Sequence record: NC_004629.1
Strand: one strand, 5' to 3'
Length of the DNA: 64,000 bases
The notes under the pieces are model-generated. The model searched no databases. It saw nothing but the letters and a program-made list of their open reading frames with translations, and was not told the DNA's origin. A program made the translations under genes and the position numbers. The number at the start of each line of letters is the position of its first letter. Position 1 is the first letter of the stretch. Shown one piece after another: positions 1 to 64,000 of this stretch.

Positions 1-157
1 GACTAGGACCCATTACTGCATTATTACCATCGAAGAACTGATAAATGGATTCGAAAGGTAGATCAAGTTTATTTAGAGCATGCAACTTAGGTGACTGAAG
101 TTTAGCATATTCGCGTACACTATAATTTTTCAGAAACTGTGTAATATTTAAGCGCAT
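1..157 (-). CDS. 5' part of virion RNA polymerase beta-like subunit (phiKZ gp178-like), runs off window start
   Basis: Hand translation of the minus strand from ATG 157-155: MRLNITQFLKNYSVREYAKLQSPKLHALNKLDLPFESIYQFFDGNNAVMGPS, open to the window edge. It starts 2 nt after the beta' exon 2 stop. Product inferred from recalled phiKZ gene order. Confidence 0.7.
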   Translation of the reverse strand, partial: MRLNITQFLKNYSVREYAKLQSPKLHALNKLDLPFESIYQFFDGNNAVMGPS

Positions 158-159
158 GA

Positions 160-345
160 TTAATCCCTTTGTTTGGGTTCCCCAGTCATGTACCGAAGAG
201 TTAAATTGAGTGTATGGACACCAACACTAAATGCCAGTCGACCATCGGCATGTATATATGCAATACGTTTCTTAAAGAAAGCATCTGTTTCAGCGATAGC
301 TTCCTCTGAATAAACTGCGTTAAATGATACAGTGTCCCCGTCGAA
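160..345 (-). CDS. Exon 2 of virion RNAP beta' subunit (61 aa, not in ORF track)
   Basis: Translates FDGDTVSFNAVYSEEAIAETDAFFKKRIAYIHADGRLAFSVGVHTLNLTLRYMTGEPKQRD*. Joined to exon 1 (...LGAD) it restores ADFDGD in frame. Preceded by the intron terminal G at 346. Confidence 0.92.
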   Translation of the reverse strand, partial: FDGDTVSFNAVYSEEAIAETDAFFKKRIAYIHADGRLAFSVGVHTLNLTLRYMTGEPKQRD

Positions 346-659
346 CGTTATGTTCAGTATCAGTCGTTAATTGATACCCGCACCATTACGTGCAGCTCTA
401 GCTCTCGCTAGAAGACCAGACTATATCTTCACCTACAGCATTATCTGTTTAGGTGCTCTCCATTTCGAGTCACTTGACCCTACGGGGCGCAACCCCCTAG
501 TCGTTGAACGTTCCACATATTACAGTTAAGTAACTTAGCGGCTTCGCTGCTGATTGTCTCTACCTAATCATTTTCAAACATTCGCACTTACTGTTTCCAG
601 TTATGCTGTAGTTGATTAGTTTAACGAGAGTTTCCAGCAATTAAAAGAGTAAAACATAT

Positions 660-1733
660 TCATTTCGGAATATGTGGACTTATGTATTTTACTGCATAAT
701 TTCTAAAAATACAACCATGTTCAGATTTCCTTAGATGATAACCTAAGCAACCTGGTGTGACATTGAAAAACTCAGCAGCTTCCTTCAGTGAGTTTTTTAT
801 TAATACAGCTTCAGATTCTAATGATTCAATATGAATTCTACGATGGGTTTCCACATATACGAGATTATCATTATTCCATGGCGTATCGTCATCTTCGTAT
901 TTAAACTGTAATGACTGATTGTAAACAAGATTACTATTTTTAGTTAAACGTAATCTTAAAGTTTCACCATCTACACCAATTTCTCGGGCGCAGTGTTCTA
1001 TGCTGTAATAACGAGTTATATTGGTAGTTATAAGGTCTCTGACCAAAACTGCTTTGGAATTATGAAGTCCATTGATATGCGCATGTTCGCAATTTCTTTT
1101 ACGGGTAGCCCATTCAAGGTTTGTTAAATCATTACAATCTTTAATTGTATTTAAATGATTCACATCGAGTGAATCAACATTACCTGGATATTTTAAGAAA
1201 GCTAGACTAAGAAGACGGTGCATTCCTACAATTGTACGTTTACCTACATCCGGCTGAACACCATACATCAGATAACCATCTTCATTCATGTATGGTGAAA
1301 GATGATTACTGTTAACAGTGCTAAGTACTTGTCCAGCGCGATTAATCATGTATCTACTATATCCGGGAATATAACAGTATTCTTTTATTAATGGATGAGT
1401 AAGTTCGCCTTCAGGACACGCCCAAATAAAATTAGTTAGGCGATGATTACTTTTATTACCGTCTTTGTAAATAACGCGTAGTTTATGTAGTAACCGCATT
1501 GGTAATATGCAGTTTCTATACGTAACACCTAATACAACAGATAGTGACAAACCGTCAAACCATTCACCTGTTATATGTTCAGGAAAAAGATGTTCTCCTT
1601 CATCACTAACCATTGTGGTCAGTACGCGTTTACTTATACTTTCTCTAGCGATACCACTACAGCTGATTTCATACATGCCACCAGTATGTGGTATCTTTTT
1701 AAATCCTGGATTTTCAATGAATTTTTTTAACAT
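660..1733 (-). CDS. Intron-encoded HNH homing endonuclease (NUMOD4-HNH-NUMOD1, I-HmuI-like; gp179-like)
   Basis: HRLLSLAF...DVNHLNTIKDCNDLTNLEWATRKRNCEHA HNH motif; NUMOD4-like segments KKIPHTGGMYEISCSG and YIPGYSRYMINRAGQV; two C-terminal HTH-like repeats (YYSIEHCAREIGV, SLKEAAEFFNV). Confidence 0.9.
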   Translation of the reverse strand: MLKKFIENPGFKKIPHTGGMYEISCSGIARESISKRVLTTMVSDEGEHLFPEHITGEWFDGLSLSVVLGVTYRNCILPMRLLHKLRVIYKDGNKSNHRLTNFIWACPEGELTHPLIKEYCYIPGYSRYMINRAGQVLSTVNSNHLSPYMNEDGYLMYGVQPDVGKRTIVGMHRLLSLAFLKYPGNVDSLDVNHLNTIKDCNDLTNLEWATRKRNCEHAHINGLHNSKAVLVRDLITTNITRYYSIEHCAREIGVDGETLRLRLTKNSNLVYNQSLQFKYEDDDTPWNNDNLVYVETHRRIHIESLESEAVLIKNSLKEAAEFFNVTPGCLGYHLRKSEHGCIFRNYAVKYISPHIPK

Positions 1734-1738
1734 GGTTG

Positions 1739-1765
1739 TTATCCTATTTATTTCCTATAGGATAA
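1739..1765 (-). promoter_or_regulatory. Hairpin sequestering the HNH ribosome-binding site
   Basis: Perfect 9-bp inverted repeat TTATCCTAT-N9-ATAGGATAA; the 3' arm holds the AGGA element just upstream of the ATG at 1733. Confidence 0.55.
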
Positions 1766-1788
1766 CTAGATATACAGTATTACAATTA

Positions 1789-3258
1789 ATCCGCCCCCAA
1801 TGGCGCGAGAATAGAAGGCGATATGGATACTGAGTCGTGCCACTGGGCTGGTTTATTTAATTCAAACACAGGGAATTCTAAGGCTGGTTCCAACGTATCA
1901 TCACGTTCCCATTGATCATTTAACGGATAACGTAATTCACCCACTACAGTTGTTTTAACATACATCTTACAGGGGATAGAGCTATTGTAGTTTTCTACAG
2001 GATATCGTGTAACAAACGCTGAGTTTGTTCGCCACATACTTAATCCACTGAGGTAAACTAACTCAGCGTATGTGATAGGTCTTACAAACTTCTTATTTAG
2101 GTTTGTAGGTAATTCGTCAATATTGCGGAATATCCTGAAATTTTGTTTATCATCGACGTAGATAAGTGCTAAATAATGATCAGCAATTTCAATTGCACGT
2201 GAACGTTTTTCAATGACATCTAACTCATTGATGATTTGTTCTTGCCCTTCAGGAGTTCCCCATAAATCCATATCTTCGTTAGATATATCAACCCATTCTA
2301 AACGTAGTGTTTTCTTATTGATGAGCTGCACAGTGTTAGTAACTGTATCAAACACTTCACCAACTACACCTTGCCTTAGTGCAAAGATTGTACGCGGTGC
2401 AACAGAACGAGCTGCTTGATGTAAGCCAACTACGGCATCTTTGAATGTTGGTCGATTAGGTGAATCAAGATCAGCCGCATTAGTATCTAGCGAACTAATG
2501 ACGTTACGGGTACCATTGGCAATACGACGGGATGCCCATTTAGATTGGATATAACCTCGTTTACTACCTGCTAATAACCTTTCATAATGTTCATAAATAG
2601 CTAATACTGTATTTTGCATCGCTACTCGTTTGCGATCATAGATACTCAAGTCATCGTTTGGTCCAAAACTGTCAGGTACACCAAACGACTGATTTAATAG
2701 ATATCTATAATGTTCATTGACCTCATCCATCTCAACACGATTATTCTCATCAATCTCTGCATCACGATAAGCAGCAGGTGTTACAATCATGTCTTTAAAA
2801 ATACAGTTATCTTTATATTTTTCGATTAATTGTAACCTTGATAGCCGAATCCCTGACTTAGTGGTCCCAAAGTCAATTCGTTTCCAGTTATCAAAAAAGA
2901 ATGTATAACCAGTTTTACCAGTTAGTTCATCAGCGCGGATAAAATCTTTAATAGATTCATCAAATACTGCAAATGCCTTACCAAGAATAATTTCTTCATA
3001 GAAAGCTTTTAATTTAATTAAGTTTCGATATACAACTGGATGGATAAGTTCTAAACCTAAATGGATATATCCAAATAAACTCTCACGATCAGTTGATCCA
3101 ACTCTTCCAAAAATGGAAACAGAGAACAAACCATCTTCATGAAAGTTACCACCTAAACCTTCAAATATCTCATGACTCTTTACTTGACCTAAGAACTTTA
3201 ATTGTTCTTTAGTAGGAATAAGTAAAGAAATATTAAAAGGAACTAATGCCTTCTTCAT
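1789..3258 (-). CDS. Exon 1 of virion RNA polymerase beta' subunit (gp180-like); spliced product 551 aa
   Basis: DGLFSVSIFG, GYIHL, PAAYRD, RRIANGTRNVI and RYP motifs typical of beta' subunits; the ORF stops exactly at LGAD, inside the catalytic motif. Confidence 0.92.
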
Positions 3259-3333
3259 TTTCTATTTTCCTATTTTGGTAATACTAAGTTAAACAACGAT
3301 ATGATACTTTACTAATCGTCAATGGAGTTTAAT

Positions 3334-12097
<8,764 letters not shown>

Positions 12098-12155
12098 ATA
12101 CTTGGAATAGTTATTTATTGTAACCATTCTTAAACCAATGTAATAGGTAATTAAC

Positions 12156-12461
12156 ATGTCTCTACTTAAAAAGATCGGTCTAGCTTTAATTGGATCAGAA
12201 GGACGTAAGGAAGTTTTTGAACAAGAATTAACTAAACTATCAAATTCTAATGCAGTTATTGATCAAATGGTGATTAATTTACTGGGTAGTAAGAAGAAGT
12301 TAGATGACTTCCTAATTAAAGCTGAAGAAATTGATAATAAGAAACTAGGCTTCATTAAAAATCGAGCCGAACTTATTAAACTAGTCAAATCTAAATATTC
12401 ACAAGACCCTCGGGTTGCCGATGTAGTAGTGTCACTTTACATTGGTGGTTTCATTTATTGA
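12156..12461 (+). CDS. Hypothetical protein (101 aa)
   Basis: ORF with AGGT RBS; Lys-rich and helical. Confidence 0.7.
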   Translation: MSLLKKIGLALIGSEGRKEVFEQELTKLSNSNAVIDQMVINLLGSKKKLDDFLIKAEEIDNKKLGFIKNRAELIKLVKSKYSQDPRVADVVVSLYIGGFIY

Positions 12462-12468
12462 GGTAAGT

Positions 12469-13161
12469 ATGTCTAAACCTAATCTTGAGTGGTTAGCTTC
12501 CTTAGAAAGTAAAGAAGCTAAGAGTACAGTAGATTCTTCCGATATGGATAATGATCAAAAGGAAGGTAGCGATAAGTCTCAACAAGATGAAGCTACTGAA
12601 CCTGAGAAGAAAATTACTGCAACTGATGTACAAATTGCAATTGAAGAATATGCGCGTATCCGTGCATTAACCACTACTAAAGATCTTCCAACTGACCCTG
12701 AACCAGGTGATACTTATCATGTAAATGGGGTAGATTGGATTTATCAAGAAGATGGTGGATGGGTAACTATGCAAGGTATTTATGGCCATGAACATTTTGA
12801 TGAAAATGGTCTAAATATTGAAGCAAGTGGTATTGATCAGAAATCAGGTGCAACTAAACGTTATGTGGTAACTGGTTATAATGCTCAGACTAACCCAGCT
12901 GCTATGCCTGGTGATAATCTGACTGAATGTGTTATCCTAATGCAGAATGGACTTGTTCCAGAAGTTGGTGTAAATGGCCTAACTGCTGACTGTCTACTTA
13001 AAATCGTTAAAGATTTATTTGAAGGTTATCAAGCAGGCCCATTTGCATGTGAAGAGAATCAGGTAGTGATTAATTCAATGGACCGTGCTCTTAGTGCAAT
13101 TCATCAACGCCTCGTAAGACGTAAAGAACAAGGTACTGAAGGTACCTATAGTGGTAATTGA
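12469..13161 (+). CDS. Tad1-like nucleotide-signal sponge domain fused to an acidic N-terminal extension (230 aa)
   Basis: C-terminal MQNG..EVGVNG..DCLLKIVKDLFEGYQAGPFACEEN...R..RRKEQGTEGT aligns by eye to recalled Tad1 (FQKG..[30 protein letters not shown]...RRVEDRIERNVLGT). GAGGT RBS at 12460 favours a start at 12469. Confidence 0.75.
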   Translation: MSKPNLEWLASLESKEAKSTVDSSDMDNDQKEGSDKSQQDEATEPEKKITATDVQIAIEEYARIRALTTTKDLPTDPEPGDTYHVNGVDWIYQEDGGWVTMQGIYGHEHFDENGLNIEASGIDQKSGATKRYVVTGYNAQTNPAAMPGDNLTECVILMQNGLVPEVGVNGLTADCLLKIVKDLFEGYQAGPFACEENQVVINSMDRALSAIHQRLVRRKEQGTEGTYSGN

Positions 13162-13168
13162 CATAAAT

Positions 13169-13186
13169 GCCTCCCTTCGGGGAGGC
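13169..13186 (+). terminator. Intrinsic terminator (UUCG loop)
   Basis: GCCTCCC-TTCG-GGGAGGC then TTTATTT. Confidence 0.85.
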
Positions 13187-13204
13187 TTTATTTCGTATTA
13201 AAAA

Positions 13205-13224
13205 AAATTTGAGATTTATATTAC
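13205..13224 (+). promoter_or_regulatory. phiKZ-type early promoter
   Basis: AAATTTGAGATT-TATATTAC; TATATTAC is the established phiKZ early promoter core (13217-13224). Confidence 0.7.
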
Positions 13225-13269
13225 TAGTGTGTAATTAGGAAACCATCTATCTAGTAAAGAGGAATCACA

Positions 13270-13824
13270 ATGAGCGTTGTAATTTTCACTGCCAGACCTA
13301 TTGGTTATAAAGTTCCTGGCGCTAATTCCACTGTAAATAAGTTTGCACTAAATACAGCTAATGCACCTAGTGTATATAGTTCTTCACCAGGATCACCAAT
13401 TACTGCTCAGGAGAGTAGTTGTATCTATACACTCACTTCAAATCATGAGTTAATCGCTGGGGACACCGATAAAGATAACTCCCTAATGAGTTTCAAACTA
13501 GTGCTTGCGTATAATAACGATACAGCTAATTATCTAATTAGTACGCAGGTTATTGATAGTATCGATAAACTAAAAGGAGTGGAAATTATTAGTGAACTCA
13601 GTTTCAGTGTAATTGATACTGGTGCACATATGATCCGTAGAGTGAATTCGATCGGTGTATGTGAGGCTGTCGCCGCTCGATGGTCTCCAGTTGCAATTGA
13701 ACACGTGGCTAAAGCAACCGAGCGTGAGCACCCTGGTACTCCCATCGGTGATGCTCGTGAGATGATCGACTCTGGTGAAGACCTGGGTGACGTATGTACT
13801 TCATATATCAAATCGAGTAACTAG
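13270..13824 (+). CDS. Hypothetical early protein (184 aa)
   Basis: GAGGA RBS; first gene after an early promoter. Confidence 0.75.
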   Translation: MSVVIFTARPIGYKVPGANSTVNKFALNTANAPSVYSSSPGSPITAQESSCIYTLTSNHELIAGDTDKDNSLMSFKLVLAYNNDTANYLISTQVIDSIDKLKGVEIISELSFSVIDTGAHMIRRVNSIGVCEAVAARWSPVAIEHVAKATEREHPGTPIGDAREMIDSGEDLGDVCTSYIKSSN

Positions 13825-13825
13825 C

Positions 13826-14068
13826 ATGGTAGATAAAGACAAAACAATGGTAGATTTGATTAAGTCAGCGCAAGAACTGACTTCACATCTTGGCCCACTG
13901 AATAAAGTATTAACTACCATTAATCTAATTGGTATGCCAGATGCTTTAAAAGAAGTAGTTAAACTCCCCGATGTAAAATGTGTTGTATATAAACGACCAT
14001 TAACTGATAATCTAATTAAGGTTGTCTTTAATGATGGTAGTTGCTTTGTGATAAAAGATGTAAATTAA
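13826..14068 (+). CDS. Hypothetical protein (80 aa)
   Basis: In-frame ATG 13826 just after the upstream stop is more likely than the 13775 start in the track. Confidence 0.65.
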   Translation: MVDKDKTMVDLIKSAQELTSHLGPLNKVLTTINLIGMPDALKEVVKLPDVKCVVYKRPLTDNLIKVVFNDGSCFVIKDVN

Positions 14069-14098
14069 ACCACCACCGTAAATAGAGAGAGTACTAAA

Positions 14099-14503
14099 AT
14101 GTCCATCGAAACCACCAAGAAGTTTATCGAAACCCACAACCTAAATGAAAAAGTAAGCATGTCTGATGCCGGGGTATTTGAGATCCCTGACGGTCTATTT
14201 GAAGAAGTTGTTCTTCAACCAGCAGGCGTTACTGCCGAGCAGTATGCGCAGGTACATGAAGGTGCAGGTCAACTAGCAGCGGCTGTAAGTTATGTATTTG
14301 CTGAAAAAGCCGCACCGTACATGAAAGAAAATGAAAGCATTGCTGAGCTTGGTTATTCTTATAATGCAGGCGGTGCAACTGTTTCTGGTATCATTGATCG
14401 CAGTGGTGCTCTTGTAACAGTTGTAGATACCAAATATAAGAGTAGCGCTATGACTGACGTTGTTGAAAGTGTAGCCAGCTTCTTTGAAGATGTCAATAGC
14501 TAA
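14099..14503 (+). CDS. Acidic hypothetical protein (134 aa)
   Basis: ORF with RBS, followed by a terminator. Confidence 0.75.
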   Translation: MSIETTKKFIETHNLNEKVSMSDAGVFEIPDGLFEEVVLQPAGVTAEQYAQVHEGAGQLAAAVSYVFAEKAAPYMKENESIAELGYSYNAGGATVSGIIDRSGALVTVVDTKYKSSAMTDVVESVASFFEDVNS

Positions 14504-14533
14504 TATATACTAGCTATTTCAATATAATAAGAT

Positions 14534-14554
14534 CAGTGGGTGCATTGCCCACTG
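14534..14554 (+). terminator. Intrinsic terminator
   Basis: CAGTGGG-TGCATTG-CCCACTG then GTCATTTTTT. Confidence 0.7.
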
Positions 14555-14623
14555 GTCATTTTTTATATTAAAAAAGTTTAATGGCTAAATAGTACATTTT
14601 AATAATTTAAGGAACTGAGTATT

Positions 14624-14953
14624 ATGGCGGATCAGAATTTATTTAAAGAAGTTCATGGTGATAATAAAAAATCACATTCTGACAATATCAAATATAATCT
14701 AGTTATTGCAATTGTACAAACTGCCCGTCAAAAAGCCATTTCTCAAAAAGTATTGATTGATGATGTTTTCACTAAACTAGGCATCTCTGATGAACTTAGT
14801 GAGAATATTAAAATGTTTAATTTACCAGCTTTAAGCATTGATGTATTAGTTGATGTTCTATATAGCTTAGGTTATAGAGCTTCATTAGAATTATCGCAAC
14901 AAGATTTAGAAGATAATGTTGAAGCAGTAATTAAACTTAAGATGAGGGATTAG
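14624..14953 (+). CDS. XRE/HTH_37-like DNA-binding protein
   Basis: NLVIAIVQTARQKAISQK...LSIDVLVDVLYSLGYRASLEL matches the pattern of XRE-family HTH proteins. Confidence 0.55.
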   Translation: MADQNLFKEVHGDNKKSHSDNIKYNLVIAIVQTARQKAISQKVLIDDVFTKLGISDELSENIKMFNLPALSIDVLVDVLYSLGYRASLELSQQDLEDNVEAVIKLKMRD

Positions 14954-14955
14954 TA

Positions 14956-16014
14956 ATGAATGGTTTATTTGTATGTATCGAAGGAACTGAAGGTGTTGGT
15001 AAAACAACTGTTACAAAGATGGTTGTTGAGGAACTACGTAAGCGCAATTACGATGTAGTAGCAATGCGTGAACCAGGTGGTACAGCTACATCGGAAAAGA
15101 TTCGACAAATGTTAATTTGGCCAGAATTTAAAGATGAAGTTCGTCCGCCAGAATTCGATGTATTGATGCATAGTGCAGGTAGGATGCTTAATGTAGAAAA
15201 CATTATTCGACCTGCTTTAAAAGATGATAAAATCGTTATCACTGAACGTTTCATTGCATCTACTTATGCTCTTAATGTAGTACCTTTTGAAGAAACTAAT
15301 CCATACCTATCAAAACTATTTATGGATATTCTTCAAGGAACACTACATTCTATTCCAGAACCGGCTACTTTCTTTTTAACTGCTCCTGAAGAAGTTCGTA
15401 AAAAACGAATTGAAATGCGCGACCGAGGTCTTGACTATTATGAGTCTAAGGGTTCCAGTTACTTTAATAAAGTAGATGAAGGTTATGGACGCTTAATTAA
15501 TCAACCTAGTTCAATTGTTGTAGATACCAATCGCGATCTAGACATCATTGTTAATGAGATTGTTGAATCAATTATTTTCCTGCGTGATAAACAGAAAAAT
15601 AAACAATCATCATTTGATGAACAACTAGCTAAAACTACAACTAGTGATCAGTTTGATGATAGTGTAAGTTCTGAAATACCATGGAATGATGAACAGCAAG
15701 AAGATACTGTCGCAACAACCGATGACACTATTAATTTTGATCTAGATGCTGAAATCAGTAAGTATCTTGATGAAAATATTATCCCTCAGTTATTCGAAGG
15801 TGATGATCGTTTCCTTGCATCTGGTAAGGTTGTGGCACAGAAGTACTGCCAACGAGTTTACGATCAGCTACCTGATAGTGAAAAGCACAAGATGTTCTTA
15901 GGTTCAAATAAAGAACGTCTAAATCAACAAATTCATAGTTTACTTTACTATGGACATCAATTAGATGCATTCATTGCAGAAAATGATCTAATTGGTAAAA
16001 CACTCTGGAAATAA
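14956..16014 (+). CDS. tmk: Thymidylate (dTMP) kinase with about 140-aa C-terminal extension
   Basis: IEGTEGVGKTT P-loop, REPGGT, TERFIASTYA, LDYYESKG lid; the kinase domain ends near residue 210. Confidence 0.9.
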   Translation: MNGLFVCIEGTEGVGKTTVTKMVVEELRKRNYDVVAMREPGGTATSEKIRQMLIWPEFKDEVRPPEFDVLMHSAGRMLNVENIIRPALKDDKIVITERFIASTYALNVVPFEETNPYLSKLFMDILQGTLHSIPEPATFFLTAPEEVRKKRIEMRDRGLDYYESKGSSYFNKVDEGYGRLINQPSSIVVDTNRDLDIIVNEIVESIIFLRDKQKNKQSSFDEQLAKTTTSDQFDDSVSSEIPWNDEQQEDTVATTDDTINFDLDAEISKYLDENIIPQLFEGDDRFLASGKVVAQKYCQRVYDQLPDSEKHKMFLGSNKERLNQQIHSLLYYGHQLDAFIAENDLIGKTLWK

Positions 16015-16051
16015 AATTAATTTATTATTTCGTAATTGGTGAAGAAATTAA

Positions 16052-16303
16052 ATGAGCACTACCCTGACTCTGAAAGAATCTAAATACATCCCTGCAACTA
16101 ATCTAGATAACCTAGAAGATTATATTGGTCGTACTTTTCTAGTCGAACGAAATGGCGTGTCTACAGCGCATAAGCTAATTAAACTCTCTCGCCGAGATGT
16201 TTATCTTGGTTATCCGGATGGTAGGGAAGATTCATTTACATTGTCTATTAATAAATTCCGGAAGTTTTATAAACTAGCACCATCTAATCGCGATAAAAAA
16301 TAA
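16052..16303 (+). CDS. Hypothetical protein (83 aa)
   Basis: ORF followed by a terminator. Confidence 0.65.
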   Translation: MSTTLTLKESKYIPATNLDNLEDYIGRTFLVERNGVSTAHKLIKLSRRDVYLGYPDGREDSFTLSINKFRKFYKLAPSNRDKK

Positions 16304-16317
16304 AATACGATATAATA

Positions 16318-16338
16318 GAGTCCCCATTACGGGGACTC
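16318..16338 (+). terminator. Intrinsic terminator
   Basis: GAGTCCCC-ATTAC-GGGGACTC then TTCTTT. Confidence 0.8.
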
Positions 16339-16372
16339 TTCTTTATAATTTTTTTGTTAAAAGGTATATCAA

Positions 16373-16813
16373 GTGTTCAATAGAATTGTTAGAGCTTTTC
16401 ACATTATCGATAAAGACCAATCTAAACATGGTGAACTAGATCTACCACAATGGCCAGCCTATGTATCGGTTACTCCTAAAGTTATCGATATTAGGGATAA
16501 AGAATTTAATTATCATGGTTTTATTTCACATATCAATGCCCCTTTAAAAGTTATAAAACCAGATGAATATATTAAAGCCAGGTATACTTTATCTTCATAC
16601 TTTATCCATCAGAATGAAGGAGATGATGATCCAGTTGATGCACCAGGTTTTAGTATTGACATTGAATACAGGTTAGTTACTCAAAATACTAAGACATGGC
16701 ATTTAGATATCAACATCATCACTGATAAATCAATTAGTTACAATATCGAAAGTATTCTAAATGCGGAATTCATGTGTCAATGTCCATTTAATCTTTATAT
16801 AAACGGTAAATAG
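16373..16813 (+). CDS. Hypothetical protein (146 aa)
   Basis: GTG start with AAAGGT RBS. Confidence 0.65.
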   Translation: MFNRIVRAFHIIDKDQSKHGELDLPQWPAYVSVTPKVIDIRDKEFNYHGFISHINAPLKVIKPDEYIKARYTLSSYFIHQNEGDDDPVDAPGFSIDIEYRLVTQNTKTWHLDINIITDKSISYNIESILNAEFMCQCPFNLYINGK

Positions 16814-16840
16814 CTAATCATTTATAATAGAGGAAAGAGT

Positions 16841-17632
16841 ATGTTTAAATCCTTGAACTTTAACTACACCACTCAACCTTCTACTGAAGGTATCTGTTTG
16901 TATATCGGTCATGGCGATATTGGACTACTTGAGGGTAATAAATCTTCAACTGGCATTACTAAGAAATTAGAACAATGTCCTTATTACCTACATGTTACTG
17001 TTGGTGAATCAAATACAGCTAACCAATTGACCATTACTGGTTATACTAATAACCAACCTAACATCCGTAGTTGGCATGGTCAAGAAGCTATGGACATTCT
17101 GCTGAATAATATCAACAGCAATAACAATGTGGTGCAACGAGAACTTAACTTTGAAGTACTCATTGAATCAGTTGAACGTAAAGACCCGCGCGTTATTATA
17201 CTAATGGCGCTAGGTGCACTTCCATCTCAAGATTACCCTGGTCATTTTGATGATTTAGCATCCGATAAGCAACTATTCAAACGGGTAGGCTCTTTCATTG
17301 ATTATAATGAAAAAGAATATAGTGATACATACAATACCATTACACGCAAATTATTTAACCTGTGTGGCTGTGGTTATCCAGAAGCGGAGTTGCGTTATAT
17401 TGATGATGTATTGGATATATATCGCCAAGGTCGGAATACTTCTAAACGTAATGAATGTAATAAGAAATATGGGTTTGGTCCAACTACATTCATGCTACAT
17501 TATCTAGATAGTCTTGGATTTGCCGAGCATGGTACAGGCGCTGCTGGTTGGCTGCTCGATGAAGGTGCATGGGTTAATGTATTAGTAAAATTGGCAATTA
17601 AGGAAACCGAGGGTGGATGCACTGATGTTTAA
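16841..17632 (+). CDS. Hypothetical protein (263 aa) with C-terminal YLDSLGFAEHG..AGWLLDEG motif
   Basis: GAGGA RBS; the C-terminal motif looks like a winged-helix-like segment seen in phage proteins of unknown function. Confidence 0.7.
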   Translation: MFKSLNFNYTTQPSTEGICLYIGHGDIGLLEGNKSSTGITKKLEQCPYYLHVTVGESNTANQLTITGYTNNQPNIRSWHGQEAMDILLNNINSNNNVVQRELNFEVLIESVERKDPRVIILMALGALPSQDYPGHFDDLASDKQLFKRVGSFIDYNEKEYSDTYNTITRKLFNLCGCGYPEAELRYIDDVLDIYRQGRNTSKRNECNKKYGFGPTTFMLHYLDSLGFAEHGTGAAGWLLDEGAWVNVLVKLAIKETEGGCTDV

Positions 17633-18350
17633 ATTATCGATGCGTGTATTTTGTGCGGTATTTCTGATTAGTATCGGCATGTGTACTAAAGCTAGTGTTA
17701 ATTACGAACCACTTGCTTTTTATGGTGTACCACTATTCTACTCTAATCATACTCCGCGAATTGCTCCATGTAACTTCGACCAACAATCTGGACTTGGTAG
17801 TTGCGGATGGACTAGTTATCCAGAATATTCAGTTATTCCATTAGTTAAACCAAGTGATCCAACTAAACAGATTCTTGTTAATTATTCGATGTATCAAGAA
17901 GTCATCTGTAATGATGAACAATGCTTTACTTCTGATTATCATGAGCCGTATGGTTTACTTTCAGGATTTAAAGGCACCACATATTGGTCTGTGCCAACTG
18001 GTTATTATCTACTAAATGGACCCAATGGTGTACATGGTGTTAAGTTTGGTAACGGACCATTAAAAGATAATTATCCTATTCGTGATATTTACATGATAAA
18101 TAATGATAGAGATATTGATGGCGAATACCTCTCTCTAAAAAATACTAAGGGAATTTATAATGTGATGTGTAGTCCATTGACCCAGATGTGTAAATATTTG
18201 GGTAAAGAGTACACTCTATTGGAACTAAACCAATTGATTCCTTTTGTAAAGACTACCATTTGTGATGAATACCTTTGTTACATCGATAATAGTAAAGGCA
18301 AGGTTGCAGGCATAAATCCAAAACGAAAGGATATTTATGAGGGGTTATAA
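17613..18350 (+). CDS. Exported Cys-rich protein (signal peptide; likely start 17625)
   Basis: MFKLSMRVFCAVFLISIGMCTKA signal-like N-terminus; 8 mature Cys in four close pairs. Confidence 0.7.
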   Translation: MDALMFKLSMRVFCAVFLISIGMCTKASVNYEPLAFYGVPLFYSNHTPRIAPCNFDQQSGLGSCGWTSYPEYSVIPLVKPSDPTKQILVNYSMYQEVICNDEQCFTSDYHEPYGLLSGFKGTTYWSVPTGYYLLNGPNGVHGVKFGNGPLKDNYPIRDIYMINNDRDIDGEYLSLKNTKGIYNVMCSPLTQMCKYLGKEYTLLELNQLIPFVKTTICDEYLCYIDNSKGKVAGINPKRKDIYEGL

Positions 18351-18712
18351 TGAATATTACCAATATAAAGCTCATCCAAACGATGGATGATGTATTGAAG
18401 GAACTCACGAAATATCATGATAACCTCAAGCCTCATGTAGATATTAAAATAGAGGTTTCACCGTGGGGCGCTAAGTGTACACTCTTGTCTGAGGATACGG
18501 TTCGTAAGGTAGTTGTTGAAATCAATATAGATAAACCACTAAATATGTGCGTAACCTATTTCTTTGATGAGAAAGTGGTTACTAAGATTAACAAAGATAA
18601 TTCACATCACCATACTGAATTAGCTAAACAAATAAATACGTTCTTTTCGGATACAAGTATCCCAACACGAACATTCGATTACCATGGGTTCCTAGATTAT
18701 CTTGGATTCTAA
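18350..18712 (+). CDS. Hypothetical protein (120 aa), probable paralog of 19231-19605
   Basis: Shared DTVRKVVVEI/DSTRTVKLTV segment and C-terminal GFLDYLGF/GYLQWLGI. Confidence 0.7.
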   Translation: MNITNIKLIQTMDDVLKELTKYHDNLKPHVDIKIEVSPWGAKCTLLSEDTVRKVVVEINIDKPLNMCVTYFFDEKVVTKINKDNSHHHTELAKQINTFFSDTSIPTRTFDYHGFLDYLGF

Positions 18713-18724
18713 AAGGAGATTACA

Positions 18725-19081
18725 ATGGGTTCTCTAACTCTTGAAACAGGGCGACAGATTGAGCATTATTTGCTGAATGCTATTAGTACCCATATTAATG
18801 CATCCCAGATTGACGCTACATTACGTGAAACAGTTAATGTCATCGATAACCCTGTAACAAAACGATCTATCGCATATGTGGTTGAAAGGGGCAAGGATAT
18901 CCGCATTGCAGTTTATGATACTAGTAATGATCATCATGCCATGATATCTTATATTGAGTCTGGTGATAGTGAATTTAAAGTTCTTAATATGGCACAGGCT
19001 GTTCGGATAACCAAATTCTCATTGAATCAATTTGATGAAGCAGCAACATGTGCAGTAAACTGGCTTGCCGGGAATCCATAA
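18725..19081 (+). CDS. Hypothetical protein (118 aa)
   Basis: AAGGAG RBS. Confidence 0.75.
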   Translation: MGSLTLETGRQIEHYLLNAISTHINASQIDATLRETVNVIDNPVTKRSIAYVVERGKDIRIAVYDTSNDHHAMISYIESGDSEFKVLNMAQAVRITKFSLNQFDEAATCAVNWLAGNP

Positions 19082-19230
19082 TACGTCATTAATTAAAGTG
19101 TCACTACAGCTTAATACTCAATCTCAGTCTAAACACTGATCTGATTAGATTGAAGACTACTGAGTCAACCCACTATTACCTAATTCTAATTCGATATAGG
19201 TAAATTATAAATACTAAATCAGGTAATGTC

Positions 19231-19605
19231 ATGGATTCATTAAAAATACAAAACATTCTCTTATGCAATAAAGCATTCAAGGCGATTGTCGAACATCCAC
19301 TTCAGATTAAATCTGATAGGTCTACTAGTATTCAAGTATTAAATAATGAATTGAATTATGGGTTGACTTATATCTTTCATGATGCTGATTCCACTAGAAC
19401 TGTGAAATTAACAGTACGTTACGGTAATGTAGTAATCTCATTAGTGGATAGTAATAATAGATTAGAAAAAGAATTTACCTTTGATAATGAAACTAGTTAT
19501 CAATTAATGGGTAAAATAGTTTATTGTTATTTACGTAAAAATAAAGATGATTATTATCGTGGATTAAGTGATAGTGGATATTTACAATGGCTAGGGATTA
19601 CTTAA
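19231..19605 (+). CDS. Hypothetical protein (124 aa)
   Basis: AGGT RBS; similar to 18350-18712. Confidence 0.7.
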   Translation: MDSLKIQNILLCNKAFKAIVEHPLQIKSDRSTSIQVLNNELNYGLTYIFHDADSTRTVKLTVRYGNVVISLVDSNNRLEKEFTFDNETSYQLMGKIVYCYLRKNKDDYYRGLSDSGYLQWLGIT

Positions 19606-19606
19606 T

Positions 19607-19969
19607 ATGCTATTTAATAAAGTTATCCGATATTTTAAAAGAAGGCGGTGTAATACGTCTGAATTAATTGAGATTAATGAACTTATATTAAAAGCAGCTA
19701 GGCGACAGAATTATGATCTAGGCCATTTAATTAGTTATCTTGGTGATGGCAATGATCCAAAATTTATTGATTTTATAAAGAAAGAATATTCTGAGATACA
19801 CGCTTATTACAATTCCGTATTCAACCCAGCTGACTTCGGTAAAAACTATAAGACAAAGTTACATTCTGATCTATTAGAAGCTGAAACTAAATTAAATAAG
19901 TTTAAAGAATTATGTAAAAAACATAATATCGACTATTCACACATTGTTGAAGATGAAATACCTTTCTAG
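19607..19969 (+). CDS. Hypothetical helical protein (120 aa)
   Basis: Tightly coupled ORF. Confidence 0.65.
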   Translation: MLFNKVIRYFKRRRCNTSELIEINELILKAARRQNYDLGHLISYLGDGNDPKFIDFIKKEYSEIHAYYNSVFNPADFGKNYKTKLHSDLLEAETKLNKFKELCKKHNIDYSHIVEDEIPF

Positions 19970-19980
19970 GCGGAAATAAA

Positions 19981-20343
19981 ATGGAATTAATCAGTGTCAG
20001 CTCAATGGCATTATTCTTTGGTTTAATTGTAGCACACTTCATCTTTGATTTTTCATTGCAAAATGATTTTATTGCAAAGGCTAAAGATCATACCACTGAA
20101 CTAGGTTCTCTATATTGGAAATGGGTATTACCCGCGCATAGTTTTATGCATGGCGGTGCAGTTTATTTCATCACTGGTTCATTAGTTTTAGGACTTATTG
20201 AAACAATTGCTCATTGCATTATTGATTATTTAAAATGTGATAATAAAATTACATTTAATCAAGATCAGTGGTTACACATTGGTTTTAAACTGATGTATAC
20301 TTATCTAATTGTTTATGAAGTACCTTTTGTAATGTACGGCTAA
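19981..20343 (+). CDS. DUF3307-family membrane protein
   Basis: AHFIFDFSLQNDFIAKAK, HSFMH, ETIAHCIIDYLK, DQWLH motifs with hydrophobic helices. Confidence 0.8.
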   Translation: MELISVSSMALFFGLIVAHFIFDFSLQNDFIAKAKDHTTELGSLYWKWVLPAHSFMHGGAVYFITGSLVLGLIETIAHCIIDYLKCDNKITFNQDQWLHIGFKLMYTYLIVYEVPFVMYG

Positions 20344-20354
20344 AGTTATATATT

Positions 20355-20376
20355 ACCCTCTCCTTCGGGAGAGGGT
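20355..20376 (+). terminator. Intrinsic terminator (UUCG loop)
   Basis: ACCCTCTCC-TTCG-GGAGAGGGT then TTATGTTT. Confidence 0.85.
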
Positions 20377-20483
20377 TTATGTTTAATATTTTTTTTGTTA
20401 AGTTTTATTACCCAATCTGATAGGGCTATAATGGAGTTTAGTCTTGTGGAAGTTTATAAAACCCTATTGGGAAGAGAACTACA

Positions 20484-20972
20484 ATGGTTATTACACATCA
20501 AACTGTAGACCAGATAGATACACAAGTGAGTTTAGGTTTACCTATTGGTTACTATGGTGCTAATGATGATCTATCTACATTAATTAGGATGATTGGTGAT
20601 TGGAACATCAGACCCATTGAAGAGCGTAGGACACTAGGTACAGGTTATATTGTAGCTGTCCCATCGAATACTCGTACACGAGTGATTTACACTGCTGGTC
20701 GTAAGAAATGGCTAGAAGCATTAGATTTTAGCCCCGAATTAGCCGAGAAGTATATTCGTGCTTGTAGTGCAATAAAACGATGCTGGGACCACGATGTCGC
20801 AACCTTTGTCCTAACACATAATAAAATTAGCGACGAATTACTTAAAGAATTGATGAGTGTTGAGAATCCTAAAGCTGTACTCAATCACTATAAAATTCCT
20901 GTAAAGATTTCTAGAAATAGAATAATTGCAGCTTGTCAAATAATCTTCAATATTCGTGGACTAAAAGTCTAA
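20484..20972 (+). CDS. Hypothetical protein (162 aa)
   Basis: ORF between two terminators. Confidence 0.7.
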   Translation: MVITHQTVDQIDTQVSLGLPIGYYGANDDLSTLIRMIGDWNIRPIEERRTLGTGYIVAVPSNTRTRVIYTAGRKKWLEALDFSPELAEKYIRACSAIKRCWDHDVATFVLTHNKISDELLKELMSVENPKAVLNHYKIPVKISRNRIIAACQIIFNIRGLKV

Positions 20973-20983
20973 TACTTTTATAG

Positions 20984-21006
20984 GAGAGAACCATGATGGT
21001 TCTCTC
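20984..21006 (+). terminator. Intrinsic terminator
   Basis: GAGAGAACCA-TGA-TGGTTCTCTC then TTTT. Confidence 0.75.
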
Positions 21007-21062
21007 TTTTTGACGTAAGTGCATTATTGTTATGATAAGACTTTCGTACAAGGAAAACTACT

Positions 21063-21494
21063 ATGTTACTTTTTGTTGATACAGAATTTGATACGCCTAC
21101 TGGTACTCTTATTTCACTCGGTATTGTTAGTGAAGATCGACGTTGTGAATTCTACGAAGTTCTACCATATGACAATATTGAAGATGAATGGGTTAAAGAA
21201 AACGTTATTCCTATTCTTCAAAAAGAACCAATCTCTTTAGAAGAATTCCATGATAGACTAGCCAAGTTTCTTGGTCAGTTTGCTCGATTACATTTTATAG
21301 CTAATCATGTTAACGATATGGTTTACACTGGTAAAGCTATGGATATGGGTAAAGGTAAACAAGTTGTTGAGTTACCAACTATATTTGAATTAAATCATGA
21401 GCTAAGTGGAAAAGGTTCTAAAATGCTTCACAACGCACTATTTGATGCTCGTGCAACTCTAGATGACTGGGAGCGTTTAAATGGTGTGAACTAA
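21063..21494 (+). CDS. DEDDh 3'-5' exonuclease (Rv2179c/RNase AS-like)
   Basis: LFVDTEF (ExoI), LISLGIVSED, WVKENVIP, D in HVNDMV (ExoII), HNALFDAR (ExoIII). Confidence 0.8.
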   Translation: MLLFVDTEFDTPTGTLISLGIVSEDRRCEFYEVLPYDNIEDEWVKENVIPILQKEPISLEEFHDRLAKFLGQFARLHFIANHVNDMVYTGKAMDMGKGKQVVELPTIFELNHELSGKGSKMLHNALFDARATLDDWERLNGVN

Positions 21495-21513
21495 CCTTTT
21501 TGGGATAGCCATC

Positions 21514-22173
21514 ATGACTAACACCTTTGAGAAGATGTCAGGCGACAAATATAGAAAAAGTCGTCCAGAAATCGTACTGCGTTTGCTGATCGCAACCAGT
21601 TTTCCTCAATCCGTTTTAGCCGATTTGACTTTTGATATTACTAAGCAAGTTGGTATTACTGATAACGATGAATTAGAGAAGATTGCTAATGACATGCGTG
21701 ATGTTGAACGTAAGTTTGACATGACTGATTTCGTTAGATGTATTGATCTACGTCGTAATGGTAATGACGTAAATATAACTGTTAATTGTTGGGATTTTGA
21801 TCCACGTGCTAAAACTATCGAGGATCGTGCGGAGAACCATGAATTCCTGGCAAACAGTAATATTACCTTACATTCACCAGAAGCAGATTTTAATGATCCA
21901 CGTGAACTGGCTAGTAAATTAGTTGGACTATTTTTTCGTAGCAAGATAGGTCAAAAGCCATCAGCTAGTAATTTTACTAAGGGATGGAAAATTCTTAGTA
22001 AACCAATTAGTAAATCTAAAAATACAGGTGATATAGAATCAATCGATCTAGTTGATGCTATTGAACTAGTAGCTCAGAGTTTAGCTAAACGTAGGTTTAA
22101 CATTAAAATTACCACAAGCGCTATTTTATTACTTGATCAGAAAAGACGGTTATTTAATATAACGCGTGGTTAA
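21514..22173 (+). CDS. Hypothetical protein (219 aa)
   Basis: Last + strand ORF before the convergent terminator. Confidence 0.75.
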   Translation: MTNTFEKMSGDKYRKSRPEIVLRLLIATSFPQSVLADLTFDITKQVGITDNDELEKIANDMRDVERKFDMTDFVRCIDLRRNGNDVNITVNCWDFDPRAKTIEDRAENHEFLANSNITLHSPEADFNDPRELASKLVGLFFRSKIGQKPSASNFTKGWKILSKPISKSKNTGDIESIDLVDAIELVAQSLAKRRFNIKITTSAILLLDQKRRLFNITRG

Positions 22174-22184
22174 AACAACATAAT

Positions 22185-22205
22185 GCCCTCCCATTGCGGG
22201 AGGGC
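22185..22205. terminator. Terminator between convergent genes
   Basis: GCCCTCCC-ATTGC-GGGAGGGC; identical to 60647-60667. Confidence 0.8.
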
Positions 22206-22213
22206 TTATGCCG

Positions 22214-24163
22214 TTAAACTTTTACAAGTTTATCATTTTCTATTTTCCAATTAGCATGGAAAGAAATTGGTTGACCAGTGGTCTCATCAAGAATGTCACC
22301 AGTCTTTAACCTATTTTTAATAGCTCGGTTATTTCCAAAGAATGGAACTAGTTTAGCTACTGTTACATCAGCTAATCCTGGATCTTTCATTACATACCAG
22401 CCAGGTGTTGAAGCCAGTTCATCATACTGGACAACTTTAGAAGTATCTGCAAAGATAACAATATCACCATGTCGTCCGTTCTGGACACGTTGTGATAGTT
22501 TACCCCATGTGGAGTTATTATCATAAACATATACATTAGCTGTATTTAATGTCTCACCAAGGAATGTACGGCGTAATGCAGTCAATACTATTGGTTTTAT
22601 ATTAATGTTATTCTTATATGCATTCGCTACACGATACATATACTTGGTCATGCTAAGATTAATATATTCATAAATTTTAGCTTTACTTATCCCTTTATAA
22701 TCATCCCATGCCATTGTACCTATAAGGGATGCTTCATTATAAAGAGAAGCAGGTTTTGAACTAAGTACCACTTGATGCTGCATTGTGTAAGTATAAGGTA
22801 CACGTACGTTAATACGTATCTGATCATTATCATGGATTAAAAGAGTTGATCCATGAGTTATCAGATCCCACTGAGTAATGCCCTGACTAAATAAGAATGA
22901 TCCAACTAAATAGCCATTTATTTGAATATCGCCTAGATAATCCTGATGGTCAGTACCATTTGAGTAACCTAGATTAAGATCAAAATAACGCTTAGCTGTT
23001 AGTATCTGAGTAGTATCAATAGCTTGGCCATTATCACGTGCAACAAAGATACCATCATCTACACCAACTTGGAATCTAAATGAAATAGCATACGGTTTAT
23101 TAGGATTTTCAGATGTCGTACAAAGAAAATTGTAAATGTACTCGCCAGTATGATCGAAGGTAAATTCAGGAATATCTTCTTTGTTATACGCTGGGAAAGT
23201 AACAAGCTTAATCTCACTTTCACTTGAATCACCTTTGATAACAAAGTCAGTTACTTGACCATTACCAATAGATTTATTCATACCTGTAAACAAACCAGAT
23301 GATGCAGCTTTTGGTGACCAGCTTAGCATCTGATTTACAGTATATTGAACATCTGACCTATCAACAACACCAGAGAAATAAGAACCAAAATTAAAGGCTA
23401 GTCTATTAGCGGTAAATGCAAAACTACCATTATTTTCTTTAGCATCTTCAATATTAGTGTAATCTCTTGAAGCAGAATCAGTTATAACAAAGATACCATT
23501 ACCCGATTTACGCCAAGTAGCTAGATTATCAATAGTCGCCTGACTCACTCTTTCAGGAGTTAATGCACCAGTATTATGATCTTTAGTAGAGAATAGAATA
23601 CATGCATAATACTTATTAAGATCTGTTAAAGTAAGGTCTACTGTGCCACCCATCATTTCTGGGTAATAAACATCATAGGTAGAATCTTGTACACGAGCAG
23701 CCGTATCTAGTATCTTTTTAAAACCATTACCTGACGTATTGAGGACTGAATAAGGTTCACTAGGATTACTATCTGTGATTACTAAGAATTTCTTTCCAGT
23801 TGATTCGTACTTACTACCATTCCTAATAAACCCAATAGCATTATAAAAATATCTTACCCATCCCCATAGATCTTGAGGGTTTGTTGTATTAGCCGGAATT
23901 TGGTAAGTATCATAGTTTAAATTATAGAATTTTGGAAAACTACAATCATAAAGAACATTACCAGTGCCATCTTGCACAACAGCAATAAATGGACTACCAC
24001 CTGTTGCAGGGTCACCATCATAAGCAATGTATTCAGAGAGCACCGGAGGTAACTCCGGGCTCACTGTATAATACACCTTCTGAATATCTGAACTAAAGTT
24101 AAATTTAACTTTAGAGTTTAGTGCCACAGGACCCGGCACTTGCGACGGGACAATAGAAGGCAT
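22214..24163 (-). CDS. Probable virion structural protein (649 aa) with a central GATase-like alpha/beta domain
   Basis: Beta-rich, Gly/Thr/Asn-rich; the segment TLTDLNKYYACILFST..IDNLATWRKSGNGIFVITD..ANRLAFNFG resembles class I GATase-like scaffolds. Co-transcribed with the next two minus-strand genes. Confidence 0.55.
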   Translation of the reverse strand: MPSIVPSQVPGPVALNSKVKFNFSSDIQKVYYTVSPELPPVLSEYIAYDGDPATGGSPFIAVVQDGTGNVLYDCSFPKFYNLNYDTYQIPANTTNPQDLWGWVRYFYNAIGFIRNGSKYESTGKKFLVITDSNPSEPYSVLNTSGNGFKKILDTAARVQDSTYDVYYPEMMGGTVDLTLTDLNKYYACILFSTKDHNTGALTPERVSQATIDNLATWRKSGNGIFVITDSASRDYTNIEDAKENNGSFAFTANRLAFNFGSYFSGVVDRSDVQYTVNQMLSWSPKAASSGLFTGMNKSIGNGQVTDFVIKGDSSESEIKLVTFPAYNKEDIPEFTFDHTGEYIYNFLCTTSENPNKPYAISFRFQVGVDDGIFVARDNGQAIDTTQILTAKRYFDLNLGYSNGTDHQDYLGDIQINGYLVGSFLFSQGITQWDLITHGSTLLIHDNDQIRINVRVPYTYTMQHQVVLSSKPASLYNEASLIGTMAWDDYKGISKAKIYEYINLSMTKYMYRVANAYKNNINIKPIVLTALRRTFLGETLNTANVYVYDNNSTWGKLSQRVQNGRHGDIVIFADTSKVVQYDELASTPGWYVMKDPGLADVTVAKLVPFFGNNRAIKNRLKTGDILDETTGQPISFHANWKIENDKLVKV

Positions 24164-24173
24164 TTCTCACTCC

Positions 24174-24644
24174 TTACGGGGTATACACGGGAATATCAGC
24201 CGTCTTAATAGGTGAGTCAACTCGAATATAATAAGTGATTGGTACAGACAGGCTATACCCACGGATATTTAAAATCCCTGTAGATGAATCGAGATCCCAA
24301 CCAATACTAGCAGAAGCGCTAATAAGCTTACCACTAGTAGGACTAGTAGTTTCAGGGTCGATAATCTTGAGATCAACGATGGATGTAGCCAGAGTATAAT
24401 CACCCATAGAAGTAATAACTTTGGAAAGATCATAAGTAACTACATCTCCTGGGTTTAATGTACCAGTTTGAAATAGAATTGGTTTTAAACCAGTACTAGG
24501 ACCTGGACCAGGGCCACCACCAGATTCTAGGATGGTTGTTACTTTGTCAACCCACCTTAAAATCGCATTATACATTTCTTCACTGGTGGCTTCAGGCCCA
24601 AGAATAAGATCTTCACCAGTATTAGATGAATGTGGATCAGACAT
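24174..24644 (-). CDS. Probable tail-fibre/baseplate-type small virion protein (156 aa)
   Basis: GGGPGPGPSTG linker plus YDLSKV..VDLKIIDPETTSPTSGKLISA beta domain, reminiscent of phiKZ gp131-family C-termini (from memory). Confidence 0.5.
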   Translation of the reverse strand: MSDPHSSNTGEDLILGPEATSEEMYNAILRWVDKVTTILESGGGPGPGPSTGLKPILFQTGTLNPGDVVTYDLSKVITSMGDYTLATSIVDLKIIDPETTSPTSGKLISASASIGWDLDSSTGILNIRGYSLSVPITYYIRVDSPIKTADIPVYTP

Positions 24645-24655
24645 TTCTGTCTCCT

Positions 24656-26767
24656 TTAAAACCGCATATATGCGGGCTGATATGGTTTATACATACGTGT
24701 ATCAAAGTCATTAAAATCAATTGCGATATCATACTTCTCAAATGATTCTTTTAGCATCTGATAAATGATTTTATTTTCATCAAAATTATTATTTTTATCA
24801 ACATAACTTTCTAATGACTCTGTGATCTCAAATGGAGATTTAATACCCATAATAGCTTCAACCATTGCCTGACTCCATTTTAGAATGTCATCTGACCTTG
24901 TTGAGATATTCGGTTCATCTTCTGTATCGAGAGTACATTGATATACGACTGTTTGTGAATCCTGACCTTTACGGTAAATTCGAGCAATAGCTTGTTCTAG
25001 AATGTAATGCCTAAACGGTGAATTAATTGTCACCATAGTATCAGCCATCGTCATACGGACCGCTGTTGAAAGGGAAGCATATGTAGCTACCAATGGATTT
25101 AATTTAGGGTCTTTCTCAAATCTACTGATTATTTGAGGTAAATTGTCATTGGTTTTACCATACACCACCGCCGGATGCATACCTAATTTATTGGTGTACT
25201 TATCAACAGTATCAACAACCTCAACAAACGATGTAAATGCAATCGTTTTCTTCATAGTTGATTCAGTGATACCAACCCAGTCAATATACGGTACCATGTC
25301 CACATGGCACTGAATGCGTTTAGCACCTAAAACCCTTCCCAAACATTCACCTTGTATCTTTAGCATAACGTATTTTATAACTGATTTAATATCTCTAAAA
25401 GCAGCTATTTCATTACGAGGTAAAGTTGGCTCTATAAACATTTTTTCATATTGGTTAGATTCTTTAATTTCTTCACCAATGTATCGCGGGTCTTGATTCT
25501 TCTGAATTATTTTAATCAAATTCTTATAGCGAGCGAAACCATCTTTCTGCGCCTGGGTCTTAAGAGAGTTCTCGTGTATCGCCATTAGTTTAGCCCAATA
25601 CTTCTCATCTTCTGGTCGGCGCGCAGCATAGAACTTTACACGTTCTCTAATAAAAGCTTCACAATCACGTTTAATGGCATTAAGAGTATACTGTGATCCA
25701 TTTGGTATCTTGATACGATACGCTTTTATCCTCGGTGGTAAAACCTCAGTATCTTTCTTTTCAATGACGTACGCAATTAACCCAAAGCGATGTTGGACAA
25801 TATCTAATCCTTTCTGTGTCTCTTTTCCAAATGCTTTCTTAAAACGTTCTTCAACCTCATTGGTGAAGAGATCGTCTAATACTCTTAATGCACTTACTAA
25901 TTCAGAACCAAGTGCTTTAACAGGGGTACCTGACGCTAATAATCTGTTATTAGAGTTAGACATAAAACATATTTGCTGGAACTTAAGAGATTGTGCAGAA
26001 TTAGGATCGTTCATATTGTGTGATTCATCCAGAATCACCGTAATGTTCTTACCTTTGAATATACCGCTTCTTAATAGATCAATTATTTTATCTTGCGCCT
26101 GGTAATGGGATATAAGTATTCTTTGACCGTTGTAGGCTTTATCATCAATGGTCGACCATACTTTTTGTCTTTCCTTATACATCTCAATAATAGATGGCTT
26201 CCATATTAGATCAATAGACTTCTTTTCACAAACAACTATAATGATATCCGACTCAACCATTTCAGCAATAGCCATCGTCATGAATGTCTTACCAGTACCA
26301 GGTTTACCTGCAACAATATCACCACGTAAACCATACTGGTCAATTCGATAATTATAATTTTCAAAATAAGCTTTTTGAGACTCATCTGGTGTAAATGTCA
26401 ATTTGTCTAACATCTTGAAATTGAGTCTACCTGGTACAGAGTTGGTATCTACAGGACGAGTATTTTTTAACCAGGTATATTGAAGCATTGCTTCACGGAT
26501 GGCATTAACAGTTTTAATAGAGATGTATCTACTTCTATAATTCTTTACTGCTTCTAGCATGTAATATATTTCAGGAGCAAAGAATTTATAAAATGAAATA
26601 CTACGACGACTAACCGTGTTAAATAACTGCGTAGCTAATTTAGTGGTTCGCCAATACTTGTTAATATCTCTAATGAATGCAGCACCATCAAAACCACTGA
26701 TGATAATTTCTTGATCAGTTTCAGTAATTGATAGCGAGCCCATTAGCTTCCTAAATGAGTCTATCAT
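24656..26767 (-). CDS. SF2 (SNF2-like) helicase/ATPase (703 aa)
   Basis: GKPGTGKT Walker A, VILDESH motif II, ASGTP motif III, QAIARIYRKGQ motif VI. Confidence 0.88.
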   Translation of the reverse strand: MIDSFRKLMGSLSITETDQEIIISGFDGAAFIRDINKYWRTTKLATQLFNTVSRRSISFYKFFAPEIYYMLEAVKNYRSRYISIKTVNAIREAMLQYTWLKNTRPVDTNSVPGRLNFKMLDKLTFTPDESQKAYFENYNYRIDQYGLRGDIVAGKPGTGKTFMTMAIAEMVESDIIIVVCEKKSIDLIWKPSIIEMYKERQKVWSTIDDKAYNGQRILISHYQAQDKIIDLLRSGIFKGKNITVILDESHNMNDPNSAQSLKFQQICFMSNSNNRLLASGTPVKALGSELVSALRVLDDLFTNEVEERFKKAFGKETQKGLDIVQHRFGLIAYVIEKKDTEVLPPRIKAYRIKIPNGSQYTLNAIKRDCEAFIRERVKFYAARRPEDEKYWAKLMAIHENSLKTQAQKDGFARYKNLIKIIQKNQDPRYIGEEIKESNQYEKMFIEPTLPRNEIAAFRDIKSVIKYVMLKIQGECLGRVLGAKRIQCHVDMVPYIDWVGITESTMKKTIAFTSFVEVVDTVDKYTNKLGMHPAVVYGKTNDNLPQIISRFEKDPKLNPLVATYASLSTAVRMTMADTMVTINSPFRHYILEQAIARIYRKGQDSQTVVYQCTLDTEDEPNISTRSDDILKWSQAMVEAIMGIKSPFEITESLESYVDKNNNFDENKIIYQMLKESFEKYDIAIDFNDFDTRMYKPYQPAYMRF

Positions 26768-26832
26768 TGCATTTTTCCTTAAGGGGTATGTAAATATAAC
26801 TCTAAGTCATAAGATTAGCTAACGAATAAAAA

Positions 26833-27035
26833 TACGCACAGTGCAATGATATAGAGCAAGGCAGTTTGCGTAAAACGCACTGCACTTTAAGGGGGTGATC
26901 CAGTCGTAAATAAACCGGGGTACTAAAGTATCGTCAGGAACGACACGAACCCCAACTACGGTGCCTTGCTACTCACCGACCTCTAGATAGGGGTCGGACC
27001 TATTACATTAAAGGAGCCCACCAGGGGCTCCTTTA
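26833..27035 (+). ncRNA. Candidate structured non-coding RNA (about 170-200 nt) ending in a terminator
   Basis: ORF-free. 81/160 G+C over 26841-27000 by hand count versus 14/50 and 10/60 in flanking samples. Perfect 9-bp long-range stem 26855-63/26962-70 and a 9-bp hairpin 26976-97. Strand inferred, not proven. Confidence 0.6.
27009..27035 (+). terminator. 11-bp hairpin terminator
   Basis: TAAAGGAGCCC-ACCAG-GGGCTCCTTTA. Confidence 0.8.
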
Positions 27036-27063
27036 TGCCATTCATTATAAATTAATTTAAATC

Positions 27064-27071
27064 TATATTAC
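27064..27071 (+). promoter_or_regulatory. Early promoter core TATATTAC
   Basis: AATTTAAATC-TATATTAC upstream of 27118. Confidence 0.6.
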
Positions 27072-27117
27072 AGGATTACCATAAAGATATTTATCCTTTT
27101 ATAATGAGGAAAAGATT

Positions 27118-27513
27118 ATGTCCGATATTAATAGCACCAATGTAACAGATGAATTAGTACCTTATTTTCCATCGGCGGATGCCATTACTAGTTCTACTAT
27201 TAGGGATGAAGTAATTCCTAATATTTTGTTATTCTACAAGAATGCTTTTAGTGACTTCCAACACGTTAGTAATATCACAGGTACTAACCAGATTGCATCA
27301 GGTTATTTACCAGGTGTAGGTTATTATTTCGAGTATAGTGTTACCGGTAATGCTAATCTTATTCCACCTGAAGCAATTAAAGTATTACGTAATGTAATCA
27401 CTAAAAATGGATATAAAGATGACATTACCATCACACCAAAAGGTTTTGGCCTAATCAATTGGTTCATTGTAAGAGTATACGTAGATGAGCAAATTAAGAA
27501 GACTACTCAATAA
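27118..27513 (+). CDS. Hypothetical protein (131 aa)
   Basis: GAGGA RBS. Confidence 0.75.
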   Translation: MSDINSTNVTDELVPYFPSADAITSSTIRDEVIPNILLFYKNAFSDFQHVSNITGTNQIASGYLPGVGYYFEYSVTGNANLIPPEAIKVLRNVITKNGYKDDITITPKGFGLINWFIVRVYVDEQIKKTTQ

Positions 27514-27661
27514 AGAATTAGAAAAAGAGTTAGTTAAAAAACTAGATTTTCTAGAACGTGATTTTAGAGCTATAAAAGAAGTTATCAAAACTGGAAAATA
27601 TCCTGATCCTGTTAATCCGAATCGCAGACAAAGTGATTATGATTTATCTTTTAATAATTAA
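27485..27661 (+). CDS. Small basic coiled-coil protein (58 aa, below track cutoff)
   Basis: MSKLRRLLNKELEKELVKKLDFLERDFRAIKEVIKTGKYPDPVNPNRRQSDYDLSFNN*; fills the gap between its neighbours. Confidence 0.55.
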   Translation: MSKLRRLLNKELEKELVKKLDFLERDFRAIKEVIKTGKYPDPVNPNRRQSDYDLSFNN

Positions 27662-27677
27662 CCTATAAGAGGATGCT

Positions 27678-28079
27678 ATGGAAATCACATTTCCATCTGT
27701 AAAAGAAGTAATGACAACTGATCCAGCATTTATTGATTTGGTTCTGAAAAGTAAATTACTTACTATCCGTAAAGCAATGATTGATGTTATTCGAAATATT
27801 GAGAATACATCACTAGCATCTAGTAGGCTTGTTAAACAGAAAAGCTATCCATATCAAACTACTTTCGAACTTGTATTTAACCCAAAGGTTTTTAAATGGT
27901 TTGATAAAACAGATGCTATCAATATTAAAAATATTCTTCATGCTGAAGTAGTTAACCAGGATTGGGAGAGTATTGATATTTCTTATAATGGTAGGGATAT
28001 ACATGGTTTTGAAAAAGTGACTATTGTATTAACTCCTATGAAAGATGAAGCTATTAAATATGATCTTTCAAAAGCATGA
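27678..28079 (+). CDS. Hypothetical protein (133 aa)
   Basis: GAGGA RBS. Confidence 0.75.
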   Translation: MEITFPSVKEVMTTDPAFIDLVLKSKLLTIRKAMIDVIRNIENTSLASSRLVKQKSYPYQTTFELVFNPKVFKWFDKTDAINIKNILHAEVVNQDWESIDISYNGRDIHGFEKVTIVLTPMKDEAIKYDLSKA

Positions 28080-28095
28080 ATTAAGATAACATATA

Positions 28096-28117
28096 CCCTC
28101 CCCTTTATTGGGGAGGG
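28096..28117 (+). terminator. Intrinsic terminator
   Basis: CCCTCCCC-TTTATT-GGGGAGGG. Confidence 0.75.
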
Positions 28118-28321
28118 ATTATTTACTTATATGTTTAATAGAATAAGGACTCTACCTTGGAATAATGCTAATGCTCTTCACCAGAGAAAAGAGATATATA
28201 GATAGACGTATTACACATTATCAGGTTGAGTAGTAAATTAAAACAACCAATAATACGTTATTCAATATTGAAATAGTTGTTATAAAACATTTATATTAAT
28301 CTAATACAGGAAATAAAGAAA

Positions 28322-29032
28322 ATGGGTGATTATGTATATTTAGAAACTCAAGCTAAAGTAAATAATGAATGGATTGGTATCGAAGATATTGAACTAACAC
28401 AGAATTATGATCTTTATGCATATCTACTTGATATTCGCAATTATTGGGATGTAAAACCATTTGCTTACCATAATGGTGTTCCTGATGATCTGAAAAAGAA
28501 ACCAGAATGGTGGAGTAGTTATGATGATGATCCACGCTGTGATGCATGGATTAGTGGTGAAGCTATTCTAAAAGGTATGAGTGAGCTTAAACCAGTTACT
28601 AAAACAGTATATATGAGTCTATATACTTATATGTCCTGGGATCGTATGTCAGAACCAGATTGCTATTCACGGTATAGCCCACGTCTTGTAACAGATGAAC
28701 CAAAAATTAATAAAATCTCTCAAAAACAATTACAGTATTATAAGAATTTAACTGAAAGTTTTTATTCTCTAAACCTTAAAGCTAATTATGATTGGAAGGT
28801 TATCGACGGTCGGTTACAACGAGTCGGGCCTAAATGTGGTAAGAATCACCTACGTAATCTACGTCGAGTATCGCGTTATCTATCTTTCTGCAATGTTCCT
28901 AATGAACCTATCAAAGTAACTTATACACTCACGGCTGATCAACAGCGAAAAGAATTTAAACCTTTTATTTATCAAGTCCGAAATGCCGTTCTTAAGTACG
29001 GTGATATCCGTCTTCTAATGAGGGTTAGATAA
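28322..29032 (+). CDS. Phage protein of the MG.D..E...W...RNY.LF..L..VRN type
   Basis: MGDYVYLETQ..EW..ELTQNYDLYAYLLDIRN..GVPDD; function unknown. Confidence 0.7.
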   Translation: MGDYVYLETQAKVNNEWIGIEDIELTQNYDLYAYLLDIRNYWDVKPFAYHNGVPDDLKKKPEWWSSYDDDPRCDAWISGEAILKGMSELKPVTKTVYMSLYTYMSWDRMSEPDCYSRYSPRLVTDEPKINKISQKQLQYYKNLTESFYSLNLKANYDWKVIDGRLQRVGPKCGKNHLRNLRRVSRYLSFCNVPNEPIKVTYTLTADQQRKEFKPFIYQVRNAVLKYGDIRLLMRVR

Positions 29033-29685
29033 TGGCAATGACAGCTATTGTCGGTAGTCGCTATGCCCCTACATGGGCCCTAGAATTGATGATACGCGCA
29101 GGAAGAACATTTGTTGATCTAGGTATAGGTATTTCATCAGGCGATGCATATGGATCAGATAGAGCTGGTTGGTATGGTGCAATTCAGTCTGATAAATGGG
29201 ATACAGTAGAAAGTCGTATTTACATTATTCGAAATGGATTTCTTGGAAGACGAATTGAGAATCTAGCGTGGTTTCATGATGCCTCCGTATATACTGATAC
29301 CATTCCCACAGCTATGGCAATGGCCTGTGCAGCTCGGGGAAGTTTCAATGGTTTAGGTAGAACAGGTATTGAACTACATACTCGTAATGTATTTCAAATT
29401 CATGGCCATACTTTACGTGAACCTGTTTCAACTATTATTGCATACGGTGAACAAAAGACACCAACCTCTGTAATTAGTGGTGGTACTAATACAGCGTGGC
29501 AGTTGGCATTAGATGCAAATGTGCCAACTATGTATAACCTATACTGGTCCGATGATGTAAAGAGACTAGAAGAATGGTTAAATAAAAATGAATCTGATGA
29601 GCCATATATGCCAATTGATTGGTCTGAAATCTTAGATCCTAGAGATAGCCGTCTACCTGAATTGATGGATGAATATAATAATTAA
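29032..29685 (+). CDS. SLOG-superfamily (DprA/Smf-like Rossmann) protein
   Basis: AIVGSR, SSGDAYGSD, HTRNVFQIHG, SGGTNTAWQLA motifs. Confidence 0.75.
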   Translation: MAMTAIVGSRYAPTWALELMIRAGRTFVDLGIGISSGDAYGSDRAGWYGAIQSDKWDTVESRIYIIRNGFLGRRIENLAWFHDASVYTDTIPTAMAMACAARGSFNGLGRTGIELHTRNVFQIHGHTLREPVSTIIAYGEQKTPTSVISGGTNTAWQLALDANVPTMYNLYWSDDVKRLEEWLNKNESDEPYMPIDWSEILDPRDSRLPELMDEYNN

Positions 29686-29719
29686 TTTTCTCAAATGAAT
29701 TAGTTATAATAGCCAAAAT

Positions 29720-29745
29720 AAACCCTCCTCTTAGTAGGAGGGTTT
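29720..29745 (+). terminator. Intrinsic terminator
   Basis: AAACCCTCCT-CTTAGT-AGGAGGGTTT. Confidence 0.8.
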
Positions 29746-29788
29746 ATATCGTCTCAAATTAGATTATCAATTAGAAAAGGAACATCAA

Positions 29789-30889
29789 ATGAATTATCGT
29801 AATAGCAAACTTACGTTAGTCCAGCAGAAGTGGATTGATCGTTTTATCTCCATTGCTATGGAGGTTGATAATGGCCGTGCAATTTCCAATGCATATCGCT
29901 ATACTCTTAATGAACAGGGAATTAGTTCAGATAGTGAAGATCTACGTATTCACTATCCTTTTGGAGTTGATAGAAAAGAATTCATCAAAGAACAAATTTA
30001 CAAACTATGTGATGAAGTTATAAGCCCTTTAAATCTGAAAGCATTCAGAATTAGTGGTGGTTTTGCATTACTAGATGATGAAGGAATCATTGGTTTCCTA
30101 ATGAATGGAATGGAAGGTACCACTAGTCAGAACTTTAGATTATACTCCAATGAAGAACTGATCAAAGTATTTAAATTACGTTTTGAAGAAGTATTTGATC
30201 AGACTCGTCCACCTAGTATTAAAAGAATTCGGGTTAACTATCAAAATAATGAACTATATAGCTTTAGTGAAGTTATTTCTGTTCGTAACTACAATCCAAA
30301 TATGATGGAAATGTATCCATTCCTAGATCGATCTCCAGCTGAAATCTGGACTGAATTCGCTGCATCTGAATCTAATGTTCTACTATTGATTGGTCCTCCT
30401 GGTACTGGTAAGTCTAATTATATCAATGAGATTATTCGGGCTCGTGGTTATAATGATCGTAATGTGTATCTAGCTGATCAAGATGATGTACTTGGCCACG
30501 CCGGTTTGACTAATTTTATTCGTGGTGTTGAGGATAATTCACTCATTATTACAGAAGACTCTGATAAAATGGTGGCTAAACGTGTAGATGGTAATAGTAA
30601 TATGTCAGGGCTATTAAATGCTACAGCTGGTCTAGTATCTACTAAGACCAAGATTATCATTTCTACTAATCTTCCGACTCTTCGTGATGTTGATGAAGCT
30701 TTAGTTCGACCTGGCCGTGCTTTCGATATTCTTACCTTCAAAACACTTACTGCTGAACAAGCGATTGCAGCTCGTTTAGCTAATGGTCTAGATCCAGTTG
30801 AGTTTGTCGGTAATAATCTTACTTTAGCTGAAGCATTGAATACTAGTTCTTGCAGTAGCCCACGCAAAGCAAGTCGTGTAGGTTTCTAA
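29789..30889 (+). CDS. AAA+ ATPase (366 aa)
   Basis: LLLIGPPGTGKS Walker A, IITEDSD Walker B, IISTN sensor 1, ALVRPGRAFD arginine finger. Confidence 0.88.
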   Translation: MNYRNSKLTLVQQKWIDRFISIAMEVDNGRAISNAYRYTLNEQGISSDSEDLRIHYPFGVDRKEFIKEQIYKLCDEVISPLNLKAFRISGGFALLDDEGIIGFLMNGMEGTTSQNFRLYSNEELIKVFKLRFEEVFDQTRPPSIKRIRVNYQNNELYSFSEVISVRNYNPNMMEMYPFLDRSPAEIWTEFAASESNVLLLIGPPGTGKSNYINEIIRARGYNDRNVYLADQDDVLGHAGLTNFIRGVEDNSLIITEDSDKMVAKRVDGNSNMSGLLNATAGLVSTKTKIIISTNLPTLRDVDEALVRPGRAFDILTFKTLTAEQAIAARLANGLDPVEFVGNNLTLAEALNTSSCSSPRKASRVGF

Positions 30890-30996
30890 GGAAAAGTAAG
30901 CTGCTTTTAAACTAGCGAAGAAACATGAATTCCAACGTGTTGTTTATAATCCTGATGACCTTAAAGTAAAGCATTATTTCACATACGGAGATCAGC

Positions 30997-31599
30997 ATGC
31001 AGCGCAATAATGACCCGCAGCAAGTAATCATGTCGATTGAGATGTACAATAGCCTACTGGCTATGGCTAATGATTCACCTCATTACACGACAAAACTTAT
31101 CCAACGTCACGTGCGAAAGATGAATCCTTTTTTACAACCTGCACATCTAAAGAATGTCAGAACTAAGGAAGCTATTCGGTCCCAACGTATTCGTGAAGCT
31201 CGGACTTTCTTCGAAGCCAATCATAGAAAAATTCTGTACGCAAAGGTTGATATGGGTAACTGTAAAAAAGGAGATGATCCGGTTTACTTCCCATGCATAT
31301 CTGAACGTATTGCCAAGAATAGACAACTAATCCAAGTTCGTCATGCCAATGAAGTTGGTTATGGACGGTGCATCCGGTTGGTAGAGGCTAAATATCTCAC
31401 AACCATTATTCCTGATGGATATATCCAAGGAACTGGGCCGTATAAAAAATATCTTGTTAAAGAGAATGGTCCTTACGATATCCGTGAACAAGAAGAAAAA
31501 CGTAAACAAGCTTTTTCGAGTGAGATAGCTAAGAAGTTTGAGTTCAAACATGATTCTTACGATATGGATAATCTCAAAAAGAATTATTATACACAATGA
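30997..31599 (+). CDS. Basic hypothetical protein (200 aa), paralog of 56280-56663
   Basis: GGAG RBS; N-terminal 80 aa align with the 56280 ORF. Confidence 0.75.
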   Translation: MQRNNDPQQVIMSIEMYNSLLAMANDSPHYTTKLIQRHVRKMNPFLQPAHLKNVRTKEAIRSQRIREARTFFEANHRKILYAKVDMGNCKKGDDPVYFPCISERIAKNRQLIQVRHANEVGYGRCIRLVEAKYLTTIIPDGYIQGTGPYKKYLVKENGPYDIREQEEKRKQAFSSEIAKKFEFKHDSYDMDNLKKNYYTQ

Positions 31600-31690
31600 G
31601 ATTAGTATAAATGGACATTAGTTTATCTCCAGTATGAGTATTCCAACTTCTTAAATATTACTAAAGAGCAGACTATGAATATATCAGTGT

Positions 31691-32059
31691 TTGCTCTTTG
31701 GAGGTAATTACTCTGGAGCATCTAATATGTGTGCAATTCCTGTAATACCTGTATCAAATGACATCACTGTTATTAAGCCAGGTGATACAGTTTGGTCAAC
31801 AGGTGTTCTCGGTATGAAAGCATCCTGTGAGCATCCACCAGCGCTATTCTGTATACGGGGTGATGAACTTGAAGTTCTAGAAATTAGCCCTCCCACGGAA
31901 TATGAGAAAAAAGCAATGTATAAGTGCCGCTTAAAAAGAGGCACTGGTCATTTCTGGATTTATCGTAGTGGGTTTACTAAAACAAAGCCATTTAATCACA
32001 ATATGACTGGTTATGAGTTTTGGGATGGTGAGAAAATTAGAGAATATGGTGGGTATTAG
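31691..32059 (+). CDS. Hypothetical protein (about 110-120 aa; start uncertain)
   Basis: KPGDTVW segment is SH3/KOW-like. Confidence 0.6.
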   Translation: MLFGGNYSGASNMCAIPVIPVSNDITVIKPGDTVWSTGVLGMKASCEHPPALFCIRGDELEVLEISPPTEYEKKAMYKCRLKRGTGHFWIYRSGFTKTKPFNHNMTGYEFWDGEKIREYGGY

Positions 32060-32070
32060 AGTAAAAGAAA

Positions 32071-32196
32071 ATGACTAGCGAAAATAATAAATCAGACATA
32101 CAACATGAACAAGAAGAACCACCCATATTCAAGATGCTTTTTCTAAGTGCAGTTATAGGTGGATCATTATGGGAAATAATTAGACAGTGGTTTTAG
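32071..32196 (+). CDS. Small C-terminally anchored membrane peptide (41 aa)
   Basis: MTSENNKSDIQHEQEEPPIFKMLFLSAVIGGSLWEIIRQWF*; the stop lies within hairpin 32182-32205. Confidence 0.45.
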   Translation: MTSENNKSDIQHEQEEPPIFKMLFLSAVIGGSLWEIIRQWF

Positions 32197-32230
32197 CCAC
32201 TGTCTTTATAATGTATTTTGAGTTATAAAA

Positions 32231-32395
32231 ATGTCCATAGAAAAAGCCTATTCCAATTTAATAGCTTCAATTAAAACAGTTAGAAAACATTTTCCTAAAT
32301 TAATTCAAGAGAAGAATTTAGATGAGGAATTACGACGGGAGTTTACGACTCCTATTCAATTCGACCCGACTAAGAAATCGGGAAACTCCTTTTGA
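32231..32395 (+). CDS. Small hypothetical protein (54 aa)
   Basis: MSIEKAYSNLIASIKTVRKHFPKLIQEKNLDEELRREFTTPIQFDPTKKSGNSF*. Confidence 0.45.
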   Translation: MSIEKAYSNLIASIKTVRKHFPKLIQEKNLDEELRREFTTPIQFDPTKKSGNSF

Positions 32396-32411
32396 TAACG
32401 AACAGTCAGAA

Positions 32412-32579
32412 ATGGATAAGTTAAAACCAATCGATGACTTTTGGAAAACTAAAACAATTAAACCATCAGATGCTTATTTAGAAAGAAAGAATGAGCAACT
32501 AAAGATGATTAATCCGCATAAAGTTTATAATCCATTCAATGAAAAAGATACGATATTAAAACCTATTTCTAAATTATAA
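32412..32579 (+). CDS. Small hypothetical protein (55 aa)
   Basis: In-frame ATG (MDKLKP) of the track ORF 32322-32579 avoids overlap with the upstream ORF. Confidence 0.45.
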   Translation: MDKLKPIDDFWKTKTIKPSDAYLERKNEQLKMINPHKVYNPFNEKDTILKPISKL

Positions 32580-32591
32580 AAAGGATTTACT

Positions 32592-33011
32592 ATGAAACAA
32601 GATCATCAATTCTGGCATGATAAACCATTTTCAGAAAATGAAGTTAGGAAGAAACTTGGCGGATCGTCATTATCCAAACTAAGTACAGAACAGATTTTAG
32701 AAGAGTGGCGAACAGAACATATTGAACGTAATACTCCTTTAAGTAAAAGGCTATATGACATTCGTAATAAAGCCATCAATGATTACTCACTTACTGATAA
32801 TCAACAAGTTAATAATTTGTTGCAATGTGCAGTGGATCAAGTCTTAGCAGATGTGATCATTATGTTAGATGGTTCAGTGCCACATAAGCAATTTCAAATT
32901 TCTGAATATGAAATTGAAATGGACAGTAAGGAATTATCGATTAAAGAACATACTCGTCCAATAACTGAAGATCTACTAAAAAATTATTTTGAATTGGTGA
33001 ATGGCAAATGA
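32592..33011 (+). CDS. Hypothetical protein, distant paralog of 59091 and 59822 ORFs
   Basis: KPFSENEVRK, IRNKAINDYSL and DVIIMLDG segments are shared. Confidence 0.7.
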   Translation: MKQDHQFWHDKPFSENEVRKKLGGSSLSKLSTEQILEEWRTEHIERNTPLSKRLYDIRNKAINDYSLTDNQQVNNLLQCAVDQVLADVIIMLDGSVPHKQFQISEYEIEMDSKELSIKEHTRPITEDLLKNYFELVNGK

Positions 33012-33352
33012 CTGAACGTATTCATTACTCAGATCGTAAGTTACCGCTGTGTTTTAAAGGTGTTTATGACATTCCAGTTGTAACCATCGAAAACTATTGT
33101 AAGTGGTATGGTCTTAATATTGTCTATCCAGATGGGTGTGTTGAATGGGTTGACACTGATTTACTTGCTGAAATAGAACGGGAAAGCAAGTTCTCAGTAA
33201 TGGGTGATCACAACTATCATCCAATTCTGCTGGACAAAGTAGCTGAGAAGATTGGCGGGGTGGCATGTGAGGTTGCACGTGAGTTGATGACTGGTCGTTG
33301 GGTACTAGAGGTTATGGACGGTAAAATCCCTGGTCAAGAAAAATTCTGTTAA
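33008..33352 (+). CDS. Hypothetical protein (114 aa)
   Basis: ATGA-coupled ORF. Confidence 0.7.
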   Translation: MTERIHYSDRKLPLCFKGVYDIPVVTIENYCKWYGLNIVYPDGCVEWVDTDLLAEIERESKFSVMGDHNYHPILLDKVAEKIGGVACEVARELMTGRWVLEVMDGKIPGQEKFC

Positions 33353-33356
33353 ATGG

Positions 33357-33905
33357 ATGATTAAAATGGGTATTGATGTTTTCCCTGTAGTTACCAAACG
33401 TTCCACACGTTCTTCAGATGGTGCACGTGTACTTAAATTCATTGACATGCATACATGCGAGGCTCTTAACTTTAGCCGTTGCTATTATCTTTGGGATTGG
33501 TTAACCGATAATAATGAGTATACCAACCGATTCTGTCGACCGACTCTTAAAGGCTGTGGATTTGGTACACTCGTCAGTGATGACTCGCATCCAGTATGGA
33601 ACAACTTTGAAGGTCGCCTTTCACAAATTGTCAATTCCAAACAGGACAATCTAACACCGTACGCCTATTATAGTGAAGATGGTTGGTACCCACTTACAAT
33701 GATCTTCAATATGGAAGACCTCTGGAACTTCGATTATGATCAGAAGCCAACGATGTTCGATCAAGATGTTAATGGTGAAGTCATTTCGGAAAAAACCTAT
33801 CGCCAGCTATTTTTGAGCAATGGTGTGGATGATGGTTATTTCAAGTTCCTGGAAGAAACTAAAAAGATGGAGTGTGTTCACTTCATCGCCCGATTCTGGG
33901 GATGA
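33357..33905 (+). CDS. Phage protein of unknown function (182 aa), same broad family as 28322
   Basis: MGIDVF..SRCYYLWDWL..EDLWNFDYDQ..TYRQLF..YFKFL. Confidence 0.7.
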   Translation: MIKMGIDVFPVVTKRSTRSSDGARVLKFIDMHTCEALNFSRCYYLWDWLTDNNEYTNRFCRPTLKGCGFGTLVSDDSHPVWNNFEGRLSQIVNSKQDNLTPYAYYSEDGWYPLTMIFNMEDLWNFDYDQKPTMFDQDVNGEVISEKTYRQLFLSNGVDDGYFKFLEETKKMECVHFIARFWG

Positions 33906-33928
33906 TTACTTAACAGGAAAAGTTAAAA

Positions 33929-34498
33929 ATGGCTATTCTATCTGATAAAACAATCACTGACTTATCTAAAGGTCGTGAACCAATGATTACGGATTTCATT
34001 GGTCACCAGGTCCGTGAAAAAGATGGTAAAAAGATTATTAGTTATGGGCTTAGTTCATATGGGTACGATGTAAGGCTAGCCCGTAATTTTAAGATCTTTT
34101 CTAATGTAACAAGTGCAGTTATTGACCCATTAGACCCTAGTGATGGATTCTTAGTAGATTGGACTGGTGATTATTGTATTATTCCACCTAACAGTTATAT
34201 TCTTGGTCATACTGTAGAATCGTTTAATATTCCAGATGATGTCCTAGCTATTTGCACAGGTAAATCAACCTATGCACGACTAGGTGCAATTGTTAATGTC
34301 ACTCCTATTGAACCAGGTTTCAAAGGACAAGTCGTTATTGAGATTGCAAACTGCACTACACTACCTCTAAAAATTTATGCTGATATGGGTATTGCTCAGT
34401 TTATGTTCTTTAGAGGTGATGCCCCATGTGAAGTTAGTTATGCAAAACGTAATGGTAAATATCAAAATCAAATTGGTATCACAACAGCGAGACTTTAA
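33929..34498 (+). CDS. dcd: dCTP deaminase
   Basis: SYGLSSYGYDVRL, GKSTYARLG, VTPIEPGFKGQ, Y..RNGKYQNQ.GIT. Confidence 0.95.
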   Translation: MAILSDKTITDLSKGREPMITDFIGHQVREKDGKKIISYGLSSYGYDVRLARNFKIFSNVTSAVIDPLDPSDGFLVDWTGDYCIIPPNSYILGHTVESFNIPDDVLAICTGKSTYARLGAIVNVTPIEPGFKGQVVIEIANCTTLPLKIYADMGIAQFMFFRGDAPCEVSYAKRNGKYQNQIGITTARL

Positions 34499-34500
34499 TA

Positions 34501-34737
34501 ATGCTTAGTCCTAACCAAGAAAAGTTTGTCAGTCGGCTAACTGAAATTACAAAAGCATCTGATTCAGAACTTTGTGCAGTTAATGATACAATCTCATTTG
34601 ATATTTCAACTGATAACATGCATGCTGAATTCTTTAATTTGGTTGCTGAACTGCATTTTAAGATTGTTCATATGTTTCCAATTAACCAATATAACACTCG
34701 TTATCGGGTTGTTATTCATGAACCATTCTATCTATGA
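34501..34737 (+). CDS. Hypothetical protein (78 aa)
   Basis: Coupled ORF after dcd. Confidence 0.6.
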   Translation: MLSPNQEKFVSRLTEITKASDSELCAVNDTISFDISTDNMHAEFFNLVAELHFKIVHMFPINQYNTRYRVVIHEPFYL

Positions 34738-34760
34738 TTGACCAACATAGTGGTTTATAC

Positions 34761-34800
34761 ATTTAAAGCATTTTAAACAGTATATCACAAATGTGATATA
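34761..34800 (+). promoter_or_regulatory. Early promoter (class B) with a 20-bp palindrome over the core
   Basis: ATTTAAAGCATTTTAAACAG-TATATCACAAATGTGATATA; 37/38 identical to 60687-60724. Confidence 0.7.
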
Positions 34801-34827
34801 ATCAACATATATAGGAGATTCTAATAC

Positions 34828-35304
34828 ATGTCACGCAATACTATTTCTTCCTGGAGTGAACTTGGTTCAATGCTGGGTGTACAGCCGAAGCCGGTTCAGA
34901 AGAAACAGAAAAATCGAGCTAAAAAGAATCATGAAGCTGCGGTTCGTAAAAATTCTAGGGAAACCTTTATGGACATTGCTGCAAAACAAACTAAATCAAG
35001 TCCTAACTTCCGTAAGAACAAACAAAAAGATGTTCGTCATTGCAGTGTATGTGATAATATTAAACTAAAAGAAAATGGTATCGAAGAAGGGCGGGCCAAA
35101 CCAATTGGTATGACCGAATTAGCTAAGTTCAAAGTTGAGCTAGCAAAAAATGGTCTTGAGCTATTCGGTTGTGAAGTACGTAAGCAAGAATCTTTTGCAG
35201 ATGCATTTTATGGTAATAATACCATTTGTGAAGAAACTGCAAAGCTGATTAAAGCATACCAGGAAGAGTTTGATTCAGTCTTCCGCCGCGCTATTACTGC
35301 CTAA
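34828..35304 (+). CDS. Basic early hypothetical protein with CSVC motif (158 aa)
   Basis: AGGAG RBS after an early promoter. Confidence 0.75.
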   Translation: MSRNTISSWSELGSMLGVQPKPVQKKQKNRAKKNHEAAVRKNSRETFMDIAAKQTKSSPNFRKNKQKDVRHCSVCDNIKLKENGIEEGRAKPIGMTELAKFKVELAKNGLELFGCEVRKQESFADAFYGNNTICEETAKLIKAYQEEFDSVFRRAITA

Positions 35305-35310
35305 CGATAT

Positions 35311-35330
35311 AGGGGACCTTCTGGTCCCCT
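35311..35330 (+). terminator. Intrinsic terminator
   Basis: AGGGGACC-TTCT-GGTCCCCT. Confidence 0.7.
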
Positions 35331-35362
35331 TAGTCATTATTATTTTTTTTTGGATTTTAGCT

Positions 35363-35554
35363 ATGGATGATATTGAAAAGAAAATAGCCAAAATGGAAGC
35401 TCTATTTAGGTACCATGGTATTACCGTTGATATTAACCATAAGTTGAAACCTAATGCTAAGACAAAATTAACTCGTGCGGAAATTAACCGATTACAAATA
35501 CAATATGATAAGCTTTTAGCTGAACGCGAAGAAGCTTTAAAAGCAATTCCTTAA
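35363..35554 (+). CDS. Hypothetical protein (63 aa)
   Basis: The in-frame ATG after the terminator is more plausible than 35270. Confidence 0.55.
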   Translation: MDDIEKKIAKMEALFRYHGITVDINHKLKPNAKTKLTRAEINRLQIQYDKLLAEREEALKAIP

Positions 35555-35558
35555 ATTA

Positions 35559-35789
35559 TTGAGGATTTATAAAATGTTCAAGCGCGTTATGAGATATATT
35601 CGTGTTTTGAAATTAATTGTTATTTTCTATGTTAGGCGACAACTGGGTTTACACGATTATTGTACACGAAAAAATACAATTGCATTAGATCGTGAAAATA
35701 ATAAACGTGTTCAAATAAATGCTATTTCTCGTAAAGTCGAAGAAGCATTATTTAAAGTTGAACTAGTTGCGATAATGAGTAAGCGGTAA
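35559..35789 (+). CDS. Basic hypothetical protein (76 aa)
   Basis: ORF before the terminator; start may be ATG 35573. Confidence 0.55.
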   Translation: MRIYKMFKRVMRYIRVLKLIVIFYVRRQLGLHDYCTRKNTIALDRENNKRVQINAISRKVEEALFKVELVAIMSKR

Positions 35790-35801
35790 TGTTGTCATAA
35801 A

Positions 35802-35846
35802 GCCCTCCCTTCGGGGAGGGCTATTGCACTAAATTTTATTTGAGAT
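35802..35846 (+). repeat. 45-bp terminator+promoter cassette, copy 1
   Basis: GCCCTCCCTTCGGGGAGGGCTATTGCACTAAATTTTATTTGAGAT, identical to 51241-51285. Confidence 0.9.
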
Positions 35847-35899
35847 CTACATTATAGATTAGCATATACTAATGGAAACATCTACATGAGGTAATTATC

Positions 35900-36199
35900 G
35901 TGAACGAAGCTATTATTTCACTGGACCGCAGAGGAGCCCATCATTTAGGATCTCGCGGTTATCCAATTAGATCAATTGGAGATGTTACAGTATTTGATTT
36001 GAATCATAATCAACTATATCCCAAAATCCATTCTCTTAAAGATCAAAATCATGATGGATGGCACTCCATTAGTGTTGATGATGAAAATGGAGTAACAGCG
36101 TATACGTTTGTTTTGAATATGGATCTTAATCTAGGATGGCTAAGACCTAAGCAGCCTAATGTTGGTGGTGGATATATCAAAATCAAATTTGAACAATAA
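35900..36199 (+). CDS. Beta-rich hypothetical protein (99 aa)
   Basis: GAGGT RBS, GTG start; followed by hairpin 36198-36217. Confidence 0.7.
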   Translation: MNEAIISLDRRGAHHLGSRGYPIRSIGDVTVFDLNHNQLYPKIHSLKDQNHDGWHSISVDDENGVTAYTFVLNMDLNLGWLRPKQPNVGGGYIKIKFEQ

Positions 36200-36248
36200 G
36201 CGGTGTGTACACCGCTTTTATTCCGTGTTTATACTCAAAAGGTAATTT

Positions 36249-37382
36249 ATGATTATGTTTAAGTACTTAAAAAATGTTATTGATATTTTTAACAAACCAA
36301 AAAAGGTAGATACATTAGAACAAAAGATAGCTAATCTAAATGATAAATACATCAGAGAAAATGTAGATGTTGATCAAATTGATATTCTGTCAGGTTATTT
36401 CACAGGAATGCTATCTGGGAAATTACATGATCGAAGTTTAGTATGGGGTTATTATACCAAAGAAACTAAGACATGGATGATTTATTTTGTTGAACAAAAT
36501 TTTGATTCATTCATGTATAAAGTAACTAATAATTCATTAGATATTATTAATCTAACTGATATAGAAGATCTTAAATTATTCTATTTCTCTAATGAACAAT
36601 ACATACCTGTAAATACACCAATCAATAGTGATCTAAATGTGGCTGTAATTTTCACATCAAAACCACTCACTAAGGATTTCATTGATCCATCTTTAATAGA
36701 TCAAGTTAAATCAGTTAATAGTAATTACAAGATTGTGATGGGTGGGTTATCTAATAATTCCAAATTTGATAGTAACCCAATAACTCTAATTGTAGAGTCT
36801 TATGAAGCAGATGGTGATATCGTCGTAGTTGAACTAACTAATGGTACAACTGTGGCCATCAATAGAAAACTACTTAATATGTTTATGTATCAGTCAAGAA
36901 TAGTTGATACATGTAATAACTCAAAAGTGCTTATAGATTTCAATGGACGGCTAAAGTTCACACCTATGGAGAATCATTTAGGTGGTATAAATAGTGCAAT
37001 GCATTATTGGTCAAGTAATGGAATTATCAAAATTAGGTGTGACTATAGTATCATATTAGATCTAGATAAGTTTCCAGAGATTGCTAATCATATTGGAAAC
37101 TGGATACATATTGAAGCTAAGACAATTGCAAAAGTAATTGACTCGGTTGTGGTACCATACTTAACAAATGGGGAGCTTAGTACGCTCATTGTTGATTTAG
37201 ATAATATCGATATTCAGTATCGTGGTTTAACATTATCTGGTAATATCAGCTTGCGTGATCGTTTAGATAAATGCAAAATCAAACTGATAAATCCATCAAC
37301 TGATCCATATGAGATACCTAGTCTAAATGGTAAACGTGATGTCCATGGTTTTTATAGAGTAGATGGAAGTTTATTAAAATGA
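36249..37382 (+). CDS. Hypothetical protein (377 aa), very AT-rich
   Basis: Long ORF with AAGGT RBS. Confidence 0.75.
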   Translation: MIMFKYLKNVIDIFNKPKKVDTLEQKIANLNDKYIRENVDVDQIDILSGYFTGMLSGKLHDRSLVWGYYTKETKTWMIYFVEQNFDSFMYKVTNNSLDIINLTDIEDLKLFYFSNEQYIPVNTPINSDLNVAVIFTSKPLTKDFIDPSLIDQVKSVNSNYKIVMGGLSNNSKFDSNPITLIVESYEADGDIVVVELTNGTTVAINRKLLNMFMYQSRIVDTCNNSKVLIDFNGRLKFTPMENHLGGINSAMHYWSSNGIIKIRCDYSIILDLDKFPEIANHIGNWIHIEAKTIAKVIDSVVVPYLTNGELSTLIVDLDNIDIQYRGLTLSGNISLRDRLDKCKIKLINPSTDPYEIPSLNGKRDVHGFYRVDGSLLK

Positions 37383-37849
37383 TTAAATTAGTGATTAGTC
37401 TTTTTTATAAAATAGTTAATGAAAAGATGTCTCCCACATATAAGAAATTAGTTACATTAGATAGAAATGGATACATTTTCAATAATAAACAAGATCTGTA
37501 TTCGATTAATCTTTCACTCTATCTTGAACTCATTCATTCAGTGACGAATGACTATATTGTTCAAGAAATTATAATGTGTCTAAGTTCTAAGCCACAAGCA
37601 GTGAAAGAACTATTCCTTGAAGACCTAAGTACTAATAATCAACTACATTATTCATTGTTAGCTTGTAAAATAATGAATGAGAGGAAAATCATTAATAAGA
37701 ATATTAATAAAGCGTGTGCTAAAAATATGGCTACTTTTTTAAAGGGTTATTTCCCAAGAGACTACTTCACTTGGTATAGTTGTCTCTATTTAGCCCTATC
37801 GGCTAAAAATAAAGCTGAGAATAACAAAGTATCTGTTATTAATGAGTAA
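37379..37849 (+). CDS. Hypothetical protein (156 aa)
   Basis: ATGA-coupled ORF. Confidence 0.6.
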   Translation: MIKLVISLFYKIVNEKMSPTYKKLVTLDRNGYIFNNKQDLYSINLSLYLELIHSVTNDYIVQEIIMCLSSKPQAVKELFLEDLSTNNQLHYSLLACKIMNERKIINKNINKACAKNMATFLKGYFPRDYFTWYSCLYLALSAKNKAENNKVSVINE

Positions 37850-37951
37850 ATACAATACTATGTAGTAGTATTTCTATTACGTACCTTTCGAGGCATATAC
37901 TCCATGACTTATGTTGTGGGGTATATGTGTTATAATGTTTAAGAGGTTAAA

Positions 37952-38299
37952 ATGCAAAAGCAACTAAATTCTGATGATCTAGATGTTCTTGACTCCTTTA
38001 ATGCAGCATGGGAAATTGTTAAGGAAGAACATACTGATCTATTCTCACGTATAGCAATGATGGCTATTAATAAGTTAACTGATGATGATATCTCAGTCAA
38101 TGATACTAAAGTAAGTATTCAGCAAGTAGTTAATTTCCATGAGAGAATTCGAGATATCATTCCTAGCTCTGAGATTGTTAATCTTACGATTGTTAAAACT
38201 ATCTTAGGTGAAATGAATGGTTGGTTAGAATTTGATGAACTTAATGAAGAACTATTTACAGCATTAGGTAAAGCTTATAGCACTGTTAACTTTAATTGA
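37952..38299 (+). CDS. Acidic helical hypothetical protein (115 aa)
   Basis: GAGGT RBS; hairpin 38328-38347 downstream. Confidence 0.75.
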   Translation: MQKQLNSDDLDVLDSFNAAWEIVKEEHTDLFSRIAMMAINKLTDDDISVNDTKVSIQQVVNFHERIRDIIPSSEIVNLTIVKTILGEMNGWLEFDELNEELFTALGKAYSTVNFN

Positions 38300-38367
38300 T
38301 CATTAATATGAAAATTAAAACAATATAAGTGAGGCATGTGCCTCACTACATAGTAGAGGACTAACAC

Positions 38368-38700
38368 ATGCAGATTCAATTAGATCCATTAATGGTTTAC
38401 CATGGTAGCACTAGATCTTTATTTAATGAAGATTCTAGTTTAAATGTTGTTGATGTAAGGGGCATTCAATTAAATGCTGAAGGGATAGCTGATAACAAAA
38501 ATTACTATTTTGATTATGGACGTAAGAAAGATGATGATGGTGAAATACTCACTATTTACGTACATGATCGAAATGTAGCTAAAGATTTTATTGTACTGTA
38601 CGTTGAATTCCATTTAGGCACACATAAATTTCATACGTATGTACATCCACAATATCGGCATAAATTTCCAGTATTAGTACTGGAGTTATTATTCGTTTAA
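38368..38700 (+). CDS. Beta-rich hypothetical protein (110 aa)
   Basis: GAGGA RBS; terminator 38706-38728. Confidence 0.75.
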   Translation: MQIQLDPLMVYHGSTRSLFNEDSSLNVVDVRGIQLNAEGIADNKNYYFDYGRKKDDDGEILTIYVHDRNVAKDFIVLYVEFHLGTHKFHTYVHPQYRHKFPVLVLELLFV

Positions 38701-38888
38701 TATTAAGGGACTCTTAATGAGAGTCCCTATTTATTTTGCGTAAGTGTATATATGAAAAAGAAAGCATTTATTGAAACTAGTCTAAAATATTCAAACACCA
38801 AATATAACAAAGCGATCATCTGTAATGAAATAAAATTCAAACGGTACTAAACATACTAACCCTATGAATTAAAACGCACGGTGGTTGT

Positions 38889-39287
38889 ATGAAAATCTAT
38901 GGTTCTTCTTTTCATGAAGTCACACTAGAATATGGAAAACCCTTTATACGCAATGGGGTTTTAAAACATTTACCTGATCTAGGTACACCAGACTTAGGAT
39001 GGACTGATTTTAATATCCTTGAAATTATTCCAGGACCAGGTTATATCGATAAGAATACTCTAAACTTTTATAAAGAAAGAGATTGCTTATTTCCAGCAAT
39101 CGTCAGGTTTACTGTATTTGAAGAAGAGCGTAATCGTATTATATCAACAATTAATGTTGATCTGGCGAAAAAGGAATTAGAGTGGAATAAGACTGATCGT
39201 TTTTGGGAAATCGAAAACTTTGCAATTAGATTCCAATTAACTCAAAATCCTTATTCAGTTTTATGGGCATCCAATGGATCACTATAG
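38889..39287 (+). CDS. Beta-rich hypothetical protein (132 aa)
   Basis: ORF; IISTINVDLAKKELEW resembles 63330 and 39274. Confidence 0.7.
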   Translation: MKIYGSSFHEVTLEYGKPFIRNGVLKHLPDLGTPDLGWTDFNILEIIPGPGYIDKNTLNFYKERDCLFPAIVRFTVFEEERNRIISTINVDLAKKELEWNKTDRFWEIENFAIRFQLTQNPYSVLWASNGSL

Positions 39288-39708
39288 GTGTCATATGCTT
39301 ACAATGGTTCCGTTATACCCTGGTGTGAGAGGATATCTTGAAGACTCGGTATTTTCAAAGAATGGGATTAATGATATTGGTTATCATAAATGGCTATCCC
39401 CTAAACGAGTGGTAGGTCCAGATGGGCTAATCATTAGTGAGGTAAAGATAACTCCACGTATAGCCAGAATGGAAGGCGAAGTAATTCTTAAAGTATGGGA
39501 TAAATGGCGAAGAGCCCAGCCTAAGCTAGTTGCTACTGTGTATATTGATCCTAAAGATAATTCATACAGGGTAGAAGTAGAGCCTTTTTATGCATGTCGT
39601 CGGATATTACTTGAAGTGGATTTATGGGCTCAAGTAATACCTGGTGACCGTGCACCATTTGTAAATGACTCTGTAGATGGTACATGGGCATCAAGAGATA
39701 TTATTTAA
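39274..39708 (+). CDS. Beta-rich hypothetical protein (about 138-144 aa)
   Basis: ORF overlapping the previous stop. Confidence 0.65.
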   Translation: MDHYRCHMLTMVPLYPGVRGYLEDSVFSKNGINDIGYHKWLSPKRVVGPDGLIISEVKITPRIARMEGEVILKVWDKWRRAQPKLVATVYIDPKDNSYRVEVEPFYACRRILLEVDLWAQVIPGDRAPFVNDSVDGTWASRDII

Positions 39709-40007
39709 TGCTTATACCAATTAAACTTCGTAAGACATTTAAAAGACTGGGCAAAAGACATTCTAAAAGAGTGTTGGCTGCCCAGTCATCTTTTCTGCCG
39801 TTTGGTGAATTAACGTTGAGGAAGCAAAGAATGCCTAAGAAAAATAAAGAATATATTCTTGATGTTATTGATACTAATACTAAAGAACTACAGGCACAGA
39901 TTAATACGTTAAGTGAACTTGTATGTGAACAACAGAAACAAATTAGTTTATTAAACAGAACACTAGTTGAGTTACAAGATAATTTGAAAAAAAAAGATAG
40001 GGATTAA
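39708..40007 (+). CDS. Basic protein with C-terminal coiled coil (99 aa)
   Basis: TAATG-coupled start at 39708. Confidence 0.65.
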   Translation: MLIPIKLRKTFKRLGKRHSKRVLAAQSSFLPFGELTLRKQRMPKKNKEYILDVIDTNTKELQAQINTLSELVCEQQKQISLLNRTLVELQDNLKKKDRD

Positions 40008-40009
40008 AA

Positions 40010-40339
40010 ATGAATGTAGTTGATGAGTACCTACTTTTGACCTTATTCTGGATAGTTGTTTTATTTTCATTTATCCATGTATCGCAACGTTATAAACGAA
40101 TTAAAGAAAAACGAAGAGTTGATTTTCTAGTTAAAAGAGAATTAGTATATAATTATTTCAAAGTAACAGATCCTTCTGAATTAACTAATGATTCTATAGA
40201 AAGTATTATACTTAAATTAATTGGTGATAATTATAGAAAATTAACAGATATGCAGAAATTAGTAATTAGGGCAGCAGCAGGTCGTGGTTATATGTATAAC
40301 CCTAACAGACCAATTGGCAAACATTTGAAATATATGTGA
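40010..40339 (+). CDS. N-terminally anchored membrane protein (109 aa)
   Basis: LLLTLFWIVVLFSFI transmembrane segment followed by basic residues. Confidence 0.7.
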   Translation: MNVVDEYLLLTLFWIVVLFSFIHVSQRYKRIKEKRRVDFLVKRELVYNYFKVTDPSELTNDSIESIILKLIGDNYRKLTDMQKLVIRAAAGRGYMYNPNRPIGKHLKYM

Positions 40340-40348
40340 GTTATAAAA

Positions 40349-40864
40349 ATGTCAGAAAACCGCCCGTTATATATAGCTGCTATTAAAAAAGATCTTTTAA
40401 AAACAACAGGTTTGTATAAACCTTATAATGATTCACCAATAGCTGTGGTTAGTAATGAAACCAGTAAGTGGCATGTAATGCTAAATATATTACGACATGG
40501 TTGGGAATGGATTGAAATACCTGAAGGTGAGATTAAACAACCGGAAAGTTACCATGACTATGTTATTCTAGCATTAACCACTGTATTAACTGATACTTTA
40601 GATTATAAAAATGATCCAAACTCTGATAAATATATCAAGCAAATAATCTGTACTGATATAGCACTAAAAGTTGAATATGATAAATTAATCAATGTGCTAG
40701 AGACAAGTAACGAGTTAGATTTAGCTGATGAATACACCTTTACTAAACAAGGTAATCTCAGAGGATATTTCCATTATGATGAGTATTATGGTTTAGATGT
40801 ACTGGCATGTGCATCTTATGTGATCTGTTCACATATCGAACTAACACCTAGAAATGTTAAATAA
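40349..40864 (+). CDS. Hypothetical protein (171 aa)
   Basis: ORF in operon. Confidence 0.7.
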   Translation: MSENRPLYIAAIKKDLLKTTGLYKPYNDSPIAVVSNETSKWHVMLNILRHGWEWIEIPEGEIKQPESYHDYVILALTTVLTDTLDYKNDPNSDKYIKQIICTDIALKVEYDKLINVLETSNELDLADEYTFTKQGNLRGYFHYDEYYGLDVLACASYVICSHIELTPRNVK

Positions 40865-40876
40865 TAGGAACTACTG

Positions 40877-41476
40877 ATGAAAAAACGTACCGCTTATATC
40901 GATCGTGCTAAATTCCGAGATTTTCTAGCCGAGAAAAAAATTAGCGTAAGTAGCCGACAGTGGATTGAAAAGAGCCACCCAGATCATAAAGAATATTACA
41001 AGGCAATCCTAGATTACGTCGTATCTAATGTAAAATTCAAAGAAGAACGTTATATTGAAAAGGCAAATGAGGTTATTATTAATGGGTGTATTCGATATCA
41101 TCTACCCATTCACGCTCAACGTGCACTAACTGTAGTTGAAGAAGAATTCATTAATAATGCTAGTCTTCAATTTACTTATCTGAATGATAATGATACTAAT
41201 ATTGCCAATATTAACTTTGAAGAAGTTCTTGATGCACAAGTAACTGAGAATGAAACTGAACTAAGACAAAGTTGGGAATATGTCAATTGTGATATCAACC
41301 CATCAGAATACTTTATTGATGTTGTTGATGTACCAGAAGAACTAATTCTTCGTCTATCTGTATTCCGTTTTGTACACAGTATCAAGAAACTGGAAGTAAA
41401 AGATAAGTTAGATCTTGCCGATGTTGTAGGTAAAGATCTAGTTATTGAAGATGGTAACGTTAAGGTTGTAGAATGA
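40877..41476 (+). CDS. Hypothetical protein (199 aa)
   Basis: AGGA RBS. Confidence 0.8.
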   Translation: MKKRTAYIDRAKFRDFLAEKKISVSSRQWIEKSHPDHKEYYKAILDYVVSNVKFKEERYIEKANEVIINGCIRYHLPIHAQRALTVVEEEFINNASLQFTYLNDNDTNIANINFEEVLDAQVTENETELRQSWEYVNCDINPSEYFIDVVDVPEELILRLSVFRFVHSIKKLEVKDKLDLADVVGKDLVIEDGNVKVVE

Positions 41477-41529
41477 TTTAAGGCTATTTTAGTAGCTTTA
41501 TATTCTGATCTTAGCAACCTAGGTACAAC

Positions 41530-41898
41530 GTGATGCAATGTTTAACACACGTAATGAAGTTAGTGGCCGTATTAAGTACGTTGTTATACGTATCAAACCC
41601 ACTAGCTGCATCGTTGGTAGTTGACGAGAATTACTGTAATGGTGTTGCACTTATAGCACATGCCACAGCAGAAGCACGTCAGCGTAAAACACCCATTTTA
41701 CAATGGGAAGAAAACCTACGATCCCTAAAAGGGTACGGCGTGAAGAACAAAGATAACGTTCTTTACAATGTTCTCCCAGCAGCAATTAAAGAGGTGCACG
41801 TTGTGTATTCACGTAGACAAAGCCCACGTGATGCATACGTTACATCATTTAAAACCTGTATGGATAACAACTACGGTAAAGCTGTGGTTGTAAAATAA
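41530..41898 (+). CDS. Exported two-Cys helical protein (start 41530-41554)
   Basis: MKLVAVLSTLLYVSNPLAA signal; NYC near the mature N-terminus and TC near the C-terminus. Confidence 0.7.
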   Translation: MMQCLTHVMKLVAVLSTLLYVSNPLAASLVVDENYCNGVALIAHATAEARQRKTPILQWEENLRSLKGYGVKNKDNVLYNVLPAAIKEVHVVYSRRQSPRDAYVTSFKTCMDNNYGKAVVVK

Positions 41899-41900
41899 AT

Positions 41901-41920
41901 ACCAGCCCTTCGGGGCTGGT
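41901..41920 (+). terminator. Intrinsic terminator (UUCG loop)
   Basis: ACCAGCCC-TTCG-GGGCTGGT then TTATTT. Confidence 0.85.
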
Positions 41921-41933
41921 TTATTTCATCTAG

Positions 41934-42251
41934 ATGAGAATCTGTGGGTTGCAAATGTATAAAGTATTTGTTATATCAATGATAACACTAACGGCTATAT
42001 CAACATGTGTAACTTTCATTATTAATATAAAAAATCATTATATTCACTGGATGGGTGTTTATAAGGTTAGATATGTATTAGATAAAATGCCCAATGGCAT
42101 AAGTTATTTTTTCTATCAAAATGCTGTCCAAGACATTATAGATAAAGAATCATCTAAAATAACAAATCAACATATTTTTACATCTTTTATTTACGATATC
42201 AACTCATTGATTATATTAAAATGTAATAATAGGGAAACAGCAAATGAATGA
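41934..42251 (+). CDS. N-terminally anchored membrane protein
   Basis: VFVISMITLTAISTCVTFII hydrophobic segment. Confidence 0.55.
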   Translation: MRICGLQMYKVFVISMITLTAISTCVTFIINIKNHYIHWMGVYKVRYVLDKMPNGISYFFYQNAVQDIIDKESSKITNQHIFTSFIYDINSLIILKCNNRETANE

Positions 42252-42534
42252 TATCATGACAGTAATTATAGGTATTTTGTTTCTGATTATAATGATGGCT
42301 TTAATTAACTGGGGTTATTATGCCATCAAACACACGATAAAGTGTAACAGGCTTTATAAAGAAGCACTATCAATTATTGACAATATGAGTGATGGTTTAT
42401 CTGAATACCAGTATACAGTAGCTATTGGACGTTTACGTAAAAAGGCATACTCTATCGACCATTTAACTGCTGTTAAAATGTTTGAAGCATTAGACTTAGT
42501 TATTAAAGATAAGTCAAGAAAGAAAAATAAATAA
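42244..42534 (+). CDS. N-terminally anchored membrane protein (96 aa)
   Basis: IMTVIIGILFLIIMMALINWGYY transmembrane segment. Confidence 0.7.
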   Translation: MNDIMTVIIGILFLIIMMALINWGYYAIKHTIKCNRLYKEALSIIDNMSDGLSEYQYTVAIGRLRKKAYSIDHLTAVKMFEALDLVIKDKSRKKNK

Positions 42535-42542
42535 GCATAAAT

Positions 42543-42600
42543 AGGAGAGCTATTTAGCTCTCCTTTATTGCATTAAATTTTTTTTGAAATCTATATTACA
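42543..42600 (+). promoter_or_regulatory. Terminator (42543-42564) plus early promoter (TATATTAC 42592-42599)
   Basis: 42571-42600 CATTAAATTTTTTTTGAAATCTATATTACA is identical to 58001-58030. Confidence 0.8.
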
Positions 42601-42808
42601 TATTTGGTCAAGTCATATCAAAATAGGTAGTTATAATGCTAGCATTACATTCACTACTATTATTAGTTATAGTGATTTGTTATATAATTCATAAGTGGTT
42701 GTGGTATACTTTCAATATGTTTAAACTAAAAGACATTATTAAAAATAAAGACAATTTAACTAATGATGAACTATTAAAATTACTCATTGATAAAATAAAG
42801 GCAACCTA

Positions 42809-43276
42809 ATGTATCCATTCTTTACAGGTAATGAGAAAGTTACTGTAGATGTTCTTGATGATAAACATAATCTACATAGAAGTTGGACTGATTATAAACA
42901 TCCCATCACGACGCGTGTGGACGGTAAACTAACCAATGTGTGGTATAAAGTTGAACCACCGATGAGTGCTAAGGATATTGAAAATAACTTTACAATTGAC
43001 AAAGATAAAGTTAAATTATCTAATCGTTTGCACCAAGCTTTAGATGCAACGTTGATTAAAAATGAATTAGAAGAGTTTAACAAATTAATTGATCTATGCG
43101 TAAAACATGTTAATTCAGTTAGTATTCATCTAGGTCTTACTATTTGGAAATTAGCAGATACTGTAAAATATGAAAAAGCAGATTTAAAGAAACTATTTAA
43201 TGCACATTATACCAAATCTACTGAACTTGTAAAAGAAAAGAATATAGTGCCCTCAGTAGAAGATATCTTCCTATAA
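42809..43276 (+). CDS. Hypothetical protein (155 aa)
   Basis: ORF preceded by a coupled 30-codon ORF (42718-42810). Confidence 0.7.
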   Translation: MYPFFTGNEKVTVDVLDDKHNLHRSWTDYKHPITTRVDGKLTNVWYKVEPPMSAKDIENNFTIDKDKVKLSNRLHQALDATLIKNELEEFNKLIDLCVKHVNSVSIHLGLTIWKLADTVKYEKADLKKLFNAHYTKSTELVKEKNIVPSVEDIFL

Positions 43277-43298
43277 TTTATTTAAAGGTAATACAAAT

Positions 43299-44207
43299 AT
43301 GCTAAAGGTAAAATCATTACTCACTGGCCATATTCTTCGAGCTACCTATGATTGGTTTCTTGAGAATAACTTCAGAGATATTCTAATTGTAGCACATACT
43401 CAATTAGTACCTGATTTATCTGAGGTAGCTCTAAAGCATGCGAAAGAAGATCACACTATCACTTTCAATATCCATCCACGCTGTGCAAAGAATTTTTATA
43501 TCAGTGACGAATATATCTCTTTCAATGTAACAGTAAATGGAGTTGGGGTCAGTATTAAACTTCCTCTTTATGCAGTATTGGGTGTAGTTACACCTATTGA
43601 TGATAATTCTAACGCATTCTTTGAAATGCCACTAGTAGATAGATATCTCAATGCAGATACTATTCGTGCAACATTAGAAGGAACTGTTAATAATGTAGTT
43701 GACAAAAACCCAGTATTAACTACCGTAGGTAATGTCACTGAGGTTAATTTTAAAAATAAAGCCGATACCACTAATGGTAAGTTAGTTGTAAGGAATACAT
43801 CTGAGAATGAGCATGATCAGATGATTGAAAGCGCCATTAACAGAGTAACTGAATTTAGTAATCCAGAATTAGATGCACATATTAGAGTAGCGGTAACTGT
43901 AATTAAACAGAATGCACCAGAATTAATTATGGATTGGTGTGAGCGGGTTATTAATTGTACACGTAATGAAAACTATCAGGATAACATCAATGTACTTATG
44001 ATGGAACTCCTCAGTTACCCTATTTCAAATGTGGTTAGTGAATCAACTGTGGACTCGGGTGATAATACATCTAATTCATTTGACAATGATGTAAATAAGA
44101 TGGTTGAGGATTTCAATAATTCTTCCAATTCGCAGGTTATTATTAATAAACCTTCTCGTCCTACCGGTACACCAAAACTCACTGTTATTAAAGGTGGTAA
44201 GAAATGA
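43299..44207 (+). CDS. sspB: SspB-like ClpXP protease adaptor with inserted domain (302 aa)
   Basis: HILRATYDWFLEN, ITFNIHPRCAKNFYISDEYISFNV and LPLYAVLGV match the SspB core; C-terminal RPTGTPKLTVIKGGKK resembles the ClpX-binding tail. Confidence 0.82.
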   Translation: MLKVKSLLTGHILRATYDWFLENNFRDILIVAHTQLVPDLSEVALKHAKEDHTITFNIHPRCAKNFYISDEYISFNVTVNGVGVSIKLPLYAVLGVVTPIDDNSNAFFEMPLVDRYLNADTIRATLEGTVNNVVDKNPVLTTVGNVTEVNFKNKADTTNGKLVVRNTSENEHDQMIESAINRVTEFSNPELDAHIRVAVTVIKQNAPELIMDWCERVINCTRNENYQDNINVLMMELLSYPISNVVSESTVDSGDNTSNSFDNDVNKMVEDFNNSSNSQVIINKPSRPTGTPKLTVIKGGKK

Positions 44208-44461
44208 ATGCAACTTTAGCAATTCTTTTTAGTAGTATCAGTATCGCTGGTTATCAAGCCAATGGTGCATCGTAGTCAACCGCTGAGTTCTCTGACATGG
44301 CTACTTGTTTTAGCGCGATTGAGCGCATTCAAAAACTAGCTAAAGCAAGTGCTATTCGTAATAATGTAGAGACTGTAAAAATCAGTGATGGTGTTCTATT
44401 ACGTTATTTTTCTTCTAGTACTAGTAAAGTAGAACATACTCTAATCTGTGTAAATAAATAG
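44204..44461 (+). pseudogene. 85-codon exported-type ORF interrupted by one in-frame TAG (44273-44275)
   Basis: MNATLAILFSSISIAGYQANGAS*STAEFSDMATCFSAIERIQKLAKAS...TLICVNK*; ATGA-coupled to sspB and exactly fills the gap. Confidence 0.55.
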
Positions 44462-44469
44462 GTACGGAT

Positions 44470-45177
44470 ATGTCTGAGAAAATGTATTTATCTTTTTCTG
44501 GAATTGGACACAATGACGTAATCAAACAAGATCTTAATGGATTCGTTCCAATGGATGTATCAACTATTGATAATGAAGTGGCTGATCGATTATTTTATAC
44601 TCCATTCAATAGTTCTGAACCAGGTACCTCATTACCTAATGTTGCTAATGTGGTATTCAAGGTATTACCTATCCATATCGAGGATAACACTATCTGTGTT
44701 TTAGATAGTTGTTCTAGTACCGAATACTCATTGAATGACTTAGTTGATACCAGTGTCTCATCATTAGAAACATATGGTCCATTAATAGATTTACGTAGTA
44801 GTGATCCAATTGAGACATATGCTAATCAGGCAGTGTATACTTGGTTAAATAAGAATATCTGTGATATCGAATTTGAAGTACATGGCGGGCTGCAAGTGCA
44901 ACTAACTGCTGACCAAGTGCGTTCCAATGTTAATGCATTTGTAGCAGGTATTGATCTTGACATCGACGATAAATTGATGGTATATGTGGTGATTAAAATC
45001 AATGATCGTTTATACGATGCTTGGTCTAGTCAACATGTGGTGGAACCATTAACAATGTATCATGTGCAAGGTGGTCATGAGCCTATTGTCTATAGTGAGA
45101 CCCATATTGAAAATAGCCTATTGCGATATGCTAAAGAGAAAGGTTGGGCTGAAATTTTGACTCGTATTGGTCTGTAA
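44470..45177 (+). CDS. Acidic hypothetical protein (235 aa)
   Basis: AGGT RBS. Confidence 0.75.
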   Translation: MSEKMYLSFSGIGHNDVIKQDLNGFVPMDVSTIDNEVADRLFYTPFNSSEPGTSLPNVANVVFKVLPIHIEDNTICVLDSCSSTEYSLNDLVDTSVSSLETYGPLIDLRSSDPIETYANQAVYTWLNKNICDIEFEVHGGLQVQLTADQVRSNVNAFVAGIDLDIDDKLMVYVVIKINDRLYDAWSSQHVVEPLTMYHVQGGHEPIVYSETHIENSLLRYAKEKGWAEILTRIGL

Positions 45178-45241
45178 TAAAAATACTTCTTATAGACTAA
45201 TAATATAGGTAAGATACTAGCCGATTGGTTAGTTGCGCTTA

Positions 45242-45261
45242 GGGAGTCCTTCGGGACTCCC
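45242..45261 (+). terminator. UUCG hairpin (terminator or 5' stabiliser)
   Basis: GGGAGTCC-TTCG-GGACTCCC; lacks a U-tract. Confidence 0.55.
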
Positions 45262-45282
45262 GTATATCGTCTAGGAGGTTTT

Positions 45283-45576
45283 ATGTATACAGTTACACTT
45301 GAACAAGTAGGACACCGTATACCGTCTAGTTTAAGTGCTTTTGTAATTAGACCGTTTGAAAATACCATTACGCATAATGATACGTCTTATTACTTGATCA
45401 TGGGTAAAGATGATTTCGATAACATGCACATGGAATGGCGAGATGTAGCTGTAGTTGATAGTCAAGCCGTTATAGTTGCTACATACACTCCATCGAAAAA
45501 CTCATTTAATCTTGTAAAAAATGAATTAGGTATTCCAGTTAATATCAAATACAAACGGATAGAGGTTGATCTATGA
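45283..45576 (+). CDS. Hypothetical protein (97 aa)
   Basis: AGGAGG RBS. Confidence 0.75.
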   Translation: MYTVTLEQVGHRIPSSLSAFVIRPFENTITHNDTSYYLIMGKDDFDNMHMEWRDVAVVDSQAVIVATYTPSKNSFNLVKNELGIPVNIKYKRIEVDL

Positions 45577-45603
45577 TTACCAGTAAGGTTAGAGGAATGA
45601 AGT

Positions 45604-45804
45604 ATGGATCGTCTTGATGAAAGAATCGCATTCAGTGTAAAGTCGTACAAAATTTTCAATGCTCTCTCCCATGGCCGAGTTCGGGCATTGATTATTAACT
45701 TTAAAGATGGTAAGGGTACGATCGTATCTATTAGTGATGATCGCCGCCATGATAAACATCTCTGGTTCAACTGTGGACTAGTAGACAATCCGAGGATCAA
45801 GTAA
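45604..45804 (+). CDS. Hypothetical protein (66 aa)
   Basis: GAGGA RBS; TAATG-coupled to thyA. Confidence 0.6.
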   Translation: MDRLDERIAFSVKSYKIFNALSHGRVRALIINFKDGKGTIVSISDDRRHDKHLWFNCGLVDNPRIK

Positions 45805-47270
45805 TGGAACAATATCTTAATTCAATCCGTTTAGTTAAAGAACACGGTGTACATAAAGGTGACCGTACTGGTACTGGTACTCAGAGCATGTTTGGTCAAC
45901 AAGAACGTTATAGTCTGCGTAATAATCGGCTACCAGTTGTAACCACCAAGAAGATTCATCTAGCTTCTGTAATTCATGAATTGTTCTGGATGCTGTCAGG
46001 TGATACTAAGGTGGATTACCTGATCGCTAATGGTGTACGCATCTGGAACGAGTGGGTTAAACCTGAAACCGCAGTATATGAGCCGATGACCGATGAGGCC
46101 GTTCTTAAAGCAGTAACTGCCCTCATTGGTGCCCCATTCGTAATGTACTTACATTGTATGAACGATGACTCTACTCCATTCATTGAGACTGTAGCGGAAT
46201 TCGAGTCGGGTATGACTCCAGAGACTATTCAGGCCTTCTGGGATGAATATCCAGTTAACCGTGAGGAAATCCAATACATCATTGGAGTTAGCGTAACGTC
46301 GTGGAATAGGTTCGCTACTGAAGGGTTCGATGAAGCCAAAAATCCTGAAGGTATTCGTGCTGAATATAACAAGCGACTGTATCGTGCTTTGATGCATAAA
46401 GAACCAGAGCGTCTGGTCGGCGGCGATCTAGGTGCTGTTTACGGTAAGACATGGCGTAATCTTGAAGACACTCGTGTAATCCCTAAATATGAGTGGTTTG
46501 ATTATGAGAAGCGTGGTTTTGACTTCGTGGCGGATATCCCAGGTACAACCATGGAAACCGATAGATGCGTGGTTACTCGACGTATCGACCAAATCCAAGA
46601 CATCATCGATCAACTTCGCACCAACCCGGATTCTCGTCGGATCATTGTTTGTGCATGGGCGCCACATCTTATTGATGAGCAGGCACTCCCACCTTGCCAC
46701 GCATTTATTCAGTTCTGGACCCGTGAACTGACCGTAGATGAACGAGTGCAAGCTCTAGACCAAACCCAGTTCGAAGCTGATGCTTATCATGATAAGATTA
46801 GTGGTGAGATTACTCGTGGTCAACCTCCATTCGATAGTGCTGAGCAGGTTAAAGCACTTCTGCGTGTCTGTCGTGGTTATGAAAAGGCTACAGATGAAGC
46901 AGTAGTAGAATGGCTGGATCAACATGGTGCTCCGAAACGAGCCATCAGTTGTCAACTCTATCAAAGATCTTGTGATACTTTCTTAGGAAAACCCTTTAAC
47001 ATCACGTTCTATAGTCTGCTGACTCACATGTTAGCTAACCAAATGAATATGATTGCTGAAGAGTTTATCTGGACTGGTGGTGATGTACATATTTACTCTA
47101 ATCACCAAGAACAGACTGATCTTCAATTAACTCGTGAACCGAAGGTTCTACCAACTATTCGTTTCAAACAAGAAGCTATTGGTAAAGATATTCGGGAAAT
47201 TGGTGTAGATGATTTTGTTATCGAAAACTACGAATATCATTCACACATTGCTGGTAAAGTTGCTGTCTAA
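45804..47270 (+). CDS. thyA: Thymidylate synthase with large insertions (488 aa)
   Basis: GDRTGTGT, HELFWMLSG, IWNEW, GDLGAVYG, PDSRRIIV, ALPPCH (catalytic Cys), YQRSCD.FLG.PFN, GDVHIYSNH. Confidence 0.96.
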   Translation: MEQYLNSIRLVKEHGVHKGDRTGTGTQSMFGQQERYSLRNNRLPVVTTKKIHLASVIHELFWMLSGDTKVDYLIANGVRIWNEWVKPETAVYEPMTDEAVLKAVTALIGAPFVMYLHCMNDDSTPFIETVAEFESGMTPETIQAFWDEYPVNREEIQYIIGVSVTSWNRFATEGFDEAKNPEGIRAEYNKRLYRALMHKEPERLVGGDLGAVYGKTWRNLEDTRVIPKYEWFDYEKRGFDFVADIPGTTMETDRCVVTRRIDQIQDIIDQLRTNPDSRRIIVCAWAPHLIDEQALPPCHAFIQFWTRELTVDERVQALDQTQFEADAYHDKISGEITRGQPPFDSAEQVKALLRVCRGYEKATDEAVVEWLDQHGAPKRAISCQLYQRSCDTFLGKPFNITFYSLLTHMLANQMNMIAEEFIWTGGDVHIYSNHQEQTDLQLTREPKVLPTIRFKQEAIGKDIREIGVDDFVIENYEYHSHIAGKVAV

Positions 47271-47277
47271 CATAAAT

Positions 47278-47295
47278 GCCTCCCTTTGGGGAGGC
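47278..47295 (+). terminator. Intrinsic terminator
   Basis: GCCTCCC-TTTG-GGGAGGC then TTTATTT. Confidence 0.85.
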
Positions 47296-47403
47296 TTTAT
47301 TTCCCTATGGTTCATTTGGGATATTCAGCGAATACTACTATGCACAGACTCCTGCCTAGTGGACCGATGTAGTACGTAAATACAATACAAAGGAATTTGT
47401 CCT

Positions 47404-47811
47404 ATGAACAACACTGAACTGAAGCGTCAACTTGAAATGGTTATTGAACTGATGGGGGTCTTTCCTGATCCTCTCACGATCGGTATCGCCGGTAATAGAG
47501 TAACCAAAGAAACTCGCTGTAGCCTTTTTAACGGAAAAGATCCAGGTGAAGAGTTTAGTATTGGTCTTGGTATCAGTAGTCGCAAGCAATGGTTGAAGCT
47601 TGCAGATCATGCACTGATTCTTACTAAGCCCGAGAAAGAGCCTATTGTCATCCCGTACGAGGCTATATGCGAACTATCGGCACCACTGAAATTCGAAGAG
47701 GAACTTGTGAGCAAAGGTTGGTTTGTATACAACTTGCTGGGTACATCGATGTTCATGTATCTGGACACAGGTAAAGAAGAAAAACTCAAATTTGAAAAGG
47801 TTGGTGGATAA
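47404..47811 (+). CDS. Hypothetical protein (135 aa)
   Basis: AAGGA RBS; coupled to the next gene. Confidence 0.75.
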   Translation: MNNTELKRQLEMVIELMGVFPDPLTIGIAGNRVTKETRCSLFNGKDPGEEFSIGLGISSRKQWLKLADHALILTKPEKEPIVIPYEAICELSAPLKFEEELVSKGWFVYNLLGTSMFMYLDTGKEEKLKFEKVGG

Positions 47812-48644
47812 TGGATCAACGTCATCCAGTTAACGATGAGATGCGGGTAACGATTAATGTAGAACTAGACCGTATCGAAAAGAAATATGGTGTAAAGATT
47901 ATTTATGCTTGTGAGTCCGGTAGTCGTGGATGGGGCTTTGCTTCAACCAATAGTGACTATGACGTTCGTTTCATTTACGTTAACCATCCGAGTCATTATG
48001 TTCGTGTGGATAATGAAGCACGTGATACTATTGAAGAGATGGTGTCTAAAGAACTAGACCTAGCTGGTTGGAGTATCACTAAGACTCTTCAGCTTGCTTA
48101 CAAGTCTAACCCCACTCTCTTGGAATGGCTAAACTCCCCAATCGTTTACCGTAAGGTTGATCGGGACTACAAGTTAATCCGTGATGCTGCGCTAAAGCAC
48201 TTCATCCCTGAATCGAGTTACATGCATTATATCTCGATGGCCAAACAAACCAAAATGCGTTGGTTGTCAGATGAGAAAGTCCGGATGAAGAAATACTTCT
48301 ATTCTCTTCGTCCTCTGTTGGCTGCAATGTGGGTCCGTGAAAGTCTGGAACATCCACCGATGGTATTCCATGATCTACTGCCTCTTCTAACAGATCCTAT
48401 CCTTTATAAACGTATCCAAGAACTGGTTAATGATAAGGTTGGGGCTACTGAACAGGATCTGATAGATCGTTGCCCTATATTAGATCAGTTCATCGATTTT
48501 CAATTGAGTCGTGAGAAACCAGACTTCGGTAAATACGAACGTCCGGACATCTATGCACTTACCGATCTAGCCTGGCATTTTGTTGACCAGTACAAGATCG
48601 ACACATTCGCGAAACTACAGGGCATCGAACGAAGAAAATATTAG
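47811..48644 (+). CDS. Pol-beta-superfamily nucleotidyltransferase, RlaP/YcgL (PF10127-like)
   Basis: IYACESGSRGWGFASTNSDYDVRFIY, DLAGWSITK, KSNPTLLEWL.SPIVY, KKYFYSLRPLLAA.W. Confidence 0.88.
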   Translation: MDQRHPVNDEMRVTINVELDRIEKKYGVKIIYACESGSRGWGFASTNSDYDVRFIYVNHPSHYVRVDNEARDTIEEMVSKELDLAGWSITKTLQLAYKSNPTLLEWLNSPIVYRKVDRDYKLIRDAALKHFIPESSYMHYISMAKQTKMRWLSDEKVRMKKYFYSLRPLLAAMWVRESLEHPPMVFHDLLPLLTDPILYKRIQELVNDKVGATEQDLIDRCPILDQFIDFQLSREKPDFGKYERPDIYALTDLAWHFVDQYKIDTFAKLQGIERRKY

Positions 48645-48693
48645 TCAATAAAGAAAAAAGTTTAATACCATCTTATTAAAAGGAAAATATTTT

Positions 48694-49194
48694 ATGCTAT
48701 TTAAAGATGAACTATGCATCGAAAATATCTTAGTAAAAGAAAAACTATATCTAGTTAAAAATATTGGTCGGACTCGTGAGGTATATCCTAATCCAGAAGT
48801 AATGTATAAGGATATTAAGAAGTTCACTAAAACGTATGGTGTGATTCCAATGCAGTTCTTAGGGCCACTACTTCATGAAATCGTTGAACGAGAAGATTTC
48901 GCCCTAAGAGAAAAAGAAGCACAGAAATTCATTGATAATAATCCTTATACTTTAGTTGAACCTATCGGTAATATTCATCTTGACTACGTTATTCGTAATT
49001 ATATTATCCCAACTACTACTGATCCAGATTGTAATAAATTCACTATTAATCTTTATAAGTATAAAGAATTTTTAGAAGAGGTTACTAATAGGTTAAACAT
49101 GCGACCTTTTTGGGCTGGCTGGATGCCTAATCGTAATTACTTACTGGCGATGCGTGAACGTCTACTTACCATCCAGGATATTGTGGAAAATTAA
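48694..49194 (+). CDS. Hypothetical protein (166 aa)
   Basis: AAGGA RBS. Confidence 0.7.
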   Translation: MLFKDELCIENILVKEKLYLVKNIGRTREVYPNPEVMYKDIKKFTKTYGVIPMQFLGPLLHEIVEREDFALREKEAQKFIDNNPYTLVEPIGNIHLDYVIRNYIIPTTTDPDCNKFTINLYKYKEFLEEVTNRLNMRPFWAGWMPNRNYLLAMRERLLTIQDIVEN

Positions 49195-49293
49195 TGAAGT
49201 TTAGAATGTTAAAAGTTAATGTATTCAATTTACTCTACTACATACTTTACCCTACTCCATATTGGGGTAGGGGTATTAAGGTGGGGTATAAAT

Positions 49294-49587
49294 ATGTCAA
49301 GCAACAAACTATCTGCACAACTTAATCGTCATCACAATACTCGTATAGTTAATTATTATGTTTCACTAGCCGCGAGTCGTTATAATGACACTAATCCTTC
49401 AGCAAAGGCTAAAGGTAAATGGCGTAAACATAATCCGTTTAACTGCGGTAGGTCTCGTTGTATGCTATGTGGTAATCCGCGTAAACATTGGAATAGGATT
49501 ACTCTTAATGAATTAAAAATAAATATTTCATTAAAAGAGCAACTCAATGATCTTTATGTAGATTATACTACGCTGGCTGAGGATTAA
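49294..49587 (+). CDS. Small basic putative Zn-binding protein (97 aa)
   Basis: GKWRKHNPFNCGRSRCMLCGNPRKH; the ATG after AAGGTGGGG is preferred to 49219. Confidence 0.65.
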   Translation: MSSNKLSAQLNRHHNTRIVNYYVSLAASRYNDTNPSAKAKGKWRKHNPFNCGRSRCMLCGNPRKHWNRITLNELKINISLKEQLNDLYVDYTTLAED

Positions 49588-49658
49588 ATTATGCATGAAG
49601 AATATGAAGCAATTTAATAGTTTAGATTAACCATTCGAAATAAATTTGGAATTAGCAA

Positions 49659-49781
49659 ATGAAAGTTAAAAATAAGCAACAGCCTAAGTTTGTCAATCTA
49701 GCTACTATGCAAGCTGCTTGGCGGCTTAATAATGCAGAACTCAAAGCTAAACGTGAAGCTAAAGAGAAACAAAAAGAGTAA
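49659..49781 (+). CDS. Small basic protein (40 aa)
   Basis: MKVKNKQQPKFVNLATMQAAWRLNNAELKAKREAKEKQKE*, followed by terminator 49798-49826. Confidence 0.5.
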   Translation: MKVKNKQQPKFVNLATMQAAWRLNNAELKAKREAKEKQKE

Positions 49782-49868
49782 AACTATTTAGTTGCATAAA
49801 GAGAGAGGATAAATTCCTCTCTCTTTTTATGTTGTTTTATAATTTGTATACTACAGGTATATTTCAAT

Positions 49869-50285
49869 ATGGAATCTTATTTACACATACCACTACTGAA
49901 TGCAGCTATTCATGCAATGCATAATGAAATGATGCGTATTCTATCATCGAAGTATTCTTTAAATAAACTGCCGCAAATTTTAAATAAAAAATACTATATT
50001 GGGGATGATGTATTTTTTAATATAGCTTGTAACATGGTGAATCATACGCCTAATTTAATTACAACTACAATTGAAGTTGAGGCATACATTCCGGATTTAT
50101 CCATATCTGAATATATGTATCGCTTTATTCTTTCTAACACTTATATAAAAAATAATGATCTAATATCAATAGCCAATGGAACTATTCAACTAAGTATTAA
50201 AGATAATTATGAACTAGATAGAAATATCCTAACTGATATGTTTGTTCTTTATTCTCAGATCACTGAACCTAAAGAGGATTTTTAA
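49869..50285 (+). CDS. Hypothetical protein (138 aa)
   Basis: AGGT RBS. Confidence 0.65.
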   Translation: MESYLHIPLLNAAIHAMHNEMMRILSSKYSLNKLPQILNKKYYIGDDVFFNIACNMVNHTPNLITTTIEVEAYIPDLSISEYMYRFILSNTYIKNNDLISIANGTIQLSIKDNYELDRNILTDMFVLYSQITEPKEDF

Positions 50286-50286
50286 G

Positions 50287-50769
50287 ATGATTGAGCATTT
50301 AAATAAAGATAACTTCTTTTCATGGGGTGCTGTAGTAGGCGGTGTGCTATTACAGTATTTTGAAAATGGTAAACTTGAAGGTGGGTATGATATATCTAAA
50401 TTCAGTGATTATGCCAACGGCCTAGTTATTACAGGTGGTATAACTCATCGAAAAAATATCGGGATCCTGAGTGGTCAAGGTGATGATGAAGATCTGTTTT
50501 TAGTATTTGTCATAAGTAATACAGATAGTCCACATGTTGTATGGTATTATGATATTTATAAAGATAATGAAGGTATTTGTTTTACAAATGCTTCGCCTAC
50601 TAGTGGTCGTATTTTTAAATCAAATACTGATGAAAATAATGACCTGTCGATAAGTCAATTACTTAAAGTAGTTAAATACTTAGTAGATGAACGAGTTCGT
50701 TTAAATAAAAATATAGTTAATTCATCAGGTTATGAAATCATTGAAGAAGATAAAGACTTTCAACTATAA
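50287..50769 (+). CDS. Hypothetical protein (160 aa)
   Basis: GAGGA RBS; ATG right after the upstream stop. Confidence 0.7.
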   Translation: MIEHLNKDNFFSWGAVVGGVLLQYFENGKLEGGYDISKFSDYANGLVITGGITHRKNIGILSGQGDDEDLFLVFVISNTDSPHVVWYYDIYKDNEGICFTNASPTSGRIFKSNTDENNDLSISQLLKVVKYLVDERVRLNKNIVNSSGYEIIEEDKDFQL

Positions 50770-50792
50770 TAGGTCTTTTACAAAGTTACCAT

Positions 50793-50862
50793 AAAGTCCT
50801 CCCTTCGGGGAGGCTTTATATTGTGTTTTTTTGTATTCAAATGTATTTAAACAGTATATTAC
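50793..50862 (+). promoter_or_regulatory. Terminator (50793-50817) plus class B early promoter (TATATTAC 50855-50862)
   Basis: TTTGTATTCAAATGTATTTAAACAG-TATATTAC. Confidence 0.8.
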
Positions 50863-50898
50863 ACATATGAATTCAATCTTGAAAAAAGGAGATATGTC

Positions 50899-51228
50899 AT
50901 GAATATGTCAACTATTTCCACTGGTGTTCTGGTACTAGGTGGCATCGCATTTGGTTATCATCTTTTTGATGGGGCGCGCTCCATTTACAAAGAATGGTCT
51001 ATGGAATACATTTACAAAAAGCAAATGGCTAAGGTAAAGGAGCAGCTTACCGAATATGAAAATAAGTATGTTGAGATTCCATCAATAGCTGAAATAAATA
51101 TCTATATCGAACCAGTTCTAACTGAAGCTTTAAATAAACTTGATCGGTATAGCTACAGCTGCTTCTTACATGATGTCGAACAGTACATCGAGTTTATTAT
51201 TGATAATTATCGTGTAGTTAATCGATAA
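50899..51228 (+). CDS. Early single-gene unit, N-terminal membrane anchor (109 aa)
   Basis: AAGGAG RBS; ISTGVLVLGGIAFGYHLF hydrophobic segment; flanked by a promoter and a terminator. Confidence 0.8.
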   Translation: MNMSTISTGVLVLGGIAFGYHLFDGARSIYKEWSMEYIYKKQMAKVKEQLTEYENKYVEIPSIAEINIYIEPVLTEALNKLDRYSYSCFLHDVEQYIEFIIDNYRVVNR

Positions 51229-51240
51229 TAAGAGCATATG

Positions 51241-51294
51241 GCCCTCCCTTCGGGGAGGGCTATTGCACTAAATTTTATTTGAGATATATATTAC
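51241..51294 (+). repeat. 45-bp terminator+promoter cassette, copy 2 (TATATTAC 51287-51294)
   Basis: 51241-51285 is identical to 35802-35846. Confidence 0.9.
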
Positions 51295-51339
51295 ATGTGT
51301 GTATTACAAAATCAAATTAATGTGTCGAGGTTTTAATAG

Positions 51340-51777
51340 ATGGACGTAGTTACTAACATTTGGGAGGACGTTCTTACGAACGTGCATCACAAACTAAAGG
51401 TAATGGCCACTACTGCTGGCGATGTCATTCATACAGTGGAACCCAAATTAAATGAAATGATTAAATCGAATATTAATCAACTACAGACAGAAAGGTATAG
51501 TCTTAGTTTAAACAAAACTAAAGACAATAAATACTACGCAAAATACCATGATAATCATCATGGCTGGGATGTTTATTTATTTGTTGAACAAACTAGGTAT
51601 GGGGCTATTGTTGGTAGTGGGTTACGCCATCGTGCTAAAGAAGCTTGGGGGCTTAATAAATTCAGAGAATATAATCTTATCAAAGTAAGGTGTACTCGAC
51701 AAAATAGTGTTGTTGATAGTATTGTCTTCTTCGATGATCCATCTGAATATTTTCTTAGAGCTGTAAATAAATTTTAA
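51340..51777 (+). CDS. Early hypothetical protein (145 aa)
   Basis: GAGGT RBS. Confidence 0.75.
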   Translation: MDVVTNIWEDVLTNVHHKLKVMATTAGDVIHTVEPKLNEMIKSNINQLQTERYSLSLNKTKDNKYYAKYHDNHHGWDVYLFVEQTRYGAIVGSGLRHRAKEAWGLNKFREYNLIKVRCTRQNSVVDSIVFFDDPSEYFLRAVNKF

Positions 51778-51797
51778 ATTAACTAAAAGGTAAAAAA

Positions 51798-52694
51798 ATG
51801 AATAATCTACAAGTTAATACCACTATTAAAGAATTACATAAACTTCTAATCTGTAATATTATTGATGGTAAACTAATTGAATATAATGACATTGTGAAAG
51901 AACTGAAAATTACTAATGATGAATTAGATAATCTACTAATAGCTATTTCAAAGTTATCTGATACACCAATTAATAATATCTTTAAATCGCTTTCACTAGC
52001 GATTGATCTACGTACGATTACACCCGTCATTGAAAAACTTAGTAATTCTACGAAACTATCTAAAAAAGAAATCCAACTAGACCTGTTAACTAGTTTAGGA
52101 ATAAAAGATAATTATTTTTCGAATAGTTGCACTAACGTGTATCATGAACTAAGTGATATTATCAAAAAGCTTGAACATAGTGATAAACTATATCAAACAG
52201 ATTATCAAAACTTTATTATTGATAAAGTAACTAGTCATTTTAAAGATGTATTGTATTCGGCTGGTTATGCAATCAGTGATATTTATAAGTACACTGATTC
52301 TAAAGTAGTTAATGTAGATAAAAATGGACTATTGATAGGTATGAGCATTACCAATTATAGCTTCCATAATAAGGATGAACCAATTAGGACTATTGGTTTT
52401 TCATTAATTGATAAAACCGAATGTTGTGTTGGAAAATCTGAAACTATTAAAAAGTTTGATGTTGAAGATTTTCTTAATGCAATGGATACTATCAATATTA
52501 ACCCTACTTCTATTATTTTTTCAAACCAGTATCGAGAAAAAGACTTAGCCATTCATAATGGGATCATGAATGAATTTAAGGTGAACAAGATTTCAAATAA
52601 TACCCGTGATAATATAGTATCTTACTATATTGACATGATGGGACATAACTGTATTATCTCATTTAATCACAATGGGCTCCTATTAAAAATTTAA
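51798..52694 (+). CDS. Hypothetical protein (298 aa), very AT-rich
   Basis: AAGGT RBS; helical N-terminal half and beta-rich C-terminal half. Confidence 0.75.
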
Positions 52695-52751
52695 TAGAAT
52701 ATTAATTAAAAATTATCTTATGTAGTTTATCTAATTAAGGAAACAAAAAGA

Positions 52752-53108
52752 ATGCCAACTTATATTGAATTAATCAATATTGTCAATGATGATACTCCTG
52801 TAGATGATGCAGTTATTAGTGATCTGATGAGTCAAATGAATGATAAACAAACTGTTCTTGACAGTTGTCGTATCAATCATAAAGGCTATGCTTATTTTAA
52901 GTTCCATGTTAAGGGATCAATTAGTAAGGATAAACTTAAGGCTCTAAATGAAACTTTAAAAGATTCTAATCTTGTTGTGACTGATGCTAGTACACAACGT
53001 GGTTTCATGCCACCTAATAAGTTTGATGATATCACTTATACTGAAGAGAGTGTTGGTTATAGGGCAATGGTCTGGACAAGCTTCACTATTGAAAAGCTAC
53101 TTGTATAA
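52752..53108 (+). CDS. Hypothetical protein (118 aa)
   Basis: AAGGA RBS; terminator 53110-53129. Confidence 0.75.
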   Translation: MPTYIELINIVNDDTPVDDAVISDLMSQMNDKQTVLDSCRINHKGYAYFKFHVKGSISKDKLKALNETLKDSNLVVTDASTQRGFMPPNKFDDITYTEESVGYRAMVWTSFTIEKLLV

Positions 53109-53158
53109 TAAGAGCCCTTCGGGGCTCTTTCTATTTCGCAATTAGGTATCTGTATTAA

Positions 53159-53593
53159 ATGGATAAGTATCCTATTCTACAAGCTATGTCTAAAGAAGAG
53201 GCATTTAGACTTTTAGACATACAAGGTGAGTTTAGAAAAACTCAAATGAAAGAAAGGTATTGGAATGAGGAAACTGGTCTATGGTGGTGGGAACAACATC
53301 CCGATGTGAAATTAAGGATAGTTGCCGCCTGCAATAGATGGAAGGATGTTTATTTCATTGCAGCGAGGCATTCATCAATCATAATGACTCAACAACAGCT
53401 AATGTATGGTGGTCTTAAGGTATTGCATGAATATGCAGGAGATGATCATGAACAAGGTTTTATTGATCAGTATGAAAACTTCCACTCTAGGGAAGAAGCA
53501 GTAATTATCGCTAAGAATAATAATCAGTTATATCGAGCTGAATTAGAAAATAGATTAGTAACTAAATATTTATTTAGTGAAGACCTATATTAG
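53159..53593 (+). CDS. Conserved phage protein with RH / QGF / SREEA / SEDLY motifs
   Basis: IVAACNR..IAARHSS..EQGFIDQYENFHSREEAVIIAK..LFSEDLY. Confidence 0.75.
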   Translation: MDKYPILQAMSKEEAFRLLDIQGEFRKTQMKERYWNEETGLWWWEQHPDVKLRIVAACNRWKDVYFIAARHSSIIMTQQQLMYGGLKVLHEYAGDDHEQGFIDQYENFHSREEAVIIAKNNNQLYRAELENRLVTKYLFSEDLY

Positions 53594-53623
53594 GTTTCCA
53601 ATAATTTAAATAGGAATATAGCT

Positions 53624-54280
53624 ATGCTAATGAATGAAATTATCGATATTCTAGAAGGAGGGAAAGAGAATATTCTCTTAACTAACCATCTAGGTAATGG
53701 CAAATATTCCAATGCGGGTAATGCAATGGCTGCATCATATGCCATTGCGGCACATACTGCTGTTGGTCAATTGCGAGATGGTTCAGGAAAACCTTACTGG
53801 CATCATTTATTACAAGTAGCTGAGATGGCGCAATTATTCGACCTATCTCACGCTGCTTATAAAGCAGCATGGTTACATGATGTAATTGAGGATACTGCTG
53901 TAACTGCTTCTGATCTAACTAAACTATTCTCAATCCCTGTTGTTAATTTAGTAACTGAACTAACAAATGTAACTTACGAAGGTAATCGTAAAACTAGGAT
54001 TAGTTTACAACATGAAAGACTTTCTCGCATTTCATGGAGTGGTCAATCTCTTAAGTTACTAGATTCCATTTCAAACATGTGGTCGATTGTTAATGATAAG
54101 CCTGATTTTGCTGAACTGTATCTGACTGAGAAAGCTCAACTAATCAGTAAGTTAAATAATTGTCACCCCGCTATTAAAGATCTGGCTATATCTGTTCTCT
54201 ATGGCAGGTGTACTATGGTTGGTGGGGATGCACTAAAAGAATATAATAAACTATTTTCTGATAATGAAATTGTATGTTAA
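53624..54280 (+). CDS. Mesh1/SpoT-type HD hydrolase (small alarmone hydrolase-like)
   Basis: RDGSGKPYWHH, AAWLHDVIEDT (HDxxED), VTELT and KLLDSISNM motifs of RSH hydrolase domains; no synthetase domain. Confidence 0.85.
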   Translation: MLMNEIIDILEGGKENILLTNHLGNGKYSNAGNAMAASYAIAAHTAVGQLRDGSGKPYWHHLLQVAEMAQLFDLSHAAYKAAWLHDVIEDTAVTASDLTKLFSIPVVNLVTELTNVTYEGNRKTRISLQHERLSRISWSGQSLKLLDSISNMWSIVNDKPDFAELYLTEKAQLISKLNNCHPAIKDLAISVLYGRCTMVGGDALKEYNKLFSDNEIVC

Positions 54281-54298
54281 AATAATTACTTAATATAC

Positions 54299-54365
54299 AC
54301 CCTCCCTTCGGGGAGGGTTTTATTTATCTTTTTTTGTATTTAAACTATTTAAAAAGCTATATTAC
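54299..54365 (+). promoter_or_regulatory. Terminator (54299-54318) plus class B early promoter (TATATTAC 54358-54365)
   Basis: TTTGTATTTAAACTATTTAAAAAGC-TATATTAC-AAATATGA. Confidence 0.8.
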
Positions 54366-54398
54366 AAATATGAATTTAATAACCAAGAGGGCAATACA

Positions 54399-54662
54399 AT
54401 GACTGAACGTTTGAAATCCGTATGGTGCGCTTGCAGCTTACTGCGTGAACGCTGGAGACACATCCAAGACATTGCTGTCGGGGATGAACATCATGTCATA
54501 GTAAAAAACGATATGCTGATGGTGTTTCGTGGTCAAGTACCGGTAGGTAGCATGTACCGGGGTGACAGTGACCCACTCATCTACGAGGGTGGTGCACTGG
54601 AAGAATTTACTAAAGTTGTATTGGATTTAGAATTCAATACTCGTGGTGAAACCAATAGTTAA
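54399..54662 (+). CDS. Early hypothetical protein (87 aa)
   Basis: GAGGG RBS; first gene of the operon. Confidence 0.7.
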   Translation: MTERLKSVWCACSLLRERWRHIQDIAVGDEHHVIVKNDMLMVFRGQVPVGSMYRGDSDPLIYEGGALEEFTKVVLDLEFNTRGETNS

Positions 54663-54688
54663 TAAAATTAATTTTGAGGTAATTCATT

Positions 54689-55096
54689 ATGAAATATGTA
54701 ATTGTATTTATGTTGTCTATTGTAACTATCACTGCTAACTCGGCTGTCATGTACACTAATCGTGATTCATGCATCGAGTTTGTAAAACAGGCAGATGAAT
54801 TGTTTGTAAAAGGTGCATCTGTAACTGAAGTGCAAATGAAGACTTATGAAAGGATTCATTATATCCTTAATAACACTAAAGATCTAAAGACCAACCAGTC
54901 TAAAGTTGAAGAACTCACTGGTCTATTTTACCTATGGTCTAAGGTAGATAAAATGGCAATTGAGGCAAGTTTGCCACGTGCAACAAATGCTGCTAAAGTC
55001 TATAAGACCACTCCTGAGAAATTCATCATTGATGGTTATTTCCAGCGTTGTGTAGCGGCAGGTGCGTTTGAAGCAAAACCACTTACTCTAAAATAA
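54689..55096 (+). CDS. Exported two-Cys helical protein, array member 1
   Basis: Signal MKYVIVFMLSIVTITANS; RDSC...FQRC. Confidence 0.8.
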   Translation: MKYVIVFMLSIVTITANSAVMYTNRDSCIEFVKQADELFVKGASVTEVQMKTYERIHYILNNTKDLKTNQSKVEELTGLFYLWSKVDKMAIEASLPRATNAAKVYKTTPEKFIIDGYFQRCVAAGAFEAKPLTLK

Positions 55097-55108
55097 TGGA
55101 GGTACAAC

Positions 55109-55468
55109 ATGCTTAAGAATTGGCTATTATTCCTTTTCCTGCCAATCCTGTCCATTGCATGTCAGCCTGCCCACGCTGTAGAAGTGGGTATTACTAAGAA
55201 ATCATGTAATGTGGCAGTAAATCTTTCACAAAAAGCAACTGAGCTTTATGATAAGAACCTATCCCAATTTGAGATAATGATGCAGTTAGATATGATCTCT
55301 CGTAAGGATATGGATGACTTAGAGTTCTATGCAGGTACCGTATATGCTAAATTAAACTTAGTTGATATTCGCGTAAATAAACGAAAAGGATTTACCAATG
55401 GAGCTATTCTAGATAGGCTAGCTGAAAACTGTGTTGAAGCAATTGGTACTAAATTTAACTTGGAGTAG
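55109..55468 (+). CDS. Exported two-Cys helical protein, array member 2
   Basis: Signal ending AHA; KKSC...AENC. Confidence 0.8.
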   Translation: MLKNWLLFLFLPILSIACQPAHAVEVGITKKSCNVAVNLSQKATELYDKNLSQFEIMMQLDMISRKDMDDLEFYAGTVYAKLNLVDIRVNKRKGFTNGAILDRLAENCVEAIGTKFNLE

Positions 55469-55471
55469 AAT

Positions 55472-56266
55472 ATGGTTAGTATTTATATTGTCATTATACT
55501 CATGGCTATGCTAGCTGCATTGACATGTGGTAATTTGGTAGATAGCTGGGTAAGGCCAGCTATTCTAAAGTGGTTAAATGATGATGTCGCTATTCATTTC
55601 ACCAATGCTACCTGGATGGTTGGGGGGATCCCTAATAGTGTTCCAATGCAACTAGGTAAAGCTGTTTGGTTACCCAAATACGTGGGTGACGGAATACGTC
55701 TTTATATCACGGCTGATGAAATAAAATTTGGATGGAATGGTAAAGAAAAAGATGCTTTAGCACGAGCCATTGTTGAAGTTATCTTTATTGGTAAAAATCC
55801 AAATAGTAAACTTCTTGAAGTAAGTATTAAACCTATTTGGTTACACCCTTCTATCCAAAAAGAAAGTTTCTATTTAATGTTTGATTGGGAAAAGCTTTAT
55901 ACAAAAAATGAAGAGATGCGTATTTGTTGGAAGACAATACGTCACACTTTTTTCTATGGATTCCTAGGTTTGCTATTTGGCGGTAGTGCCAATGCAGATA
56001 ACCTTGTATTAACTGAACGTGGATGTGACCAATATGAAGCAATGGTGAGAACTATTGCATCTAAAGCTTATATTGGATTAGATCCAGTTATGGGTAGGGA
56101 ATTCATTATTAATGATCCTGATATGTTAAATGCCCGTGAGAAAGCACAACGTAATACCCGTATCATTATCGATATGGTGGAAACTGGACAAGAACCCAAA
56201 GACATTGCATTATGGATGAATACTCAATGTAAACAAGAAGCAGTGTCAAATTTAATCAAACAGTGA
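55472..56266 (+). CDS. Membrane protein fused to exported two-Cys domain, array member 3 (possible internal start 55916)
   Basis: N-terminal TM; internal signal-like MRICWKTIRHTFFYGFLGLLFGGSANA; ERGC...NTQC. Confidence 0.75.
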   Translation: MVSIYIVIILMAMLAALTCGNLVDSWVRPAILKWLNDDVAIHFTNATWMVGGIPNSVPMQLGKAVWLPKYVGDGIRLYITADEIKFGWNGKEKDALARAIVEVIFIGKNPNSKLLEVSIKPIWLHPSIQKESFYLMFDWEKLYTKNEEMRICWKTIRHTFFYGFLGLLFGGSANADNLVLTERGCDQYEAMVRTIASKAYIGLDPVMGREFIINDPDMLNAREKAQRNTRIIIDMVETGQEPKDIALWMNTQCKQEAVSNLIKQ

Positions 56267-56279
56267 AAAAGGCATAGAT

Positions 56280-56663
56280 ATGAAAAGAAATTTTGAAGAT
56301 GATCACGTGGTAATGGCAGTGGAAGTATATGAGAAACTGAAAGAAGCTGCTGCTTATTCATTACACTCTTCTGAAATTAGTAAGATCGAACGACATATGC
56401 GTAAGTTTAATCGTGTTCAACGCGATAAACATATTGAAAATATGCATATGGAAATGCTTGAGAAACGCGAGGCTATTAGAAAAGCAAAATCTTTCTTTTC
56501 TCAAAATGCCGGTAAAATTGGTTGCGTAGTAGATAGGCTTGTCAAAGTATGTGAAGTGTATAAAATGGATAAGTCTATGGTGGTTGTTGAGTTTCTCCAA
56601 CATAAATCTAAAATTAAAGTTCCAGTAAATCCTGAAAAAATTACTATTCTTACCATTAAATAA
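56280..56663 (+). CDS. Cytoplasmic hypothetical protein, paralog of 30997-31599
   Basis: Aligned N-terminal 80 aa. Confidence 0.75.
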   Translation: MKRNFEDDHVVMAVEVYEKLKEAAAYSLHSSEISKIERHMRKFNRVQRDKHIENMHMEMLEKREAIRKAKSFFSQNAGKIGCVVDRLVKVCEVYKMDKSMVVVEFLQHKSKIKVPVNPEKITILTIK

Positions 56664-56680
56664 ATGAAGAAGGATTTAAA

Positions 56681-57136
56681 ATGAAAAATGTAATTGCAGC
56701 AGCTTTCGCTGGTCTCATTGCCATTACCGGTATCATGTTCAATACCGCAATGGCTGAAATCAAGATTGGTAAAAAAGATGCTCAACTCACTGTGCAGTCG
56801 TGTGCAATGGTTGAAACCATTACTAAACAAGCTGTATTTCGAATGAGTGAAGGTCATAGCGCAGATGAAGTTGGTGTGCTTATGCTCAACAACTCTGCTA
56901 AACTCAAAGATGAGTTGGATACCAATAATTGGATTGCGTTAACATTCGTATTCAATAGTCTTAATAAAATCAATAATGACCTTAACAGTAAAGAGATCCA
57001 TGATTATATCCGTAGTCAAGGTTACAATGTGACTACTCCTAATCTGGCAGCTTTTATCAGCGGGTATTATGGCAATTACTGCATGAAGCATATTGGTGAG
57101 AAATTCACTCACATGGTAATTGTTGAACTCATTTAA
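56681..57136 (+). CDS. Exported two-Cys helical protein, array member 4
   Basis: Signal ending AMA; VQSC...GNYC. Confidence 0.8.
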   Translation: MKNVIAAAFAGLIAITGIMFNTAMAEIKIGKKDAQLTVQSCAMVETITKQAVFRMSEGHSADEVGVLMLNNSAKLKDELDTNNWIALTFVFNSLNKINNDLNSKEIHDYIRSQGYNVTTPNLAAFISGYYGNYCMKHIGEKFTHMVIVELI

Positions 57137-57168
57137 TTCATATCGAATACTTTCAAAAGGAAAATAGG

Positions 57169-57546
57169 ATGAAATACGTCTTCTCGCTCATTATCACTAT
57201 GGTAGCAATGTCGGTTAATGCACAACCCGTAACCGTGTCATCTTGCTACGTGCTGCACAGCTTGGCAAAGAATATGGTTCAATTCTACACTAATGGCGGT
57301 GAGCCATTGGAGATGTATGCAATACTGCAAGATGAACTATCCATTGCCATAGATAAAAACCAGAGTGATAAGGCACTCGCTATTAATATCGCATTGGATA
57401 ATGTCGATGTAATATACCAAAATCTCACTGATCCCGCACTTAAGCTTTTGGCAAAGAGCGAGGGAAGTGATCTTGGTGAGATGCTGACTGAAAAACTCAG
57501 TAATGGGTGTTTCAATATAGTCGGCGAGGAGTTGTATGATAACTAG
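57169..57546 (+). CDS. Exported two-Cys helical protein, array member 5
   Basis: Signal ending VNA; VSSC...SNGC. Confidence 0.8.
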   Translation: MKYVFSLIITMVAMSVNAQPVTVSSCYVLHSLAKNMVQFYTNGGEPLEMYAILQDELSIAIDKNQSDKALAINIALDNVDVIYQNLTDPALKLLAKSEGSDLGEMLTEKLSNGCFNIVGEELYDN

Positions 57547-57775
57547 AATCATCCTAATTGTTGCATGGGTATGGGTAATCTCTCTTATGGGAATGATTAC
57601 GTATGTTCTTTATGATACGTATCAATTTCGTAAGAAATTAGAAATGCCTGTTGTAGAATGGGAAGATAAGGCGAAGGACACTCCTGTTAAGAAGTGTCCA
57701 GATGAAGTATTATTCGCTGAAGACCCAAAGGATGGCAAACTCAAAATGGGATGCCCTGAGAGTTATAAGAAATAA
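57536..57775 (+). CDS. Bitopic membrane protein with two-Cys C-terminal loop (79 aa)
   Basis: IILIVAWVWVISLMGMITYVLY TM; KKCPDEV..MGCPES. Confidence 0.7.
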   Translation: MITRIILIVAWVWVISLMGMITYVLYDTYQFRKKLEMPVVEWEDKAKDTPVKKCPDEVLFAEDPKDGKLKMGCPESYKK

Positions 57776-57777
57776 TT

Positions 57778-57797
57778 AGAGGACCTTCGGGTCCTCT
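57778..57797 (+). terminator. Intrinsic terminator closing the exported-protein operon
   Basis: AGAGGACC-TTCG-GGTCCTCT then TTTT. Confidence 0.88.
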
Positions 57798-57857
57798 TTT
57801 TAACCGACTGGACGGTTAAAACTAGGTGGGATAAATTAAACTATTTGAGGAAATCTA

Positions 57858-57965
57858 ATGCAACTTAGTAATGAACTTTTCTATGTGGGTATGGTAGCTG
57901 TATCAATGTCAATCGGTATGCTATTTAGCTATATTTATCACACTCATAAGAAAAAATATAAATAA
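57858..57965 (+). CDS. Small membrane peptide (35 aa)
   Basis: GAGGA RBS; [35 protein letters not shown]. Confidence 0.6.
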
Positions 57966-57974
57966 AGTCATAAA

Positions 57975-58030
57975 CCCTCTCCCAAAGGAGAGGGCTTTTA
58001 CATTAAATTTTTTTTGAAATCTATATTACA
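57975..58030 (+). promoter_or_regulatory. Terminator (57975-57994) plus class A early promoter (TATATTAC 58022-58029)
   Basis: 30 bp identical to 42571-42600. Confidence 0.8.
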
Positions 58031-58068
58031 CTAATACAACATTAAACTATTAAATAGGTAATTAAAAA

Positions 58069-58443
58069 ATGAATGAAAATATTAAACGCTCATTTATTGG
58101 TATGCCACTGTCTATCAATATTGGTAAAGATATTGATTTATCAATGTATGAACGAATTGTATTTGTATCACAAGTAGATAAAAATGATATAAAATACTTT
58201 GTTTATAAATTAAATAAATCCAAATTTAAACATGAACCAAATGTAGTTAATTACGCCGAAACAGATAAGGATATTATTATTTATCCCCCGCTTGATTTCA
58301 TTCAGACAATTAATGAATATTATCGAGTATCATTGGAAAATGAATTTATGTGTCATCCTGTTATTCTAAAAGCAGATGATAGTAATAATCAAGAAGTATT
58401 TTTGAAAACTATTAAAATGGTACATGAGTATGTCGATGAATAA
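58069..58443 (+). CDS. Early hypothetical protein (124 aa)
   Basis: AGGT RBS. Confidence 0.7.
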   Translation: MNENIKRSFIGMPLSINIGKDIDLSMYERIVFVSQVDKNDIKYFVYKLNKSKFKHEPNVVNYAETDKDIIIYPPLDFIQTINEYYRVSLENEFMCHPVILKADDSNNQEVFLKTIKMVHEYVDE

Positions 58444-58891
58444 CTGCGCATTTATTAATTTAAGGCAACGTTTAGTTAATGATAAACTAACCTATGTGAT
58501 TCATCCCATAGTGAAGGTTTATGATTTCACTAGAAAGGCTATTAGACAATTAACTGATTTTGCTATTTTAGATAGTTATAACTTCCCAGAGGAAACTTCC
58601 AATATTAGTGTTCAGCCAACTATCACAGATGATACTAATAATAGAAATTCTTTGATACATCTTGGGGTTATAGAAGAGCCTGATTTTGGACCAACTAGAT
58701 TATACGCCATCTTAGATAGAGAAATCAAAGATGATTCTAATCTAATTGAAACAACTGATGATGGCTGGTATACATTGGATGAGTTAATTCTAGTTGAAGA
58801 CGATATGGATGAATTCGCGCGACTTATTGTTCAGTACTTGCGAACTATTCCGAGGAAGCCACAATGGTTAACTTCGACAAAAGATGTTTAG
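58424..58891 (+). CDS. Hypothetical protein (155 aa)
   Basis: ORF; DDGWYTLDEL resembles a segment of the 33357 ORF. Confidence 0.65.
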   Translation: MSMSMNNCAFINLRQRLVNDKLTYVIHPIVKVYDFTRKAIRQLTDFAILDSYNFPEETSNISVQPTITDDTNNRNSLIHLGVIEEPDFGPTRLYAILDREIKDDSNLIETTDDGWYTLDELILVEDDMDEFARLIVQYLRTIPRKPQWLTSTKDV

Positions 58892-59094
58892 AAATAGAGC
58901 CTAATCAGTTAGGTTATGTATTTACAAAGATCGGTTGGGAAATATGTGTTACTATTGGCATACGACATATATGTGCTAAAACCTATTATACAGTGTATTC
59001 ACTTAATGATAAATGCATTTATTACATTGAGCATTCAGCGCAATTTACTAAACGCATAAAACCAAACTATATACAAAGGTTTCATGTTCTATGA
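58864..59094 (+). CDS. Hypothetical protein (76 aa)
   Basis: GAGGA upstream; overlapping ORF. Confidence 0.45.
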   Translation: MVNFDKRCLEIEPNQLGYVFTKIGWEICVTIGIRHICAKTYYTVYSLNDKCIYYIEHSAQFTKRIKPNYIQRFHVL

Positions 59095-59777
59095 TCAATA
59101 CAACCGATAAAACTATAGTTGGTATAGGATTTGAAACAAAGGTTTCAGATTCACCGATTGAACAACCTGTAAAGAAAACTAAGACTCCTAAGATAAATAA
59201 ACAAAAAGAATGGGAGAAAGTAGATGATCCGAGAGAATATACAAAAGAGGAACAAACTTCTCTCTTTGTAAATTGGCTTCAAAGCACACGTAATTACTGG
59301 CATAAACAGTATACCGATACTCAAAATACAGATAAGGCACTATCTATCAGAGATATGCTTGATGGATTTATATATAGCATCGCAGCTGGCCTAGATGGCA
59401 ATGATCCAAATATACCCGGATTCAAACTTATACCTAATGTTACTCAAGAGGATATTGACTACCTAATAAGTATTGGTGAGAATTATTGGCCAGTAAACCC
59501 AGTTGAAAATTTAAAAGATAATATCCGTGCAAAGTGTGATGCAGTTGATATTTCTGGTAATCTACGTTATCAAGTTTCTAAGACATTTACGGAACCTTTC
59601 AAAGGACCACATGCACTATTGAACCATTTCCTTAGTTTAGCAGGTGAGAAACCTGTTAAGTATTACTCGGGTAATTTTACGCAAGAGCAACTTGCTATGT
59701 TAGTAGAAAAAGCTAAAGAAAAAGCGGAAAAGATACAATCACAAATAGCTGATGATATCAGTCGAATAATGCGTTAA
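59091..59777 (+). CDS. Hypothetical protein (228 aa), paralog of 59822
   Basis: LDGNDPNIPGFKLIP..Y..ENYWP..DISGNLRY. Confidence 0.8.
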   Translation: MINTTDKTIVGIGFETKVSDSPIEQPVKKTKTPKINKQKEWEKVDDPREYTKEEQTSLFVNWLQSTRNYWHKQYTDTQNTDKALSIRDMLDGFIYSIAAGLDGNDPNIPGFKLIPNVTQEDIDYLISIGENYWPVNPVENLKDNIRAKCDAVDISGNLRYQVSKTFTEPFKGPHALLNHFLSLAGEKPVKYYSGNFTQEQLAMLVEKAKEKAEKIQSQIADDISRIMR

Positions 59778-59821
59778 TGAACTAATAAATTTATAAGCTA
59801 CTGATAACAAGGTATGTAATT

Positions 59822-60196
59822 ATGATCTATTTTGAAGGCGATGGTAATGTTAAACCTGTAACACAGGAACAAGTTAAAGAACTATTTATTAGTAGTGTTG
59901 TCAATATGCGTGATAATGCTATCAATAACTCTAAACTTGATCAATTTACAGAGCCAGCTGATCGGGACAGGGCTGTAGCAGATAGTGTCATTACAGGCAT
60001 GCTAGATATACTAGATGGCAATAATGACGATTGCCCAGCGTTTCATTTAATTCCAGCAGTTGGTGAGGAAGAATATTTAGCGGCTGTAGAAGCAGGTGCT
60101 GATTATATCCCTTATGATGATGGTAGTGATAATTATCAACCATTAGATTTAGCTGGTGAACTACGAGATTATTTTATCTTTGTTAATAGGGGTTAA
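59822..60196 (+). CDS. Acidic hypothetical protein (124 aa), paralog of 59091
   Basis: LDGNNDDCPAFHLIP..ADYIP..DLAGELRDY. Confidence 0.8.
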   Translation: MIYFEGDGNVKPVTQEQVKELFISSVVNMRDNAINNSKLDQFTEPADRDRAVADSVITGMLDILDGNNDDCPAFHLIPAVGEEEYLAAVEAGADYIPYDDGSDNYQPLDLAGELRDYFIFVNRG

Positions 60197-60198
60197 TA

Positions 60199-60633
60199 AT
60201 GGCTGATATAGTAATTGCACTAATCCTGTCAGCAATTATTGTTTATCTAATTAATATTTTTAAACACCCAAAAATAATTTATGCCAATAGTGTAAATGAT
60301 AATGTCTTCATTGTTACTGGTTGCTCTTATATATCTGAAAATAATGAAGATGGTACATTAACAACTTTTTCACCTAAATTAAATAATAGGTTAATAATTG
60401 ATTTAACTAAAGGTCAACCCAATAAAGACTTTTATATTTCAGTATTAGATAACACACTTAAATTCCATCACACTGTTGATGAAATCATCACAGCTAATAA
60501 ATGGGAAGCTTTATTTAAAATTAGCATAACCAAAGAGGATGTGTGTATCTCAGGAATGTCTCTTAAAAATAAACACATTAAATGTAATTTACACTGGGTT
60601 ATAGTACCAGGTAAAATGGCGAATAAATTGTAA
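60199..60633 (+). CDS. Membrane-anchored beta-rich protein (144 aa)
   Basis: IVIALILSAIIVYLINIF transmembrane segment. Confidence 0.7.
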   Translation: MADIVIALILSAIIVYLINIFKHPKIIYANSVNDNVFIVTGCSYISENNEDGTLTTFSPKLNNRLIIDLTKGQPNKDFYISVLDNTLKFHHTVDEIITANKWEALFKISITKEDVCISGMSLKNKHIKCNLHWVIVPGKMANKL

Positions 60634-60646
60634 TAGTTATTATATT

Positions 60647-60724
60647 GCCCTCCCATTGCGGGAGGGCTTATATTTTATTTTTTTGTATTTAAAGCATTTT
60701 AAACAGTATATTACAAATGTGATA
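60647..60724 (+). promoter_or_regulatory. Terminator (60647-60667) plus class B early promoter (TATATTAC 60707-60714)
   Basis: Hairpin identical to 22185-22205; promoter 37/38 identical to 34761-34798. Confidence 0.82.
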
Positions 60725-60757
60725 AAACTATCTAAATTTCAAATAGGTAAATCAATT

Positions 60758-61117
60758 ATGTTGGATTATGCTTTGGAAAAGTGTCGCGAGATCCCTTATG
60801 TAAAACATCGTCAACGTGTTTATTCAGTCATTACTGATAAGCGTGGCAGGATTATTAGTGAAAGCCAAAATATGTATGGTAAAACACATCCTGTTCAGAA
60901 ACGTTATTCTCTAAAAGCAGGATTGTCTGATCTACGTTGTGAGATGCATAGTGAGTTGCGTTCTATCATCCTCTCCAAAGGAAAAGGATATAGGATCTAT
61001 GTTGCGCGGGTCGGTGCTGATGGCAGGCCATTGGATGCGTATCCGTGCCCCACTTGTCAGATGGCAATTAATGACCATGGTAAATTAAAAGAGGTAATTG
61101 TATCTATTGGTAAATAA
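60758..61117 (+). CDS. Zn-dependent cytidine/dCMP-deaminase-fold protein (119 aa)
   Basis: HSE and PCPTC motifs; AGGT RBS before ATG 60758. The track start 60656 lies inside the terminator. Confidence 0.72.
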   Translation: MLDYALEKCREIPYVKHRQRVYSVITDKRGRIISESQNMYGKTHPVQKRYSLKAGLSDLRCEMHSELRSIILSKGKGYRIYVARVGADGRPLDAYPCPTCQMAINDHGKLKEVIVSIGK

Positions 61118-61170
61118 TAAACCATCAAAACGCGTATTAAAATTTATTTAACTCACGGGGAACTGATACG

Positions 61171-61515
61171 ATGACTCTTGGTATTTCAAAATCTCTTTTG
61201 GAAAATGCAATCAAAACTCTTCAAATAGAAACTGGCAATTGCTCTATTCCGACCAAAAATGAAATTCATGCAATGTTGGTTGAACGGCAAGCCAATGAAG
61301 TCTGTGCGGGTATTCGGAGAAAGATGCTTGAAGACCTACCTGGTTTCAACAACTTCCATTTTATTCGCAGTTATGAAATTGTTGTCGAACATAAGGATGA
61401 AATTGCTCCATCTGTAATGAAGGTTGTTAAAGCACGATTGCGTGAAGCGGGCTGGAGAAAAGTCGAGTTCGGTGAGCACGATTGCGGTATTACAAAGATT
61501 AGGATTAAGCTATGA
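61171..61515 (+). CDS. Hypothetical protein (114 aa)
   Basis: GGGGA RBS. Confidence 0.75.
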   Translation: MTLGISKSLLENAIKTLQIETGNCSIPTKNEIHAMLVERQANEVCAGIRRKMLEDLPGFNNFHFIRSYEIVVEHKDEIAPSVMKVVKARLREAGWRKVEFGEHDCGITKIRIKL

Positions 61516-61934
61516 AAAATACACGCTTAGTTGAAGTTGCTGAACATGCATATTGCCTGATTGGTGGACTTCCTAAACCAGAAGAAATGGATGAAGCAGA
61601 AAAAGAGTATTGGGCATCTGTACCAAGTGAGGATATTAAATTAGCTTCATATTGGAAAATGGTTCAACCACCACTATATGCCCTAGTGATGAAATATAGT
61701 GGAATTGATTACGAAAGATTTTATCCTTATCCTGGTGGTCCTTCTCTTAACACTGACGAGCTAAAGACTTTCAGGCTCAATGATATCGATGAAGGTGCGC
61801 TTATTTGGCGTGATGTCTGCATTACTTGGTATAAACGACCAGGACGGTGTATGTGTGTTTCACGCGACATCGCAGATGATGAACTCGTGCAACTTGAACA
61901 GGAACTCATTAAAGCTATCGCAAAACCGAAATAA
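61512..61934 (+). CDS. Phage protein with ITWYKRPGR motif (140 aa)
   Basis: ATGA-coupled ORF. Confidence 0.75.
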   Translation: MKNTRLVEVAEHAYCLIGGLPKPEEMDEAEKEYWASVPSEDIKLASYWKMVQPPLYALVMKYSGIDYERFYPYPGGPSLNTDELKTFRLNDIDEGALIWRDVCITWYKRPGRCMCVSRDIADDELVQLEQELIKAIAKPK

Positions 61935-61985
61935 CTTATAAAAGAAGTTTAACAGATTTTTAATCCAACTAAAAGGAAATTGTAA

Positions 61986-62219
61986 ATGCAACATGTAACT
62001 GTAAAAACTATGAACTCTGGACTGAAAGTCATTGATCTGGATGGTATCCGACTCAAAGACAAAAATATTATCCAGCTACGTTCTATTATGAATCACGATG
62101 CAGCAAAGCAATCGTCAGCTTTTATGCATCACGATAGCCAGTTCAATAATGTACGTATTGAATTTTGGCGCGAACCATCAGCGCGAATTATCTCGCTGAT
62201 TAAAGATGCGGTCGCATGA
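61986..62219 (+). CDS. Hypothetical protein (77 aa)
   Basis: AAGGA RBS. Confidence 0.7.
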   Translation: MQHVTVKTMNSGLKVIDLDGIRLKDKNIIQLRSIMNHDAAKQSSAFMHHDSQFNNVRIEFWREPSARIISLIKDAVA

Positions 62220-62246
62220 CCGCTTTCTTTTAAGAAGGTAACTAAT

Positions 62247-62525
62247 ATGTCTATCTCTGATGTAGTATATGAAGCCGCTGTCAAAAGTGGTGTTAGTCTT
62301 GAACACCTTGGTAAAGAAGAGCCTATTCTAAAAATTCGCTCTGTTAAAGAAAGTGATGGATGGGATATCATCCTCTATTATCCTGGTAAGATTACCAAGA
62401 CTGTGAAACTACTATCAAGCGATGTAGCTGGGTCAGATGCATCAAAGTTTATTGAACATGTATTTGGAGATGTTCAATTTGCTAAAGAAGCAGTACGCAA
62501 TGCTGAAGGCATTGTAATAAAATAA
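62247..62525 (+). CDS. Hypothetical protein (92 aa)
   Basis: AAGGT RBS. Confidence 0.75.
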   Translation: MSISDVVYEAAVKSGVSLEHLGKEEPILKIRSVKESDGWDIILYYPGKITKTVKLLSSDVAGSDASKFIEHVFGDVQFAKEAVRNAEGIVIK

Positions 62526-62551
62526 TCAATCTGGAAAAAAAGGAAATATAA

Positions 62552-62971
62552 ATGTATATTGATGAAAAGTACTGGGCTCATTCTGTAAAAGCTATGGATA
62601 ACAAACATCCAGTTTTGATGAATGTGCATGGTCTTCATTGGTGTTCACCGTCTTTGGTTAATTGGAGCCTAACTGCCGTCAAACGCGATGGATCACTTTC
62701 ATCAAAAGAAGTGTTTGATATCACTAGCAAATATGCCAGCCATCTCATTGATCATGAAGTTAAAATCGTTAATGATCAATTGGTCTACCTGATCAAAAAT
62801 AATCTGATTAGTGGCATTACTGAGCTTGATGATGGTTTCTTTGTATTTGCAAATATTGATGGCGAGTCATGGTCCATGCATGTTGTAATTGAATGCTTGA
62901 TGGAACATGAAGAAAATTGGGAAAAACTCGCTGCCGTTAAGTGCAATGAGTTGACCATTTCTGCATTCTAA
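62552..62971 (+). CDS. Hypothetical protein (139 aa)
   Basis: AAGGA RBS; hairpin 62986-63003 downstream. Confidence 0.75.
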   Translation: MYIDEKYWAHSVKAMDNKHPVLMNVHGLHWCSPSLVNWSLTAVKRDGSLSSKEVFDITSKYASHLIDHEVKIVNDQLVYLIKNNLISGITELDDGFFVFANIDGESWSMHVVIECLMEHEENWEKLAAVKCNELTISAF

Positions 62972-63049
62972 TTAATTATGAAAATGGGGGTCTAAAGACC
63001 CCCTATCTATTTAATAGAATGAAACTAATCTTAATAATGGTGAATACTA

Positions 63050-63346
63050 ATGAATAAATATTACCATTTGAAGAAACAGAAGGATGCTACATGGACAATT
63101 GAATTTCTAGGAAAGATGCGTAATTTTAAATTCAACCATGTAACTAAACAGAATAATAGCTGGGTTAGCATGGGTATTGAAGGTTATCCAGCACTTAAAT
63201 TTAACTGTGATGGATTTGGTAGATTAGAAAGTATTCAACCCATTGATGATGATTTAACCATCGATGAAATATTTATTCCACGTAAACATTCTGTTTCACA
63301 GTGTATCGATATAACAACACTTTACATAGGTGGTCAATGTGACTGA
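63050..63346 (+). CDS. Beta-rich hypothetical protein (98 aa)
   Basis: ORF. Confidence 0.65.
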   Translation: MNKYYHLKKQKDATWTIEFLGKMRNFKFNHVTKQNNSWVSMGIEGYPALKFNCDGFGRLESIQPIDDDLTIDEIFIPRKHSVSQCIDITTLYIGGQCD

Positions 63347-63776
63347 GATAATATTAGTTATTTTATCATTGTTTGTTCTTTCAGTCATAACCGGCTATTG
63401 TATAACCCGGTTAGAGAAAACCGAAGATATAGCCTATTATGTTAAATCAATTACGTATTACTTAGGTGAATCCGGTGATACATTTTTTAATAGTGAACCC
63501 AAAGTAATACAGCTGGATAACCCTGTAAAACTAGTTTTCACTAATGAACCAGTTCAAATAAAAACACTTTATTTAGACCTAGATAAGAAAGAATTATATC
63601 TTAATCATCCCGAACATGCTTGTATTGTAATGCGTGTTATTTTCTTTTTAAATTATCATAACCAGAAAAAACTCATCGGTTATTCAGATGAGTACTATCA
63701 TGACAATGAGTATGTTGATAGTGAGTTTGATATGGTCATAAAGAAAATTAGTGTAGAATGCTATAAAGGTTTATAA
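63330..63776 (+). CDS. Membrane-anchored beta-rich protein (148 aa)
   Basis: IILVILSLFVLSVITGYCI transmembrane segment. Confidence 0.7.
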   Translation: MVNVTEIILVILSLFVLSVITGYCITRLEKTEDIAYYVKSITYYLGESGDTFFNSEPKVIQLDNPVKLVFTNEPVQIKTLYLDLDKKELYLNHPEHACIVMRVIFFLNYHNQKKLIGYSDEYYHDNEYVDSEFDMVIKKISVECYKGL

Positions 63777-63812
63777 TGGTCAATTTTATAGACCATCAAT
63801 CAGGAGTTAATA

Positions 63813-64000
63813 ATGAGTGTTCTACAACAGCTAGGAAGTTTCCCAGTATATAAGAAAACTAATGGTGAAACTCGATTTCTATTAGACCATGATGTTGCTA
63901 TCAGCATGGTTACAACTGAGCAAGGTAGTTTTATGACTGCCCCACTAAAAACAGATGGGGTAGAGTTCAATCTATCTGAAGTCTTTGGTGATTATAAAAA
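63813..64000 (+). CDS. Hypothetical protein, truncated by window end
   Basis: AGGAG RBS; MSVLQQLGSFPVYKKTNGETRFLLDHDV..., open to 64000. Confidence 0.65.
   Translation, partial: MSVLQQLGSFPVYKKTNGETRFLLDHDVAISMVTTEQGSFMTAPLKTDGVEFNLSEVFGDYK

Follow-up and report, generated by a model that had tools for sequence, protein, structure and literature searches.

What do the small, apparently exported proteins encoded between PHIKZ246.1 and PHIKZ253 of phage phiKZ do in the envelope of the infected Pseudomonas cell? The genes lie in a 64-kb window (NC_004629, 186001-250000, at 100% identity), the whole stretch analysed here and the one whose numbering is used below. A sequence-only reading had described them as an array of early exported two-cysteine helical proteins and had suggested an arms race. 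Behind an early-type promoter there is indeed a real family of small proteins, mainly helical, that have two cysteines and a signal peptide; the arms race is not borne out. We propose that the locus forms an "envelope module", accessory but conserved, in the nucleus-forming jumbo phages of Pseudomonas. The probability that the family exists and is periplasmic is put at about 0.85, export being predicted from sequence. That its members belong, by analogy, to a functional class of Spackle-like periplasmic binding or inhibitor proteins protecting the infected envelope is a tentative assignment, to which we give about 0.4. The literature searched describes no function for these proteins, as had been surmised, and the gp248-, gp251- and gp252-type proteins form an undescribed family.

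The unit upstream is closed, after gp246, by an intrinsic terminator (54299-54318, + strand) with an 8-pair stem followed by a T-run. This terminator fits the conserved phiKZ terminator motif (PMC10914365) and is kept in L009, a relative about 80% identical to phiKZ. gp246 itself, upstream of the operon, is an HD phosphohydrolase. The early promoter placed at 54358-54365 (+) is confirmed. It is an exact copy of the early-type core TATATTAC, a motif given as a phiKZ promoter (PMC7058600), and its extended T-rich upstream context is common to seven other sites of the window (50855, 60707 and five more), each of which comes after a terminator. In L009 the promoter is conserved and stands immediately 5' of gp247; the accessory first gene of the phiKZ operon, gp246.1 (54399-54662, +, 87 aa), is missing there. 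The open reading frames singled out earlier correspond to PHIKZ247 (54689), 248 (55109), 249 (55472), 251 (56681) and 252 (57169). Their description as an array of signal-peptide proteins applies to 247, 248, 251 and 252, but the operon also contains gp246.1 and gp250 (56280-56663, +, 127 aa), both without a signal peptide. At the 3' end, the palindromic hairpin directly downstream of gp253 (57778-57797, unstranded) had been taken for the terminator. The hairpin is real, but only four T follow it on the + strand, and a canonical phiKZ-type terminator is found instead at 57975-57994 (+). This position is past gp253.1 (57858-57965, +, 35 aa, one hydrophobic segment), which is probably the unit's final gene, and the next early-type promoter follows the terminator at 58022. 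Early synthesis, also part of the initial reading, is supported by the promoter and by phage Churi: a proteomic study detected its gp059, 100% identical to gp248, 15 min into infection (PMC11849849).

Signal peptides were called by a rule-based scan, with A-x-A-type cleavage sites picked by eye. Across the whole window, the rule scan retained only six annotated genes, gp192, gp229, gp247, gp248, gp251 and gp252; four of the six fall inside the 2.9-kb cassette. A signal peptide with a basic N-region, a hydrophobic core and an A-x-A-like site is present in all 20 relatives compiled first and in 11 of the 14 added later, the exceptions being P0021 and P0023, which have long N-terminal anchors, and the truncated P0015. 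The mature domain contains exactly two cysteines. The first is located 8-16 residues from the N-end, as had been noticed, and the second 11-17 residues before the C-end, with a span of 68-93 residues between them. All contexts listed for the first cysteine (RDSC, KKSC, ERGC, VQSC, VSSC) and for the second (FQRC, AENC, NTQC, GNYC, SNGC) were found in the sequence. Both cysteines are invariant in 29 of 29 core-family sequences, where a single glycine is the only other invariant residue, and likewise in the gp247 and gp229 groups. With a cysteine frequency of 1.08% in window proteins, the two-end pattern arises by chance at about 0.02 per protein. Three unrelated proteins of the window, cytoplasmic or membrane-bound (gp195, gp196, gp230), show it too, and it is therefore not rare by itself. 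We consider it real here because it is coupled to a signal peptide and kept in every core-family relative.

gp248, gp251 and gp252 are true homologues. Hidden Markov models built with one group left out recover that group with E values of 4.4e-6 to 3.4e-3, profile comparison with hhalign links the subfamilies (P 2.4e-4 over 93 columns, and P 4.8e-3), and Foldseek gives a probability of 1.0 between subfamilies. gp251 (56681-57136, +, 151 aa, signal peptide ...TAMA/E, Cys41/Cys134) matches relatives in Phabio, 201phi2-1, Psa21 and phiPA3 with this same probability. gp252 (57169-57546, +, 125 aa, signal peptide ...SVNA/Q, Cys26/Cys114) is recovered among 292 segments by models built without it (E 1.5e-3 to 1.9e-4) and is the sister of gp251 in the tree (93/91). 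gp248 (55109-55468, +, 119 aa, structural Cys33/Cys108) has orthologues in phiPA3 (gp303), Phabio, PS119XW, Psa21, RVTF4 and D6; in BFVD, the phiPA3 and Psa21 proteins match the gp251 model with probability 1.0. Its signal sequence suggests that gp248 may be lipid-anchored. The lipobox-like LSIA/C18 fits a PROSITE-like pattern, the cysteine is invariant in an 8-sequence alignment, and the PA7 copy is named "Lipoprotein" in UniRef. The cysteine is missing from two full-length relatives, P0015 being N-terminally truncated. Lipidation is nevertheless uncertain, because a good, PelB-like QPA-x-A signal peptidase I site (AHA/V) comes after the cysteine and 4 of 11 cysteine-bearing relatives in the gp248 clade have a non-canonical Met or Thr at position -1.

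An AlphaFold2 model of the gp251 mature domain was obtained with a pLDDT of 89 and a pTM of 0.82. In this model, N- and C-terminal strands surround six helices, and the first and last helices carry one cysteine each. Cys16 sits a single turn past the start of the first helix, and Cys109 is found where the last one ends. Both adjoin the paired terminal strands, so that the two cysteines would be close to each other. In the mature domain, about 95-130 residues long, the N- and C-termini are thus modelled as a two-stranded sheet that caps a bundle of helices. A Foldseek search of the PDB with the gp251 model gave a best E value of 0.36, hence no solved-structure match for the family. Sequence searches of the PDB and searches of Pfam, NCBIfam and PADLOC matched nothing either.

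A profile search of 1.84 billion proteins returned 16 matches, and the traceable ones are all proteins of Pseudomonas chimalliviruses. The family thus appears, from these sequences, to be confined to Pseudomonas phages. Of seven related phages examined, together representing at least four genera, four have the module downstream of the HD phosphohydrolase; depending on the phage, the locus holds one to five copies. The idea of an arms race with divergent surfaces does not agree with the substitution pattern. Compared with L009, dN/dS values are 0.03-0.16, similar to those of neighbouring genes, and 47 phiKZ-species records share 99% identity or more; like the neighbours, the orthologues evolve under purifying selection. 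The fastest-evolving gene of the cassette is gp250 (60% identity to L009, dN/dS 0.23). The paralogues also fall into old orthologous groups. Tandem expansion is retained for one probable duplication in the phiKZ lineage, gp251/gp252, but not beyond: the gp248-type lineage extends across several phage genera, in which gp251-type proteins are present as well. Phage FBPa36 lacks the entire cassette through a natural 5.8-kb deletion. The cassette is therefore conserved but dispensable, and not fast-evolving. According to a TnSeq preprint, most genes in the wide interval orf184-304 are non-essential.

What could such proteins do? T4 Spackle (gp61.3) has the closest design that we found; it is periplasmic, mediates superinfection exclusion and inhibits the tail lysozyme gp5 (PMC7677548). 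Spackle is made early; its signal is cleaved off, and the protein is a 75-residue helical bundle with a Cys29-Cys81 disulfide (PMC7677548). In the design compared, an early periplasmic bundle in which one disulfide joins N- and C-proximal parts, the phiKZ family agrees with Spackle as far as sequence and models predict. The cysteines of Spackle lie about 7 residues beyond the point of cleavage and 16 from the C-terminus, a placement comparable to that of the phiKZ proteins. Its signal has a cysteine and then a QPA-x-A end, as in gp248, and its mature chain is described as beginning after the A-x-A site (PMC7677548), which counts against lipidation of gp248. Spackle, too, is compact, non-essential and highly conserved among homologues. 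The phiKZ proteins differ in being larger (95-130 versus 75 residues), in having an added terminal two-stranded sheet and in occurring as several paralogues. No homology was detected: hhalign of the family alignment against Spackle gave a probability of 0.2%, the PDB sequence search returned no Spackle entry, and no Spackle chain is among the best 50 of 185 Foldseek PDB matches of the gp251 model. Since no detected likeness in sequence or structure links the family to Spackle or to any known family, the functional analogy is drawn from design and timing alone.

A second point of comparison is given by T5 Llp, which mediates superinfection exclusion (PMC9586334). Llp and Cor-type proteins are small and synthesised once infection has begun; they are exported to the envelope, in some cases as lipoproteins, and block the receptor FhuA; the lipobox-type cysteine of gp248 and several relatives recalls them. 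No Llp/Cor-type protein was found in the PDB sequence search or among the best 50 of 185 Foldseek PDB matches.

In our proposal, the soluble periplasmic proteins would be gp247, gp251, gp252 and gp229, the last encoded away from the operon, while gp248 would possibly be held by a lipid anchor. The first and last helices would be linked by a single disulfide, which host DsbA presumably introduces. The same operon would supply the inner-membrane proteins gp249, gp253 and gp253.1 and two cytoplasmic proteins. Like Spackle, the family members would act as stoichiometric binders or inhibitors of periplasm-exposed proteins, each paralogue with its own target, and would secure the envelope of the infected cell through a long infection. 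The targets could be the tail devices with which later-arriving phages cleave peptidoglycan (in phiKZ itself, gp181, 3334-10047), host wall hydrolases or a receptor. phiKZ-like phages are known to co-infect one cell, so any exclusion would not be absolute. Bulk lysis of phiKZ cultures is reported to be slower at high multiplicity (PMC12894885), which possibly reflects lysis inhibition.

The same localisation and timing evidence would also suit proteins that manipulate the host envelope to further the phage's own cycle, not to exclude rivals, by binding host periplasmic enzymes, envelope-stress sensors or envelope defence components. The wall would thereby be kept intact, stress signalling silenced or cell bulging permitted, and envelope bulging does occur in phiKZ infection (review PMC13282480). 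Old, conserved paralogues suit stable host targets more than changing rivals, and a family found only in Pseudomonas phages is what a host-specific target would lead one to expect. We nevertheless regard this alternative as unlikely, though it is the one that survives best: no homology of the proteins to a known inhibitor family was detected, and the basic cycle runs without the cassette in a natural isolate. Restriction to Pseudomonas phages also fits a host-specific target that has nothing to do with exclusion.

gp247 (54689-55096, +, 135 aa, signal peptide ...TANSA/V, Cys28/Cys121) is probably a divergent member. Its HHalign alignment to the family is colinear but below significance, its profile link to the core is not significant (E 0.05-0.14), and its own model is poor (pLDDT 60). 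The sixth copy reported at 41530 is PHIKZ229 (41530-41898, +, 121-122 aa, signal peptide, NYC...KTC), which is unlinked to the operon. It represents a separate, better conserved subfamily, with orthologues 39-55% identical in PS119XW, phiPA3 (gp269), Phabio and 201phi2-1 (gp343) in which both cysteines are invariant; no sequence-profile link of gp229 to the core family was detected. Both proteins probably have the core fold, as judged from predicted structures of their PS119XW orthologues: in BFVD, gp302 (gp247-type) and gp264 (gp229-type) match the gp251 model with Foldseek probabilities of 0.96 and 0.85. Predicted structures thus match between gp248- and gp251-type proteins (probability 1.0), and the match probably reaches gp247 and gp229 through these orthologues. 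gp249 (55472-56266, +, 264 aa) is a different case. Its 89-residue C-terminal domain, with Cys185/Cys253, follows the second, signal-like one of two hydrophobic segments (1-19 and about 157-173) and is assigned to the periplasm by the positive-inside count. This C-half had been read as an ORF of its own; it is rather part of one conserved two-segment membrane protein, since the fusion is kept in L009 and no good ribosome-binding site precedes the internal Met149. Its profile match to the core is non-colinear, so homology is not demonstrated, and with only the design in common it was set aside as a member. The "five paralogues plus a sixth" are accordingly firm for gp248, gp251 and gp252, probable for gp247 and gp229, and not upheld for the gp249 C-half.

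These weak profile links, the low-confidence gp247 model and the cysteine pattern of gp195, gp196 and gp230 could also mean that no single family exists past the core. gp247, the gp249 C-half and gp229 would then be unrelated small secreted proteins, their two cysteines reflecting the usual single stabilising disulfide of periplasmic proteins. We find this improbable in view of the PS119XW matches. In addition, gp247 is the top non-member match of the full family model among 292 window segments (fifth to eighth with partial models), gp251 is its best non-self match in all of BFVD, and the gp247 and gp229 groups share with the core a strand-x-x-x-Cys start and a Cys-x4-5-Gly-strand end.

The remaining operon products are membrane proteins. 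gp253 (57536-57775, +, 79 aa) has an N-terminal membrane anchor and a charged tail carrying two Cys-Pro motifs (Cys54, Cys73). It is bitopic with two cysteines, as had been stated, but its topology is ambiguous, and it probably does not end the operon, which gp253.1 would close. Within the cassette this gene is conserved best (96% identity to L009). Counterparts of gp249 were found only in phiKZ and the L009 lineage, and none of gp253 was detectable outside the phiKZ lineage. Saposins are lipid-binding bundles of four or five helices with three conserved disulfides. Saposins A and C, helical bundles with disulfide-clamped terminal helices, are weak PDB neighbours of the gp251 model (target-normalised TM 0.56 and 0.47), but with Foldseek probabilities of 0.25 and 0.13 and one disulfide in the phiKZ family, a saposin-like assignment was rejected. 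A single trans-envelope or membrane-remodelling complex, made of inner-membrane gp249, gp253 and gp253.1, soluble periplasmic subunits whose bundles might bind lipid in a saposin-like manner, and possibly an outer-membrane lipoprotein gp248, would account for an operon covering all three envelope locations and for the similar small membrane and signal-peptide proteins of PS119XW, but is very improbable given these low saposin scores, membrane partners restricted to the phiKZ lineage when the soluble family has counterparts beyond it, and a copy number at the locus that varies from one to five.

The phiKZ lysis cassette gp141-gp144, which comprises i-spanin, o-spanin lipoprotein, holin, regulator and endolysin, likewise contains proteins directed to the envelope, with features such as a membrane anchor, a lipobox and helices in the periplasm (PMC12894885); the spanins are gp141 and gp141.1, by complementation (PMC12894885). 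That cassette differs in locus and proteins, is late-acting and largely essential, and has experimental tests behind its spanin, holin and endolysin genes. Since the lysis roles are already filled, gp247-253 are not spanins or holin; a spanin reading was also rejected on the early-type promoter of the present operon, located about 100 genes away.

In PHROGs, gp247, gp248, gp251 and gp252 are each a full-length member of one of the groups 27482, 15284, 22400 and 26535. The four groups are kept separate and without annotation, and their common origin, fold and signal-plus-disulfide design are not recorded there; gp251 also touches the group of gp248 (E 0.0026).

The window matches phiKZ (NC_004629, 186001-250000) at 100% identity. 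The genes of the cassette (PHIKZ246.1 and PHIKZ247 to PHIKZ253, 54399-57775, + strand; gp numbers below are PHIKZ numbers) and PHIKZ229 are annotated with a number only. A literature search by the names PHIKZ247-PHIKZ253 and gp247-gp252 found no functional study of the cassette genes. In phiKZ-related literature gp248 appears as a table entry, and the phiPA3 gp247 found there is unrelated. Every cysteine context quoted in the sequence-only reading is present on translation, including that of the proposed sixth copy at 41530, which is PHIKZ229 (NYC...KTC). With A-x-A-type cleavage sites picked by eye, the mature domains contain exactly two cysteines each, one 8-16 residues past the mature N-terminus, the other 11-17 residues before the C-terminus. 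A scan of all ORFs of the 64-kb window, using rules rather than SignalP, flagged signal peptides in six annotated genes only (gp192, gp229, gp247, gp248, gp251 and gp252), four of which fall inside the 2.9-kb cassette. Cysteines at the two ends are not rare by themselves. The expected probability of this pattern is ~0.02 per protein at the local cysteine frequency of 1.08%, and three unrelated window proteins (gp195, gp196 and gp230) also have it. It is conservation that makes the pattern convincing: exactly two mature-domain cysteines are found in 29/29 sequences of the core family.

This core family consists of gp248, gp251 and gp252. Pairwise BLAST and phmmer comparisons of the six proteins proposed as paralogues were almost uninformative, with a full-length alignment only for gp251-gp252, at 16% identity. 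Mature-domain profiles of the gp248 and gp251 groups align across 93 columns (hhalign P 2.4e-4), and gp252 can be aligned full-length with the gp251 group (hhalign P 4.8e-3). Only both cysteines and a glycine five residues past the second cysteine are invariant in the joint alignment. Searched against 292 stop-to-stop segments of the window, single-group HMMs rank the other two proteins second and third (E 4.4e-6 to 3.4e-3), and an HMM from which all phiKZ-lineage sequences were left out places gp248, gp251 and gp252 at ranks 1-3. A weak match of the family HMM to gp232 was dismissed as chance because it covers only 50 residues and gp232 has no signal peptide.

Structure predictions were made for two proteins, mature gp251 and gp247. 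The AlphaFold model of gp251 is confident (pLDDT 89, pTM 0.82) and is composed of a strand (2-10), six helices and a second strand (116-125). Cys16 lies within the first helix and Cys109 within the last, and we infer the disulfide geometry from these secondary-structure positions. Comparison with viral models using Foldseek gave a probability of 1.0 to gp251- or gp248-type proteins of Phabio, 201phi2-1, Psa21 and phiPA3. Pfam, NCBIfam and PADLOC gave no credible match, and sequence and fold searches of the PDB found nothing. It is an undescribed family without relatives among solved structures, and its fold is probably new.

Across 47 phiKZ-species records the cassette DNA shows at least 99% identity, and it was not found at the DNA level in more distant phages. 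The phiKZ-like phage OMKO1 carries it. In tblastn searches, gp248 orthologues at 25-39% identity were found in phiPA3 (gp303), Phabio, PS119XW, HPP-Temi, Psa21, RVTF4 and D6. The same search with gp251 gave no match outside the phiKZ species, though orthologues exist and were recovered through synteny and profile search. Among 1.84 billion representative proteins, the profile search returned 16 matches at E<1e-3. All but two are small proteins with two cysteines and a signal peptide or N-terminal anchor, the exceptions being a 69-aa fragment and a 2363-aa repeat protein (P0014), whose ten short matches were treated as a repeat artefact. The traceable matches come from jumbo phages of Pseudomonas or from metagenomic relatives of these; the contig context of one distant relative (P0021) was uninformative. 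Profile search and contig look-up also yielded L009, a 6.4-kb contig of a phiKZ relative (~80% protein identity) with the complete gene order from gp244 to gp256, minus gp246.1.

In phiPA3, PS119XW and HPP-Temi, as in phiKZ, the gp248-type gene sits after a gp246-type HD phosphohydrolase. No annotated phosphohydrolase was found in the examined stretches of Phabio, Psa21, RVTF4 and D6. The number of signal-peptide, two-cysteine proteins at the locus varies: three consecutive ones in PS119XW and HPP-Temi (gp300, gp301 and gp302), two in Psa21, RVTF4, D6 and a metagenomic phage (L010), and one in phiPA3 and Phabio. Encoded one or two genes ahead of the gp248-type protein in other genera is a conserved membrane protein with several hydrophobic segments and a length of 83-92 aa (PS119XW gp299, at 3600-3872 of stretch L004, with similar ORFs in stretches L005, L007, L008 and L010). 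The three family genes of PS119XW are followed by gp303 (L004 5348-5518), whose 56-aa product has a membrane anchor and two cysteines in its tail. gp253, which holds this position in phiKZ, has no similarity to it, nor has gp250 to the cytoplasmic gene between the two Psa21 family genes. Many partial proteins identical or nearly identical to those of phiKZ (gp229, gp248, gp249 and gp252 clusters) are filed under 'Klebsiella pneumoniae', from contigs of 210-635 bp; they look like phiKZ reads contaminating assemblies.

How far the family extends beyond its core is graded. gp247 is the top non-member match of the family HMM (E 0.06), and an HMM made from PS119XW gp302 and HPP-Temi 113 ranks gp247 first (E 0.07). 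HHalign gives a colinear Cys-to-Cys alignment that is not significant, so that the sequence link of gp247 is marginal. The gp247-type protein gp302 of PS119XW (BFVD A0A5C1K949) matches the gp251 model with a Foldseek probability of 0.96 and a TM of 0.52. Conversely, the best non-self match of the gp247 model across the BFVD set of viral structure models is gp251, a result that is only suggestive because the model is weak (pLDDT 60, alignment of only 4 sequences). For gp229, profile comparison gave no sequence link to the family. The Foldseek probability between its PS119XW orthologue (A0A5C1K8Y4) and the gp251 model is 0.85, and the gp229 group has the strand-x-x-x-Cys start and the Cys-x5-Gly-strand end of the family, with both cysteines invariant. 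That no single family exists past the three core members would agree with these sequence comparisons; given the fold matches, we regard it as quite unlikely. The C-terminal half of gp249, also proposed as a copy, shares the design only: hhalign puts the helix1-loop-helix2 motif of the family near the C-end of gp249, and a colinear alignment was rejected. An internal translation start at Met149 was discarded as well. A usable ribosome-binding site is missing there and L009 keeps the fusion, hence gp249 is one protein. Charge counts suggest an N-out topology with a cytoplasmic middle domain and a periplasmic C-domain. Thus, the proposed array of paralogues stands firmly for gp248, gp251 and gp252, probably extends to gp247 and gp229 through the fold matches of their PS119XW orthologues, and does not include the C-half of gp249. 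Next to gp229, the stretch PHIKZ229, 230, 230.1 and 230.2 (41530-42809) encodes three further small proteins that each carry a single hydrophobic anchor at the N-terminus, and contains an early-type promoter context at 42592. Envelope-targeted genes seem to form a second small cluster here.

In a tree of the family, the gp248-type clade is well supported (96/96) and spans several phage genera. gp251 and gp252 are long-branched sisters (93/91), which points to one duplication specific to the phiKZ lineage, the rest being old. Between phiKZ and L009 all cysteines are kept. The dN/dS values, approximate since dS reaches up to 2.3, close to or past saturation, are 0.09 for gp247, 0.03 for gp248, 0.10 for gp249, 0.16 for gp252 and 0.09 for gp253, and 0.04-0.13 for five flanking genes; for gp251, dN is 0.12 and the ratio is not computable because dS is saturated. 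The cassette genes compared therefore evolve like their neighbours and, with near identity among the 47 records, neither accelerated nor diversifying change is seen. The arms race invoked in the sequence-only reading is not supported.

The promoter core at 54358 (+ strand), TATATTAC, is an exact copy of the published phiKZ promoter motif (PMC7058600). It stands in an extended T-rich context behind a terminator, an arrangement common to seven other sites of the window. The eight + strand sites (13217, 27064, 42592, 50855, 51287, 54358, 58022 and 60707) share the order GC-rich terminator hairpin, T-rich spacer, motif; those at 50855, 54358 and 60707 are near-identical across ~40 bases. Two further copies of the motif, at 20349 and 40486, are without this context. 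In L009, where gp246.1 is absent (1861-1994, corresponding to window 54280-54689), the terminator and the promoter are kept, there directly upstream of gp247. Early expression of the operon, as first proposed, holds. A hairpin is present at 57778-97, taken earlier as the terminator, but it is followed by just four T. A canonical phiKZ terminator (motif described in PMC10914365) is found instead at 57975-94 (+ strand), past gp253.1, a membrane ORF of 35 aa; the early-type promoter at 58022 (+ strand) comes next. The transcription unit thus probably spans 54358 to about 57994.

Some members may be lipoproteins. In gp248, Cys18 (LSIA-Cys) closes the hydrophobic core of the signal and is invariant in an 8-sequence alignment; the UniRef name of the PA7 copy is 'Lipoprotein'. 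Good lipoboxes (LIGC, MLGC and LAAC) are present in three gp251-type relatives. On the other hand, Met or Thr precedes the lipobox cysteine in four members of the gp248 clade, two full-length relatives lack this cysteine (a third sequence, P0015, is N-terminally truncated), and a QPA-x-A signal peptidase I site follows it in gp248. The signal of Spackle (gp61.3, sp), the periplasmic superinfection-exclusion protein of T4, is arranged like that of gp248 (LASC-AAQPAMA/G, the slash marking cleavage), and mature Spackle is described as starting after A-x-A. For these reasons we give lipid anchoring of gp248 roughly even odds. The unusual layout shared by T4 sp (4759-5052 of the T4 stretch L019) and gp248-type proteins (window 55109-55180), with a core-closing cysteine, then (AA)QPA-x-A, then the cleavage site, could be convergence towards one type of signal end or a dual arrangement of lipobox and signal peptidase I site. 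Cys26 of gp252 (TVSSC; window 57169-57250) formally fits a PROSITE-like lipobox pattern. This was judged coincidental, as the residue aligns with the conserved first cysteine, 8 residues past a good VNA/Q site.

No function was indicated by family libraries, PHROGs, PDB sequence search or fold search. By analogy of design, the closest known protein is T4 Spackle, which is made early, loses its signal by cleavage and forms a helical bundle of 75 residues; its disulfide Cys29-Cys81 starts 7 residues past the cleavage site and ends 16 before the C-terminus (PMC7677548). Spackle binds to the tail lysozyme gp5 at a one-to-one ratio, prevents superinfection and gives protection against lysis (PMC7677548). 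Comparison of the family with Spackle gave an hhalign probability of 0.2%, and no fold match to it appears among the Foldseek PDB matches listed (50 best of 185), so the likeness is one of analogy and not of homology. Following this analogy, the family members may act as periplasmic binders or inhibitors that would secure the envelope of the infected cell, a tentative reading to which we assign a probability of about 0.4. The first candidate target would be the tail-associated lysin gp181, encoded in the same window. Slower culture lysis at high multiplicity has been reported for phiKZ (PMC12894885) and would agree with a response to secondary adsorption at the level of the envelope. Of the initial interpretation, the family and its early expression are retained, the arms race is not, and periplasmic localisation is a prediction from sequence.

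Exported proteins of this kind might instead manipulate the host envelope, a role that we hold to be rather unlikely. A trans-envelope or lipid-binding assembly has a slim chance. There is a very slight one that the signal peptides take these early proteins not to the bulk periplasm but to the lumen or membrane of the early phage infection (EPI) vesicle, or that inner-membrane, periplasmic and possibly lipid-anchored products of the operon form a trans-envelope structure. The EPI vesicle, derived from the inner membrane, first encloses the injected chimallivirus genome and bears polysomes on its surface (bioRxiv 10.1101/2023.09.20.558163). If so, the phage would use the host Sec pathway to furnish its own compartment. 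Spanin or holin roles are ruled out because the lysis roles of phiKZ are already held by gp141-144 (PMC12894885).

Securing of the envelope by periplasmic binders would be directly testable, and the design parallel with Spackle suggests a biochemical test against gp181. A ready-made control exists in vB_PaeM_FBPa36 (PP813861.1), which has a natural 5.8-kb deletion corresponding to window 52047-57861. The deletion takes the 3' part of gp243, gp244-246 and the whole gp246.1-gp253 cassette, and joins the gp243 N-terminus to the gp253.1 C-terminus in a fusion ORF of 113 aa. FBPa36 is otherwise phiKZ-like, with downstream DNA 98% identical and gp229 identical. This natural isolate shows the cassette to be dispensable. 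In a TnSeq preprint, orf184-304 is portrayed as a wide stretch in which most genes are non-essential; the cassette genes are not named in it.

T4 and T5 already provide examples of this kind, early phage proteins exported to the periplasm. Studies of nucleus-forming jumbo phages have centred on intracellular DNA shielding, and the envelope side is almost unstudied; in a 2026 review of jumbo phages the words 'secreted', 'lipoprotein' and 'superinfection' are all absent (PMC13282480). The module supplies candidates for envelope-level functions, be it superinfection exclusion, receptor masking, a possible lysis-inhibition signal or protection from lysis from without: it encodes four to six related proteins, of which one or more are produced early. 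Whether infected cells exclude other phages or pyocins matters for the design of phage cocktails, because therapeutic use has been proposed for phiKZ-like phages such as OMKO1. Even if the proteins are ordinary periplasmic accessories, four separate unannotated PHROGs merge into one family.

The remaining exported-looking protein of the window, PHIKZ192 (17613-18350; signal peptide ...SIGMCTKA/S), is unrelated to the two-cysteine family. Its mature domain of ~218 aa contains eight cysteines in close pairs.
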